From Tetramitus jugosus (taxonomy: Eukaryota; Protista; Heterolobosea), in contig OW569351.1 of the NCBI GenBank assembly GCA_937625935.1, positions 372,001 to 436,000 of the forward strand: a DNA stretch of 64,000 bases, given 5' to 3'. The notes below the pieces were generated by a model that did not search any database, was not told the DNA's origin, and saw only the letters and a program-made list of their open reading frames with translations. Shown here piece after piece: positions 1 through 64,000 of the stretch. The position numbers and the translations under genes were made by a program. Positions within the stretch are counted from its first letter, which is position 1; each line of letters starts with the position of its first letter.

Positions 1-343
1 TTCTTGTTTGATCTCTTGAGTGTGAAACCGCCAAAAAGCTTTTTGTGATTTTTCTTCGACAAAATTCTAGAAGTAACGATTTTTGGCGCGGATGTCGGAG
101 AAACAGCATTTACAGTTTAGTCCGCCTCCTAGACAGATGACAAATTCATGTTGTCATCCACACATCAAAATACACCATAAATTCCGCGATAGATTGTTCC
201 ACATGATTGATCCAAAGCATCAACCGAATCCCCACTGCATGCACAGGAGTGGGAGGTGTCCCTTCACAAAAACCAAAATTTCAACACAAACAAAACCACA
301 AACACAATCACAAACACAACATACACACAGACACATTCTAACC

Positions 344-1132
344 ATGACAATCTCTGCTCAACAACTTGAAAAGTTCAACAACCTCGTTGCATCCTCCATT
401 GATGACCAATCTGAATTCTTCCTCAAGAGCTTCATCTTTGCTCTCGAAGAAAACTGGAAGGAAGTGCCTCAAATTGCCACAAAGTTCAAGAAGACTCTGA
501 CTGAAGCTGGTGAATCAAGTGAACAAATGAATGAGGCAACTGCTGCCAGTTTCTTGCAAGCCAACGGCAGAACTAGAACTGCTTTGCAGAGAAGAGATGA
601 GATTCGTGATATCGATCTCGATGACAACAAGCAAATTTCATTCATTGAATACTTGTTGTTGCATTACAAGGGAATGATTCTCTCAGAGTACTACAAGAGA
701 ATGGAGCAGACTCCTACTGAGAATTTGGAGAATTTTGCGATCGGTGTAACTGGTGTCGGTGAAAAATTGTTGGACGAGTTGTTTACTTTGCCTGTTGGAT
801 TGGACCCTGCTCTGGAGAGAGCCATTGAAGAGTTCACTGCCACAAAGAAGGCCAGAGAAACTAGATTGAAGGATTTGGAAGCAAAGGCCAGTCAAGGTGG
901 TGTCAAGGGCATTGCCGCCAAGAATGAAATTGCTCAAATGGCCAGCGAAGATGTGACTGAGATGAACAGAATGGAAATTTCTTTGAACTCTGCAAAGAAG
1001 AGAGGCGCAAAGCAAAGCGGTGAAGTTGCTCTTGCTGAGAAGAAGAAGGTTGAAGAAGAGGAGCAGAAGAAGAAGTTGGAAGATGGAAGAAATGCAATGA
1101 AGAATAGAGCTGCCTTGTGGGAAAGCAAGTAA
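344..1132 (+). CDS. EF-hand calcium-regulated actin-bundling protein (ABP34/LAV1-2-like)
   Basis: First ATG after the CA-rich leader is at 344 (MTISAQ). EF-hand DLDDNKQISFIE; C-terminal GGVKGIAAKNEIAQM and charged helix resemble the Dictyostelium 34-kDa bundler C-terminal domain. Confidence 0.75.
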   Translation: MTISAQQLEKFNNLVASSIDDQSEFFLKSFIFALEENWKEVPQIATKFKKTLTEAGESSEQMNEATAASFLQANGRTRTALQRRDEIRDIDLDDNKQISFIEYLLLHYKGMILSEYYKRMEQTPTENLENFAIGVTGVGEKLLDELFTLPVGLDPALERAIEEFTATKKARETRLKDLEAKASQGGVKGIAAKNEIAQMASEDVTEMNRMEISLNSAKKRGAKQSGEVALAEKKKVEEEEQKKKLEDGRNAMKNRAALWESK

Positions 1133-1444
1133 ACACTGTTGAAGGATCGATCCCTCATGTACAACCAACAACAACAGCATTACTGATCATTATCACAAGA
1201 TAATAACAAAACGTTTACTTCTCAGAGTTGTGAACAACAAGTGAGACAAACAAACACGTGTGAATAAAAAAAATGAAAATAATCTAAATTGATCTTGATT
1301 GACATTTTGTCTGTCGATTGGAGGGATTGATCTTGGCGCCATATGATTCGCCCGAACATTACAGTTTTCCATCTCGAATCATCCTGTTGTTCAAAGTGTT
1401 ATCTGCCTGAAACACGAGATCAATCTTCGATACAAAACTAAAAA

Positions 1445-1918
1445 ATGGCGAGGATCCACAAGACATTATCAGAGGAAGAGCTAAAAGAATTCAAGGAGAT
1501 TTTTGACCTAGTTGATGGTGATGGAAGTGGCGAGATTTCAAAGGAAGAACTAGGAAAACTCATGGAAACTCTCGGGTTGAAACCAACGAGCCAACAATTG
1601 GACGAAATGATGAAAGAAGTGGATGCGGATGGTTCAGGTGATATTGACTTTAATGAATTTGTAACAGTAATGAGCAAGCAGGTGAAGGCAGATTACACTC
1701 CTGAGCAACTAAGAGCTGCTTTTGCAGTCTTTGAATCACCTGATGATAACCTAGGAGCAGGATGGGTGAGAACCGATGTTCTAGAGCACGCACTGACGAC
1801 TTATGGTGAAGATACACTCACACAAGAGAAGGCTGCAGAACTATTACTGACTGTTGATCCTGAAGGAACAGGAAAGGTCAACTATCTTGAATACATCAAC
1901 ATGATGAGCACTCAATAA
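1445..1918 (+). CDS. Calmodulin-like EF-hand protein
   Basis: 157 aa; EF loops DGDGSGEISKEE, DADGSGDIDFNE, DPEGTGKVNYLE; third loop degenerate. Confidence 0.9.
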   Translation: MARIHKTLSEEELKEFKEIFDLVDGDGSGEISKEELGKLMETLGLKPTSQQLDEMMKEVDADGSGDIDFNEFVTVMSKQVKADYTPEQLRAAFAVFESPDDNLGAGWVRTDVLEHALTTYGEDTLTQEKAAELLLTVDPEGTGKVNYLEYINMMSTQ

Positions 1919-2284
1919 ATTAAAAAACTGTAACATAGAGATAAATCTAGTCATGAATTGGATGAAAAAGGTATTCCACCAATATCAGCCTTAGAACGGT
2001 CTCTACAATCGTGTAGATAGGAGAATTCGATAAAGTTTTGTTTGTAATCATTTATGGTCTGATGCTCAATCACTAAAAACCTTAACCAGTTCCCTCAAGA
2101 TTTCACTTGACTCCAACATCTTTTCACCACCGGGCACCATTATGGGTCTTTGTAAACATTCTTCATTACTCCGAAATTTCTCCTTCGCCGTTAGTCCAGA
2201 AATGGCCGTTACGATCTCTGGACAAAAAGCTTCGAAAAAAACAAACCACCTGTTCCATCGTCCCAAAATCGATTGATCGATCCA

Positions 2285-3991
2285 ATGGCAACCAAGAGAA
2301 AATCCACTTCTACCAGAAGTACCAACAGTGCCAAGAAACCAAAGGTGATTCGAAGAGACAGAGCCATTCAATTTGTGCCTTCTCGTTGGCCCATTCGATC
2401 ACCCAAAACAAGCATAACAACAACAGTATCAACAACAAGGCTATCTGACAGAATCAGAGCAAGTAATCAACGATGTAGATTTGCAGTGACCGTTCACAAG
2501 GATTTTGATGCGTCTGCAGTGGATATGAGACCCTATGTCTTTTTGCGCAATATCATGAACGGTGTCATTGTTTATCAACACTTGTCTAACATGCAAAAAT
2601 CACAAAAGTCGGATCATGATGAAAGTGATAATGAGGAGGAACAACCCATTGAAATTGAAACACCGAATTCATCTGCTCCTTACACACTTAAAAAATTGGT
2701 GAGTGAACTGGGGAGGAGAATATCGACGGTTACGGGTGGTACGATCCCTATACCCTTTTTTGAAAAATTGATCAAGATGGATGCATTGAGTGACGATGAC
2801 TTGGAAACGATTAGTAATTCGTTGGACAGTTGTTTCTTTGTTTATCCTTTTAATTCGGAGCATTCGATTGAGGAGGAGTATGACAATGTGGTTGAAATGT
2901 TGAATGGGTGGTACAGTGAGAATGATGAGGCACCAACGTTGATTGCATTCTTGTGCAGAAACACGTTTAGTATTGTGATTTGGAAAGCGATTTATGACAA
3001 GCAGTCGAACACGGTTTCTCTGTACGAGTTGGTCGAAGATGACGAAGTGTCGGAACCAGTGGAACAATCAGAGGTTGGTGATCTCTATCGAGAGGAGAGT
3101 TTTGAGAGTGAAGTGAAGGTACCCGAGGAGAATGAAGGTGGCGCCGATGACGACGACGACGATGAGGAAGAAGACAGTGAAGAGTTGTTGCCATTGTTTA
3201 GAACCAGGAAAATGTGGAAGCGAGTGGTGGCAAGCACAGACGGTGGATATGATTATGATGTAGAGTCAGACACGGGACTCATTCGATATTTTGATTGGGA
3301 TATGAATGAAGTGATTCGTGTCGTTGCAACGGCTAATCCTCCTCCTTCTCATGATTCAGTCGATTATGACAAGACTGAAGAAACCGAAGAGGATGAAGAT
3401 TGGCATCGAAAGGATAAGAACCATGAGGGTTTGTCTGCAGAGGACAAGGCACAATCCACTCCATCACAAACTCCAGCGAGTAGCGAGTCTTCTGTGGCCG
3501 CAAACGAACACAGTGCTGAGCAAGTTGAGACAAGGAAAACTAGTGATCATGATACTGAACACAAGGAAGCATCATCCGAGAATGAACAACAACCAGAAAG
3601 CAAGAGCGAAAAAGCTGGTGAGACTGCTGAGGTTGATCTTCCAGAGGAAGAGAAGAGCAAGAGCAATACTGTTCCTGTGCGTCCTGACGCCGTTCATGAA
3701 GATGAGGCCAGGGTATCTGAAGAGAGCTCCAAACAGTCACCTGTACATTCCATTCCTCCTGAGGACCGCAACTATTCAAAGGACACTCTTATTTCGACGG
3801 TTGTTGAAGAACAGTTTAGCGAGGAAGAAGCCGAAGCAGTAGCAAAAGCATTGCCAAGCGAAATAAGGACACTCGAGGATTGGCGATTACTTCAAATAGA
3901 AGCAAAGGACAGGCTGGAGGAACACAACTCTCTTTCGCTGGATGTCAGAAAAAGACTAGACTTAACATGTATTCAATTATCAGACAACTAA
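2285..3991 (+). CDS. Hypothetical acidic protein with basic N-terminus
   Basis: Long ORF from the first ATG (MATKRKS); basic NLS-like start, globular middle, D/E-rich tail; no family recognised. Confidence 0.75.
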   Translation: MATKRKSTSTRSTNSAKKPKVIRRDRAIQFVPSRWPIRSPKTSITTTVSTTRLSDRIRASNQRCRFAVTVHKDFDASAVDMRPYVFLRNIMNGVIVYQHLSNMQKSQKSDHDESDNEEEQPIEIETPNSSAPYTLKKLVSELGRRISTVTGGTIPIPFFEKLIKMDALSDDDLETISNSLDSCFFVYPFNSEHSIEEEYDNVVEMLNGWYSENDEAPTLIAFLCRNTFSIVIWKAIYDKQSNTVSLYELVEDDEVSEPVEQSEVGDLYREESFESEVKVPEENEGGADDDDDDEEEDSEELLPLFRTRKMWKRVVASTDGGYDYDVESDTGLIRYFDWDMNEVIRVVATANPPPSHDSVDYDKTEETEEDEDWHRKDKNHEGLSAEDKAQSTPSQTPASSESSVAANEHSAEQVETRKTSDHDTEHKEASSENEQQPESKSEKAGETAEVDLPEEEKSKSNTVPVRPDAVHEDEARVSEESSKQSPVHSIPPEDRNYSKDTLISTVVEEQFSEEEAEAVAKALPSEIRTLEDWRLLQIEAKDRLEEHNSLSLDVRKRLDLTCIQLSDN

Positions 3992-4048
3992 TTATTATTC
4001 GTGAATAAATTTAACAGTTTTATACGTTTGTGTTTATTGCCAGATCGC

Positions 4049-7000
4049 TTATGCTTGCACTAGCTGTTCTTGACATGCCTTCAATTTAGATGTCAAATTT
4101 GCAATCTTCTTTCGGTCCGTTCTCTGCTCAGACTGCAAGTCCAGAACCTGTTGCTCCAGGTCCTGAATCTTCACTTCCATCGAACGAATAATATCTTGTC
4201 GAATCTTCGCTTCGTCCTCCAACAATGCGTTTCTTTCAAAACTTTGTTCAAGTTGGAGAGAGAAGCTCTGCTCTTGTTCTTCAATTGCCATTTCGATCAA
4301 CTTGACTTGATCATCGACATTTCTTTGCATGTTCCTTTGTTCACTTGTCAGGGACAAGTTCCTCTCGTCCTTCTCTCTGATCTGTTGCTTCAATGCTTTC
4401 ACCCTCGATTGAAGATCCCATATTTGCTTCTTGTACTGGGCATTAGATTTTTTGCATTCTTCAAATTCTGCTTCCATTCGAACTGTATCTGCAGGTTTTA
4501 TCTTGTTCATTCTCTCCAGTCGCATGTCTTCTTCGTGGACTGTCTTTAATTTTTCGATTTGGCTGCGAAGTTGCGAGTTATCTTGCTTCAGAGTTTCACA
4601 AGTTTCTCTAATACTCTGCTCTCTTTGTTCGTTTAATTTCTCTTGCATCTCCTTCTCAGATCTGGTCAAGATCAGATCAGTTTGAAGTACCTTTGTTTCT
4701 TGTAGATACCGTGTTTGAAGTTCATCATACTTCGTTCTCAAACTCACAATATCTCTGTTCAATGTCTCAATAGATAAATTCAATTCACTCTCCTTTTTCC
4801 TAGTGATCTCTAAATCTTGGGATATAGTTCCATTCCTATGCTTGGTATTATACAATTCTGAAGACAATCCCTCGATTTCATTTCGAAGTTCTTCTAGTTG
4901 GGCACTACCCATGAATTCCACATCTGAGATTTCAATCATTATCCCATTCAACTCATCTATTGTAGACGAGAAAGCTGGTCTAATGTTCTTCTCTAGATCG
5001 TTTTTCATGTTCTCTAACTGTTTCGAGTCTCTCTCTAAATATTCAAGGAGTTGATTGTTAGCATGCTTCAGACTTCGTTTAAATTCTCGTTCCATCCCAG
5101 CCTTTTCTTCTTCAAATTTAGCCTTTTGCAATTCAACCTTCCTATTGGCATGCCGTAAATTTGATTCTGATTCATCCTTCAACAAATTCATAGTATGCAA
5201 GTGTTCTTCCTGCAACAAAGTAAATTTAACTTCACTATTCTTTTCCAAGAATGAATTCTGTCGTTCTAGGGTGTCTATCTTCAATTTCAGTTTTAAGTTT
5301 TTATCCAAGAGTTTCTTAACACTGGTTTGTAACTCCACTGTTTGAACATTTTCTGATACCATGAAGTGGGACAACTGCTTCTCAAAATGACTCTGCATTG
5401 TTTTGTAGTCTGATTTGATATTTTCGTTCTCTTGAACGAGGTGTGCTAAGCGCTGTTGCAAAGATTCAACATCTGCATCTCTGCTAGCCAATTGTTTATC
5501 ATGATCGAGTTTTTGTTTTGATAGAGCACTCTCAACAACTTGTTTGTAGTTTTCTATCTGGGATTGCCAATGGGATTCTTTGAGCTCGTTAAATAGAGCA
5601 CTTGATTCGGCATGTAGTTTCTTCCATTCATCATATTCACCCTTCAACTGATCATTTTCTTGTACCTTCTCGGAATACTTTTCAAGTAACGCTTTGTTTT
5701 GTTCCTCCAATTCTTGACAAGCATCCTTAAGTATTTGTTCTTTCCTCTTACTCTCGTCTAATTCCTGTGTAACATATTTCTCATTCTTTTGGTGGATCTC
5801 CTGTTGAAGTTGAAGAATGATCTTTTGTCTTGTTTCTAACTCTTCTTTCTGTTTGTTGTTGGTAATTGTTAATACATTGCACCTTTCTGTTAATTCTACT
5901 CTTTGATTCTGCAGCTCATTCATGGATTGATTTGTCTGCTTTCTTTCTTCCTCCATCGCGCTCTTCATATTTGATCTCTCTAAAGTCATCTCGTCGATCT
6001 GTACTCGGAGTTTGGTGATTTCCGACCTCAGAGTTGGCAATTCATTTGAGAAACGTTCTTCAAAAATCTGGCTATTATGCAGATCTCCTACTCTTCTATC
6101 GAGTTCATCTTGAAGGGATTTGATGGTTTGTCTTGAATTTTGGAGCTCATTATCCATGTTTTTGATTTCTCTGTCCTTGTCTCCTTGCATCAATTGTATC
6201 ATATCTTCTAAGTGCTTGTTTTCATACGAGAGAGTGTCGATTCTAGATTCAAGCAGTTGAACTTTTCTTACTGATTCAATATCAACACTTTCTTGCATTG
6301 ATGTAGTATCGTTCAACTTTTCAAGCTGCCGTTTCAGCGCAGTTTTATCAGAAGAGACTGCAGCTAGTTCTACCTGAAGTTTTTTGACAGTTGATTTTGT
6401 TCTCCTCAAATCTCGTTCCAAGTTTTCGATTACTATCGATTGATTAAAACTTTCTCTAGCACCTGTCTCGGAAAGAACATGTCTTTGCTCTCGGGATGCA
6501 TCATTGATATCTTCCAAACTGGCTATTCTGTTCTTCAATGAATCAATATAGCTCTCTCTTTCAAGAGATATTTCCTTAAATTTCTTGGCTTTCTCCTCCA
6601 TCTCTCTCAACAATTCATTTTCTCTCTTAGATTTCAGCTCTGATGCATCTGAACTTTCTTTAGCTAGTTCTGCTATCGATTGATTGGCCATTTTAATCTC
6701 CTCTTCGGCGATTTTCAACCTCTCATCAGAAGAAACCTTTAACAATCGTATTCTAGTAATTTCTTGTTGTAGTTTCGAATTGATATCCTCAAGCTCTATG
6801 ACTTTTTCTTTCAGAGAATTCAATACACTGCTATTCTTCTTTGAGGAAAGATCACCATCGAAAACACTTTGATTGAGAACATCAACGATATCATTTTTGG
6901 ATTTCCTAAGAGAATGTTGTAGTTTTAGTACTTCTTGACTGGATTTAGCTTGATAGAGAATAAATTCTTGCTCCAATTGATTCTTTGCTTGCAGGGTTTT

Positions 7001-7855
7001 GTCTAATTCCTTTTCCACTTCATAAATCCTCTGGGCCAATATTCTTTTCTCTGCTTCGGTTATAGTTTTCTTGTCCTCAATATCAATCATTCGTTGAGTG
7101 TTACTGGAGGATATGACAGAAAATTCATTAATCATCTGTCCACTTTGTTGTTTGAGTGAGTAAATCTCATCTTGTGCCTGCTTGATGTCTCTTTTGAGAA
7201 GGTTGATAATATTTGTTTTCTCTATTAAGCTCTTCTCTGCATTCTTTTGCACCATTAGTTTCTCTCTCTGTAGATTTTGAATTTTGTCGTAAAGTTCATC
7301 GATCTCTGCTGCTTGGAATTGATTCTTGTTGATAAGAATTTGAATCTGTTCTTCATGCTGGAGTTTTATCTTTTGAACAGAGGAATCATTATCTGGATCA
7401 GTTCTCAATGATAGATCGTTCATATCCATTGGAGTGGTAGGTGTTGACAGAGATCTCAGAGATTCTTGTCTTCTGTCTTGCTTCTCCTCTTCTAACTCCT
7501 TCTTCACACTGAAGAGTTCTTGCATGACGGAAGAGAGTCTCCCCTCTAATCCCGCATTATCTTCTATTAAAGATTGCATCTTAAATCCCGAATCAGATCC
7601 TACAATAGGTGAAGAGACATCAATAGAAGGAGTGAATGTTCTGGAGGAAGAAGGGGACACAAAGCGAAAGCTCAAGGGAGAAACAGGAGCATGTTGTCTT
7701 GGCTGACTTCCCTTCTGATCCATTGATTCCTCGCTGTACCTAAACATCACACAAAGACAGTCAACATCTCTAGAGTTACTAATAAAAATGCAATAGATGG
7801 GGCATACTTACAATGGGCTATCAAGAGCTCTCAATTCATCAGTGCTGTCGCTCAT
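4049..7855 (-). CDS. Large coiled-coil protein (possibly centrosomal/basal-body)
   Basis: 1233-aa heptad-rich ORF plus upstream exon MSDSTDELRALDSP (ATG 7855), joined in frame by a GTAAGT..TTTAG intron at 7740-7811. Confidence 0.8.
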
Positions 7856-8108
7856 TGGTATGAATGAAGTATCAATTCTCAGTGTACACGTTTATTAATG
7901 AAGAATATTTCTTGCTTGTGATTCAGAAAGATCGTCAATGCATGACGTGGAGAACAAGATCTCTTGTGAAACTGTGAAATTATCGTACAGCGGAGTTTGA
8001 TGTACGGCTCCGGGCATTGTTTGATTCCCCGCATGATTTACGACCGAAAACTTTTCGCATTCTGTCTAGGAATTTTCAGTGATAAATAGTACCTTGTTAG
8101 AGTGAAGA

Positions 8109-10403
8109 ATGGCAGCAACGAAAGCTCCTAAACTTGACTTACTTCCTCCAAAGAAGTCTGAAGCTGTCCGTGTAGTGGTCCGTGTACGTCCTTTCAATAG
8201 AAGAGAGACTGAGCTCCAATCCAAGAAATGTATTGATATGGATTTGAAAAATGGAGTGTGTATACTAAAGAACTTACAAGACCCGACCCTGGACAAACCG
8301 TTCAAGTATGATGCTGTGTTTGATCAAGAGTAAGTATTCATCAAAGAGTTCTCGTGATTTTTCGTCGGCAGGTGTTTAACATGATGTATCTCAAGTTCCA
8401 AACAATCAGATGTATATGACGACACGGCGAGAGGAATTGTGGATAGTGTGATCGAGGGATACAACGGAACAGTGTTTGCTTACGGACAAACAGGTGCGGG
8501 TAAAACATTTACTATGGAGGGAGTGGAAGATCCACCTGAACTTCGAGGTATTATAGCGAATAGCTTTGCACATATATTCGATACCATTGAGCATACTTCG
8601 GCTCAAAAAGTGTTCTTGGTTCAAGTATCTATGATGGAGATTTACAATGAACAAATTCGAGATTTGATTGGGCGAGATCCCAAACAATCCTTGGACTTAA
8701 AGGACAGTAAAGATCGAGGTGTCTATGTGAAGAATTTAACTTTCATTACCGTGAAGAATTTACAGGATGTTGATAAAGTGCTGAAAGCCGGTAGAAAGAA
8801 TCGCTCCGTAGCCTCAACAATGATGAATCAAGAATCTTCACGATCTCACTCTATCATCACAATACGTATTGAAACGAGTGAAAAGAGCGCAGTGGATAAT
8901 CAGAATCATATTAAGGGTGGAAAATTGAATATGGTAGATCTGGCAGGTTCAGAAAGACCAAGCAAAACAGGTGCTAAGGGAGAACAATTTAGGGAGGGTA
9001 TCGAAATTAATTTATCTTTATCTGCTCTTGGAAATGTCATTTCAGCGCTTGTTAATCCAAAAGCTCAACACATCCCATACAGAGATTCTAAACTGACGCG
9101 TTTGTTGCAAGATTCTCTGGGAGGTAACACAAAAACAGTGATGGTGGCTAATATTTCTCCTGCTGATGATAACAAGGACGAAACCTTGAGTACTCTTCGT
9201 TATGCAAGTCGAGCCAAGAATATTAAGAACAAACCAATTGTAAATGAAGATCCCAAGGATGCTATGTTGAAAGCATTTCAGGAAGAGATTATTAGGTTGA
9301 AGAGGGCTTTGGAGGAGAGAGCTGGAGGAGTACCAGCTCAAATAACATCTTCAGGCGAACATACTAGTATGATTAGTGCTTCGATAGATGAAGAAAAGTT
9401 GAAAGATATGATATCAAAAAACGAGGAAGAGAAGCACAGGTTAGTTGAAAGTATGAAGAATCAATCTGAAGAGGAGAAGAAGAAGTTACTCCTAGAACAG
9501 CAAAAGATAGAAGATCAAAGAAAGAAGATAGAAGATGAACTGAGGAGAAGACAAGAACAACTTGCAAAAGAAAAGAAGGAAAGAGAGATACTGGCCAGAA
9601 AATTAGCTGAAATGCAGAGTAATATTGTACAGGGAGGAAATGAACTGATCGAACTAAATAAGGAGCAAGAAGAACAGATTCAAAGACAAAAAGAAGAACT
9701 AGAAAGAAGAAAGCAGGAAGAGCTAAGATTAAAACGAGAGATGGACGAACAAATGGATGAGCGATTGGCTTTGGAGGAACAATATGCATCCATTCAGGAA
9801 GAGGTGGATGTAAAAACAAAGAAGTTGAAGAAGTTGTGGAACAAGTTCCAACTTGCCAAAGCAGAAATTAACGATCTTCAGCAAGAATTCCAACAGGAGC
9901 GTGAAGACTACTTGTTTACAATCCGACAATTGGAAAGAGAGTTGAGACTGAAAGCAAAAATTATTGATAACTTCATTCCACCTGTTGAAGTTGAAAAGAT
10001 CACGAAAAGAGCTGTCTGGGATGAAGAAACCGATGATTTTAAGATCAGGAATGTTCATTTAGCAGGAAACAACATTGATTCTGGAAGACCTCAATCAGCT
10101 GTGACCAGTGCTCGCAGAACAAACAATGTGATCCAATTGGATCTGGATATGCCTGAGCGAACAACACAAGATTATGAAGTATATGATGGTAGGAGCAACG
10201 CTGTAGATGGAATAACCAGCTTCGCTGTTGGTGACAGCACTGACAATGCTTTCTTCTCATATGGAGCGCCAATGAAGAAGGACAAGAAGAGAACGACGAC
10301 AGCCGGACCAAAGAGACCAAAGACGGCAAGCAAGAGACTCACACCCGAAGATGATGATTTCCCTCAAGCAAAAGGACTTGTTAAAAGCAAAAGGAATGTT
10401 TAA
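8109..10403 (+). CDS. Kinesin-2 (KIF3/FLA10-type) anterograde IFT motor subunit
   Basis: VRVRP, P-loop GQTGAGKT, NQESSRSH, DLAGSER, HIPYRDSKLTRLLQDSLGGN; KIF3-like stalk KTKKLKKLW and IIDNFIPP; in-frame intron 8330-8395. Confidence 0.93.
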
Positions 10404-10424
10404 TTTCTATCAGAAATCTTATTC

Positions 10425-13400
10425 CTACACTTTATCCTTCACAAGTTCTGAAAAGAATTGAGAGAACACATCACGGTTGTCATAGGACATTTCGCCTGCC
10501 GTTGCGACCGTGGGTTCTTCTCGCAGAACTGTTTTTGTCGTCTCCAATGTTGATAAAGTTCTATTCTTTGTGTTATGTCTTGTGTGCAACACGAGACTCT
10601 TACCAATTTCTTCAATGATGGTGTCTTGAGCTGCTTCCACAAGTTCATTGTCAAACTTGGCGGGGAATCTCTGTGCTAACCACTTGTATGCATCGAGCAC
10701 CTTCATGGTAAATTCGACTCTCCTGAGTGCATCACTTCGTTGGCGACCTACCTCGTTCGAGTGACCATGGATAACATGACTAATAATCTTGTTATTAAGT
10801 TTTCCTTCCTCCCTTTCTTGAACTGCTTTGAGACCAGTGATAACAGCTCGAACATTTAAGTGGAGAGGAACAACATGAATGGACGGATTAGCAAAATCTT
10901 CACAGTATTGAACCAAGATCTCAATCGCTTCGTCAATATTCGGTATAGGAGCATTCATGAAGGTGTACTGCTGTGGAATTGTAAGCTTCAAATGTCTAAT
11001 TCTCGTCGCAATCCCGATTTTCGACTCCGAGTCACACATGAAGAAATCCTTGTGACCCTTTGATAATAAAATGTATCGATACAGAATGGCTGCCATATCT
11101 GCGGAGTGCTCAGGAAACTTCTTTGCAAATCCTTGAAGTTGTGGTAAACTTGGGAAAATTCCCGCACTTTCAATAGATTTCATTTCAAGGGCTACCGATT
11201 GTTTCAAATACTCAAAGTCCTTTTGTTCAAATGTTGTCACATATCCGACATCGTAAAATCCTTTACGACCAGCACGACCTGCAATCTGCTTCATTAGCAT
11301 AGGATTAACTGGCATTCGCTTGATCCTACCCTTATGCAGCGTTGGTTTCGAAGTAGTAAAGAACACAATTCGCTTAATATTCAAATTGAGTCCCATTCCC
11401 ACCGCATCAGTCGCAATCAGCACATCATAGCCACTCGTTTCATCATTAAACAATTCAGCTTGTTCTTTACGCGACTCTGGTGGCAATCCTCCATAAACGA
11501 CAGCACATTTCAATCCTGTGTTCACCTCAATGAATTGCTTCACTTCAAAGACATGCTTCCGAGAGAAGACAATCACACAATCTCTTTTTTCAATCTTTGA
11601 GACATCTCCTTGAAGAGATCCCTCGGGCCACAACTGAAGTTGAGTCATACGCTCATAGGTACGCAACTCTACGGTCTCATCTCCATTGCTCTTTAAAATT
11701 CGATTCACTAGTTCAAATGCAGTATGATCACCACACAAGTGAATCTCTTGCGCTTGAACACCGAGCAAAGCCTGCGTCCAAGCCTGTCCTCTCTCAGGAT
11801 CCTGGATCATTTGAATTTCGTCAATAATGGCAACGTTGTACACTTGCTGGAGATTAAGCATCTCAATTGTACAGGCAAAATGATTCGCTCCAATCACATC
11901 TCTTTTCTCTTGACCGGTCAACAAGGAGCACTTAGTATCATATTGAGTATTCATCCGATTGCACACTTCTTGCGCCAATAAACGCAACGGAGCCATGTAC
12001 ACTCCACTGTCAGCCTTGCTTAGCTCCATCAGTGCATGATAAGTCTTTCCAGAGTTTGTTGGCCCCGCGTGATAAATGATCCTACGCTTCAATCTCTTTG
12101 TCCTCAAGAAATGCAGCTGTGGATCCGTAAAATTGCAATACTTTAAACCCTCCAAGTACAACTCATAATCATCTGGATGAATTTTGCGCGTATACGATCC
12201 AAAGAATGGCCGGATAAACTCCTCAACCTCCCTCTGCTCTTCTTCGCTCAAGCTTGTCTTTGTAAACGCATCCGTATTTGCCACAATGTAATCCAAAAGG
12301 ACTCTAAACAAATGTACGGCCAATCTCTGCGGTATCAAGGGAATCTTGTTTGGATCAATGTTCGTCTTGTCTACTGTTGGCATATCTGTAGCAAATCGCG
12401 TCAAATCAGCATACTGTGCCCCTGACACGATAAAATTCGTAAAACTGAACCACATGGCCTCAAAGTTCATTACTGGACAATTTCTCTTAAATTCAATGGA
12501 ATGATAACCTTCTGAAATACGAGTCAACAATCTCTTCACTCTTCTCACATCCAACTCCATGATTCTGTTGTCTTTGATCATTTGGACTTGATCAGCAGAA
12601 TACCCTCCAAAATTAATATCTTGCTGTTGTGATGCCTTGTCTTGCGTTGCATGTTGCTGTGCCTGTGTTCCCTTATCGCTATTAAGCACAGCGTCGAACA
12701 AGTCGTCCTTGAACAGCGCCGAACCCAATGACGATGACGACGATGAGGATACCGATGAACCACTTGATTGATTGACATTCACATGATCACCAGACGATGA
12801 TGATGATGATGAAGAAGTAGAAGACAACAAAGCGCTCTGTTGTTCCTTGTCCTCTCCACTATTATCACCCTTATTCTCCATCATATCCTCTTTTGTTTCC
12901 TTGTCCTTCTTCAACGACAACAATGACAATAAATGATCATCGTGTAGGCGTACGAGACTCTGATCCAACCACCTAAAATGTTCAAAATCAAAATGATTCA
13001 ACTGTGGTTCATGCCTATCAATCACCTCAGACAGAGACACGCGTGAAATTTCACTGAGACTGTAGAGTGATTTTGTTGCGAATGCTGCCTTGATCTCCAA
13101 TTCTCTCGATGCATGAACGTCTCTGCTTCTACTATACTTTTGATTCAGATTTTGTGGATCATTTTGTTGTTGTTGTTGTTGTTGATTTCTGTGATTGTTG
13201 TTGCTATAATGATTATTAGGGTTGCGAGTGTAATGTGATGGACGAGAATGAGGCTGTTGATGAGGTCTAGAATGAGACGAAGATGATGATGCGCGATTCA
13301 TTGAAGAAGAAGAGTGATGACGATTGTTGGAATGAGAAGAAGATGCATAGCTATTGTTGTTGTTGTTGTTATTATATGATGATGATGATGGTTGTCTACT

Positions 13401-13745
13401 ATTATTGTTGTTTGCATAATGTGGACGCGATTTGTACTGTTGTTGATGATGCTGAGATGAATGATTCTGTTGTTGCAACGCAGATAGAGTCGATGGTTTA
13501 ATCGTAGAATCACTATTCGCAGCTGCAGTAGCAGTTGTGGCAGTAGTAGAAGTTGTAGTTGTCTGAGTAGGTGACGCATGAATGTGAACATTGTCAAAAA
13601 AGTCGACATGTGATGATTGCAATGGCAATGGCACTGTAGAAAAAGAACGACATTGTTGATGAAGCAGCAGTAGTGGAAGGAAAAGTTTACTGCTTGCTTT
13701 GTGTGATTGTTGTTGTTGCTTCTTGGTGATTAAGTGCCGTAACAT
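10425..13745 (-). CDS. SUV3: Mitochondrial SUV3-like RNA helicase
   Basis: HAGPTNSGKTY, PLRLLA, IDEIQM, VYGGLPPESR, ATDAVGMGLNLNI, QIAGRAGR; presequence-like N-terminus ending CRSFS; long N/Q/S low-complexity region. Confidence 0.93.
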   Translation of the reverse strand: MLRHLITKKQQQQSHKASSKLFLPLLLLHQQCRSFSTVPLPLQSSHVDFFDNVHIHASPTQTTTTSTTATTATAAANSDSTIKPSTLSALQQQNHSSQHHQQQYKSRPHYANNNNSRQPSSSSYNNNNNNNSYASSSHSNNRHHSSSSMNRASSSSSHSRPHQQPHSRPSHYTRNPNNHYSNNNHRNQQQQQQQNDPQNLNQKYSRSRDVHASRELEIKAAFATKSLYSLSEISRVSLSEVIDRHEPQLNHFDFEHFRWLDQSLVRLHDDHLLSLLSLKKDKETKEDMMENKGDNSGEDKEQQSALLSSTSSSSSSSSGDHVNVNQSSGSSVSSSSSSSLGSALFKDDLFDAVLNSDKGTQAQQHATQDKASQQQDINFGGYSADQVQMIKDNRIMELDVRRVKRLLTRISEGYHSIEFKRNCPVMNFEAMWFSFTNFIVSGAQYADLTRFATDMPTVDKTNIDPNKIPLIPQRLAVHLFRVLLDYIVANTDAFTKTSLSEEEQREVEEFIRPFFGSYTRKIHPDDYELYLEGLKYCNFTDPQLHFLRTKRLKRRIIYHAGPTNSGKTYHALMELSKADSGVYMAPLRLLAQEVCNRMNTQYDTKCSLLTGQEKRDVIGANHFACTIEMLNLQQVYNVAIIDEIQMIQDPERGQAWTQALLGVQAQEIHLCGDHTAFELVNRILKSNGDETVELRTYERMTQLQLWPEGSLQGDVSKIEKRDCVIVFSRKHVFEVKQFIEVNTGLKCAVVYGGLPPESRKEQAELFNDETSGYDVLIATDAVGMGLNLNIKRIVFFTTSKPTLHKGRIKRMPVNPMLMKQIAGRAGRKGFYDVGYVTTFEQKDFEYLKQSVALEMKSIESAGIFPSLPQLQGFAKKFPEHSADMAAILYRYILLSKGHKDFFMCDSESKIGIATRIRHLKLTIPQQYTFMNAPIPNIDEAIEILVQYCEDFANPSIHVVPLHLNVRAVITGLKAVQEREEGKLNNKIISHVIHGHSNEVGRQRSDALRRVEFTMKVLDAYKWLAQRFPAKFDNELVEAAQDTIIEEIGKSLVLHTRHNTKNRTLSTLETTKTVLREEPTVATAGEMSYDNRDVFSQFFSELVKDKV

Positions 13746-14193
13746 TGTCTTCTCGGTGCACACTCACAAAAGCTTACTTGTTGTTGTTATTGTTGTTGTT
13801 GCTTTGAGGTTGCTTTGACTTACTTGTTGTTGTTTTGTGTGAATTTTGTTGTGTGAACTATTTGTTGAGCGGAAGAATGAGAAGAGCGGGGAAACATTTC
13901 AGATACAATCCAGGTTTGTATTGTTGTTTTTAGGAAATATGAGGTCCAGTCACCCATCACCAGAGTGAGAGAACGGGAGAGTGAAGATGCATCAATATGA
14001 GGTACCTTGGCACTTCTCTGCGTGTTTCTCTCAATTGTCGCTGCACATGCTCATGCAATGACTATTCGCGTTCGTTCGGGATCCATGGTTTTCAGATCTC
14101 ATGACAATGCATTTGAATATCAACATAAACAAATGGCTCCACTCGAGATAATATAAGATGTCTGAATATCAGCAATGGTAAGGAAATTATCAA

Positions 14194-17100
14194 TCATGTG
14201 TCTCGTCTGTTCTTCATATTCATGAGAATCACTCGTTTGGCATCATGCTCGTTCTGCATCTCCTCCTGTTCGATTGCCTGTTGTCTGGCATCGACCGTTT
14301 TGTGTGCAAGAGAGCTATCGATAGGTACATCCATCTCCCTTACCTTCTGCTTTCCTCTTCTCATCAATACCAACATTTTAACACCATTGCCGAGCGGTTG
14401 TCTATGAACAGGCTCCTTTTCTTTGCCCTCTCGTTCCTCCATGTTCATTGGTTTGCCCTCTTCGGCAAGCTCCTCGCTGGTTGGTTGCTGTTGTTGTTGT
14501 TGTTGGAAATTCTTGAGCAACTCCTCGACACGCAACAATTTCTGACCAGCCATTGGTCTCTCTTTTCTTCTTTCATTGACTGATTCACTGAGCATTTGTT
14601 GATACTCCTTGTCAAATTCCATTTCCTCTATCCTCTGCTTTCTCTTTCTTGCTGCTTCTTCAACCTGCAATGTTTGCTGATGCATTTGTTTAATGGCTTC
14701 ACTGTTCTCGTTGCTCGACTCATCTTCGCTATCTGAATCATCACGATCCTCTGGATTACTTTCTAAAGTGTAGTTTCGGAACTTATCAGGCTCCACAGGC
14801 CACAACTTTTCATTTTGATCCTTCAACACCCATCTCCCAGTATTGTCAAAAGCATCCAACTGAGATACATCAGTGGTGAAATTTGCCATAAACTCACCGG
14901 GCCACTGTATCTTTCTACGATGTTCAATCACTCTTACTCTCTCGCAAGCCTCGGTAAAACTCTTTGGCCATAATAAATTAGGTTTAACTACATCGAGTGT
15001 ATCAGCCAGGAGGAACTCAACATGCACAGGGAGACGAACACCCTTTCCAAGAACATATCGTTGGAAATACAACAAAAATCGATCCAAACGTTTTTTGTCT
15101 GTTGCCTCAGTAATGCAGCGACTAACAGTCATTAAACTCTCACAGATCAATTGAATTCTATAGCACTCAAATGGACTGTCATTATTCCATCGAGCGTAGC
15201 TGATACACATGAACCAAACATCTTCGATCACATTTAAATCAACTGCTTGATAATTGTAGAGCTCACCCAAAAACTTCATATCCTTGATACCTTGTTGTCT
15301 AAAAAATTGATCCCCGTATGCTAGGTTCCATCGAATTCTCTCTAACAACGCATCAATCACCAGAATGAGAACTCTCTGTCTATATCTGCCCAGAGCAGAG
15401 ATAATGGAAGCTAGAGAGGGAAGATTCTCATACTTTGAGTCCAATATCATCACTATATTCGCAATTTTCTCGGGTAGATCAGGTTGTGAATTGTAAGGCA
15501 ACTTCCGTAACTGTTTGACAATATCCATGCACTTGTTCGCACTCTTCTCTCCTGGGTTTACATCAATATTTAACAGTAGGTGTCTAATATACAGCAACAA
15601 TGGGTTGGTAATCTTTCCAACGAAATCACTATCCGATCCCATTGTTTGATTATCATTACTGGCAAACAAAGAAAAATATGCATTCTCAACCATGTTCTCA
15701 TATCTCTCCTCGAGTGATTTGACGCACTTTAGTCTCCACATTTTATCAACGAGTTGTTTCACAACGACTCCAACACTCTCATCTTCACTCGCCATTAAGA
15801 ATCGACCACAATTTTCAATACATGCACATGCTACATCGATATTATGGTGACGGAACTCATTCAAACATTGCTTCAAGAATGACAAGATGATATGAGGATC
15901 CATAATCTTGAACTTCACCAACTCGCACATGAAACGAATGTTCTTCACCTTTGACTCGATTTTGATTTGATCACGTTCTGCGAACAGTTTCTCGAATTCG
16001 GTTCTCAATGATGAGATTAGTTGATCTGATAGCTCTCCTCCCTCAGGTTCGATAGTCTTTACCACCTTGGCATACAATGGTAACAGCTCGAGACTCGTTC
16101 TCTTCACTCCAAACAAATATTTGACGAGCTTTCTCTTTCCACTCTTTGAATTTCCAAACTTTGCATAATACTTGCGACAGAATTGTTCAACTTGTGATTG
16201 AGTAAGATTGGGTAACTGTTGGAAAATAGACTCATTATCCTCTTGCTCATTGATCAATGACTCTCCTTGGTCATTGAACTCAATCTTTGGAATAACGGTG
16301 TAAAAAGTCAACTCATCATCATCGAATGCTGATACAACTATATTGAAATAGCCCTTCTCCTTCTGCTGTTCTACCTCCATAGCTTTAATACGAAAGGTTC
16401 CTTCTAAAACCTTTTGTGGAATATCAAGAGAAAGATACATTCCCAACAACTTGGCTGCTTTCAGTGTCTTATCCCATTTTTTCACCTTTGCAGAATAGGT
16501 GTCGTAGGATGTGGTGGTCGCAGTGCTTGATTGCTCCGAAGCACGTATTCCCGATAGTTTATCGTGCTTCTCCTTCTCCATTTGTGACAGTGCTTCATGC
16601 TCAGATGCCAACTTGCTGCATAACAGCTCAAAAAACGGCACGAGAATATTATTGAATTGTTGAACTTCGCTCGGAGTGACAATTCTCTCATCGGGTCGCA
16701 CAAATGCCTTGTATTCACACTCTAACAATGCTTCCTCGCTCAATTCTGTTCCGGCCTCCTTGGCTGCCATGCTCAAAATCTCTTTCATCTTATCGACTGG
16801 AATCTCCAAGAATACATCACCAAATTGCTCCAAAAAGTTAAGAATGACACTCACACAAGCCTTTGGTTTCTTATCCTGCGTCTTTGCGATCATACCCTTC
16901 AACATATTAATCACCGTGTCAACAGGACAGATAGCAAGTTCAACACATCCCCCAACTAAATTTAACACGGCACTAAATCGCATCAAATCCAATCCCTTTG
17001 ATGAGTCTTGATGCAAACAGCTCTTGACTAAACTAGGGAAGAAATCCTTCAAGTCACAATATCGTTCATAGAAATGAGCCAAAATATTTAAAATATAGGG

Positions 17101-17634
17101 CGAAGATTCAGAACTGAGTGGCAATGTGCTCAACGCGGACAAAATTTCATCCACATATCTTCTCAGATTTTGCTTTTCCAACTGTTGTGCATCAACGTAC
17201 GCAATGAAGAAAAACGTTATGATTAATATTCATTGAAATTCATGCACATAGCCGTAAAATAGCGACTCTCTTTCAGAGTACTTCATCATAATACAGTCGA
17301 TCGATCATAAAACACACTGATCACAAAAATAACAATTCTTCCATACATCTTTCACAATATTTTTCTTTGTGTCTTTTGGTAATTCGTGCAATGTACGAAT
17401 ACGTTTCACCAATTGACCATTTTTCTTCACATTAGAGTCCAACTTTAGGAGCAAGTTGGCATCAGGTCGATTCACATTTGGAGCATTTAAATTCACAATT
17501 CTTAACGCACGTTTTTCATTTGCCTTCTTCTTCCAGTCTTCGACAGAGGCAACAGCAGGAACGGAAGATGACTCATTTGTGCTCGTTGTCGTATTTGTAA
17601 CACTACTACCACTGCTGCTTTTACTACTACTCAT
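14194..17634 (-). CDS. UPF2: Nonsense-mediated decay factor UPF2 (MIF4G domains)
   Basis: LDSNVKKN in exon 1; KVKNIRFMCELVKF, HHNIDVAC, QLRKLP, MKFLGELYNY; intron 17182-17346 (GTATGG..ACAG) joins NIVKD to LEKQNL. Confidence 0.9.
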
Positions 17635-18029
17635 CGATTGTTGAAAATATTGAGTATATAGATGGAGCTTGCACCAGCTTTTCTTTTCTTTGTTTGATCC
17701 TTTTGTGATGAATTCTTCGCGGGAAAAAGGTCGGAAAATATTACAAAAAGCAAACTTCAATGAATAAAAACTGTCAAAAAAATAGTTTGTATTTACAGGA
17801 ACTCAATTTGGTGCTCTGTCAGTAGCTCTCTGAAAAAAAAATTGATCATTGTTCTGTACTGAACTGTGTTCCGACTATATGTGAAAGTCCTCTTCTGCTT
17901 CCTCATTGTCCCAATGCTGTGGATGAAAAGTTGTCATCTCCAGTTTCCCTAGGTGTGTGTATGGTTGTTTGACAACAAGATAAATTTGCTTTCTGGATTT
18001 GTCTGCTTGTGTGCATTTGTTCTTGACTT

Positions 18030-18861
18030 CTAAACCTGTGCTGTGCTTTCCGTAATATCCTCAATCGTTATCGTTGACGACGACAATGAAGACACTGTTG
18101 TTGCTTCCGACTCAAACACAAAATCCACATCAAAAAAGCTCTTCTTGTTCCACACTTTCCAAATGTCTGGATACTCGATAATCTCCCTGTGAAAAACAAG
18201 CTTTCTTTCTGTTGACCAAATCTCCCTATACTTTCTCTTCCTGAACATTTCTCTCTTCTCTCCATAGCAGACTCTCTCGGGCACAATTTTGATACCCATG
18301 CCAAACTGATGATCATCCTTCCATACACCAACGTACACGACACCATCATTTCTCACATATCTTCCAAATCCGTTCATTTTGTCCTGTTTCCAATTTCCAC
18401 TGTATTGACCACCTGTTGGCCAAGTGTACACTCCTTTTCCATGTTGTTTACCATGTTCAAAGTGACCCACGTACTTGTGACCATCACCCCAACAATATTC
18501 TCCTTTGCCATGCATTTGATCATCTTTCCACTAGTGGTTGTTGTTGATTCGAAGTAAAAAGTTAGCATTTTGGGATCACACACACGAAAAAAAAAATAAT
18601 TTTTTTTTGTATTGTTTGTGTCCTGTGACGGACAACAACTGAAATTTTTAGGATCAAAAAAAACAAAGAGTAGTAGTAGTAGTAGTAGAGCAGTGTACAT
18701 ACACCTCCACTATAGTACGCTGTCGCACTATAGAACATGGTTCCTATGCCATGCTTTTGTTGTTTTGTATTCTTTTCACCAACATATCTCATGACGTTGG
18801 TCTGATTGTTGGGAGTAGCTGTTGTAGCAGTAGCTGCTGTTATAGGTGCGGTATTGTTCAT
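18030..18861 (-). CDS. MORN-repeat protein
   Basis: Repeated YxGxWxxxxxHGxG units; intron 18531-18702 (GTATGT..CTAG) joins YYSGG to WKDDQMHG. Confidence 0.85.
18671..18688. repeat. (TAG)6 microsatellite within the MORN gene intron
   Basis: Read directly. Confidence 0.9.
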
Positions 18862-19437
18862 TTTTCTGGCTAGCAAGATCTTACGTATAATGTGACGGTT
18901 TTTGTTGGTTGCGAAAGCACAAAGCTTTTGTTGGTGTTGGTTGTTATTATTGTATTCGTGTTTTTTTTCGTTTGTTTTTGTCTGGCCGAAAAAAAGGTTA
19001 TTTTCTGTTTTGGTCGAGTTTTTGAGCAGGTGACGATTGAAAGTCTGTGGTGTTGATTTTTTCTGAGAGATGGGTTTTGATTGTGACTGCTCCAGCTGAC
19101 GATTGTCAATGATGTTGTTGGTTTGTTCTTCTGTTCTTGACCTGATAGCTTGTGGTGGAGATAAGATACGATTGGCTTTTTATTTCTTCCACCCAGGGGC
19201 AAGGGATGCTTCATTTAGCGATTGGCCATCACCGTCATTCACAAGCGTTCAAAAAAAACTTGTTGCCAATTATCGATCGTTGTCTCACAGTTCCTAATTG
19301 CGAGCAACCGGCATGGGATCATGTGTCACAGTACGTTGCTACCGTGTGTGAGTTGGAAAGGGTGTCAACCAAGGATGTATCTTTGGACGAAGAGGTGTGA
19401 TGTGTGTGAATAATATTAATATTTTATAAATTGCCGT

Positions 19438-21201
19438 TTAGCAGGATGTGAATGCAGGGCCTTCTCTTTGTATGTACTCTTCAATTGATTGGTTGCTGGC
19501 AGCCAATAAGAGACCCACAAATGGTGCGGATGGCTTGGTTGGTCTGGACTTGAATTCAGGGTGGTATTGAACACCGACATAGTATGGATGACTTCCGTTC
19601 ATCAACTCAATCACCTCTTGTCTCAATCCACTGTCGTCTTGACCAACAAACTTGAGTCCATTCTCTTCCAATTGAGGCACAAAGTCAGGGTTGACCTCAT
19701 ATCTGTGACGATGTCTTTCGCTCACTGCCTTAACCTCTGGAGCACCATAGAGCTTTGCAATCTTGGAGTGGAGAGCACTCTCCTTGAAAATTGTCTCTCT
19801 CTTTCCCAATCTCATTGTACCACCCATGTTCTCTCTGTCAATCTCAGGCATGAAAACAACCAATCTTTCACTTGGTTGTGGCTCGTTTTGGCTTTCAAAC
19901 TCTTCACTGTGAGCATTGGACAGACCCAAAACGTTTCTTGCATATTCAACAACTGCTAATTGCATACCGAGGCAAATGCCCAGGTATGGCTTATTGTTCT
20001 CTCTTGCATACTTTGCAGCAGCGATTTTTCCTTCGGTTCCTCTGTTACCGAAACCTCCTGGCACGAGAATACCGTGAGAACTCTTCAGGGCATTCCATGC
20101 TTCTTCATATTTGGCATCACTTGAGTTTTCAAGATCAGACGCCTCAACCCAAATCACCTCGACTCTTCTCTGAACAGCGAGAGATGCGTGATTCAGAGCC
20201 TTTGAAACTGATGTATAAGCATCAGTCAAGTCAGTGTACTTACCGACGAGAGCGATTCTTGTGGCATCGAGTGACTGAATTGCCTCATATCTCTTGGACA
20301 CCTTCTCTGTCCATTCCTTCAACTCAAATGAGTCATCAGCTGGCACAGCAGTGTTCAACTTTAACTTCTTGACAATCAACTTGTGAATTCCCTGTTCAGT
20401 CAACAGCAAAGGAACAGTGTAAATGTTGCCCACGTTGTGAACGCCAATGACACTCTCTGCGTCGACATGACAGAAACTGGAAATTTTTTGCTTGGTGGAT
20501 TCTGTGAGCTTAAACTCTGATCGGCAACAAATAATATCAGGTGAAAGTCCCAATGCTCTCAACTCTCGTACCGATTGTTGAGTAGGCTTTGTCTTTTGTT
20601 CACCGACAACTCCGAGCACAGGCACCAACGAAACATGAACCTCACAAATGTTGTCACGACCGACTCTGAACTGGAATTGTCTCATGGCTTCAATAAAAGG
20701 CATGGATTCAATATCACCGACAGTTCCTCCCAATTCAATCACACAGACATCTGGAGCCGATACAGCAGAATCAGCATCAGAAGCATTCAACAGAGCGATT
20801 GGACACTTTCCAGCCACTTGCTCCACCCAATCTTGAATCTCATTACAGATATGAGGCACAACCTGAACCGTCTTTCCCAAATAATCTCCTCTTCTCTCCT
20901 TTTGGATCACTTGATTGTAAACTTTTCCCGTCGTAATGTTGTTTTGTCGACAAAGTGTCACATCAATGAATCTCTCATAGTTTCCGAGATCCAAATCCAC
21001 TTCACCACCATCGTCCAACACAAACACTTCACCGTGTTCAAATGGTGACATGGTTCCAGCATCAATGTTGATATAAGGATCAATTTTGATGGCTGTGACC
21101 TTTAGTCCCATCTCTTTCAAGATTCTGCCAATAGAACTGGCAATAATGCCCTTGCCGACACCACTGAGCACACCTCCTGTAACCAAAATGTATTTGACCA
21201 T
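19438..21201 (-). CDS. CTPS: CTP synthase
   Basis: [28 protein letters not shown], glutaminase [20 protein letters not shown]. Confidence 0.97.
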
Positions 21202-21591
21202 TGTTCGCTTGTTTTGTTGAACTTGTTTTTGTTGTTGTGAATCCGCGGCTTGAGCTTTTTCGCTAATTTGAGAGGAACTTGGAAGTAGACCAGAATGTGC
21301 ACGGTGCGACAACCAAAGGAAGGGATATGTTGGGTTCTTGATTGGGTTGGGACTTTTTAAAAGTGAATCCACACGACAAAACTTTTTGAATGTTGTGTGG
21401 CGCCAACCGAGGGCCCTCTCGGAGAAATAATATGCCCATCAAATTCATAAATTCACACACACAAAAAATTATTTGAACGACAAGAATTCATTGAACACTC
21501 CTCGTTTGTGTTAAAAAAATCGGAGTTTCTCACTCGAAACTTCACCGTGCCGAAATCAATACAGCAACAAAAACAACCGACAGAAGCTACT

Positions 21592-23619
21592 ATGGCGCGA
21601 CACAAGAGAAGAAGCAAGAATCAAGACGCGGAATCATCCGAATTTTATCAACAACAACAACATAATAACAACAATGACAATGACAACAACATGGCTGCTG
21701 CTGATGATGATGAATACGAGTCAGAAGATGACAATGCCAAGCTATTGGACGAAACTGTTGACAAACAAATCTTTAACGTATTGAATGCCCTGAAACGCAA
21801 TGATCCTTCCATTTATGACAAGGGCACTCGTTTTTTTGATGCACAAGAATTGGAAAAGATGAAAAATGTGGACAAATCTCAACTGGTCAATCAATATTTT
21901 ACTCATGTCGGAAACGAGAAGGAAATGTTGGAGAAGAGACAACGCGCGTTACAGAGTTTTCATGATGCAGTCGATGAGGCAATGACATTCCCCGACAATG
22001 AAAATGATGATGGTGAAAATGATGATGATGAAAATGACATGGGTAGTCTATTTAAGAAGAAGCAAAAATCAAAGGAGGATCAATTGAGAGAAGAAGCAGC
22101 GTTTCAAGACTTTTTGAACAAGGAAAAGAGAAGAGAAAAGGACACATTGTTGAAACAGGGAGCATCTCTCGAGAGGTATGAATCGGGTGCAAAATTGTCC
22201 AATGAAGACGAATTTTTGAGAGATTACCTGATGAATAACAAGTGGATGATTGCAGGTGAAGACAAGAGTGATTCATCCAAGAAGAACAACAATAAGAAGA
22301 GCAAATCTTCATCTTTCCAAGAATTGGCCAAGGAATTGCGATCCACATATGACGATAATGAAAATGGCGATGATGATGATGATTTGGACTATGACAGTGA
22401 TGGTATGCAAAGAGACAGAGAGTTTGAAGAGTTGGAGAGAAGAGAGCAGGAAGAGCACTTGAGAAGCAGTAAGATTCCAACACTTGCAGAGCACAGATTC
22501 GAAGAAAAGGGTGCTGATAAGTTGGCAACCTACACGTACAAGAGTTCTGAGAGAGAGAAGAAGGTGACGGCAAAGGTGAGACAAGATTTGAACAGAAAGG
22601 AGAATAAGAAGAAGGCAAAGGAGGAAGCAAAGATGAAGGCTGCTGAAAAGACGCGTCAAATTCAAATCAATGTCTTACAAATGCTCATTGAATTGAAAAA
22701 ATTGATTCATGGAGATGGTTCAGTGGTTGATAAACTTGATTTGGAAGCCGAGTACTTGGAAGATGAAGAGAAGATGACACAAGTGTGGGACACTGTCGAA
22801 GATCAGAATGTTGTCGAGCAGTTGCTCTATGGATCAATCGAAGACGACTATGATGAGGATGAAGAGGGTGATGATACACCTGCTGAGACTGATCCTGAAA
22901 AGAGAAAGGTGCAACTGAGACGACAGATTCAAAAGGGACTGAGTGATTACTATGACAGTTTCTTTACGGATGCCGATCAGGAGCAAACCTTTAAGTTCAA
23001 GTATAAGCGCGTAGACAAGGATGACTTTGGCTTTACTGCTACCGATATCTTGGCTCTAGACGATGAAGATTTGGAAGATATTTTACCAATCAATAATATT
23101 AAGAGATACAATGCACATCGAAGCGATGACAGGACAAAGCAAATGGTCAGAGATCAAATTGAAAAGAAACTCAGTAGGTCCGACCCTGCTTCTAAGCCTT
23201 CCAGAAAGAGAAAGAGAAAGACCAAGAAGCAATCATCTTCTCACGATGATGATGAACACGAGGAGGATGAGCAACAAAATAATCAAGATCTAGATCAAGA
23301 AGAAGACCAAGAATCTCATAGGGAAGAAGAGGAAGGTGCTCCTGCTTCAAAATCAAGCTTGTTCAATGATGATGATGATAGTGATGCTGGTGCCTTTGAT
23401 GATGATTTCTTCTCTAAGAAGAAGCGAAAGATTGACCACAAGAAGGAGTCTGACAAACATACCAAGGAGGATGTATCCTCCAAGACTACTCCTGTTGTTG
23501 AACAACCAACAAAATCTGAGAAACCTGCCGAGCCAGAACGGTCAACCGTAGAGGAGAGCAATGCTCAAAAGAAGAAGCGAAGAGGCAAGAGAGGAAAGAA
23601 AAAGGAGAAGAGCGAATAA
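21592..23619 (+). CDS. KRI1: KRI1-like 40S ribosome biogenesis factor
   Basis: DPSIYD..FF, EFLRDYLMNNKW, HRFEE, C-terminal FKYKRV..DFGFTATDILALDDEDL; acidic/basic low complexity. Confidence 0.85.
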   Translation: MARHKRRSKNQDAESSEFYQQQQHNNNNDNDNNMAAADDDEYESEDDNAKLLDETVDKQIFNVLNALKRNDPSIYDKGTRFFDAQELEKMKNVDKSQLVNQYFTHVGNEKEMLEKRQRALQSFHDAVDEAMTFPDNENDDGENDDDENDMGSLFKKKQKSKEDQLREEAAFQDFLNKEKRREKDTLLKQGASLERYESGAKLSNEDEFLRDYLMNNKWMIAGEDKSDSSKKNNNKKSKSSSFQELAKELRSTYDDNENGDDDDDLDYDSDGMQRDREFEELERREQEEHLRSSKIPTLAEHRFEEKGADKLATYTYKSSEREKKVTAKVRQDLNRKENKKKAKEEAKMKAAEKTRQIQINVLQMLIELKKLIHGDGSVVDKLDLEAEYLEDEEKMTQVWDTVEDQNVVEQLLYGSIEDDYDEDEEGDDTPAETDPEKRKVQLRRQIQKGLSDYYDSFFTDADQEQTFKFKYKRVDKDDFGFTATDILALDDEDLEDILPINNIKRYNAHRSDDRTKQMVRDQIEKKLSRSDPASKPSRKRKRKTKKQSSSHDDDEHEEDEQQNNQDLDQEEDQESHREEEEGAPASKSSLFNDDDDSDAGAFDDDFFSKKKRKIDHKKESDKHTKEDVSSKTTPVVEQPTKSEKPAEPERSTVEESNAQKKKRRGKRGKKKEKSE

Positions 23620-23897
23620 AGTAAACTCATAAATCATTTTTGTTATTTCACATTGTTAATCTCCGAATATCCTCCGCCGTGTCATCAACTTGTCACTGTT
23701 TTTATGATTCGACCAAGTGAGTGAGGTGTGACAACTTGATTCTCCTAAAATTAACAAGGACCAGATGGTAAGCCTGCACTGAATCATTGATGTGTTGTTG
23801 TTTAGCCATCTCACACAAACAAAAAACAAACTCAACAAACCACCAATTAAACAGGCTCAAATCCATCTATCGATCGATTGACATTTCACATATACAA

Positions 23898-25298
23898 ATG
23901 GCCAATAAATTATTTGCAAACTGGGAACCTATTGCTCAAGCACTATCTGATGTCAGAAACGACAACACACCAACTGACTTTGTGCTCGTTGGTTACAGCA
24001 ACACCAAGATGGAAACACTAGAGTATATTACATCTGGTCAGGGAGGTGCCGATGAGATGAAACAGAGCTTGAGCAGCGATCAAGCTCTGTACGGATTCGT
24101 TCGTGTCAGTGAACGTATCGACGAATCCGACACGATCAAATTTTGTTTTGTAAAGTGGGTCGGCAACGATTTGAGACCCATGAGCAGAGCAAAGCTCACA
24201 CCTCAAGTCGGAGACATTACAGCACGATTCAAGCCATATCACGTCGATGTCTACTGCACAGAGTTTAGTGAAATCTCACAGGAGATTGTCGAAGGTCTGG
24301 TGGGCAAGGCCAGTATGTCCAAGAGTGCAGTCATTGACAATGACAGAGCAAAGAGAATCATGGACGAGAATGAAAAAAAGAGAAGAGTCGTAGAGGAGAG
24401 ATTGAATACTCCGCTCAATCAATCTTCCGGCACCACAACCTCCGTCGTCCCTACCTATGGAAATAACGCTGCTGCATCCACCGCATCTCCAACTCAACAG
24501 TTGACGGCTGACCAACAGGAAACTTTACAAAAATTGGAAGGCTTCTTGAACAGCGGAATTTTGACTGAAGAGGAATTTGAGGCCAAGAAGAAGCAAGTTC
24601 TTTCCTCGTCTTCTCCAACTACCCCAACGACTCCTTCCGCTCCATCTTCCACCTCCTCTCCAACCGTTGCCAAGAAAACAGCTCCTGTCGCATCTGTTAG
24701 CTCCGTTGCTAGCTCCAGCGCAGCCAACAGCGGCTCCTCCAAGAATGAAATTGAAGCTGCCATGAAGAGAGCTACCTTGGTTCGCTTCCCTGACGCTGAT
24801 GCCATCATTGACGCCATCGCTCAAGTGAGAAACGATCGCTCAGAGATAGATTGGGTGCTCACTGGTTACACTGATCTCAAGCAAACCAAGGACATGCACA
24901 TTGGTCTCATTGGCTCCGGAAGTGGCGGTGTCGAAGAGTTGAAGCAACACTTGACTGACGACAACATCTACTATGGTATTGTGAGAATGACTGATCAAAT
25001 TGACAACTCCATCACTGTCAAGTTTGTCTTTATTCACTTTATGGGCGACGGATTGAAGCCAATGGCCAGAGCTCGTGTCACTACTCATAAGCTCACCGTG
25101 AGCGAAGTGTTCAGACCATATCATGTCGACACGTTTGCAAGCAAGGCCGACGAACTCTCACAGGAATTGTTGGAGAACTTGGTTGGTGCCACCAGTTTCT
25201 CAAAGTCAAACGTCATTGACAATGATAGAGCCAGGAAGATCATGGACGAGAATGAATCCAAGAGAAAGGCAGTCGAGGACAAGGTTATTGTCATGTAA
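23898..25298 (+). CDS. Coactosin-like protein with two ADF-H domains and a central SHOCT-like motif
   Basis: Two coactosin-type ADF-H repeats (VRND..DWVLxGY..GSGGxEEL..KFVF); central LQKLEGFLNSGILTEEEFEAKKKQVL. Confidence 0.85.
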   Translation: MANKLFANWEPIAQALSDVRNDNTPTDFVLVGYSNTKMETLEYITSGQGGADEMKQSLSSDQALYGFVRVSERIDESDTIKFCFVKWVGNDLRPMSRAKLTPQVGDITARFKPYHVDVYCTEFSEISQEIVEGLVGKASMSKSAVIDNDRAKRIMDENEKKRRVVEERLNTPLNQSSGTTTSVVPTYGNNAAASTASPTQQLTADQQETLQKLEGFLNSGILTEEEFEAKKKQVLSSSSPTTPTTPSAPSSTSSPTVAKKTAPVASVSSVASSSAANSGSSKNEIEAAMKRATLVRFPDADAIIDAIAQVRNDRSEIDWVLTGYTDLKQTKDMHIGLIGSGSGGVEELKQHLTDDNIYYGIVRMTDQIDNSITVKFVFIHFMGDGLKPMARARVTTHKLTVSEVFRPYHVDTFASKADELSQELLENLVGATSFSKSNVIDNDRARKIMDENESKRKAVEDKVIVM

Positions 25299-25353
25299 TT
25301 TTTGAAAAGATATCGTAAATAGTACACAAATTTGTTATAATTCTTTACTACGA

Positions 25354-25566
25354 CTATTCCTTGAACTCTTGTGAGCTGTTGGATTGTTCAATGTCTGTCG
25401 TCTTCTTCTTCTTGTGAATGACCATGTCACTCAGGTCTCTGTTATGTTGAGAACCTTCGTCAATTATGGCTCTCGTCTCCTTGGACATCCTCTGGGGAGT
25501 GTTCAACAGATCGATATTCGCACTAGGAGAGAAGTCAATGGTACGGGATTCTTCAGAGTCAGCCAT
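25354..25566 (-). CDS. Small hypothetical protein (70 aa)
   Basis: ATG after an A/C-rich leader; fills an otherwise empty gap; no homology recognised. Confidence 0.45.
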   Translation of the reverse strand: MADSEESRTIDFSPSANIDLLNTPQRMSKETRAIIDEGSQHNRDLSDMVIHKKKKTTDIEQSNSSQEFKE

Positions 25567-25763
25567 TGTATGTGTGATTGAAATTGAAAGTACTTCTTTT
25601 GTTTTTTGTTTCTTGTTTCTGTTCAATCTTCAGTTGGCTCGAAAAATACAACGAGCTCGCCATTCAAAATAGAACGAATTATTTATACTCAGATCTCGAC
25701 CACAAAGAAACACGCTCCCACAAACACGTGTAGAACTACAAGTACACACAATATGGTATTTAT

Positions 25764-28700
25764 TTACTTCTTGGATGCCTTCTTCTTCTTTTGTGGTTGA
25801 GAGTCGGCTGGAGCAGACTGCTTTCCTTCCTTGTTTTGCTCAGATATCTTCCGTTTGTTGGTTTGTTTCTTGTCCTGTGCAGGTTTTTCTGATGCCACAG
25901 CTGTGGATACAGCTTTAGCTGGCTCAGCCTTATCACTGTGTTTCACTTCCTTTACAGCATTCAACAACTTGTCGATGATGGTTTGGAATTTTGGTTGCTT
26001 TTCCTTCAGTGTCGTCAGTACATCGTTGGTTTTCGTTCTGAGAGAGCTAGATATGCCGACCTTATTTGCGATCAACAGATCGACAACCTTGTGGGTTGTG
26101 GTAGTGAAGTGAGTGAACTCACTCTTCGATGGAATCTTTTCTTCGAATGTAGGGCAGAGAGCAATCAACACCTCGAAGATGTTCTTGATATCGCTTGGAG
26201 CAGAGAAGAAAGATCCCTTGCTCTTGTGATTGTTCACAACAAAGTGATAGAATCTAATAACATCGGAACGTGCCTTTTGTCCACTAGCCAAGAACTTGCT
26301 TGTCATTTGGGCAGTGATACGTGGCATTAGGAAATGCACTCCCCATGCAAAAGCAGCAGGGATCTTGAACTTGAAACCTGATTGAGCGAGAGCCTTGCAG
26401 ACAATCTTCGAGCAAGATACTGGTAGGTTCTTGTTGGCCTTGGTCCTAACGGAGGCTATTCTGTCCAAGAGAGCAATCAAGAACGGAATGCACTTGTCGA
26501 ACAGCAAGCTCTTGACAGAGTTTTGCAAGTGTTGACTTGCCTTGCTTGTTGACAACTTTCTGTTATTTGCAAAACTTAGAATATGCGAGAGTTGAGGTGT
26601 TACCTTCTCCTCAATGATAGCCAATTGCTCTGGAGTCAGTTGAGAACTGAAGGTAAGAGTGTTTTCACCCTTCACAGAGAACACAGAAATGGCATCCATG
26701 ATAGACTTTCCTCTACCTTCAGGCTTGGTAATATTCTTGGCAATAGCAATGACTCTCTCCAAGATTACAGCTCTTGGGTTGTTGATTGATCCTCTAATAA
26801 AGTCGAGGCATTCAACAAACATGTTCAAGAGCACGGAGGAAGGAGTATTCTTGTGGACTAGACCTTCCAACATGGACACAATATTCTTAGCAACTTCGAT
26901 TTGTGGTTGATTCGTCTTCTTTCTCTTCTCAGCCTCGAGTCTTCTCAGCTTAAATGCAGCAGCGATGGTACCATCGATGGAAAACATCTTTTCATCAGTC
27001 CAATCAGCCTCAGGATCCTCTTCTTCATCGTCACCCATCTTCTCATCTTCTGCTTCGTCATCTTCAGACTCCTCATCCTCCTCACTTTCCTCTTCTTCTG
27101 CTGTTGGCTTTTCATTGGAAGATTCCTTTGGCTCCTCTGCTTCGTTGTCTGATTCATCATCCATATCTTCGTCAGAGTCCTCTTCGTTTTCATCCTTTGA
27201 ACTGTCGTCATATAATGCTTGGAACAACAATTGGAAGCATTCAGAGTTCAAATAAGAAGAGAATGCAAACAGACACATTCTGGTCGCATAAGTCAATGAT
27301 TGTTCAGCAGTGACAAGACCTACTAACACATCAGTGAAGACTTCCATTGGCTCTGGTGCCTTCTCTTCGCCCTCTTCTGACTTTGCCTCCTTATCCTTGG
27401 AGGACTTGCTCTTAGAGGAGAAGATGTTGTTTAGGAACTGGAGCAAATCATCAGCCATATCACTAGAAATGACTTCTGGGTCATGCAACTGACAGACCAT
27501 GATATTATTCACTAGAACCTTCAGACTACACAGTTGAGCAGTTTGAATGCTAGTGTGATCACTTCTTTTCAGTAAGGTTCTGATCGTCTCTCTGACTGAT
27601 TTCAAAACCTTTCTGATAGAGTCTGTTTCCTCAGTGAAAACACTGTCCCTAGTTGCCTTGGTCTTCAACAATTCCTGTTCAAAGTTCAATAATTCATGGG
27701 ACCACGCCTTCATTTGAGTTGGCACCTTTGGCTTATTTGATTCGACATTGCTTGCCTTGGAAATTTCATAGTGTTGTTCCAAGAGAGAGAGATTTCTCAA
27801 GAACTCCAATAAACGATTGGTAATAGTTTGTCTCAATTCATCAGAAATGGAGGTTGTTCTCAAAACAAAAAGCGTCTCATTCGATGTTCCATTGCTCTCA
27901 AAGAAGGCAGGAACGAACAACAGCTTCAAAAGCTCCAAAATTCTTCTTGGTTCGCACTTTTGAGAATCATAAATACGGCAGTTGGTTTCAATAGCAGATA
28001 TCACGAGAGATGTGGTAGCATCAGAAAAGTTGTTCTTCAAGACGTGTTTCACAACAGCCAATAGAGAGGCCATGTCTGGATGCAGAGAGTGAGCAATAGA
28101 CTTGTTGATTAGATTCTTGAGCGATGTGTTCTTCTGATCCTTCTCATAGAGGTCAACAAGATTCACCAATACACTCTGATCCTCCACCATCTTCTTCTTA
28201 ATAAGCTTGTCCAGTTTGTTGATTGCAAAGAGGCCCTTCTTTGGTGTTCTCTTGTTCGTGTTTGGCCATGATCTCAGATAGGTCTGATTGGTCAATGGGA
28301 ACTTTGAGATACCAATGTCAGAATGACTCAAAACCTTTGCACAATAGTCAGCACCTGATTTCACACCTGACTTTAAGAACACACCACGATCCATGAAATA
28401 ATTCAATCGTGCACTAATCACGTCACTGTTCGCTTTTGCCAATTCATCAATGTGTGCGTCGACAATAGGTGGCAATTGATCGCTTGTTTGCAAATAAGCA
28501 TATAACTCATCGATAAACTTTGTTGATGTTAAAATATTGGCATCTGTTTGGTCGTTGGATCGCAGAGTGAATGATTTCTATAAAGGTTGGTTACTTGGTT
28601 AGTCATCATCATCATCGTCAAAAACAACAACAAATAATGATAATACGTACTGGATAAAGCTGAGACAAGTAATACGTCAAAGCAAAGTGATGCAATCTAA

Positions 28701-29591
28701 ATGAAGAGTATTCAGGAGTAATGAGTGGAGCGACATAGGCATCAACAATCTTCTTCTTTGCAAATTCCTTATCGTGCTTCATTGCACTCTTCACAATACC
28801 TATCAATGTTTCAATCACCAAATTCCTCACTGAAAAAGAAGTCTTGTGATTGTAAATGGCCAATAGTTGAGCAATTCTGGCCTCCCATTCTTCAATGTTC
28901 ACTGCGGTGACTGGAATCAAATCAGATTCATGAAGACACGATATGTAGAGACATTCAGCTACTTGATTTGCACTTAATGTCTTCTCTAATTCCTTCAGTT
29001 GGTTGATTGGTATTTGAGACTTGAATGTGCTAAAGAACTAAGAAATGAAGTGCGTGTGAGTGTCCATTTTTTTTGAGCGCACAACACATTTGACAAAAAA
29101 ATTGTAAATTGGCGGCAAAAAAAACGTACCTGAGCCAACACGGAAGCACTCAAGAGTCTCCTGTCTCCAAAGTTAAGACTGATAATAGCTGCGGATATAA
29201 AGTTCTTTGTTTCTTCAAAATCAAGCAATGATTTGACCTCGTTGTTGTTAATTAACTGTTGCAATTCTTCAAAAAGCTTTGAGACTGTAGCAGCAAAATC
29301 AGATACAATCTTCATATTGTTTGACATTCTCTGATTGTGTGATTGTGATGTGGACGATGGTGTGCTATTGCTAGTTGTTGTCGATATCAATGCATGCAAT
29401 TCATCTTGAATCGCATGAGAAGAAGGGAATTGTCTCAACAGATTAATCAAAGTAGACTTTTTTGGCGTCTTCTCAGCCTTCTTTGCTGGAACATCCTTGT
29501 TCACGACTTTTTTTGAAGCTTTTTGTTGTTGTTGTTCGTCATTCGATGATGATACTTGTTTCTTTTGTTGTTGTTTGGATGCAGTGGTCAT
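25764..29591 (-). CDS. MYBBP1A / Pol5-like nucleolar protein
   Basis: Three exons join in frame (introns 29038-29129 and 28578-28650). PEPMEVFTDVLVGL, then an acidic tract followed by WTDEKMFSIDGTIAAAFK, as in the Pol5/MYBBP1A family. Confidence 0.75.
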
Positions 29592-29901
29592 TTTGTTGCG
29601 CGCTCAATCCCAATATCACCAAATATGTTTGTTGTTTGCTTTGTTGTTGTTGAATGTGTGTGTGTGATGATGTGCAATAATTGCCTTTGCCCGTGTTGTG
29701 AAACCTCGTTGTGTGCAAGAATGCGCGCTGTGTGAGAATTCTGTGTGGTGTGAAAACGGAGCTTGCATATTCTTGTTGAACCTCAATCGAGACTTACAAA
29801 AAAAACACGGAGAAATAAGACCGCCAGTTTGTGCTTGAACTACGATTCCAAGAATCAAAAAACCACACAGATCAGGTAGAAAAGCAGCCGAGTAATATAC
29901 A

Positions 29902-30504
29902 ATGGAAGAAATTGAAGAAGAATTCAAGAAGCAATTTGATCCAAACCACCCTACCTACCACAACAGCAAGGACACTAGACCTATTGTGCCCTACTCCGGA
30001 GTGTCCAAGGTTCCAAGTAGCATGCCGAATGAAAGACCAGAAAACTGTCAAGAGCAACAAGTTGATGAAGCTCCAATAAACTATGGTGTGGAATTTGACT
30101 CTATTCAGGCAGTTAGAGAGCTATTGGGAGACTTGAAGAAGAAGATAGTTGCGGTAACTCAACCCATGGAGGCAGTCATCCGATTAACTTCAAATGGAGC
30201 ACCAGAGAGTCAAATTTCTGTCGAGGAAAAGAAAAAGGCAACTGCCATTGATAGTCTGAATTCGTTGAAGGAGTTGTTCCAACAAAATAGCACTGGCAGT
30301 GAAGCTCTTGTCGAAGTGAAACTTCAAGTCATTGATACCATTACAGAAGGAGCTAACAAGCAGTATGAAACCACAGAGGAACTCTTTGACTTTGCATCTC
30401 TGTGTAAGAGAGAAACTCAAAAGATTTTCAACGAACAAAAACAATTGTTGGAGAAGTTGAAGAAGATCAAGAAGGACTATGCTCTTGCTCAACAACAGCA
30501 ATAA
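29902..30504 (+). CDS. Hypothetical 200-aa helical protein
   Basis: Clean ORF with protein-like composition; stop embedded in AATAAA. Confidence 0.75.
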   Translation: MEEIEEEFKKQFDPNHPTYHNSKDTRPIVPYSGVSKVPSSMPNERPENCQEQQVDEAPINYGVEFDSIQAVRELLGDLKKKIVAVTQPMEAVIRLTSNGAPESQISVEEKKKATAIDSLNSLKELFQQNSTGSEALVEVKLQVIDTITEGANKQYETTEELFDFASLCKRETQKIFNEQKQLLEKLKKIKKDYALAQQQQ

Positions 30505-30609
30505 AATTGTCAAAATTAATCACAAAATTTTTTGTATCAATTCAACAAAAGCTTCAGTTTGCAATTAGCCGACCAAACAACAAAGCTCAAATAGGGAAAA
30601 GAAAAAGAA

Positions 30610-32427
30610 ATGATAGAATCGAGTCTATATCCAAAGGACTACCCGAACGGAACTCACAATCATAGATTCACAGTAACAGGCAACGTTGTCGAGCTTCCAA
30701 TGTCACCTTTTAAGCAAGAGCTACAGATGAAAAAACACTCCAATTCTAGTCCAACGCACCCTATTGAATCGATCAATAACAATGGATATGAGGGAAACAA
30801 AGCAAGCTCTACCTCGATTCAATCGTCTTATTCACGACCCACGGGTAAAACACCAACTGGAAATGGATCCAATCTTTTTAACAAGTCTCTGTTGTCTGAT
30901 ACAAAGTCTTCAAGTCTGAATCGCACAACACCAGAGCAAAGTCAAAAATCGAAAATGGATGGAACTTCAAAGAACCATGTGGACAGAATTAACGATTTAC
31001 TGAGTGATAAGGAGTTTGAAATTCGAAAGGGATCTGAAAACAAACTTTCAAGCTATTTCAGCCAGACTTCACTCAATTTAATCAGTAAGGCGTATGAGAT
31101 GAAACGATATGTTGAGAAGGAGCTGAACAGTGATGACGAGGAGACGAGTATTGACATTGATCGAGCAAGAGGTAGTAAATATGATAAGTACTGTCCGAAT
31201 TACTACCATAAACATCGAGAACCAACGAAACACAAGCGAGTACCTATATTGATTCCGCAACCAACTTCTAGTGAGAAAAGAGAACAAACCAAACAAAATA
31301 TTCAGGAGTTTGAGAGATATAAATCAGAAATTCTCGATCTCAGGAACGAAGTATCTCAATTACACAATAATCTAAAGAATGAGAAAGAGAAGCGGAGAAG
31401 AGATCGGAGCAACTTCGATATGGTTAGGGAGCAACAAGACAAGCAGCTTCAAATGAAGGAGGAAACGTTGGACAAGTTCAAGAAGATAGTCGAGGAATTG
31501 GAGTTTGCTAACAAAAAGAAGGATAATGAATCACTCATTTTGATACAAGATAAATCAAATCTAAGGAACAAACTTAGCATGTTAGAGAAGATGTTATCCG
31601 AAAAAGAAGAGAAAATACGGAGTCAAGATCGGACCCATCTAAGACCACTTCTGGAAGAATACCAGAAACAGATTGATAAGCTCATCAAAACCCACGAAGA
31701 AGAAGTTCAAAGGTTCAATAGAGAGAATGGCGAGCTACGGATCATCATTCAGAATCAGAACAAAGAGATAGAGGAGAATGATGAGATTAAGCAAAAACTA
31801 GAGAATCTCGAAGCTGAGTATGAGGAATTTAAAGCAACAACTGAACAAACGATAGCAGAGTATGAGGATCAGATGTCCAAGTATGAAACGAGTGTACAAA
31901 ATATGATTGAAGAGAAGAGAACACTGAATGATTCCTTTAATCAGAGTATGGATCAAGTCTACGACCAGATCATTGAGCGGGAGAAGAGTAAGAATGAGGC
32001 AATTGAACTTCTGGAGAATGTAAATAAGGAACTTAGGGATGATTTGTCGCTAATACATGAACAGTTCAGACAACGAATGCAGGAGAAAGATGTCGAGAAT
32101 CACAACTTGATACTACAGATGAAACAGTTGAGAGATGAAGATTACGCAACTCAAAGTGTTATTCAAATCAACAAGGAAGTGAAATATTGCTTGGGAGAGG
32201 TCAGAAGCTTAATACATCTAATCGAATCTCGGTCAAATGAAGCGAGTTCAATCTTTGACACGAACAAGACCTTCTCACCTCGAGAAGTACAACAAGAGAA
32301 TAATCATGCTGCTGCTCTTCGTAATGTTCTTCTGCTTCGGAAGGATCTGGAGCACTTGAAGGCTACAGTTACAGAGCAATATTCTCTCCACATCAGCAGT
32401 GCAGTCAATGATTGTACAACGCAGTAA
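30610..32427 (+). CDS. CEP85-like centrosomal coiled-coil protein
   Basis: S-rich N-terminus and coiled coil; C-terminus LRKDLEHLKATVTEQY..NDCTTQ resembles the CEP85 C-terminus (LRRDIEDLR..RYA..NCVTQ). Confidence 0.65.
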   Translation: MIESSLYPKDYPNGTHNHRFTVTGNVVELPMSPFKQELQMKKHSNSSPTHPIESINNNGYEGNKASSTSIQSSYSRPTGKTPTGNGSNLFNKSLLSDTKSSSLNRTTPEQSQKSKMDGTSKNHVDRINDLLSDKEFEIRKGSENKLSSYFSQTSLNLISKAYEMKRYVEKELNSDDEETSIDIDRARGSKYDKYCPNYYHKHREPTKHKRVPILIPQPTSSEKREQTKQNIQEFERYKSEILDLRNEVSQLHNNLKNEKEKRRRDRSNFDMVREQQDKQLQMKEETLDKFKKIVEELEFANKKKDNESLILIQDKSNLRNKLSMLEKMLSEKEEKIRSQDRTHLRPLLEEYQKQIDKLIKTHEEEVQRFNRENGELRIIIQNQNKEIEENDEIKQKLENLEAEYEEFKATTEQTIAEYEDQMSKYETSVQNMIEEKRTLNDSFNQSMDQVYDQIIEREKSKNEAIELLENVNKELRDDLSLIHEQFRQRMQEKDVENHNLILQMKQLRDEDYATQSVIQINKEVKYCLGEVRSLIHLIESRSNEASSIFDTNKTFSPREVQQENNHAAALRNVLLLRKDLEHLKATVTEQYSLHISSAVNDCTTQ

Positions 32428-32445
32428 GAATAAATAAAAGTTAGT

Positions 32446-35400
32446 TTACTCTGCAGTTATAAAAACTTCCTTTGCAGGCGGTCTGTTGTTATAGAAGGAA
32501 GACATTGAATGACCATATGAACCAGCACAGCAAATCACAACAACGTGACCATTGTAGCACTTATGCATCCATCTATCCTCACCGAATACATCTCCAGTTT
32601 CACAGATTGGACCCACAACTGTGTACTTTTGTTTTTCTACTGAGTCGTTGTTGTCGTGAGCGGTAGGGAATTCTGTTTCAGTATCATTCTGCTCGATCAT
32701 ACCAGACAAATTCACAATTTCGTGATAAGCATCGTACAGAGTTGGTCTGATCAAAGAGTTCATTCCAGTTTCGAGACCAACATATGACATGTCTTCAGAC
32801 TTCTTCTTTGTTTGAGTAACTCTAGCCAATAGAATACCAGAGTCAGCAGAGAGGAAACGACCTGGTTCAATCCAAAACTTCAATCCACGTTGCTGGATAA
32901 AGTCTGCATACTTGCGAGTGCCGTGCATTAGAGAATGCAAGTGATGATACACTTGAGAAATGTCCAGAGGTTGATCTTCTGGTCTGTATGGGACACCTAA
33001 TCCACCACCAAGGTCAAGTGTTCTGACATTTTGGAACAAACTACTCTGGCTGTTCATCAATAGATCCAAAAAGAACTGAGCTGTTTCTTTCCAGGCTTTT
33101 GTTTCCTTTAGAATACCTGAACCTACATGAGAATGTAGACCAACAACAGTTGTTCTATGTTGTTCACAGTACATGGCCAATTTGTCAAGATCGGCAAGTG
33201 GAATTCCAAACTTACTGCTCACACCAGCTGTTTTCACTTTGCTATGATGTCCTTTGCCCATTCCAGTATCAATGCGCAGGAAAATTTCCTTGTCAGTGAA
33301 CAACTCTGGCCATGCCTCAATGGCAAATACATTGTCGAGTGTCATGTTCACTCCGAGCTCAATACCACGAGCGTAGTCCTCTCTTGGAGCAAAGTTTGGC
33401 GTAAACAAGATTCTCTTGCGATCAATGGTTGGGAATAGAGACAGTACTAGATCCATTTCTTGTGTGCTGACACATTCAAATCCGAATTTCATGCTCTCGA
33501 TCAACTTCAAAATTTCTGGATGAGGATTCGCTTTCAATGCGAAGAAAATGTAGTTGACAACAGAGGATTTGTTGTCACGGATCAATGTTTCAACCAACTG
33601 AGTAGCTCGTTTTTTGATGGTTTCACCACTGTAGACGTACAGTGGTTGATTTTCATTGGCAATTAACTCCAATAACTGCGAAGATTGTTGTCTCCACCAG
33701 ACATCCTTTCCTGATACAACGTTGGATGTGACTGTGGATGGTCTTTGGGCAGCAGCTTGAGCATTGTAATCAGCCAACAATGTTCTCCATTCTTGTCCTA
33801 TTGCACTATTCAATCCAGCTTCCTTATCTCCCTTGAAGATCCATTCATGCACATCTGCAATAAGCACCTCTATTCCTTCAATATGTGGAACAATAAATGA
33901 TAGATTGACATTGGAATGAGCTTGTGAGATCATATGGATTGGATGAGTTGTGTGAGATGATGTCGTGTGGAACATTTGGAATACTGGACTCAATGTATGA
34001 ATCAGTCCACGAATGTTCGTTCCCACTAAACTGAGAGATGCACACGGACCAATGGTTGAAACTCTGCAGTTCATTGATTGCAGATCACGCACTAGCATGT
34101 TGATTCTATCCATACGATCGAATGATTCATCTGATTTGTCTTCTGATGCAGCATCGAGTGAACAGGTAACGTTGGCTTCTGAGGTGGTCACATAGTCCAC
34201 AGACAGATTATACCTCTTGAACAGTGCAAAGACATCACTCAAGAAACCAACTTGTTGCCACATAGCGAATGTATCGATTGAGATCATAATGATACCAGTT
34301 CTCAAACACACGCTCTTGATTTGAGGTTCTGCTTCCTCTGTAGAATCAGATGCAGTAATGTATGTTCCCTCTGTTTTCCCAATGGCGAAATGAATTGACT
34401 TGATTCTCACAGAGATATTGTCTTCTTGGAAGAGCTTCAACAGAGAGGGTGAGATGAAACGGGATTCTGATGCCGCAGCAATTTCCAGCGCTTCAACAAA
34501 GCTGAGTTCATTGATCACACGTGCACTGTCAATCGGCTGAGAGACACCAGGCAATTGACACGTGGACAAACCATAGCCCGACACATAAAATGATACTTCG
34601 CTGCACTCTAGCAATTTGGCAACACAAGCAACCGTACACTCTGCACCAAACTTTGGATCAAACGAAAACAGTCTATGGTTTCCCATGAGATCTCTCACAG
34701 AGTTGCCCTGAAGCACCACAATTCTACTTTGAACATTTTGTTCAATTCGATTCAACAACTCCATTCGTTTCGCTTCAGAGTAATCAAGATTGGAAGGAAC
34801 AGTGTTCAACGCACACGCAGCAGCAGCAGTAGCATCTTGTGCCTCGACCATTGTTGTCAAATAGAGACTAGAGTCCACAAACTCTGCTTCCATGTGCAAC
34901 ACACGATTCAAATACAAGCAAAAGATGCGTGAGACAATTTCGGAGCAAACAGACAAAATTTCTGCTCGAATACTGGAGGTGACCGATCCAACCAGACTAA
35001 TACCCAACAACAATCGCATCACTCTCTGAAACAATTGTTCCAATTCCAAATTTTCACTCAACAACGTGTCCAAAGTCACAACATTTTGTTGTTGAGGAGG
35101 CACAGAAGAGAACAATTGATCGACCCAATGTGCAAAATTCTCTCTCCACACATTGAATCCATCCACAAAATGATCATCACCACTTCCAGAGTAATCATCA
35201 AATGATTCTTCACCAGTGCAAGTAGAAGATGGTTGTTGATGTTGATTCCAAGTCAATGAAACATTGAATCGATCAGTCATTGAAACAATTGCATTTTTTG
35301 TGGAAAGAGTGTTCGTGTTCATCGTATTGTGATTGGCAGGTTGAGAGCAACAACTCTCTTGGATGAGGTCATTCAAATGTGTGAGGTCATCTTCACCTGA

Positions 35401-35547
35401 TGGACAAATGAGAATAATTTTACCACCACCAACACCACCAGAGCTATGATTGTGATTGTCATAGTGATGACGCAGAATTTCAATGATTCTTTGATGAGAG
35501 GCATGTATGCTCTGTGGTTGGAAATGAATCAGTTGGTGATGAGTCAT
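32446..35547 (-). CDS. Aspartate kinase(-like)-ACT-diaminopimelate decarboxylase fusion (LysC-LysA type)
   Basis: Intact DAPDC motifs FALKANP, FECVS, HSHVGSG, DLGGG, EPGRF, GPICETGD; ACT region MWQQVGFLSDVF..SVDYVTTSEANVT; degenerate kinase N-terminus; no introns. Confidence 0.92.
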   Translation of the reverse strand: MTHHQLIHFQPQSIHASHQRIIEILRHHYDNHNHSSGGVGGGKIILICPSGEDDLTHLNDLIQESCCSQPANHNTMNTNTLSTKNAIVSMTDRFNVSLTWNQHQQPSSTCTGEESFDDYSGSGDDHFVDGFNVWRENFAHWVDQLFSSVPPQQQNVVTLDTLLSENLELEQLFQRVMRLLLGISLVGSVTSSIRAEILSVCSEIVSRIFCLYLNRVLHMEAEFVDSSLYLTTMVEAQDATAAAACALNTVPSNLDYSEAKRMELLNRIEQNVQSRIVVLQGNSVRDLMGNHRLFSFDPKFGAECTVACVAKLLECSEVSFYVSGYGLSTCQLPGVSQPIDSARVINELSFVEALEIAAASESRFISPSLLKLFQEDNISVRIKSIHFAIGKTEGTYITASDSTEEAEPQIKSVCLRTGIIMISIDTFAMWQQVGFLSDVFALFKRYNLSVDYVTTSEANVTCSLDAASEDKSDESFDRMDRINMLVRDLQSMNCRVSTIGPCASLSLVGTNIRGLIHTLSPVFQMFHTTSSHTTHPIHMISQAHSNVNLSFIVPHIEGIEVLIADVHEWIFKGDKEAGLNSAIGQEWRTLLADYNAQAAAQRPSTVTSNVVSGKDVWWRQQSSQLLELIANENQPLYVYSGETIKKRATQLVETLIRDNKSSVVNYIFFALKANPHPEILKLIESMKFGFECVSTQEMDLVLSLFPTIDRKRILFTPNFAPREDYARGIELGVNMTLDNVFAIEAWPELFTDKEIFLRIDTGMGKGHHSKVKTAGVSSKFGIPLADLDKLAMYCEQHRTTVVGLHSHVGSGILKETKAWKETAQFFLDLLMNSQSSLFQNVRTLDLGGGLGVPYRPEDQPLDISQVYHHLHSLMHGTRKYADFIQQRGLKFWIEPGRFLSADSGILLARVTQTKKKSEDMSYVGLETGMNSLIRPTLYDAYHEIVNLSGMIEQNDTETEFPTAHDNNDSVEKQKYTVVGPICETGDVFGEDRWMHKCYNGHVVVICCAGSYGHSMSSFYNNRPPAKEVFITAE

Positions 35548-36000
35548 ATTCGTATTATTAAAAGTTTTTTGTTTGTGTACTGTTTGTTTGTGTGTGTTGA
35601 TGACGTTTCGAGCTCAAAAACAAAAAGCTTTCGGCAGCTGCTGTGTGAAACTGAAAAGCGCGTGAAATTTTATCTCATGCGAATATCTCCGATCCTTCCA
35701 ACCAACAACCAACACTACAAAAGTGGCAAGTAGAGAGGTGATCCTTCCAATCGAGTGGATAACAAGTGTTGGGTTCGTGCATTTGTTTTTGGTTCTACTG
35801 GAGTGACAACTCCCATTGCATTCCATGATTCTATCGTTCTTCCCAGACTGGTTCAACTCACAACTGGAAGCTCGCTTGCCATGTCACATCAGAATTTGCT
35901 CCCGACACTCCCAAAAAAAATTGACTCTCCGCACAACAAGAACAACACAACAACATTCTCACACGGAGAGGCGATCTACAACATTTGGCGCGCCAACACA

Positions 36001-37041
36001 ATGTCACACCATTCAAGCAACGATAGTGTAGACGATGAAGAAGTCGATACTTCCAGTGACGGGATCAACCTCGGAGAAATTCACACTCCCGCCCAACTGA
36101 AATCGGATTATTTTGGCGGAGGAGATAATTCTCCTTCTGTTCTGAGCAGCAGCAGTAGTGACGGTGATCTGTTGAAGCTCGAAGAGAGAATTCCCTTGTT
36201 GTTCAACCATAAGATTTATCGTTTCAACACATTTAAAAACGTGTATGAACAAGTGTCTGACGCTTATGCACTCACTGGTTGGAGACACATGTACATTGGA
36301 GTGCAGCACGAAGACTCCATCATCTGTATCAGTGTCACCACTGGTTGCATCTATCGAAAGATGATACGATCAAACAAGTACAATAGTGAAGAGCAGTCAA
36401 TGTTGATTGCAGATGGAACGGATCCGAATTTGCCTGTTTGGAATGACACGCGTGTCATGATTCACTTGGATAACAGGCTCTATTTGTTGTTGTCTGATCG
36501 CATCTATCAATTGAAGATATCGGGCAATGGTAGCAATTTTTCATTCTTGAAGATGGCTGATAGGAAGGCGTTGGGACCCAATTGGAAACGCAATTGCTTC
36601 GCAGTGTACAATAGAGCCATTTATGGAGTGGATGAACAGAGTGGACGGATATTGTGTTATGAGTTTGATTCTGATTTTACGAATATTGTGGATGACGGGG
36701 GACGAAGGTGGGACGATTGTTGTGGTATGGTCGTACTGGCAGATGACAAGCTATTGTTGTTTACGTCGGGTGGTGCCTATCATTTCAATCCAACAAATGC
36801 ACAGTATTCGATCGTGGGACGAGAGGAGAAGTGGTCACTGCACAATGGATGTGTTTGTCAAGTCGATGAGAGCACTGTAATCTTTTTGCATTTGGGTTGT
36901 GTGTTCCGATGGGACCTCTTCTCCAATCAGTACACACTGTTGCAGAAGGGATGGCGAATTTGTAATTTGGTTATTCCCTTCAAGCCAATTGACCACCGAG
37001 ATCACAAATTCTTGTCATTTGGCAGCTCATCAGCTCGTTAA
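36001..37041 (+). CDS. Predicted beta-propeller repeat protein
   Basis: About six W-initiated repeats of roughly 40-50 aa; start chosen at the ATG after a TTTGGCGCGCCAA motif (start uncertain; ATG at 35881 is also in frame). Confidence 0.6.
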   Translation: MSHHSSNDSVDDEEVDTSSDGINLGEIHTPAQLKSDYFGGGDNSPSVLSSSSSDGDLLKLEERIPLLFNHKIYRFNTFKNVYEQVSDAYALTGWRHMYIGVQHEDSIICISVTTGCIYRKMIRSNKYNSEEQSMLIADGTDPNLPVWNDTRVMIHLDNRLYLLLSDRIYQLKISGNGSNFSFLKMADRKALGPNWKRNCFAVYNRAIYGVDEQSGRILCYEFDSDFTNIVDDGGRRWDDCCGMVVLADDKLLLFTSGGAYHFNPTNAQYSIVGREEKWSLHNGCVCQVDESTVIFLHLGCVFRWDLFSNQYTLLQKGWRICNLVIPFKPIDHRDHKFLSFGSSSAR

Positions 37042-37462
37042 TGTGCACGTACCTGGAGGAGTTTTCAGTTTCTCACAGCGCCCACATACCATCATATGGC
37101 AAGGATATCCAATTGAAACTGTTGGCTCGAGAAGCAATGGAACAATCGTTACGAAAGGTTTGAGAATGAACAGAGTGAAGAAGGCAGAGAAGTAGGCCAA
37201 GAACATTCGTGAACAGGGTGAAGACCTCGATCGATGCCGTTCATCACCTATTCATCTCCTACAAGGAAGATACCAAACAATGACACTCTACGAGAAATGA
37301 AAGGTAACGGAGGAGATAACGCTGAGCAACCAGTTGGTTGTTTTAAAAAAATTTGATTCATGTGAAATTTGTGTCTTCTTCTGCATGATGGAAAATCAAG
37401 TTGTCCCAAATGAACTTACTCGAGAGTCGCGAGTTCCTGGACCTCAACAACAAAAGCAAACA

Positions 37463-38907
37463 ATGTCAGACAACAAACATCCTAAAATTCTTGCGATCAG
37501 AGAGTCGAATGTCTATGGTGCAGGAGACACTCATCATCACCAAACAGGATTCAATCAGCCGTACTATGAGCAAATGGGTACCAAAAGTGACTATCTGTGT
37601 TCATCATCTGCTAACACTGTCAAGTCATTCGCTCAGGTGGTGCAATACGGTTCGATGGGAGAGGAATTTATGTCCGAGGAGGAACTTTTGCAACCAAATG
37701 AATACGTTGTCAATATCTCTTGTGGTGTGAATCATTCACTGTTTGTGACCAATTTTCGTCGTGTGTTTTGTTGTGGTGATAATGGGAGTGGTAATTGTGC
37801 AAAGGTACAGTCGATAGCCACTGTGAGTCAAGTGACATTGATACCAGAGTTGACCCATTGTAATATTGTGGAAACAAAGTGTGGAAATATGCATTCATTG
37901 TTCATTAGTGAAGGATATGAATGTGTGTACGTATCAGGATACAACATCTATGGTGAATGTGGATTGGCCTCTGGATTTCACAATATCAATAGTGTGAAAA
38001 AGCTGGAGAAAATTGAAGGCAAAAAGTTGAAGTGTGTTGCACCTAGTGCGTTCCACACAGTCTTTGTAACGGTTGATGACTGTGTTTATACTTCTGGATA
38101 TTGTGCATTTGGATCGTTGGGTCAGGGTCATCAGAGTCAACCTTGTCCACTTCCTGTCAAAGTGAATCATCCTGATCTGGCCAATGGATTGAAGAGAATC
38201 AAAACTGCAGTGTGTGGACAGTGGCACACCATAGTAATCATAGAGGATGGATCGGCTTACTCTTGGGGCTATAATATTCATGGTCAATGTGGTTTAAACT
38301 CATCTTCATTGAGTGATGTTGCAAGTCCATCGTTAGTTACTGGGATTCCTCCACATGAGAAACTTGTTGATGCAAGGTGTGGAAGTTGCTTCACTGTGTT
38401 TAGAACTGAGTCAAACACTTTTTATGGATGCGGATCCAACGATCATGGTGCTCTAGGGCTTCCTACTGTTTATCGACAATCAGTTGTCGCTCATATTCCT
38501 CTGTCAATTGGAACTGTGCTCGATTACAGTTGTGGAACAAATTTTACAGTGTTTACAACAAAAGAAGGAGGTGCCTACACATGCGGTTACCAAGGGTTTG
38601 TACTCTTGATATTGTTTTCTGTTTGATACGTCGAAAAACTCACTCATCCTCTCTTGTTAATGGTAAAAGTTCCGGATTAGACAACATTTTTCAACTGCAA
38701 GATGACAGACAGATTGGTGAAATAACTCTGCCATGGGTTGTTTCTCGGACCGAGTCCCGCGAACTACATGTGGCATGTGGTCAATCAGGTTTGCACATAA
38801 TGTTGTACAATGTGCCAAAAAACACTCATCCCATCTTCTCAAACAAGCTCTTTGCCGCTCAACAAAAGGCGCTTCTGTGTGATATGACCGTTGTATTCGA
38901 GGAGTAA
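37463..38907 (+). CDS. RCC1-repeat protein
   Basis: Repeated CGxxHSLF / GYNxxGQCG units; intron 38596-38669 joins YQG to SGLDNIF and reaches the stop at 38907. Confidence 0.88.
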
Positions 38908-39179
38908 ACCACTTGGATTTCTTTTGAATTGGACATTCGCTTTCGCCAAATGACATGCAAGATCTTCTCCACAGCTATGAATAGTTCATATGAATGTTAC
39001 CTCTCACAGATAGACACCACTGATGAAGCGAAGTAAAATAGACAGTGAAAAAGGAGTCCAATTCTTCCAAGATATCGGGATATTTTCATCAAATCGAAAA
39101 TGCGCAAAAACATTTTTTGCCTCTCTTTGCAAAAGTTCACAGAATCACGAGAACACCAATAACAAACAAACGCTCAGTT

Positions 39180-39622
39180 ATGTCCGCCGTCTCAAAATCT
39201 CAAGTTCTTTCACTGTACAGACAAATCCTCAGGGTATGATTTTTCAAGTAGTAGATCCATCTGTCACTTGTGATGATCAATTTGAAGCAAAATTTTTGTT
39301 GACCAACTTTTCAACTTTCAAAACAACAATTACAAATAACAATAACAATGGGACACAACAACAGGGAGGATCGCAATTTGTCGACTATAACTTTAGAAGC
39401 TATACACATCGAATTGCAAAGGAAGATTTTCGCAAGTTTGCCTCAGAAAGTGATCCACAAATGATCGAAGCACTGTACAACAGAGGATTAGAACAGTTGG
39501 GTGTTGTCCAGAGACAAGCAATCAATAATCGCATGTATTCTAAGAAGTTGAGCATTATTGATCCAAAGTCTCGCTCATTCTTACAACAGGAAGACGCTCA
39601 TTTATCCAGGTTTGCTCAGTAG
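39180..39622 (+). CDS. ISD11: LYR-motif protein ISD11/LYRM4 (Fe-S cluster assembly)
   Basis: Exon 1 MSAVSKSQVLSLYRQILR; intron 39234-39364; exon 2 GGSQFVDYNFRSY..FR..QAINNRMY. The ORF track misses the real start. Confidence 0.9.
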
Positions 39623-39729
39623 TAAAAGAAACAATTTTCTCGCAAGTTCTTCAGGCCCACAAGCTTTTTGCAATCGGAAAAATACTGCAACAGCGAAAAA
39701 AAAAAGTGAAAAAAAAACGTGATTTCATC

Positions 39730-41292
39730 ATGCAACGTCACCTATCGAAAACAGCGTTCATTGCTGGTCGTACTACCAGTCGTGTTGCATTCCAGCAACA
39801 CCTCTTCAACAAATCAACGACTCACATTGTTCGTCACACATTTCACTCATCCTCATCACCATCAAAGCTACAGTACAATGATAATGATGATGATAATGAG
39901 AACAACAATAACATGAATCACAATCACAATAATAACAATATTACTCAAAAGAGTGTGGAAGCTCTCAGTTATCAAAAGTTTTTGGCACAGGAACAAAAAA
40001 AATATGAAAATCACTTGCAATTCCTGTTGCCTCACCACGTTCTTCCCCATCGCAACAACAAACATCAACATTCCAACAACAACAACAACAACAGTAACAA
40101 TAATAATAATAATAGTGACAAAAACTATAGTAATGCATCGTCGTATGGAGAGAATGTCAATCGTTTGGTGATGCGTTTCGATGGTTGTCACTTTTCTGCG
40201 TTTACAAGGCCGTTTCACAAGCCGTTTGATCCGTTTATTCATCGAGCACTCGTGTCCGTCGCAGAAGACTTGCTCAAGAATTATCCATTGACAACAGTGT
40301 ACGTGTGCAGTGATGAGATTACTGCAGTGTTTGACGGATTTGTGCATCAATCGAATCGAATTGTTGCTTCTCGCAATGATCACACATCTCCGACAGTGGT
40401 CAATGATGTGGATGATCGGTCCTTTATGGGTGGTCGTGTACAGAAAATGGTGAGCACTTGTGCGAGTTTTGTGTCTGTACGGTTCAAGCATCACTTGTCT
40501 CAATTGTTGGCCAATGCTGGAGATTCTGCCTATGACAGAGAGAATCATCCAGTGTACCATGTGAAATCAATGGATCAAATCAAGGATTTTTGGCATGAGA
40601 AGCCTTATTATGATCCATCGTCTCACATTGTCAAGAGTGGTGGTGGTGCGACAAATGGAGCAGTTACAATGCTCAAGAGTCACACTATCAAGAAGGCTGG
40701 TGGTCATTCAATGACAACAGGCAATAAGAATAACAACAATAGAAATAATAGTGGTGGTAACAATGGTGGTGGGAATTTTGTCAAAGCAAGAATGACTCAA
40801 ACAACGAGCCAAATCAGGCAACACATTGATGATCACTTGGGCATATTTGATGCAAGAGTTGTTTTGTTGCCTACGGATTTTCTCGTTCTCAAGAATATTA
40901 TTTGGCGATCGAGACATGATTGTATGAGAAACAGCAAGACACTCTTATCTCGGTGCTATTACACTCCCAAAGCAATGCATGGGGTCAGTGCGGATCATCT
41001 CGTTGAGAGACTTTACAAGGAACACAAAGTACTATGGGATGATATGCCCAACGCATTCAAGTACGGTACATTTGTGAAGAAGGAGACATATCAACACACG
41101 GGAGTGAATCCATTGTCCGGTGAGATTTCAACTACTGAGAGACATAGACCAAGAGCCAGGAGTTTCTTGTTGCATGATTGCCACAGTGAAGAGCATGTGA
41201 ACACTGTGATGTCATCAGGCTTTTTGTTTGCAAAGAAGTGGGAGGATGTGCATGGGGACTTTTGGAAATTCTGTGTCCAGGCTCATGAATAG
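39730..41292 (+). CDS. Thg1-like protein (3'-5' RNA polymerase, TLP), likely mitochondrial
   Basis: RFDGCHFSAFT, KPFD, SDEIT, GRVQK, FDARV, WRSRHDCMRNS, KYGTFVKK; R/S/T-rich N-terminus lacking acidic residues. Confidence 0.9.
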   Translation: MQRHLSKTAFIAGRTTSRVAFQQHLFNKSTTHIVRHTFHSSSSPSKLQYNDNDDDNENNNNMNHNHNNNNITQKSVEALSYQKFLAQEQKKYENHLQFLLPHHVLPHRNNKHQHSNNNNNNSNNNNNNSDKNYSNASSYGENVNRLVMRFDGCHFSAFTRPFHKPFDPFIHRALVSVAEDLLKNYPLTTVYVCSDEITAVFDGFVHQSNRIVASRNDHTSPTVVNDVDDRSFMGGRVQKMVSTCASFVSVRFKHHLSQLLANAGDSAYDRENHPVYHVKSMDQIKDFWHEKPYYDPSSHIVKSGGGATNGAVTMLKSHTIKKAGGHSMTTGNKNNNNRNNSGGNNGGGNFVKARMTQTTSQIRQHIDDHLGIFDARVVLLPTDFLVLKNIIWRSRHDCMRNSKTLLSRCYYTPKAMHGVSADHLVERLYKEHKVLWDDMPNAFKYGTFVKKETYQHTGVNPLSGEISTTERHRPRARSFLLHDCHSEEHVNTVMSSGFLFAKKWEDVHGDFWKFCVQAHE

Positions 41293-41550
41293 TAACCAGG
41301 TTTCCATGGGCTTCATACTGTATCGACAATATAAATTGTTCTCAAACAAAACAGCTGTTTCTGTTGTTCATGTCAAGACCAAGTTCGACCGAAACAGATG
41401 TCGTTGATTTCACTGCATTCAGAATGAAGCGTAGTTTGCGTACTTGTAGGTCTTGCTTTTGGCGGCAAGTTTTTAAAACTACTGAATAGAGCTATCAAAA
41501 CAATCTCATTTTGACCTTTCTATCATAGTTCAAACCACCAAAGATGAAGA

Positions 41551-43225
41551 ATGATGAAGAATCGTCAAAAGGCCAATAAGAAATTAGAACTATCACAAGC
41601 TGAGCATGAAGATTATAGAAGAGTGGACCATGCCCATTTTGGTCAACATATTCTGGATGATGCAGAGCCATATTCACCTCTAGACTCTGTGCACAGTCGT
41701 TTCGATGAGGAAGAGTGCTTTGATCATCCTCCTCGGTTGATTGTTTATGCTGATTATTCAGCACGGTCTGAATTCAGTCTCGATTTTCAATATGTAAGTA
41801 GATGACGTGTGTGGTCCATGTGATTTTTGAGTAAGCTAATAGTTTGAAGGAGGAGGAATCAGAGGCTGAGGTGAGGATCAATCATTTGTTGAAGGCAATG
41901 GATTATCAATTAGAGAGCACTGATTGGGGCGACTTAAGTGGCAAACAGACATACTTTGAGGACGAAGAGGCAGATGGAGATTTTTTCAATCGATCATTCT
42001 TATTAGACCGATCTAATAAGAAGAAATCACAAGAAGAAGAACTAAGGAATTATTGCAAGATATGGGGCACTAGATTCTGTCATATGGGGTATGAAATATG
42101 CAATGAAATTACTGTTTGATTACCTAAGCTTATTTTTCAACATTTAGAGTGAGAGGAACATCGATAGTGGGAGAACAGTCCTATGATGGCTTTACTTCTT
42201 TGGAGGATATTTCGAAGAATGATATGACAGTACGAGATATTGCACTATTTGGAGGAGTAGAGGAGGAGATAATAGAGGAAGAAGGTGATTATTCCGAACT
42301 TATCGCTCTTGATGTGACTCTACCAGTTGATGAAAGCGAAAAGGATGTATGTGTCCAGAGAAGGAAAAGATACTCTGCCAAAGGGTTTCCACCTATCGAG
42401 CCCGAGGAGTGTATGAAGGACAATGTTTTGCATCTATTGTTTGAGAATATATGGAGCCGAATGTGTGAAGTGATGAAACCCCTTTGTATGACCTATGTCA
42501 TATCGCCACGGGCCCCACGACATCTCCAACTTAAAACAGTGACAAAGAAGAATCCGGCCATGCATGTTGAACCATTTCGAACCCTTATGAAACCATCAAA
42601 CAGTTCAATGGATCAAAATATTCAATTTGGATTGGGAGATGCTGTGAGCATACGGCCGTACAGAACATCAACTCCCCAGAGCACGACCACAAAGAAGAAA
42701 GGGAGACGGAGGAGAAAACAAAAGGACTCCACAAAACCTAATGTTTCAAGACGGAAACAAAAGCAAAAGACTGGGATCGGTAGTGAAAGAGATTACAATC
42801 AAACTCACTATGAAAAAGAAGCTCCTAGCAACTCTCCAGCTCTCACGAAGGACAACATGTTTCCACCCTTGTATCAAAAACCGATTATGCAGAGAACGAA
42901 TACATATGATAACTCTAGTTCGAATCCAAGTTTCAAGTTCCCTTCGATAAGGGGGGTACAGAGAGCACCGAAATACTTGTTAGCTCGAGCTCAAACAGCA
43001 ATCCCACCTGACTATTTTGTGCCCCCTATGATTCATAGACCAACTTCTACAAGATCGAAACAACATCATGTTGTTTTTCGAAACGCTCCAAAGAGAGACA
43101 CTCTGTTTCAGAACTATTCAGCATCGGAGCAGAAAGTCATCAAATTTGATTCTTCTCTCTCTGTTCACTCGGCACCACTTCATTTACTCAACGAGGAACA
43201 CAGCAATCAAAAACTTCATAAATAA
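41551..43225 (+). CDS. FAM149-like (DUF3719) ciliary protein
   Basis: Three exons (introns 41794-41849 and 42089-42147) give MDYQL..EELRNYCKIWGTRFCHMGVRG..EEIIEEEG..PPIEP, resembling DUF3719 (EECQQW..RFPHLR..G). Confidence 0.6.
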
Positions 43226-43250
43226 GTTACGTTTGTCACATACACTCTGT

Positions 43251-43868
43251 TTACTTTACAATCTGACTTAAATCATCCAACATTCGCACGACATTATTGT
43301 ACTCTAGTTTGTCCACCATTATCCTGATATTTTTCATCATGAGAGAGATTCTTTCCTGAGTCAATACAAAGTTTTCCTCCACATCTTTCACAAACTCCTC
43401 TTCACCCGGAAACGCATCACCAATAATCATTTTCAATTCCAATTCCTTCCAATAATCCTTCTCGTACCTCAGGTTCTTTAACAGTTTCATTTGTTCATCT
43501 AATAGAGTTACGTCCTTATCGATTTCATCATCTACTGACTTGCTGAGAACGGAGGTCAAATCCAACGCCTTTTCAATTGTGATGGCAAGTTCAACTTTTC
43601 CTTCTTGTTGAGCATCTCTCAACTCCTTCTCTAACCGACTCCTAAAATTCTTGAATTCTTCCTTTATAAATGTCTTCAGCTCCTTTTGTTTGGTGACCAA
43701 GTGTCTAATTTGACCTTCCAGAACCAGAATTTCAGAGTTTGTAAAAATACGTTCATATTGAATGTTAGTCTTTTGTTCTGGTACAGTTGGTTCTACTGTC
43801 GAAGGAGGAGTTATAGATGCTGATTGATTCGTTGCTTCTCTTGGTGATACAGTCGATATGGAACTCAT
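43251..43868 (-). CDS. Hypothetical helical protein (~205 aa)
   Basis: Clean ORF from ATG MSSIST; no family recognised. Confidence 0.7.
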   Translation of the reverse strand: MSSISTVSPREATNQSASITPPSTVEPTVPEQKTNIQYERIFTNSEILVLEGQIRHLVTKQKELKTFIKEEFKNFRSRLEKELRDAQQEGKVELAITIEKALDLTSVLSKSVDDEIDKDVTLLDEQMKLLKNLRYEKDYWKELELKMIIGDAFPGEEEFVKDVEENFVLTQERISLMMKNIRIMVDKLEYNNVVRMLDDLSQIVK

Positions 43869-44013
43869 TTCCCAAAAATTCACAACAGTTGTCGTAGTTT
43901 TTTCACTGGCATCGGTCTTTTTTCTTTCGAAATTTTGGCGCCCAAAATATTAATTGTCCTCTCCAACTTCAACCAAAAGAGAGATCAAGAACTGAGAACT
44001 GAGAACGAGAGAG

Positions 44014-44949
44014 ATGAGCCACCGTTCAACACCCAGTTCAAGATCTGGTCACCGTAAATCTGCACTGCCAGCTTCATCTGTCCACTCCTTCTCCACCTGC
44101 ATCAAGAAATCCCACCACGATCGTGATGTACAAGTGGAGAGTCATGATGTTCCTCGAAGCAGTTACTTGACAACTGTCGATGATTTGTTTTCTGATTTTT
44201 TGACTCGGGTCCAACCTGTTTTGTTGCAAATTTTGGAGTATGTGGATACGTTTACGCTCTGTGAGTGCTCTCAGGTTTGTCACTTGTGGCGTCGTGTCTT
44301 GTGTTCGCGGGAGGATTTGCAGGAGCGGAGTAATTCGCTGAGATTACAATTGTCAAGGGGGCAGTTAGAAAAATTGCAGAATCGTTTCAAGCACACATTT
44401 CAGTATGAAAGCAAGCATCACTTTCATATGAAACAGTATGGCAATGCACCTGCTAGTGTTGCAGTGGAGAGTGAGACTGGTATGAGCAGTGGTGGTGTGG
44501 ATGCTCTGATCATCTCGCCGCAATCATCCTTTAGGATAAAGTATATGGTACGACACGTTTGTTTATTGAGAGCCAAGGAAGCAATGACACACCACATAAA
44601 ACACATTTGGTTCAATGAACAATTGCAGCCAAAGAGTGGTGAAACGTGGATCGTCCCATTCAGAGAACAATTGTTGCATTGGAGTGAGCGAATAGAGTCT
44701 GAGAAGCATGAGTTTGTGTCGAGTCTACTCAGACAGGTACAACATTGGGACAGGGACCAAATTTTGACAGAGACTTGGGATTATACCAGGCAACGTGTCA
44801 CTTATACAGGTGACTTGGGCGGATTTCATTGTAGTGTCACTGTTCTTCCCAGTAAGCGACCATGTGTTAAGATTGATGAAATGGAGGACAATTTAGAGCA
44901 TGATGACTTAAGTTTAACGTTTCACGATCAATTAAGATTTACTCCTTAG
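44014..44949 (+). CDS. F-box protein
   Basis: PVLLQILEYVDTFTLCECSQVCHLWRRV fits the F-box consensus. Confidence 0.75.
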   Translation: MSHRSTPSSRSGHRKSALPASSVHSFSTCIKKSHHDRDVQVESHDVPRSSYLTTVDDLFSDFLTRVQPVLLQILEYVDTFTLCECSQVCHLWRRVLCSREDLQERSNSLRLQLSRGQLEKLQNRFKHTFQYESKHHFHMKQYGNAPASVAVESETGMSSGGVDALIISPQSSFRIKYMVRHVCLLRAKEAMTHHIKHIWFNEQLQPKSGETWIVPFREQLLHWSERIESEKHEFVSSLLRQVQHWDRDQILTETWDYTRQRVTYTGDLGGFHCSVTVLPSKRPCVKIDEMEDNLEHDDLSLTFHDQLRFTP

Positions 44950-44962
44950 AGAGAAATCATTC

Positions 44963-46007
44963 TTATGTGGTTCTACGCATAGTGGTTTGCTTTGGATCTG
45001 ATTGAGGTGTATAAATCATGGATACAGATATTGTTCTGGGTGATGCTGATGACATATCTATGGATGAATTAAACGTTGGAGAGGGTGTTTCTGTAGTCTT
45101 CGTTATCGTCTTGATGCCCGATGCTGCTGAGATGTTCTGTCTCGGTGTTGGAACTGGAGACAATGATATCATTTCTTTGTGCTCCGTTGAAATGTTACCA
45201 TTTTTGCTGCCGTTTGATCGACAATGTCTCATTGGTTTATCAGAATTGGATGGACCAGGTGTAAAATTTGGTGATTGTTGTGGAGCTTCTGGTTTCAATT
45301 TCATTGCTATCTGATTGTCACCTCTTCTGAACTGAGATATTGATGTACTATCTGATATATTGATCATTCTATCGTTCATGTTCTTATTATTGTGATTCCT
45401 TTGAATATGCGATGTGTGTGGTACCTGCGTGGGAAACTTCAACGAGGGCACTGTTTGTTTTTGTTCAGCTATTCCTACTTGTACAGCTGGAGAGCTGCGG
45501 ACACCTGATTTAGAAGGGATGAGTTGTGATAATGGTGGAGATTTCGGAGATGACTCATACTGGTGCGGTTCTTCTGTCTCGACATTGTTACTCTTCGCCC
45601 TGATATCTGTTCTATTGGGCGTCTGGTAGGTGCTGCGAACAGATGTATTCCTATGCTTCAAATTATCCTGATTCGGCGAATAATAATTAAGGTATTCCTC
45701 AATGGTAGAGTTGTGATTATCACTCGTCGTACTTTTGTTAACATTGTTCAGTTTTTCCTTCAAATCCACAATCTCCAGCTCTAGTTCTTGTCTTCGGCTG
45801 ATCTCGGATTCTAGTCGATCTTGAAGTGTGAGCATATTCCTATTGAGTTGTTTTAGATATTCTCTGTTCTTCTCTTCGATTTTCTGTGCGGCATGAGTAA
45901 GTTTCAAAGTTCGATTTGATGCAGAGATCAATAATGAGTACCTGTTGTTGGATCAAGAGAGTCACAGCTTGCTCTAATTTTTCTATCCTCGACGTGTTCG
46001 TTTCCAT
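44963..46007 (-). CDS. Hypothetical protein: short coiled coil plus S/T/P-rich disordered tail
   Basis: Exon 1 METNTSRIEKLEQAVTLLIQQQ joined in frame by intron 45884-45941 (GTACTC..ACAG) to KIEEK. Confidence 0.7.
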
Positions 46008-46088
46008 ACTTTGTTTATTACGTTAATTCAACACAGCTCACGACTTAGGGTCGTGCATGAAAAGTTTTTCTCTTTCTTGCTTGTAAGG

Positions 46089-46111
46089 CAAAAGGACATC
46101 GCCCACCGAGG
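46089..46111. repeat. Displaced copy of tRNA-Lys 3' end plus trailer (23-bp direct repeat, distal copy)
   Basis: CAAAAGGACATCGCCCACCGAGG is identical to 46690-46712. Confidence 0.95.
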
Positions 46112-46689
46112 TTTATTTAGCCGCCAAATAAAGCGTTAATTGTTTTAAACAGTTTCTATCTTTTTTTTTTTTTTTTTAGAGAAAAAAAAATCTCTAGTAC
46201 AACTCCTTCACAGAATTGTAAACTTTCATAATTATTGAATGGTTTTTGTGGTAATTGTATATCCTCTATCCTCCTATATTTTGGAGACAATCCGACAAGC
46301 AACAATCTCGTTGTATACTCATTGTATACTGTCTACCTCAACATCATGGAGTTAAGGAAGTCAACTACCTGAGCCCTCGTTTTAAAAATGACCCAACCAG
46401 TTAATGTTGTTTCCCTGAGGTATCACCCTTCAACCTTATTTCAATCAATTCAAACTATTTAAATCCATCAACAGCCACGATTCCTTGGTAAATACAATAG
46501 GGGTAGAAGGTGGATGAAACAGCTGCCAATGAATGAGGGCAACAGTGAGATCAATCACCTCATGCTCGACCACGTCGCTAGATGTTCTCTTTCTTTTGAT
46601 TTTTGATTGTATTTTATGGTGTGTTTATTGTAAATACATTGTAAAACTTGTTGTAAATAAAAAGTCCGTCAAAAAGGCTCAGGCGGAGA
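46112..46689. mobile_element. Putative tRNA-3'-end-integrated element remnant (578 bp)
   Basis: Bounded by the perfect 23-bp repeat; AT-rich; T17 tract, hairpins, broken reading frames on the minus strand; no integrase or RT visible. Confidence 0.65.
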
Positions 46690-46700
46690 CAAAAGGACAT

Positions 46701-46773
46701 CGCCCACCGAGGGGCTCGAACCCTCGACCACAAGGTTAAGAGCCTTGCGCTCTACCGACTGAGCTAGACGGGC
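46701..46773 (-). tRNA. tRNA-Lys(CTT)
   Basis: GCCCGTCTAGCTCAGTCGGTAGAGCGCAAGGCTCTTAACCTTGTGGTCGAGGGTTCGAGCCCCTCGGTGGGCG folds to a cloverleaf; followed by a TTTT terminator. Confidence 0.97.
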
Positions 46774-46802
46774 TTGGATATCAAAAAACAATCATGTTTA
46801 CT

Positions 46803-47178
46803 CCAGATTATTCAAAAAGTAAAAAACTAGGAAAAAACGGAATAACATGGTGATTCAACAAAGGAACACGGCAACAGCCGTTATGCAGTGTGGACCACAA
46901 AGGCTCTAGGCCAAGTGACAGAGAGGTCGTCATTACCGGCAACAAGGTAAAGGCCATGGTCACTCGATACGTCGAGAGACCACATGATCCTCTCAAGGCT
47001 GTCAACAAGAGGTTGACGAAGATGTACGAGGAGCTGCTGACGGTGGTTGACGCACTGCGTCGACAGGTCACAGAACTCACCAAGGAATTGGCAAAGACAA
47101 AGGGTCAACAAACCAGTTCCGATACCGGAACTAGAAGTTGCATAAAGAACTGGTGTTAAAAACCAGATTATTCAAAAA
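46803..47178 (+). mobile_element. Putative tRNA-upstream insertion (344 bp) with 16-bp target-site duplication
   Basis: CCAGATTATTCAAAAA at 46803-46818 and 47163-47178; interior GC-richer than flanks with an 89-codon coiled-coil-like frame (46890-47159); ends in A5. Confidence 0.65.
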
Positions 47179-47205
47179 TCAGAATCCCTTGGATGCACTT
47201 TTTCT

Positions 47206-49981
47206 TTATCTATCAAGTTCGAAACGAATAAATTTGGTCATTTGAAGCGCTGCATCACTGTAGACGTGCGTTGGAAGGACAGTAGACATCTCCAAGAACA
47301 CAGAGCCCTCCTTCACAGTCACTGAAAATCCCAAGAGGTGAACACGTGACAACACGCGTTGAACCATGTCTTGATTCTGAATAATGGCATTTGCCAACTT
47401 CAGTTGACTGTCCAAGGGAATTTCTATCCGGTCAATCGATGTTCCAGATCTTCTTCCAACCTCTAACGATAAAAATACAAGAATCAATGGTACCCAATTG
47501 AAGAGTGTGGGTTGAATTTCATGACGTGGAACATCTCCAATCTCCTTCTCAATAGCCCTTTCAAATGCTTTGGTAATCGAGTAATTTGAAATGAACACAC
47601 CATCTCCATTCTTGAGTGAAGGATCCAAATCTGTGCGACGATTCGAGAATGAAAAGAAGTTGTTTAGTAATTATGGTTCGACTTGGACAACAAACACCTT
47701 TCAGAATTAACATACCTTCGATAAAGTTCAAAAATCCCTCGTAGAATGTAATCAGATGTGACACTGGATGCAATCTCACACTGTCATCCTTCCAGTCGTT
47801 AATATACTTGAATTGCGAATGATGATTTCGTATTTTGGACCTGATGAACACATAGGTCTCAACAGGTGTAGCATCTTCAGCACCAGGTTGCCATTCATTG
47901 TCCTCCTGGGCATCTTTATCTGTGTAGCCTCCACTCTTCTCCTTCTCGGCTCTTCTGTTAGCTGCTCTGTGTTGTCTAATTTCTAACAAGAGAACTTCTC
48001 TGAGACAAGACAACACCTCAATCTTCTTGGTCACAGTCTTATTTCTCAACAAATCTTCGAAAAGAGAGATGGATTTGGCATACGGTTGTTTGGCCTCAAT
48101 AGAATCAGCAGGTGGCAAAAACTTTGGACTGACACCGAATTGCTCTGGCATACAACTCTGCAAGCTGTCCAACTTTTGATTGATCAACAAATCCTTTTCT
48201 TGATAAGTAGCCTCGTACAAAGCGAAGAAAGTGTCACATAGCTTTCTGTGCACATATGCTGCAATAAAAGGCTCGCATTCCGAATAACATGATCGCTGCA
48301 ATGTAACCAATTCCTTCTCTGTCAGATCAGAGTTCAAAACTGTCTTGTATCGAGGTGGATTTACTGGACTCTTGTTTTTCTTTGTTGCCGGAGTGTCCTT
48401 GGAGTGTTCAATCATCTCCTCGAACATGTTGGTAAAATATTGCCAAATCTCATCAAAAAGGAAAGTGATGAAAGATTTCACATCTTCAATCGCATAGTGC
48501 ATTGTTGCTTGATGATTCTTCATTTGAACTTGACCAGAATTTGAATAGTAGGTGCCGTGGAATGCTGATAAGAAGAACTCAACCGCTGATTTGAAAAACA
48601 TTTGAGATTCGTCCAGATCCTTACTGCCATCGAGCAATACAAACACACACTTTTTAAAATCTTCCAAAGTTTTCAACTGAGAACAGAATGAATCAGCTAA
48701 AAGTTCTTGCTCTCCCTTGGCGACACTCTCGTGAATCACCTTGAATTGCTTCCACTTGAGTGAGTAAGATGGAGGTGTTGTTGAATCCTCTTGGAATCCA
48801 TATGTCTTGGTCATGTATCCTGCATTGAACTGATTTCGCAACTCGTTTGTAATCTCCTGTTTCATCTGATAGAGTGCAGTTGGAGAACACTTTTTGCATG
48901 TTCCCTTGTCAAATACTGCCTTGTCCACAGAGTTACCATTCCACTCACCTGACACATTGTCTCCATTGGGCCAGTACATGGTACCCTTTCCTTTGCGCAC
49001 ACCAAGCAAGAATGTTCCTTGAAACCTTTAGAAGACAAAAAGAACAACAGTACAACAATACACATACATGCACAATAGTAAACGAGCAAGTTAGACTCTC
49101 TGTCAATTGATCCACACTACAACAAGCAAAACGAACGAAAAAGCACGTACATTGTTCCATCATAATAGATAAAAGTACCATGACCATGGAACTTTCCTTC
49201 CTTCCATCCTCCAAAATAACGATTCTTGTTCGAAAACACTTGCACACCATATCCGTCCTTCATATTGTTCACAAACGAGCCAAAGTATCGATCATTTGGC
49301 TTGCAGTACAACTCACCTTCCTTTGTCTTATGGAAATCATTAATGTCCAAAATATCAAAATCCGATTTGGATTGATCAAGCTCTATATAGCCCCAATACT
49401 CGTAATTATTCTCGCAAGTAATCTTCCATTGAATGTTCGGCTTGGGCAGTCCGTCCAACCACTCACCAATCACTACCCACGATGACTTCTTCTTATCACT
49501 CGAATGATAGATTAATTTTCCGAATCCACATCGCTTACCATTCTCAAAGTCACCCTCATAGCATGATCCTGTTCACGAAATATTATTATTCGCATTTACA
49601 CATTCATTCACATGCATTATGCATTGAAATTGCAAAATTGTGTGTGTGTGAGACAAATGGAACAAAAAACACAACATTTTGGGCCCACCAGGTGTTTTCA
49701 ACAACAAAAAACTGCACAAATCAAGAAAGCATACCATTGGGATAGAGCAATGTGCCTGACCCATGAAACGTCTCAGAGTTCAATACACAAGTTCCAGTAT
49801 ATTCAAAATCACCCTTGTTCGTACTGAATTTGATCGTTTTGTGTTCAACGGCTGCGGAAGGTGAAGTCAATCCGGCCAATCCATTCTTTCTGCGTTGTAA
49901 GCTACTGGCTGACATAAAATCATCGTCGCATGACGTTTCTCTTTGACTGGTCAGCTTGAACAAACTACCTAACTTGAACAT
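47206..49981 (-). CDS. MORN-repeat + VPS9-domain protein (alsin-like Rab5 GEF architecture)
   Basis: Four exons join in frame (introns 49569-49734, 49026-49150, 47631-47715); N-terminal MORN repeats; VPS9-like PYAKSI..KKIEVL..PGAEDATPVETYVFIRS..QFKYI. Confidence 0.8.
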
Positions 49982-50300
49982 TTTTTTCTCACAGGTGAGG
50001 TGGTACAAAAGCAGTTGACTTTGTTTTGAGTGTGAGTTTTTCGTCTCTTTGGTATTTGAGTTGCAATTGGTGCTCAATGATATGAAAGGTGAGATTTTCT
50101 GCTGCAGGGGAACTTGCCGGAGAATTCGGACAACTTCTAGTTTGGCGCCAACCATTCAGAATTTGTCCTCCCATATGTTATTCTTTTTTTATGTCATCGC
50201 GGCTCATTTCTACGGATCTTGCTGAGAGAGAACATCACTCGAAGAAAACCAAACACACACAACAAACAGCAGCAGCAACAGCAGCAACACTGAACAATAA

Positions 50301-51734
50301 ATGCAAAATCTCATTGACCAAGGCAACCAATTATTCCGAAAAGGTGACTTTCACAGTGCCATCACTCAATATACTCTTGCGCTTCTTGAATATCAAGAAC
50401 CATCATCATCGTCATCGTCGGAAGCACTGAGAGCACTGACCAATCGCGCTCAGTGCTACATTTCCCTGTCTCAACACAACCATGCCATCAATGATTGCTT
50501 GCTTGTTTTGAATCACTATGACAGAACACATGCCAAAACACTGTATCGATTGATCAAGTCCTATGAATCATTGCACATGAATTCGATGGCCATTTATTTT
50601 ATCTTGTTGGCAGAGTACTACCATCCATTGAGCAGTGAATTTGCAATGTTGAGACGTTCATTGGAAGCATCTTCAATGTTCATGTCACTCAATCACATGA
50701 TACAGTCAATGACTGCCATTTGTAATCACTATGTTCGATCGACGCATCAACTCAAGAATATTGAGCATGAGAGGTATCATGATACTTGGCAATTGGAAGA
50801 TTATTTTGATCGTGAGAATGATTTTAGAAAGTTTGATGTACCGTGTCCGTCCAATCTCTTTGTCAAGACAGAGGGATTGATCGAGAGAGAGTCACAGTAC
50901 ATGGATGAACTGAGAGCAAAGATTGAGAGAGATAAGGGAGTGGTGCGGGATGAGTCGGAATTTGATCGATTGAATCAATTGTCTTCGATTTATACGATTG
51001 AATCACATGTGTCCAACGATGTGATCAATAGCAACAGTAGTGGTAGTAATGTTTTGGAACAAATGGGATTGGCACTGTATTACAAGTACGCTCAGGGAAC
51101 CAAGAGATCCAACGGTTTTCCAAACGCACTGTTCGCCATGTGCTTGGCTCAAGTTTTGAAAACAGGAAGACAAATCTACATGCTGACAAGTGCACCAGAA
51201 ACAACACAATTGCCAATAGATGATAAACAACTGAATCCACCTGTAGGAGCCATGAAGCGAGTGGTATCTGTTGGATTAAAGTGCGGTAATGTGAGATGCA
51301 AGAGCACGACATGGTACGCAATTGCTAGAGGTAGTGTTGTTGTGAGAGACTATGATCCACACAGCTGGGTGTGCATCAAGTTGGCCAATGTTGATTCAGA
51401 TGAGGTGACTGATGAGTTGAACATTGATTTCATGGCTGCACAATTCGGCTACTATTCTGTGCATAGACAGAGTCGTTTACCATTGAGGCTGTTTACCAAC
51501 GAAATGAATCAATTCGAAGAACAATCATCACACGAAGATCTGAGAGCAGTGTACAAGCCAAAGAGAGATCGAGTGTTTTGGGATCAGCAAGTAATCGACT
51601 ATGTCATAACAAAGTATTATGACGACTATCCAATCAGTGAGGAATCGATGCCTATATTCCAACCTATTTTGTCCAGTCTGCAACGGTTTATGGTTGACAA
51701 CAATTTCCTCCAACCAGAACATACCAACCAATAA
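50301..51734 (+). CDS. TPR protein with uncharacterised C-terminal domain
   Basis: GNQLFRKGDFHSAITQYTLAL, TNRAQCY, AINDC, KTLYR form three TPRs. Confidence 0.85.
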   Translation: MQNLIDQGNQLFRKGDFHSAITQYTLALLEYQEPSSSSSSEALRALTNRAQCYISLSQHNHAINDCLLVLNHYDRTHAKTLYRLIKSYESLHMNSMAIYFILLAEYYHPLSSEFAMLRRSLEASSMFMSLNHMIQSMTAICNHYVRSTHQLKNIEHERYHDTWQLEDYFDRENDFRKFDVPCPSNLFVKTEGLIERESQYMDELRAKIERDKGVVRDESEFDRLNQLSSIYTIESHVSNDVINSNSSGSNVLEQMGLALYYKYAQGTKRSNGFPNALFAMCLAQVLKTGRQIYMLTSAPETTQLPIDDKQLNPPVGAMKRVVSVGLKCGNVRCKSTTWYAIARGSVVVRDYDPHSWVCIKLANVDSDEVTDELNIDFMAAQFGYYSVHRQSRLPLRLFTNEMNQFEEQSSHEDLRAVYKPKRDRVFWDQQVIDYVITKYYDDYPISEESMPIFQPILSSLQRFMVDNNFLQPEHTNQ

Positions 51735-51822
51735 GATTAAAACTTGGATTCCTATGTAGTTGCGTGACATGTATTTTACAATATATTTTTGTGAGCGTTA
51801 GTTAGAGGCAACACAAGTACTC

Positions 51823-52575
51823 TTACAGTCTAATCAATGATCGATTCAATGTCTTTTTCACCACTCTGTACGTTAAACTAATTCTTCTCGATCGCTCAAT
51901 TACACTCTCATCCAGCACAATGTGACTCTCTGGACTCAGCATATCCAAATTCGCGACATGCTTCTCACGGGAAACTTTCAACTTGGTCGCATGATCAATC
52001 CTGTGCAAATAATGATGATAAGCATCACCAGTGAACACCAATAGTGATCTTGGTTCCAAAATCAGTGAAAATGGCGCTCTGTTGTCCACTACATCACCTT
52101 TTGGTTCACCTGACTCGTCCACAAAGCAAAGATCATAGGGATCAGGCGCAAACTCAATCAAAACAGTCGATTCCAAACTCAGAATGGCAACATAGGGCTC
52201 ATACACGGGTCCATCCTTGTGTGCATCAATTCCCTGACTCTCCAAATACTCATTCACCAGCACATGATTCGGTTTCTTGCTCCAAATGCGATACTTTTCA
52301 AACAATTCATCTCCAATCGGGTTCATGAGCCATTTGGGCAACGCTGAGACAAACATGCCCTTTGCATTGGGTATGCCACCATGATTCTGAAGACGTCTAT
52401 TCGATAGAACAGTCCACTTCTCCCTATAGATGCCATCCAATAGCCCTTGTTCTTGATCCTTGCTAATGTACTCTGAGATGTAGTAGACACCATCCACAGC
52501 AACACCTTGGACTTGATGTGGTGACATGAGAGATTTGAACTCTGCGTCGTTTGCGTGTTCCTCCTTGTCCAGCAT
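51823..52575 (-). CDS. ALKBH6: AlkB-family 2OG-Fe(II) dioxygenase, ALKBH6-like
   Basis: RRLQNHGG, PNHVLVNEY, HxD (HKDGP), LEPRSLL, YLHRI, RISLTYR. Confidence 0.9.
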   Translation of the reverse strand: MLDKEEHANDAEFKSLMSPHQVQGVAVDGVYYISEYISKDQEQGLLDGIYREKWTVLSNRRLQNHGGIPNAKGMFVSALPKWLMNPIGDELFEKYRIWSKKPNHVLVNEYLESQGIDAHKDGPVYEPYVAILSLESTVLIEFAPDPYDLCFVDESGEPKGDVVDNRAPFSLILEPRSLLVFTGDAYHHYLHRIDHATKLKVSREKHVANLDMLSPESHIVLDESVIERSRRISLTYRVVKKTLNRSLIRL

Positions 52576-52851
52576 TATGGGTAGTAATCTTGTTGTTTCT
52601 GCTTTTTTTCCAGAAGTCGGATCAATTTAGCTTTTGAGAAGAAGCGCCAAGACATGGAGAAGATGAAGAGCTTGCTTCAAGAGGCAGAGGGATGAGCAAG
52701 AGGAAGGAAACCCTCCAAAGAAGAGCAGAAATGAATAAATCTCGAAATCTATGGCAGACCGTCATCAAAGCAGACCAGAGTTCCTGTCCAAATACAAAAA
52801 CATGATAATGTTCATTTATTGCCTTCACACATCTAAAACAAGAGAGCGCCT

Positions 52852-54066
52852 CTAATTTTCATTCTCCATTTCATACACTTGCTGTACATCCTTGTCTCCT
52901 CTTCCAGACAAATTTACAATAATCGACTGCTCCTTGGTCAGCGTAGGTGCCAACTTAATTGCATGTGCCACTGCATGCGCACTCTCAAGTGCTGGAATAA
53001 TTCCCTCGAGCTTACACAATACGTTGAATGCTTCGAGCGCCTCCTTATCAGTCACTGACACGTACTGTGCTCTGCCAATATGTCTCAAATGACTGTGTTC
53101 TGGACCAACACCAGGATAGTCCAAACCTGCAGCAATAGAATGCGTCTCTGTTCCCTTGACGACATAGCACTTGAATCCATGGATTGTTCCTGGCTCACCT
53201 GTACACAATGGAGCTGCATGCAACCCAGTCTCCAATCCCTTACCACCTGGTTCCACACCAACGATATTCACTGAAGAATCGTTCAAGAAACCGGAGAAGA
53301 GACCAATGGCATTCGATCCACCACCGACACATGCCATGACATAATCAGGCAATGTTCCAGTCTTTTCCAAGAATTGACTCCTGGCTTCTGTTCCAATCAC
53401 AGATTGGAAGTATCGAACAATGGATGGATAAGGATGAGGACCAACAGCCGATCCCAACAAGTAAAAAGTATGTTCATAGTTTTGCATGTAGTCAACTAGA
53501 GCGGCATCGACAGCTTCTTTGAGTGTTCTCTGGCCCTCCTTGACTGCCACTACCTTGGCACCCAATAGTTCCATGCGAAACACGTTGAGAGCTTGTCTTC
53601 TTGTGTCTTCTTCGCCCATGTACACTACACACTCTAGACCAAACAGAGCACAAGCAGTAGCTGTGGCTACACCGTGTTGACCTGCTCCCGTTTCAGCAAT
53701 CACACGCTTCAATCCCATTCTTTTGGCCAAAAGAGCTTGTCCAATGACATTGTTAATCTTGTGGGAACCCGTGTGATTCAAATCTTCGCGCTTGAGGAAA
53801 ATTTTGGCGCCGCCGTAAGTTTCCGTCAACCGAGCGGCAAAATACAAAAGACTGGGGCGACCGACGTATTCCTTGAGATACGACTGGAGTTCTTGTTGGA
53901 ATTCAGAGTTGTCCTTGTAGTGCAGGAATGCTTCGTCCAACTTGTCCAGAGCTTGTTGCAATTGTGGTGGAACAAATGATCCTCCGAATTGGCCAAAGTA
54001 TCCTCTTTGTTCTTGTTGGTCTTCTTGTTGTGCTTCTTGTTGTTGTGGAGCTGAATCTTGTGTCAT
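52852..54066 (-). CDS. trpB: Tryptophan synthase beta subunit (stand-alone, bacterial-like)
   Basis: [15 protein letters not shown] (PLP lysine), [34 protein letters not shown]; intronless. Confidence 0.97.
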
Positions 54067-54330
54067 CTTTGAGAGTTGGGGTTTTGTGTTTGTTTTTTGT
54101 TGGATAATGAGTTGTAGTGAACTTTTGGAGTTTTATTGCTAACCAGAGGGAAGATGCAGGTTGAGTTCCGCCTGGCACGTTGTGTGGGAATATTCTCCCT
54201 CGGAGTTTGTTACGGAGAAAACTCTGGAATTTTCGAGTGAATGGTAGAGAAAATCCAAGGGATGTGTCGTTTCGTTGCAAGCGCAGGGTGTGCTTTGACT
54301 GGAAATGTAAATTGTAGCTCACGCGTCATT

Positions 54331-55881
54331 TTATTCCATATCCAACCATTCCAGCGAACCAACAACGAGATATTTGCTCGGTAGACTGCCCGGTGAGGGA
54401 GACAAAAGTGTAATCTCTCTTTTGTCAATGTCGACATTCGAACTGTCATCAAAAATATGGAAACAAAAGTTCGTGTTAGTATGTAATTTTACCATCATGG
54501 GTAAAGGGAAATTGCATGAAATACGTACACATAGACCAAGCCATAGAGATTCTTCAACAAAACATCGCTCTCTTTTGTGGCAAAAGAAACACCCACGATA
54601 TTGTGCTTCAATTGCAAACTCGGTTCAACAATTCTCTGAGATTGAAATGAGTATATCATCGTTAATAACTAACACTTAAATAGTAAGAAAATAAAATAAA
54701 CATGGAAACCTTACCACTTCACATGGGTCAACAGAAGATTTTTGACCAATTGGGAGTGCACTTGCTGGTGCCTTTGTTGTGCTTCCTATCCTACAGAACA
54801 CTACGTCATCGAACTTTACAATTACAGAATGAGGTGACAAAGTTCCACGAATACCATAGAAATACTCCTTGGTTCTTCTCATTCTTGTCTTACTTCTGAA
54901 ATCTTTGCTTCGGATCACGACACCTCCACTCTTTCTCAATGTTGTGACGTTGACGGGTGAGGACGATGATTCAAAATCTCTCTTGAATGAACTCGATAGC
55001 TTATCGTCTCCCATGACAAGAATGTGATCAATTTGCAACGATCTGGCAGCATGTTTCAACAAATCGTATCCCAACTTCTCTACCCAACCACAAGTGTTCA
55101 CAATAAATCCACCAGATGCAAACTCTGGACGCACTGCACTTTTCATCTTTATTACCTGGGCCATATGCTCCACAATCATACGATAATGCTTCACATTGTT
55201 AGATGGAGTAGTGTGACCATAATAGAATGCAATCGGTGCAGATGAAGTATTGAACTCTTCCAAGATATCAACAGGCTCAGTAACTTCTGCGATGGCCATC
55301 ACTCCCGGTATGGCAATCTGACCCTGTCCCACATCTAAATCAACAAACATTAGTTTGTGACCCATACGACTCGCATAATTCAGCAAGATTTTCGACAGAC
55401 TACTTTTGCCAGAGTCGGTAGGCCCTACGATCATGACTCTAGGCCCTCTCACAACATCTCTCAATGATTGTTGTGCCACGTTTCGCTCCACTGAGGAGGC
55501 AGAAGCCACGTTTACTGCACTCTTGTTTCTTTGCTCTTCCAAGCCCATGTGAACTTCCATGTATTGATTCATGGGAGTTTCACTGGCTGTATAGAAACTG
55601 CTACTGCTGCCACCAGAGCCTTGTTTGCTATTGCTGTGATCAATGATGAGCTGAATTGTTGCTCCTTGATATGTGAAACAGGCAAGCTTTGTTCCCGCCA
55701 TAAACTTGTAAGGGCGATCGACGGACAATTCAGCTCCAAAAATCTCCGCCATTCCTTGTTTGAGCAAGAGGGTGAGGTTTTCTTCAGAGGCAACTTCGAA
55801 GCGAAGTTCCTCCTGTGGTTTCAGTGTGATCATGTGAGTCGTGGTTGTTGACTCTTCATTGTTGTTGTGGGCGGGATCCAT
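54331..55881 (-). CDS. CLP1: CLP1 polynucleotide 5'-kinase / mRNA 3' processing factor
   Basis: ELRFEV, AEIFGAEL, Walker A GPTDSGKS, DLDVGQG, NTCGW, PASALPIG. Two further 3' exons missed by the ORF track (introns 54636-54714, 54443-54528) end LSPSPGSLPSKYLVVGSLEWLDME. Confidence 0.93.
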
Positions 55882-56107
55882 TTTTTTTTGTTTTTCGTTG
55901 TTGTTGTTTGATGCTCGATCTCTGCTTGTTTTTGGAGATTGTGCCGACGTCAAACGAATTTGCACCGATCAAAACCAGAAAGCGACTGTGTCGGTGTGTG
56001 ATTGTGTTTTGTTTCGTGCACGATAAAAATTTGGCATCATCACTGGAGCAAACAATTTAAAAAACAACAGCACAAGTGAAATAAAAGTTAATCAACAATA
56101 AACAGTG

Positions 56108-59100
56108 ATGAGCTTCAAGGATATCCCAGCAAACATCTCCTTCCCAAAGGAGGAAGAAAAAATCTTGGAGCTATGGAAAGAAATTGATGCTTTCCAAACT
56201 TCATTAAAGAAGAGTGAAGGCAGAAAGCCATTCTCCTTTTACGATGGACCTCCATTCGCAACTGGATTGCCTCACTATGGTCACATTTTGGCCGGAACTA
56301 TCAAGGTATGTCACCAACTACACCTCACTGTTCGCACAAACAAAAGCTTTTGTTGTTGTTTGAACCAAAAAAAACAAACACAATGGAAAAAAAACAACTC
56401 CCAACACACACATTGAAAATACTCAAACCATCTAACTTCTTTAGGATATCGTAACAAGATTTGCTCATCAAACAGGACATTATGTCGAGAGAAGATTTGG
56501 TTGGGATTGTCATGGTCTTCCCATTGAGTTTGAGATTGAAAAGGAGTTGGGTATTAAGACGAGAGAAGAAGTGTTGAACTTTGGTATCAAGAACTATAAT
56601 GAAGCTTGTAGAAATATTGTCATGAAGTACGCTCATGAGTGGGAGGTCATTGTGGGAAGAACGGGCAGATGGATCGATTTTAAGAATGATTACAAGACGA
56701 TGAATTTGTCGTTTATGGAGTCTGTGTGGTGGGTTTTTAAGCAATTGTTCAACAAGGATCTCGTTTACAGAGGTTCCAGAGTCATGCCTTACTCCACTGG
56801 TTGCACCACTGCATTGTCAAACTTTGAAGCTGGTCAGAACTACAAGGATGTCAGTGATCCTGCATTGACTGTCATGTTTCCATTGGACGAAGACCCAGAT
56901 GTCAAGTTGATTGCCTGGACAACGACTCCATGGACTCTGCCGTCCAATTTGGCTCTCTGTGTCAATCCAGACATGGACTATATTAAGATTAGAGATAAGG
57001 CGACCGGTAATGTCTATATTTTGATGGAAGCAAGAATCGAGCAATTGTACACAAAGAAACAAAAGGACAAGTATGAAGTCTTGGAAAAGTTCAAGGGAAG
57101 TACACTGGTCGGCAAGACCTATCAGCCATTGTTTGACTATTTTGCTCATTTTAAGGCTGAAGGTGCATTCAGAGTTGTTTCTGATTTGTATGTGACTGCT
57201 GAGAGCGGTACCGGTGTCGTTCATCAGGCACCTGGTTTTGGTGATGACGATTATCGTGTCTGTTTGTCCAATGGCATCATTACCCAAAAGAGTGACATTC
57301 CTTGTCCAATTGATCCAAGCGGAAGATTTACGAGTCAAGTTCGAGACTACCAAGGCGTCTATGTCAAGGATGCCGATGAGCAGATTGCCAAGGATATCAA
57401 GGACAAGTTGAACAGATTGGTCAAGAAGGAAACCATTGTTCACAGTTATCCATTCTGTTGGAGATCTGATACTCCACTGTTGTACAGAACTGTTCCTAGC
57501 TGGTTCGTTGCTGTCACTTCCATCAAGGACAAGTTGCTAAAGAACAATGAAGCAACATACTGGGTTCCTAACTTTGTCAAGGAAAAGAGATTCCATAACT
57601 GGTTGGCTGATGCCAGAGATTGGTCTGTTTCTAGAACCAGATACTGGGGTACACCTATCCCAATCTGGGTCAGTGAAGATTTTGAAGAGATTGTTTGTAT
57701 TGGTTCTGTTGCTGAATTAGAAGAGTTGACCGGAACAAAGATTACTGATCTGCACAGAGAAAACATTGACGATCTCACTATTCCATCAAAGACTGGAAAG
57801 GCTCCATTGAGAAGAATCGAAGACGTGTTCGATTGTTGGTTCGAGAGCGGTAGCATGCCTTATGCTCAGAAACATTATCCATTCGAGAACCAGGACTCAT
57901 TCGGATCCAGCTTCCCAGCTGATTTCATTGCTGAAGGCTTGGATCAGACCAGAGGTTGGTTCTACACTTTGATGGTGCTCGGTACCGCTTTGTTCGATTC
58001 CGCTCCATTCAAGAACTTGATTGTCAACGGTCTTGTTCTAGCAAAGGACGGAAAGAAGATGAGTAAGAGACTCAAGAACTATCCTGAGGTGACTATTGTC
58101 GTCGATGATTTTGGTGCTGATGCCCTCAGATTGTACTTGATCAACTCTCCAGTTGTCCGTGCTGAACCACTCAAATTCAATGAAGAAGGTGTCAGAAATG
58201 TTGTCAAGGATGTGTTCTTGCCATGGTTCAATGCTTATCGTTTCTTCGTTCAGAATGCTCAAGCCTATCAGAAGAAGAATGGTTCCTTGTTCACTTCTGT
58301 TGAAGCTGAGAAGGTTTCCTCCAACAACACAATGGACAAGTGGATTGTTTCTTTGAGTCAATCTTTGGTCAAGTTTGTTAAGGAAGAAATGGCTGGATAC
58401 AGATTGTACACTGTTGTTCCTCAACTTGTCAAGTACATTGATCAATTGACCAACTGGTACGTTAGAATGAACAGAAAGAGACTCAAGGGAGATCAAAACG
58501 ACCGAAACGATTGGTACACTGCTCTTGCCACATTGTTCAATGTCTTGTTCATCACTATCAGAACAATGGCTCCATTCACTCCATTCTTGACTGAAATGAT
58601 GTATCAAAACTTGAAGAACGTCATTCCTGAGGATCAGAGAGAAGATTCTATTCATTACTTGATGGTTCCAGATTATGATGAATCCAAAGTTAATCTTAAC
58701 ATTGAAAGAGCAATTGAAAACATGCAAGTTGTTGTTGTCAATGGCAGAATGTTGAGAGACAAGAAGAAGATCTCATTGAGACAGCCTGTTGGCGAGTACG
58801 TTGTGTGCAATTTGGACAAGCAATTCGTTGATAATGTCAACTCCCTCGAGGAGTACATCAAACTCGAATTGAACTGCAAGGCCGTCAGAGCCATCCACGA
58901 AGTCAAGGACTTTATCAAACTGACTGCTGATGTAGACGGTGCCAAGTTGGGCAAGCGTCTCGGAGCAAAGTTGAGAGGTGTGAAGGCTGCAGTATTGAAA
59001 CTGAGTCATGACGATGTTGCCAGCTTTGTTGCCAATGGCTCTATTACTGTTGAGAATGAACTGCTCCAAACGGAAGATTTGAGAGTCATCAATGAATTCA

Positions 59101-59483
59101 AGGGAGATGTCAACAAGTACATTTCTATGGGAGAGGGAGAAGCACTCGTTATCATGGACTATATCCTCACTCCAGAGTTGATCAGAGAAGGTTTGTGCAG
59201 AGAAGTGTCCAGCCGTGTCCAACAGTTGAGAAAGACTGCTGGTTTGGTTGCAACAGACAAGGTTGATGTTTACTTCACCCAATACTCATCAGAATTGAAT
59301 GAAGTGTTTGACAAGGAGATGTCTTTGCTGGAGTCTCTTCTAGCGGGCATGAAGCTCCAAGCTGCTTCAGACGCACCAACCCAACTTGTCGTTGCCACAC
59401 AACAAGAAACAGTTTCTGCTGGTGAAGTGTCTGGTGGCTTGACCATTACCTTGGTTGGTGAGCCAGCAAGCAGAAATCAATAA
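56108..59483 (+). CDS. IARS1: Cytosolic isoleucyl-tRNA synthetase
   Basis: [49 protein letters not shown]; intron 56306-56444 with CTAAC branch point. Confidence 0.97.
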
Positions 59484-59571
59484 ATGCACTGCAAACAAAA
59501 CAAACCTTAGACTTCTAACGCCCGATGTCTCTCCACTAATAATCTCTCAGCGAAGTTAACGGAAAAAACAT

Positions 59572-59668
59572 CTCCCATACCGGGACTCGAACCCGGGTCT
59601 TCCGGGAACTTTTGCATTTCAGCTTGGAAGTGAAAGCCGGATATCCTAACCAGCTAGACTATATGGGA
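59572..59668 (-). tRNA. tRNA-Glu(TTC) with 24-nt intron (59607-59630)
   Basis: TCCCATA/TATGGGA acceptor stem; TCCGG-CTTTCA[intron]C-CCGGA anticodon arm; GTTCGAGTC T-loop; T6 terminator. Confidence 0.93.
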
Positions 59669-59750
59669 TGATATAACTATCAAAATTTCGCCAAATTTCG
59701 AGCCTGGTGGGCGTGGCTTGGGAGGGCAAAAATTCCATGAGCGTTCGTCT

Positions 59751-60809
59751 TTATTCGTCGTTGGAAGTTTTTGCTTTCTTGCTGGCAGGTGACTCGCTGC
59801 CCTTTGGTGCACCCTTTCTCTTTGTTTTCTTTTGTTTGTATCCAGTGTTGGTCGGGTCTTCCAAATATGCCAAAATACGACTCTCTATTTCTCTTCTCCT
59901 TCCAGCCTTCTTGATCTTATTCGCTGCACAAAACTCCTTCAACTCTGCTTCCCAATAGTGTTGTTGCAATTCATCTCGAGTGATGCCTTTCTGAATTGGT
60001 TTTCTTGTCTGGCGGATTTTATCATTCAGTTCAGATCTTGACACCTTAAACTCATCACCTACCTCATCGTCATCAATCTTCTTCTTTTTCGATTTTCCAG
60101 TGCTTGTTTTCTTTGATGAGCTCTGCTGGCTGGTACTGGTGCTTCTTTTTCCACCACTGCTCCTCTTATTCTTCTGCTTGTTGCTTGTTTCTTCCTCTTC
60201 TTCACTCTCATTCTCCTCTGCTTCTTCATCCTCGGACAACAAACCTGGGAATGCAATATTTAAAATGTGATACATGATATTAATTTTTCCGCCACTCGTC
60301 TTCACACCAATCAACTTTCCAGCCTCCTTCATATCAGCAAGCTTCAACTTTTCAAACAGTGTGCGACTACCATTCAACAAAATCTCATCGGCCAAATCAT
60401 CAGCGTACTCTTTTTTCGATTTTGCATCCGTTTCAAACTCCAACAGATTGACAAAGCCCTTTAGTGTGTTCAATTCCAACTTTGCAAAGAATCCATCAAT
60501 ACCAACAGACTCATTGCTCACTGCATCCATAAACAGTTCCTTTAGCTCTGATTTTTTAGTTTCTTTGGAGTCAACCTTAATCTTGCCTTCTTGCAATGCT
60601 CTTCTCAAATCTTCAACCTTTACTTTTTCAATAAACTTGTTGATTCCGTCTTCGTAGCTCCATTCGATCAATCCTGCGACGGTATCTGTTTTTGTGACCG
60701 TTTTTTTGCCAGGTGCTCGATCAATGACCGCATTCGACAGTTTGACCATCTTTTGCAAGAGTGGTAAACTCAGTTTTTTCAATAATCCAGATAAATTCTC
60801 CACTGACAT
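59751..60809 (-). CDS. SAP/HeH-like repeat, K-rich putative nucleic-acid-binding protein
   Basis: ELKEFCAANKIKKAGRRREIESRILAYL and DMKEAGKLIGVKTSGGKINIMYHIL resemble SAP motifs; basic NLS-like tracts. Confidence 0.65.
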   Translation of the reverse strand: MSVENLSGLLKKLSLPLLQKMVKLSNAVIDRAPGKKTVTKTDTVAGLIEWSYEDGINKFIEKVKVEDLRRALQEGKIKVDSKETKKSELKELFMDAVSNESVGIDGFFAKLELNTLKGFVNLLEFETDAKSKKEYADDLADEILLNGSRTLFEKLKLADMKEAGKLIGVKTSGGKINIMYHILNIAFPGLLSEDEEAEENESEEEEETSNKQKNKRSSGGKRSTSTSQQSSSKKTSTGKSKKKKIDDDEVGDEFKVSRSELNDKIRQTRKPIQKGITRDELQQHYWEAELKEFCAANKIKKAGRRREIESRILAYLEDPTNTGYKQKKTKRKGAPKGSESPASKKAKTSNDE

Positions 60810-61080
60810 CTTTGTTGTTTGTGTGATCGCTCTGTATCAATATATATATTATATCAAGATAAATAATTACACGTTGTTGGCTTCTTGCAATAACGATCAG
60901 CTGCTGCTGTTTTTTTGGTCTCGATCGTTTCTCAAACGGATTTTCAATCTCCATTCTCCGACGTTACAATCAGGTTTTTGGCGCCTTCGGATTTACGATT
61001 CAGAACGAAAAAGTGGATCGTGATCGATTGTGTTGTTCTCAAGAAGCTTCGAGCATCACTAGAGCAGATAATCAGGACCT

Positions 61081-63585
61081 ATGAACGACGCTTTAGAAGC
61101 TCTGAGGTTAGAAAACCAACGCCTTATCACGGAGAACAATCAATTACATCAAGATGCAATCAAACGTGGGGAAGCATCAAAAAAGAAGGATTTTGAGAAT
61201 GAACAGACAATCACTCAACTAAAACGACAATATCACGAACAATTATCGATTAATAATGTGCTGAATCACCAGAATAGCAGTATCGAATCAGAATATCTCA
61301 ATTTGAAGAGAAGATGGGAACAACACTTGTCTTCTGAGAATCGTAGCTTATCTACTGGAGAAGAAGCTCTAAACAATGACAAACGAGTGGTTCAGATTAA
61401 AAAGCAATTTCTTTCAACAACTGGATCACTTCCTAACAAAAATGATGAGAAAGAGACGATATCGTTGAACGAAAATATGGAAGATACGCATCGAGCTGAA
61501 ATTAACTCCCTGTCAGAAATGTTGAAGAAGAAAACGGAAGAGTTAGATTCAACAATATCTATAATACGGAAACATGAACAGATCATAAAAGAAATGGAGG
61601 AAAAAGTGATGAGCAGAGATAAGGAAATTGGTAGACTATCCCTATTGATAGAAGGGACAGGAGGAAGAACAGTAGGTGTAATTCAGTCTGATTACGTGCA
61701 TAAAAGTAATGTCGAGACGGTTCAACAACTACAAGAGCAAATCGATTTTCTCCAGAGGCAACTTGAAACAGCTCATGATTTCGAGCTAGAGTACGAAGAT
61801 TTAAAGAATATCAAATTGGAAAGGGACAGCTTGTCTCGGAGACTAAAGGAAACTGATCGCAAATTGCAACAACTCACGATTGAATACAACGAACTTCTAC
61901 GGAAATCAATGACTGTTCAAAAGCAAACATCTTTCACAGAAGAAAAACTGAAACTAGGAAACGAAAAAATTCGATCGCTAGAGCAGTTGGTTAAACAGAG
62001 AGATGATGATATTGATCAGTTAAAAATGTTATGTGAGGAGTTAGATCGAACAAGATGGCTTCTGGAGGAAGACATAAGAGCATTTCAACAGGAGGCAAAG
62101 AGTTCAGATCAGAGAGCTTCTGTTCTACATAGACAAAATGAAGAGCTCAAGAGACATTCTTCTGAACGAAATATGCAGATCGAAAAACTTCAAGCCTCAA
62201 TTTCTGATTTGGACTCAAAAATTGATCAGTTGTCCAGCCAACTCGATGACAGTGAGATTAAATGTGCTCGCATTCAAGATTCTCACGACAATTTAGTAGC
62301 AGAGAATGAAGAATACAAAAGGAATTCTCATGACTATCAAATCAAGCTTGAGAGGCAGATACAACAGATAAAGGACGGAGAAAGACAAATTGCTCAACTT
62401 AAACACACAATTTCTCATTTGGAAGAACAGCATGAGTACATTAGCCAAGAAAACCGCCTCAACAAAGACGAAATTCACAATGTGTCGGATGATATGAAAC
62501 GATTGAAAGAGGAGAACCAGTATCTGCATAGTCAAATTGCAAAAGTGTCTGCAGAGATTGAAGCTTCCAAGAAGCAGTGGGAGAACTCTGTCGCTGAAGG
62601 AATAGATTTGAAGCATATCATATCAGCCAAAGACGAAGAGCTCGATCAACTGGTATCCTCATATCGGGAGATGAGTTCAGAATACAACAAAACCAAGGAT
62701 AGTGTCTCTATTCTCGAGAGGGAGTGTTCTGATCTCAAACTTAAACTTAATCACAAAGACCAGGAGTTGCAGCATCTCGCAAATCGATTGCAAGAGATGG
62801 AAGAGAGAGAACATCAGATGATTGTAGATTTAAATTCCTTCCATCACCAGAACGAGTTGCTATCAAACCAAAATGTATTTTATTCTGAACAAGGAAAAGA
62901 GATCGAACAAGAGAAGGAAAATTTGATGCACGAAATCTCTCATCTGAAACACATGAACATTGAGACCGAAAAACTATTGGCTGAAGCTAAAACCGAATTG
63001 ATTCAAAAGAGGTTAGACTTAGAACATGTGACAGGTTTATTAACTGATCTAGAAGGTCAAAAATCGAAGATAGAGGACGAAAATAGACAGGAAAAGGGCC
63101 ATATCTTTGATATGGAGAAAAGAATGTCAGAACTGAGTGTTCAACTCCTATGTTCAACAACAGCCGAGAAGGAGAATAAGATGTTAATACAACAATTAAC
63201 TCAGAGACTGAGTGAACTAGAACAAACAAATGAAAGCTTGTCAATACAAGTCAAGAAGAATCGAACAATGGAGTTGCAGTTGCAGGAAAAAGCCATCCAA
63301 CTCGAAAACTCGAGGATAAAAGTGGAGGACTTGAACCAAAAGATTGAACAGCATATCGAATCTCATTTCAAACTATCCAAAGATATGGAAGCAATGAAAG
63401 CTAGTTTAATTCAAGCAGATGAACAAATTGACCAACTCCATCAAGAACTGAGCACTGAAAAATCAAGCAAAGATAGTTTGTTGCATGAGATTCAGGACCT
63501 TAAAGATGAATCGAAGCAACTCAAAACAATGTTGTCTGCAATGAGACAAGACAACCAACGACTTCAAGATTTGCTGCTCGAATAA
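61081..63585 (+). CDS. CEP135/BLD10-like centriolar coiled-coil protein
   Basis: LRLENQRLITENNQLH and RDKEIGRLSLLIEG..GR..QQLQEQIDFLQ resemble conserved CEP135 segments. Confidence 0.65.
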   Translation: MNDALEALRLENQRLITENNQLHQDAIKRGEASKKKDFENEQTITQLKRQYHEQLSINNVLNHQNSSIESEYLNLKRRWEQHLSSENRSLSTGEEALNNDKRVVQIKKQFLSTTGSLPNKNDEKETISLNENMEDTHRAEINSLSEMLKKKTEELDSTISIIRKHEQIIKEMEEKVMSRDKEIGRLSLLIEGTGGRTVGVIQSDYVHKSNVETVQQLQEQIDFLQRQLETAHDFELEYEDLKNIKLERDSLSRRLKETDRKLQQLTIEYNELLRKSMTVQKQTSFTEEKLKLGNEKIRSLEQLVKQRDDDIDQLKMLCEELDRTRWLLEEDIRAFQQEAKSSDQRASVLHRQNEELKRHSSERNMQIEKLQASISDLDSKIDQLSSQLDDSEIKCARIQDSHDNLVAENEEYKRNSHDYQIKLERQIQQIKDGERQIAQLKHTISHLEEQHEYISQENRLNKDEIHNVSDDMKRLKEENQYLHSQIAKVSAEIEASKKQWENSVAEGIDLKHIISAKDEELDQLVSSYREMSSEYNKTKDSVSILERECSDLKLKLNHKDQELQHLANRLQEMEEREHQMIVDLNSFHHQNELLSNQNVFYSEQGKEIEQEKENLMHEISHLKHMNIETEKLLAEAKTELIQKRLDLEHVTGLLTDLEGQKSKIEDENRQEKGHIFDMEKRMSELSVQLLCSTTAEKENKMLIQQLTQRLSELEQTNESLSIQVKKNRTMELQLQEKAIQLENSRIKVEDLNQKIEQHIESHFKLSKDMEAMKASLIQADEQIDQLHQELSTEKSSKDSLLHEIQDLKDESKQLKTMLSAMRQDNQRLQDLLLE

Positions 63586-63810
63586 ATCTATTCCATGATG
63601 CAATCAAGTTTGAACGGGTATTCTTCACAAATTCCCATCCTCAACATGAAGTTTCCAATTGGCACTAGGCCAAAAAACAGAACAAATCAAACCATAAAAA
63701 CTGATTGTTGTTCCAGAGACAGAGGAGAAAGAGCATGACTAACCATACTCATGAGGATATCATCAGAAGGCGAAAAATGGTGAATCCGAATCACTTGCAC
63801 AGATCCTCCA

Positions 63811-63840
63811 CAACAACAACAACAACAACAACAACAACAG
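63811..63840. repeat. (CAA)9CAG microsatellite
   Basis: Read directly. Confidence 0.9.
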
Positions 63841-63842
63841 TG

Positions 63843-64000
63843 ATGCGCAACAGTGATGACGGCAATCATGATGATGAAAATTCACTCAATCTCATGTATG
63901 ACAATAACAACAACAGTATGAATCATAATCATGCATCACCAATGGTGATGATACTTGATTCATTGAGCAATGATGTCATACAGGAGATTATGAGCTTTCT
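63843..64000 (+). CDS. Partial F-box protein (runs off window)
   Basis: Open frame MRNSDDG..ILDSLSNDVIQEIMSF matches an F-box start; alternative in-frame ATG at 63777. Confidence 0.55.
   Translation, partial: MRNSDDGNHDDENSLNLMYDNNNNSMNHNHASPMVMILDSLSNDVIQEIMSF

Follow-up and report, generated by a model that had tools for sequence, protein, structure and literature searches.

An intact tRNA-Lys gene between two unrelated, decayed inserts of likely mobile-element origin

An intact tRNA-Lys(CTT) gene lies between two inserts of unrelated sequence, each bounded by direct repeats, in the 64-kb window, i.e. the whole stretch of DNA that was analysed. With a probability of about 0.6, we read both inserts as decayed insertions of likely mobile elements, where the insert upstream of the tRNA (U) is a copy, shortened by deletions, of a one-gene element which likely retrotransposes to a position ~45 bp before tRNA genes.

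The tRNA-Lys locus and its direct repeats

The window is eukaryotic and gene-dense, with ~40% GC and housekeeping genes present. The tRNA-Lys(CTT) gene was located by tRNA calling on the minus strand at 46701–46773 and is a multi-copy gene whose copies have their trailer in common. On its left, a minus-strand gene for a coiled-coil protein with no Pfam family begins with the start codon at 46007, GT-AG ends suggesting a first exon of 45953–46007. On its right, the last ORF of the neighboring host locus (47206–47670, minus strand; stop codon at 47206–47208) lies downstream of and overlaps an ORF with MORN and VPS9 matches, both of which are weak in Pfam. The second tRNA gene of the window (59572–59668, with a 24-nt intron), which reads by eye as tRNA-Glu(TTC) and is given no isotype by ARAGORN, carries an insert on neither side.

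The first-pass annotation had described the tRNA-Lys spacer as the only intergenic region above 1 kb, which, to the extent that ORF maps reveal it, is correct, the next-largest gap without ORFs of at least 100 aa being 838 bp long. The two pairs of direct repeats were recovered as it had given them, at 46086–46111/46687–46712 around the downstream insert (D; 25 of 26 positions identical, including a 23-nt exact match) and at 46803–46818/47163–47178 around U (16/16). Likewise, its spacer arithmetic was reproduced, as removing each insert with one repeat copy leaves 92 bp, the tRNA and 72 bp, compared to 88 bp, tRNA and 82 bp at the second tRNA gene. U and D share no obvious sequence, in agreement with the same annotation, their best match being 10 nt (E 0.29), and a second copy of either is absent within the 64-kb window. 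Transposable-element domains were found in none of the 37 ORFs scanned with Pfam (of 84 ORFs listed), several long ORFs being without a family.

In 1000 dinucleotide shuffles of 46008–47205, the longest exact repeat was 16 nt once and never 17 nt or more, and hence the 23 nt of the D pair were never reached. Among 102 other real windows of 1198 bp, seven contained an exact repeat of at least 14 nt and one a repeat of 16 nt; because 16 nt also occurs in 1 of these 102, the 16-bp pair around U is no proof by itself.

The locus was compared with metagenome contigs, 20 of the 22 listed runs (15 studies) containing part of it. Seven runs were compared in detail, including X1, X2 and X6, which belong to one study and may include the source of the window. 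A misassembly joining repeat nodes is unlikely and receives very little weight from us: the locus contains several multi-copy pieces and is spanned as a whole by none of the listed contigs, but contigs of other runs bridge U at its two junctions, in one case from an independent study (an X2 record of 46762–46897 with 0 differences and an X8 record of 47106–47225). Furthermore, X1 shows the junction of D with the tRNA as well as the left flank continuing into the tRNA fragment followed by 5 nt of D.

Judged from one gene, the host is likely a heterolobosean. The best named match of the window's CTP synthase (19438–21201) is that of Acrasis kona (63%), with which it groups apart from dictyostelids (SH-aLRT 99) in a quick one-gene tree of the window protein and 45 matches chosen from 120 listed. 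The clade of the window and Acrasis sequences is itself sister to dictyostelid-type sequences with moderate support (87), possibly by gene transfer or noise.

The upstream insert

Insert U (46819–47162, plus strand) comprises 344 bp with 48% GC. Its left direct repeat (46803–46818, plus strand) is located 30–45 bp upstream of the tRNA and is identical to the right copy (47163–47178, plus strand), the pair representing a probable target-site duplication. U aligns in six blocks with positions 96–824 of the metagenome contig L003, where 311 of 323 aligned nucleotides are identical (96%). Relative to L003, it has internal deletions of 4, 9, 7, 378 and 8 bp, with microhomologies of 2, 2, 0, 3 and 3 as determined by script, and has lost its 3′ part. 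The first element of L003 is whole, ~1.3 kb long, and contains a single ORF (113–1261) coding for 382 aa. This ORF is on the plus strand of L003 and its tRNA on the opposite strand, matching the plus-strand U and minus-strand tRNA of the window, so that element and tRNA stand head-to-head at both loci, the 5′ end of U pointing towards the tRNA's 5′ end. The gap between tRNA and element is 45 bp in the window as well as in L003; this gap and orientation apply to both of the two U-family copies whose 5′ flank was visible, one alone being independent of the selected window.

The tRNA of L003 (positions 1–51) belongs to the intron type, is different from tRNA-Lys and is represented by its 5′ half, with a TAT anticodon read from the sequence. 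It matches positions 1–51 of the Rfam tRNA model only weakly (E 1) because the contig end cuts the tRNA. A tRNA 5′-half pattern, which was composed after L003 had been seen, matched solely the two window tRNAs and L003 at nt 51 in 124,693 bases. The L003 contig may be chimeric, and no target-site duplication was found in it. In the window, 12 extra nucleotides lie between the left repeat and the beginning of the L003 homology, and the 3′ end of U before the right repeat has five A only. Directly behind the first L003 element, positions 1391–2790 hold a second, paralogous ORF1-only element (50% protein identity), an arrangement expected if new copies insert between the tRNA and older copies. 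The 3′ ends of the two share 69 nt at 68% (E 3e-6) with A-rich termini, and neither ORF is followed by an ORF2 or reverse transcriptase (RT), the longest representative match being 340 aa.

The U core was much deeper than its flanks in all four runs examined for U. Read depths, which are sums or means over contigs (single contigs for the U core) and not copy numbers, amounted to 134 for the core versus 6.8 for the flank in X8 (~20-fold) and to 148 versus 4.0–4.8 in X14 (31–37-fold), the two being independent metagenomes. Loose ends were observed at or near the deletion points of U, at 46861, 46941, 47108 and 47152, where those at 46861, 46941 and 47152 resemble L003 by eye. Furthermore, an X8 contig joins 46782 to 47196 and thereby skips U; it represents a probable U-free allele, in which no single-copy 16-mer was seen at the empty site, the letters in between being unlisted. 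An X4 record contains 128 unaligned letters left of 47198, possibly from a third allele of the U site.

The 382-aa U protein has no Pfam family. Searches yielded five relatives of near-equal length and 37 representatives among 1.84 billion, none longer than 340 aa, and the family falls into at least five subfamilies of 26–98% identity. All 40 listed U-family cluster proteins are on contigs of at most 3,463 bp, which lends weak support to the element being a short unit. With the 101-aa window ORF as the sole query no homologue was retrieved, neither U nor D was detected in viral contigs or in prokaryote genomes, and five of the six metagenome loci from the U pattern scan were discarded as isolated 22–23-nt matches in unrelated DNA, L003 alone being homologous.

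An AF2 model of residues 1–226, based on a 28-sequence alignment, reached a pLDDT of 84 and contains two beta-alpha-beta-beta-alpha-beta domains followed by a 41-residue helix at 181–221, and we predict two RRM domains preceding a long helix. Foldseek searches with this model returned tandem-RRM proteins as the best rows (E 4.6e-6, query TM up to 0.35), and VIA gave a Z of 10.0 with 70 aligned and an rmsd of 2.2. SFPQ/NONO rank among the best fold matches, and a tandem RRM with helix also fits host proteins; a fold in common with RRM proteins does not establish function. L1 ORF1p was not among the fold matches listed, and no CCHC motif was found in the U-family alignment. The matches of a first fold model (pLDDT 51) were unreliable and set aside, the PDB sequence search was uninformative, and in the Atlas all leads for the U ORF were below 0.8, with no lead for a D frame.

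Many non-LTR ORF1 proteins contain RRMs (PMC4120745, as excerpted), and the U protein agrees with ORF1 types I–IV in its predicted RRM domains. Its order of RRM, RRM and helix without a CCHC knuckle nevertheless fits none of these types as summarised in the available part of that paper. Compared to type I, a CCHC after the RRMs is absent; compared to type II, the helix follows the RRMs instead of a coiled coil preceding a single RRM and CTD; and with respect to the PHD and esterase types, the protein has no Pfam family.

The best reading of these data is a non-autonomous, ORF1-only retroelement family that targets regions upstream of tRNA genes, the targeting resting on two loci; as a new and unnamed family of a known kind, the upstream half of the locus is well supported. 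Its protein would be an ORF1-type RNA-binding protein, and the element RNA would be copied by target-primed reverse transcription, with an autonomous partner, not seen here, providing endonuclease and RT in trans. The 16-bp repeat would then be the duplication arising from a staggered cut, and the site may be chosen by tethering to a Pol III factor bound upstream of tRNA genes, a mode reported for TRE5-A ORF1 with TFIIIB. Both inserts would later have decayed through deletions. Improbably, the U family could instead be a multigene family of the host that codes for RNA-binding proteins, or consist of retrocopies of such a family, its proximity to tRNA genes at two loci being incidental. The fold matches to host RRM proteins, a codon use like that of host genes and the lack of a nearby RT would agree with such a family, but it leaves unexplained the agreement in the 45-bp gap and in orientation between tRNA genes of two isotypes, the ~20–37-fold depth with many decayed copies, the direct repeats at both U edges together with the probable empty allele, and the lack of relatives outside the small U family in the 1.84 billion representatives (37 matches).

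Among known elements, TRE5 inserts ~40–54 bp and NLTR-B 39–64 bp upstream from the mature tRNA (PMC5911963, PMC3159450, in the excerpts available). TRE5-A has its 5′ end facing the tRNA 5′ end, and TRE5-A.2, which has a large deletion in ORF2, is described as mobilised in trans (excerpts of PMC5911963, PMC3159450, PMC5633606). The retroelement proposed for U resembles Dictyostelium TRE5-A and TRE5-A.2 and Polysphondylium NLTR-B in its 45-bp gap and its orientation, and TRE5-A.2 also in that an ORF2 is absent from the element, whereas it differs in a host grouping with Acrasis and not with dictyostelids and in that no APE/RT partner was seen. No named TRE protein occurs among the U search matches, and U is not filed as TRE5 because an ORF2 partner and ORF1 homology are not shown. 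The accessible text of PMC5006619 calls TRE targeting unique to dictyostelids and describes TRE5-B with 5,971 bp and one full-length copy. HAL1 (half-L1), a non-autonomous element with ORF1p only (PMC5753468, in part), is similar to U in coding for ORF1 alone; in contrast, L1 ORF1p has the order coiled coil, RRM and CTD compared to the predicted RRM-RRM-helix, and HAL1 is not described as tRNA-targeted in the available part of the same paper.

The downstream insert

Insert D (46112–46686; 575 bp, 35% GC; probably oriented on the minus strand) is located between an outer repeat copy (46086–46111, minus strand), consisting of the last 12–13 nt of tRNA-Lys from just after the B box and the T4 trailer, and an inner copy (46687–46712, minus strand), the real tRNA 3′ end with its trailer. 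Its outer parts (~46112–46410 and 46580–46686) are multi-copy and its middle is low-copy, with a depth near or below single copy, other D copies continuing into sequence absent from the window. The D ends were ~4–5 times deeper than the flank, at 135–158 versus 31.7 in X1 and 41–50 versus 11.3 in X4, again as read depths and not copy numbers. The outer junction 46111/46112 was constant in X1, X4 and X6, whereas the tRNA-side junction was variable, with joints at 46574, 46615 and 46660/1. Joints leading from the tRNA-side part of D back to its far end were present in five of the seven runs (X1, X2, X4, X6 and, weakly at a depth of 2, X14). In the listed X4 and X6 records these head-to-tail copies pass through the tRNA fragment into 46112 onward, while the X2 joint is without the tRNA fragment. 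A joint of the intact tRNA 5′ end to the far end of D was not listed in any of the seven runs; X8 did show a joint with 30-nt sides at this 5′ end.

No coding signal was apparent in D, for which one of 24 frame scores in the codon-usage test was positive and eight short frames gave no Pfam match besides one chance-level row, and neither a coding master nor an enzyme was recovered. D has no terminal poly(A); its A run lies 48 nt inside, and X1 and X4 have a version of this run that is shorter by 7–8 nt. In folding, its terminal regions do not surpass shuffled sequence (z −1.5 and −0.1) and the end hairpins are not significant; a 7-bp inverted repeat around a 7-bp spacer adjoins the outer repeat. 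Readings of D as RRM-coding and then as two divergent gene ends were both dropped after the codon-usage and Pfam tests. The tRNA fragment was also considered as a primer-binding site, which was rejected because it has the genomic trailer and not a CCA complement.

D is most likely a decayed site-specific element. Tentatively, and with somewhat less than even confidence, we rank a sequence-specific insertion of the non-LTR type first of three readings, neither an RT nor a restriction-like endonuclease (RLE) having been found. D would be an internally deleted insertion, made by a cut 12–13 nt inside the tRNA 3′ end with a stagger of ~26 nt. Such an insertion would leave the tRNA intact and regenerate the target, and therefore copies could stack in tandem. 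Sequence-specific RLE non-LTR elements (NeSL-1_TV, LIN15/LIN25, Utopia, CRE) target small multicopy RNA genes including tRNAs, with a precise 3′ and a varied 5′ boundary, their duplications measuring 20 bp in the Utopia elements of reptiles and varying in size in CRE (PMC4640811, PMC12278014, both as excerpted). With one constant and one variable junction and a 26-bp duplication, D may be similar to them, though its copies were not seen at distinct flanking loci; it differs in that neither an RT nor an RLE was found for it and in the absence of a terminal poly(A). NeSL is described as deleting target sequence in the accessible part of PMC3636483, whereas the D duplication keeps the tRNA whole.

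Two other origins of D were weighed against this insertion. Bacterial islands carry the tRNA 3′ end or use it as an attachment site, and D could in the same manner be a DNA element integrated by a recombinase, the head-to-tail junction being the attachment-site junction of tandem or circular forms. The repeat that starts just after the B box and restores the whole tRNA, the 7-bp inverted repeat abutting the outer repeat, and the existing joined form of D end, repeat and D start are all consistent with this, and tyrosine-recombinase retroelements occur in other Discoba (PMC12278014, in part). Integration by a recombinase nevertheless appears unlikely: none was seen for D, the inner junction (46574, 46615, 46660/1) is variable, unlike conservative recombination, the termini fold no better than shuffled sequence (z −1.5, −0.1), VIPER and TATE make no target duplication according to the available text of PMC12278014, and viral contigs are without D patterns. 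Slightly less unlikely is a relic of a tandem duplication of the tRNA plus spacer, in which the 5′ 60 nt of one copy were deleted before unequal exchange amplified the shortened unit, with no insertion enzyme involved. Many tRNA-Lys copies indeed share the trailer and differ beyond it (loose ends at 46688–46691 in X1, X6 and X9), D is without coding signal, and the depth of the head-to-tail junction is near the single-locus level. Against such a relic, an array predicts the intact tRNA 5′ end joined to the far end of D, which was listed in none of the seven runs even though the X8 joint at the tRNA 5′ end was detectable; moreover, loose ends correspond to longer interiors in other D copies, and the spacer is normal once D is removed.

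Further comparison of the site-specific element proposed for D with named families gave partial likenesses. TRE3 lands 40–150 bp and Skipper-2 8–23 bp downstream of tRNA genes (PMC5911963, excerpted); D likewise lies downstream of a tRNA gene in a compact genome, but its repeat takes in the last 12–13 nt of the tRNA and its position is thus not wholly downstream. Dada DNA transposons use fixed sites in tRNA genes, occur as tandem and internally deleted copies and make a 6–7 bp duplication (PMC3706591, in part). D may share the fixed site and the tandem, internally deleted copies and differs in a 26-bp repeat that restores the tRNA, as opposed to a 6–7 bp duplication splitting the gene, and it falls outside Dada on this account. 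Replitron repeats are short, and tRNA is not mentioned in the available part of PMC10288648.

Targeting of tRNA genes and further observations at the locus

The first-pass annotation had taken the locus as a landing site for at least two independent element families. For U, a multi-copy element is well supported by the whole relative with its own ORF, another copy next to a tRNA with equal distance and orientation, the high depth and the probable empty allele; for D the multi-copy ends, the fixed junction and the head-to-tail copies argue for one moderately, a coding master not having been found. The wider view of the same annotation, with tRNA genes acting as safe havens, would so far be based on the two U-family copies with a known 5′ flank, one of them in the selected window, whose other tRNA gene is free of inserts. 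Its analogy to Dictyostelium is a close fit for U and does not extend to D, whose repeat begins inside the tRNA, unlike the downstream landing of TRE3 and Skipper-2.

Yeasts and dictyostelids are documented to have elements that insert at defined positions upstream of tRNA genes, which is cited as evolutionary convergence among compact genomes (PMC5911963, in the part available). We found no report of tRNA-targeted insertion in Heterolobosea in the literature covered, which included two Acrasis papers by keyword and lay outside most subscription journals and Repbase; bioRxiv supplements could list Acrasis TE families. A further example, from a lineage that likely belongs to Discoba and with its ORF1 built differently, would help to probe how general a solution the tethering to the Pol III pre-initiation complex is, and the U family supplies a small, natural and unnamed protein, predicted to be a targeting protein, for study. 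D, in turn, shows a way to use a tRNA gene without destroying it. The most far-reaching reading, which we regard as doubtful, is that TRE5-style targeting arose independently in a heterolobosean, in a family of ORF1-only elements with tandem RRMs, and that the same organism harbors a second element which, like bacterial islands, integrates via the tRNA 3′ end and restores the gene. If true, two different landing signals would be in use in a eukaryote, one tRNA promoter being the first and one tRNA sequence the second.

The depth of tRNA-Lys(CTT), again no copy number, was ~27 times that of the flank in X1 and ~35 times in X4, where other organisms may add to it; such depth suggests many copies for a compact genome. 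At the loose ends at 46688–46691, other tRNA-Lys copies share the trailer and then run into at least two other long, deep contigs, which could be additional downstream elements or else repeat units of the tRNA. The two X6 contigs beyond the shared trailer are 567 and 870 bp long with depths of 405 and 275, and one flank type is also found in the RNA run X9, whose coverage over 45850–46830 is on the tRNA only. The left host gene shows an 18-nt in-frame length polymorphism at 45566 in X2, X4 and X8. Elsewhere in the window, a 1033-aa ORF (32446–35547) combines an ACT domain with a diaminopimelate/ornithine decarboxylase domain, an architecture which we take to resemble bacterial aspartate kinase–DAP decarboxylase fusions.

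Follow-up and report, generated by a model that had tools for sequence, protein, structure and literature searches.

Bacterial elements that integrate into tRNA genes leave a characteristic geometry, with an intact tRNA at one end of the element and a displaced 3' fragment of the gene at the other. Among eukaryotes, several non-LTR retrotransposons are aimed at tRNA genes themselves. NeSL-1_TV of Trichomonas vaginalis inserts in the T-loop of tRNA-Pro with the deletion of a few bases (PMC4640811, S6 Fig), and LIN15_SM and LIN25_SM target planarian tRNA-Arg and tRNA-Glu genes, LIN15_SM splitting the tRNA gene into two partial copies (PMC4640811). Utopia elements have precise 3' and varied 5' boundaries, 20-bp duplications of the target site (TSDs), and tandem insertions (PMC4640811, section 6), and R2 has short, internally deleted, nonautonomous copies known as SIDEs (PMC3414825). 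TRE3 and Skipper-2 insert downstream of tRNA genes and outside them, TRE3 at a distance of about 100 bp (PMC5006619). The initial annotation of the locus described here held that known eukaryotic tRNA-targeting elements (Ty3 and Dictyostelium TRE3 and TRE5) land near the gene and do not duplicate its 3' end. This premise is incomplete, as NeSL-1_TV, LIN15_SM, LIN25_SM (PMC4640811), and Dada (PMC3706591, PMC8869645) insert inside the tRNA or duplicate it.

The DNA analyzed is a stretch of 64,000 nucleotides from Tetramitus jugosus (contig OW569351.1), referred to below as the window. It consists of gene-dense, intron-poor eukaryotic DNA. Its CTP synthase has its best named match in Acrasis kona (63%). 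A quick 56-row tree joins it to the Acrasis clade (SH-aLRT, 98), a placement that is probable, Acrasis being the only named heterolobosean in the set. A long ORF at 32446-35613 combines an ACT domain with a diaminopimelate/ornithine decarboxylase domain, which we presume may be a bacterial-type aspartokinase-decarboxylase fusion. In addition, a 576-codon frame at 39562-41292 contains a Thg1 (tRNA-His guanylyltransferase) domain and Asn-rich stretches. The locus of interest is built around a tRNA-Lys(CTT) gene and a first insert, insert 1, with the following main features.

46089-46111, minus strand: displaced, downstream repeat copy comprising tRNA-Lys positions 62 to 73 and 11 nt of its trailer; from the repeat search and contigs of runs X2 and X5
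46112-46689, likely minus strand: insert 1, an internally deleted 578-bp member of a small multi-copy family at the tRNA-Lys T-arm
46690-46712, minus strand: repeat copy that is part of the intact tRNA and of its trailer, T4 terminator included; from the repeat search
46701-46773, minus strand: intact tRNA-Lys(CTT), a high-copy gene whose trailer is largely common among copies; from ARAGORN, Rfam, and depth

The two repeat copies (46089-46111 and 46690-46712) form an exact direct repeat of 23 bp, or of 26 bp with one mismatch. Microsatellites aside, no other exact direct repeat in the window is as long, and the longest exact repeats in 30 windows simulated with a third-order Markov model measured 15 to 20 bp. 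Counted on the alignment, the repeat contains positions 62 to 73 of tRNA-Lys(CTT), i.e., its last 12 nt, and 11 nt of trailer including the T4 run. The tRNA is whole at 46701-46773 on the minus strand (ARAGORN; Rfam, 66.7 bits), the element enters the T-arm between positions 61 and 62, and the direct repeats restore the gene at one side of insert 1. The perfect repeat, its composition, and the intact tRNA at one end had all been reported in the initial annotation and were confirmed. The annotation also described the 578 bp between the repeats as AT-rich and nongenic. The length is correct and the copy in the window is nongenic, with no Pfam match for any of the three short frames compared, but its AT richness is mild only (GC content of 34.8%, versus about 36 to 48% per kb in the window).

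At position 46697, in the trailer of tRNA-Lys(CTT), contig depth reaches 673 to 1,657 versus 11 to 42 in the flanks, which suggests tens of gene copies with a common trailer. The element is present in just a minority of these copies. The other tRNA in the window, at 59572-59668, contains an intron and is a tRNA-Glu(TTC) by eye; its trailer opens with ATGT, as does that of tRNA-Lys, and its 3' end is not duplicated.

To follow insert 1 beyond the window, contigs from 7 of 22 listed public sequencing runs were examined; the window itself may derive from two of these, X1 and X2. Insert 1 contigs are present in six of these seven runs, from four studies; run X8 (oligo-dT RNA) yielded no contigs on insert 1, which is no proof of silence. 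The depth inside insert 1 equals 146 to 200 in X2 (flank, 17 to 42), 50 to 59 in X4 (flank, 11), and 56 to 70 in X5 (flank, 13), and the summed contig depth, which does not equal true copy number, corresponds to roughly four to nine family members. For this reason, the several sequence variants found among the insert 1 contigs weigh more as evidence of multiple copies. In X2 and X5, the displaced repeat copy joins the element end and, outward, other flanks. Two X2 contigs with unlike flanks both end at 46088, and an X5 contig (record 16) matches 46089-46224, followed by about 790 letters of other sequence. Six of the contigs listed (records 7, 8, 14, 15, 21, and 22), which fall into at least four types, connect the right end of the insert to the tRNA-Lys trailer.

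The initial annotation had named a single-copy insert, with no other tRNA affected, as the sign of a local duplication or repair scar; the insert is multi-copy, and other tRNA-Lys genes are occupied. Its proposal of a remnant or nonautonomous member of a family inserting into tRNA 3' ends is borne out as to a multi-copy family at one site, tRNA-Lys(CTT) being the only target seen. A local duplication, repair scar, or assembly artifact is very improbable in our view and is largely refuted by the multi-locus junctions. Such an origin could account for the middle being absent from X2, for the lack of an empty allele, and for the fact that no contig of the runs examined spans the whole insert 1 stretch. 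However, the multi-copy insert also adjoins the tRNA-Lys end in other flanking contexts, and X2 contigs (46001-46116 and 46619-46697) match both junctions without a difference, albeit with fewer than 31 letters on the short side. We conclude that insert 1 is real and mobile in origin.

Most family members carry different sequence beyond 46410 and ahead of 46529-46580, where contigs have loose ends. The segment at 46432-46509 has a depth of 0 in X2 and is single-copy in X4 and X5; hence, the window copy derives from a longer element by internal deletion. The two halves of insert 1 have similar depths and are linked in X4 and X5 contigs. Outside the insert, the locus is polymorphic at 46034-46088, where an X4 contig departs at 46034 into at least 255 other letters, and 46042-46067 of the window flank is uncovered in both X4 and X5. 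The left flank (46035-46088) was also considered as a remnant of another copy, a candidate that was dropped because 34 of 500 shuffles were equally good.

The two ends of insert 1 differ in their precision. The fixed end, at 46112, follows the 3' piece of tRNA-Lys in several flanks (X2, X5, and head-to-tail joints), thereby forming a precise junction in a multicopy RNA gene. The tRNA-side end varies, lying at 46574, 46615, 46660, 46661, 46663, or 46689 with different extra letters, and loose ends of right-end variants were found at 46663 and 46686. A variable tRNA-side end at a constant target position is the signature of target-primed reverse transcription. Moreover, Utopia and R2 are marked by one fixed and one varied junction together with tandem copies and a roughly 20-bp duplication (PMC4640811, section 6), from which we infer this mode of insertion. 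The length of the duplication shows an apparent spread of 23 to 27 bp, which may reflect chance matches within the common trailer.

With somewhat better than even confidence, insert 1 is a shortened family member at a fixed tRNA-Lys(CTT) site, likely a nonautonomous copy of a sequence-specific non-LTR element with R2/NeSL-like behavior. In such a model, the template strand would first be cut opposite tRNA position 61/62 by an endonuclease of the element, and reverse transcription primed at this nick would account for the sharp end at 46112. The variable end would stem from a second nick, some 23 bp farther along and immediately beyond the T4 terminator, and fill-in would duplicate the 23 bp, leaving the gene and its terminator whole on the upstream side. 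Short copies may be mobilized in trans, as in the case of the R2 SIDEs. Since the tRNA-Lys gene would stay intact and still be a target, repeated insertion would build tandem arrays.

Head-to-tail joints were observed. Five distinct joints, called at 80 to 85% likeness so that false joints are possible, and four of them with just 32 to 35 letters on the short side, occur in X1, X2, X4, X5, and X9 (five of the six runs that hold the insert). They leave the element at 46574, 46615 (twice), 46660, and 46661 and re-enter it at 46085-46113, passing through the repeat, with the exception of the X1 joint, which lacks any repeat. The best joint (46574 to 46109, in X4 and X5) has 116 to 125 letters on its short side and single-copy depth, and it truncates the element by 115 bp, right at the border of a decayed repeat. 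Taken alone, the contigs are compatible with a circle as well as a tandem.

Read as circles, these joints could be the attP form of a virus-like or island-like DNA element. The 23-bp repeats would then be attL and attR sites made by a tyrosine recombinase, the attP site carrying the tRNA-Lys 3' end and trailer so that integration restores the gene, and the window copy would be an internal deletion derivative. We regard this explanation as possible but doubtful. It accommodates the loss of the interior while both ends were kept at similar depth, and outward short frames at both ends would suit a DNA element with two coding strands. A 23-bp core is made possible by the trailer common to tRNA-Lys genes; because most tRNA-Lys copies have that trailer, its duplication cannot separate a TSD from an att core. 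Eukaryotic tyrosine recombinases are also described as targeting 28S and 5S rDNA (PMC10871703; PMC11162782). However, the tRNA-side end differs among copies at a constant target position, in contrast to the invariant ends expected at an att core. Decay may explain part of this difference: the genome sheds DNA readily, as illustrated by five deletions in the second insert discussed below, and the variable ends could therefore be later decay. The X1 joint without any repeat also argues against an att origin, and the best joint, single-copy in two runs and with a decayed repeat, suits a genomic tandem. The empty joint (46111-46713), which the initial annotation had suggested searching for, does not appear in any of the seven runs examined.

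An 18-mer of insert 1 and the 23-bp repeat have no matches in IMG/VR, a 22-mer of insert 1 has none in JGI metagenomes and GTDB, and BLASTn of insert 1 against phages and plasmids returned no match. Cryptophyte Polinton-like viruses (PLVs) are reported to have no tRNA near their insertion sites (PMC12220804). In its complete form, the att explanation pictures a virus- or island-like DNA element with genes on both strands, prophage-style integration by a tyrosine recombinase that restores a nuclear tRNA, and joints that represent excised circles, sharing its target gene with an independently evolved TRE5-like retroelement. This combination also seems unlikely. The prophage-style attL/attR signature that headed the initial annotation is not supported as the leading explanation: the tRNA-side end varies while the target is constant, and the IMG/VR, phage, plasmid, protein, and Pfam searches turned up neither a tyrosine recombinase nor a capsid or viral match. 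Of its options, the one we prefer is the second, a non-LTR element that is site specific and has a long TSD. Target-primed reverse transcription by a sequence-specific non-LTR element, which we cautiously favor, therefore fits the data better than an attL/attR pair left by a tyrosine integrase, which we hold to be improbable.

Searches for longer copies carrying a tyrosine recombinase, reverse transcriptase-endonuclease, or capsid, as proposed in the initial annotation, found none in the collections searched. Likewise, searches of JGI metagenomes, GTDB, and IMG/VR and the protein and Pfam searches revealed no reverse transcriptase, endonuclease, or full-length copy. The interior of insert 1 contains the following features.

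46112-46132, no strand assigned: fixed element end, with a 7-bp palindrome with a 7-nt loop and a TTTGGCG-type motif; from sequence reading
46161-46177, minus strand: A17 tract at a distance of 49 bp inward from the fixed end, on the tRNA-sense strand, with a short stem-loop before the tract
46336-46422, minus strand: 29-codon open frame with its stop at 46333-46335; possible tail of a deleted ORF
46411-46528, no strand assigned: low-copy middle, with other sequence here in most family members; deletion or replacement site; from contig depth
46463-46606, plus strand: 47-codon open frame, with a T-rich tail and AATAAA behind it; may be the end of an opposite-strand ORF, or chance
46660-46689, no strand assigned: variable tRNA-side element end, with several variants among copies; from joints, loose ends, and pieces

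The region of the fixed end folds no better than shuffled sequences (z scores of -1.2 and -0.9). The TTTGGCG(C/G) motif occurs in the window at 82, 35984, 36112, 41458, 43934, 50141, 53803, and 60977 on the plus strand and at 35 and 46128 on the minus strand; nine of these occurrences lie outside 46112-46132, several of them close to gene starts, and we take the motif to resemble an E2F-type promoter site. Against Rfam, the sole match of the insert 1 region at family threshold is the tRNA, with no ribozyme family. A reading of 46665-46689 as a piece of tRNA-Lys was dropped because 52 of 500 shuffles were equally good.

Two of these features support the retrotransposon reading, namely, the A17 tract near the fixed end on the tRNA strand and the lack of a terminal inverted repeat; the same locus also holds another poly(A) retroelement aimed at tRNA genes. 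We infer both the enzyme and the orientation of insert 1, which is likely that of the tRNA (minus strand). The A17 tract lies on this strand near the fixed end, yet short open frames occur on both strands, and base composition does not decide the strand. The minus-strand frame (46336-46422) has no Pfam or phage match, and the plus-strand frame (46463-46603) has no candidate among longer proteins and no Atlas or Pfam match. Apart from the failure to find a reverse transcriptase, endonuclease, or full-length copy, two observations count against a retrotransposon. First, both ends are about equally deep (in X2, 146 to 200 on the left and 158 on the right), whereas plain 5' truncation would favor one end. 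Second, the short open frames point outward at both ends, the right one with a T-rich tail and AATAAA; if both were real genes, the element would not be a one-strand retrotransposon.

An A-rich tail candidate at each end of the insert, on different strands, would also fit a composite of two opposite retroelement tails at the tRNA-Lys 3' end. Alternatively, a DNA transposon making a long staggered cut there, with a casposase-like or unknown DDE enzyme, could have produced the repeat, a view for which archaeal casposons with a 15-bp TSD beside the T-loop of a tRNA-Pro gene provide a parallel (PMC5137440). We consider a transposon or composite origin quite unlikely. Insert 1 has no terminal inverted repeats (262 of 500 shuffles score equally well, and no inverted pair lies at the ends), and the TSDs of Dada measure 6 to 7 bp and lie elsewhere in the tRNA (PMC8869645, PMC3706591). 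The similar depth of the halves and their linkage in X4 and X5 speak against a composite, as does the comparison of the insert ends with the 3' ends of the ORF1-only elements described below. In three comparisons, 201 to 307 of 500 shuffles were equally good, and a fourth (24 of 500) rests on T runs, so that common 3' ends were dropped as not significant.

The other retroelement at this locus, insert 2, was missing from the initial annotation and is bounded by a 16-bp direct repeat just upstream of tRNA-Lys.

46803-46818, plus strand: left copy of the 16-bp direct repeat, the likely TSD of insert 2
46819-47162, plus strand: insert 2, a deleted 344-bp version of an element that is poly(A) tailed, has one ORF1-like gene, and occurs at very high copy number
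47163-47178, plus strand: right copy of the 16-bp direct repeat, behind a short A run

Repeats of 16 bp or longer within 1 kb occurred anywhere in the window in 1 of 30 simulations. Insert 2 starts 46 bp upstream of tRNA-Lys, head to head with it. Its depth equals 1,451 to 1,883 in X4 (flank, 12), 253 to 344 in X7 (flank, 7), and 262 to 287 in X9 (flank, 4.6). A contig of X7 passes over insert 2, with 30 letters on the short side and the intervening letters unread. The frame of insert 2 matches a 382-amino-acid (aa) protein (P0122), whose cluster has 14 members, carried by contigs of 1.4 to 3.1 kb, and which has 24 relatives. Against one of these loci, L001, the alignment of the window copy falls into six blocks; it shows 11 mismatches over 322 bp and five deletions, which range from 4 to 378 bp. 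The element consists of a short leader, one ORF, a 3' untranslated region (UTR), and a poly(A) tail; it spans 97-1385 in L001 and 1-807 in L002, where A16 follows the 3' UTR.

The 382-aa protein is predicted to contain two RRM-like domains and a long helix or coiled coil (pLDDT mostly 75 to 92, residues 11 to 150), and the best PDB matches of its predicted fold are tandem RRMs (E value, 8e-5). A build of this kind is known from non-LTR ORF1 proteins. Its sequence has no useful PDB match, no viral fold was found at an E value of 0.001, Atlas leads stayed below 0.9, and IMG/VR contains no relatives; a weak coiled-coil match in GTDB (L004, 30% identity) was dropped as chance. No ORF2 (APE endonuclease and reverse transcriptase) is present in L001 to L003, the copies seen carrying one ORF. 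Inserts 1 and 2 have no significant sequence in common.

At its beginning, L001 carries the 5' portion of another tRNA, which is on the minus strand and truncated by the end of the contig (19.6 bits; E value, 0.025). Here, too, the conserved start of the element lies 46 bp upstream of the partial tRNA, head to head with it. The link of the element to tRNA genes thus comprises two loci, one with a truncated tRNA, while L002 and L003 lack the 5' flank. By position and orientation, insert 2 has a TRE5-like placement in a heterolobosean. In addition, L001 carries a second, related one-ORF element at 1391-2790 (423 aa, 46% identical), in tandem after the first and with an A-rich tail. The 3' UTR of this second element folds far better than shuffles (z score of -5.2), and the 3' UTRs of both L001 elements end in a similar bulged stem. 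Positions 1 to 430 of L003 hold a decayed 5' part of an ORF1-only element, just upstream of a 704-codon host gene.

Known eukaryotic elements land near tRNA genes or break them, whereas the insert 1 family inserts inside the gene and leaves both gene and terminator intact; the target is therefore reusable without cost. A reverse transcriptase-endonuclease as the enzyme would mean a target specificity that is new and whose footprint does no harm, which is of interest for tools that insert at safe sites. A tyrosine recombinase would make the family an example of the prophage strategy in a eukaryotic nucleus. Insert 2 suggests that the niche familiar from Dictyostelium, 47 bp upstream of tRNA genes, has been occupied a second time, in a heterolobosean, and it makes the selection of tRNA-targeting elements by compact genomes testable in a second supergroup.

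Several known systems share parts of this pattern. Prophages and islands in bacterial and archaeal tRNA genes differ from insert 1, which has a eukaryotic host, a variable end, no integrase seen, and no phage, plasmid, IMG/VR, or GTDB match. The casposons of Aciduliprofundum boonei resemble it in their staggered-cut duplication at a tRNA 3' end near the T-loop but differ in their 15-bp TSD, terminal inverted repeats, Cas1 enzyme, and prokaryotic host (PMC5137440). Dada also targets tRNA genes, including tRNA-Lys and protist tRNAs; in contrast to insert 1, it makes a TSD of 6 to 7 bp at positions 8 to 13 or in the anticodon arm and breaks the gene (PMC8869645, PMC3706591). Neither TSD length (6 to 7 and about 15 bp) agrees with the 23-bp duplication. 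The placement of TRE3 in Dictyostelium is different as well, as the insert 1 junction lies inside the T-arm (PMC5006619). In the openly available literature searched, no eukaryotic element is described that duplicates both a tRNA 3' end and the terminator, and PMC11702301, PMC13565253, and bioRxiv 2025.10.09.676808 contributed nothing on a tRNA-Lys 3' target site.

For insert 2, the closest parallels are TRE5-A and TRE5-A.2, which insert some 47 bp upstream of a tRNA gene such that their 5' end faces the tRNA 5' end, produce a TSD, and carry extra bases at the 5' junction (PMC5391098, PMC5006619). The build of insert 2 recalls TRE5-A.2, a nonautonomous form with ORF1 only (PMC5391098). TRE5-A differs in its amoebozoan host, the host of insert 2 being a heterolobosean, and no ORF2 was found for insert 2.

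The family membership of insert 1 hinges on its enzyme, and its behavior is like that of a sequence-specific tRNA-targeting element. NeSL-1_TV, LIN15_SM, and LIN25_SM are NeSL-related non-LTR elements that, like insert 1, are sequence specific in multicopy tRNA genes, and the 3' junction of NeSL-1_TV in the T-loop is a few bases from the insert 1 site (PMC4640811). The duplication implied for LIN15_SM, counted from one 5' junction, is about 40 bp, compared to 23 bp here, and the junctions shown for NeSL-1_TV and LIN15_SM contain no complete tRNA, whereas the insert 1 duplication extends past the terminator and leaves the gene whole (PMC4640811). The targets of Utopia and R2 are U2 snRNA and 28S rRNA genes instead of tRNA-Lys, but like insert 1, they combine one precise and one varied boundary with tandem insertions and, in some families, a TSD of about 20 bp (PMC4640811).
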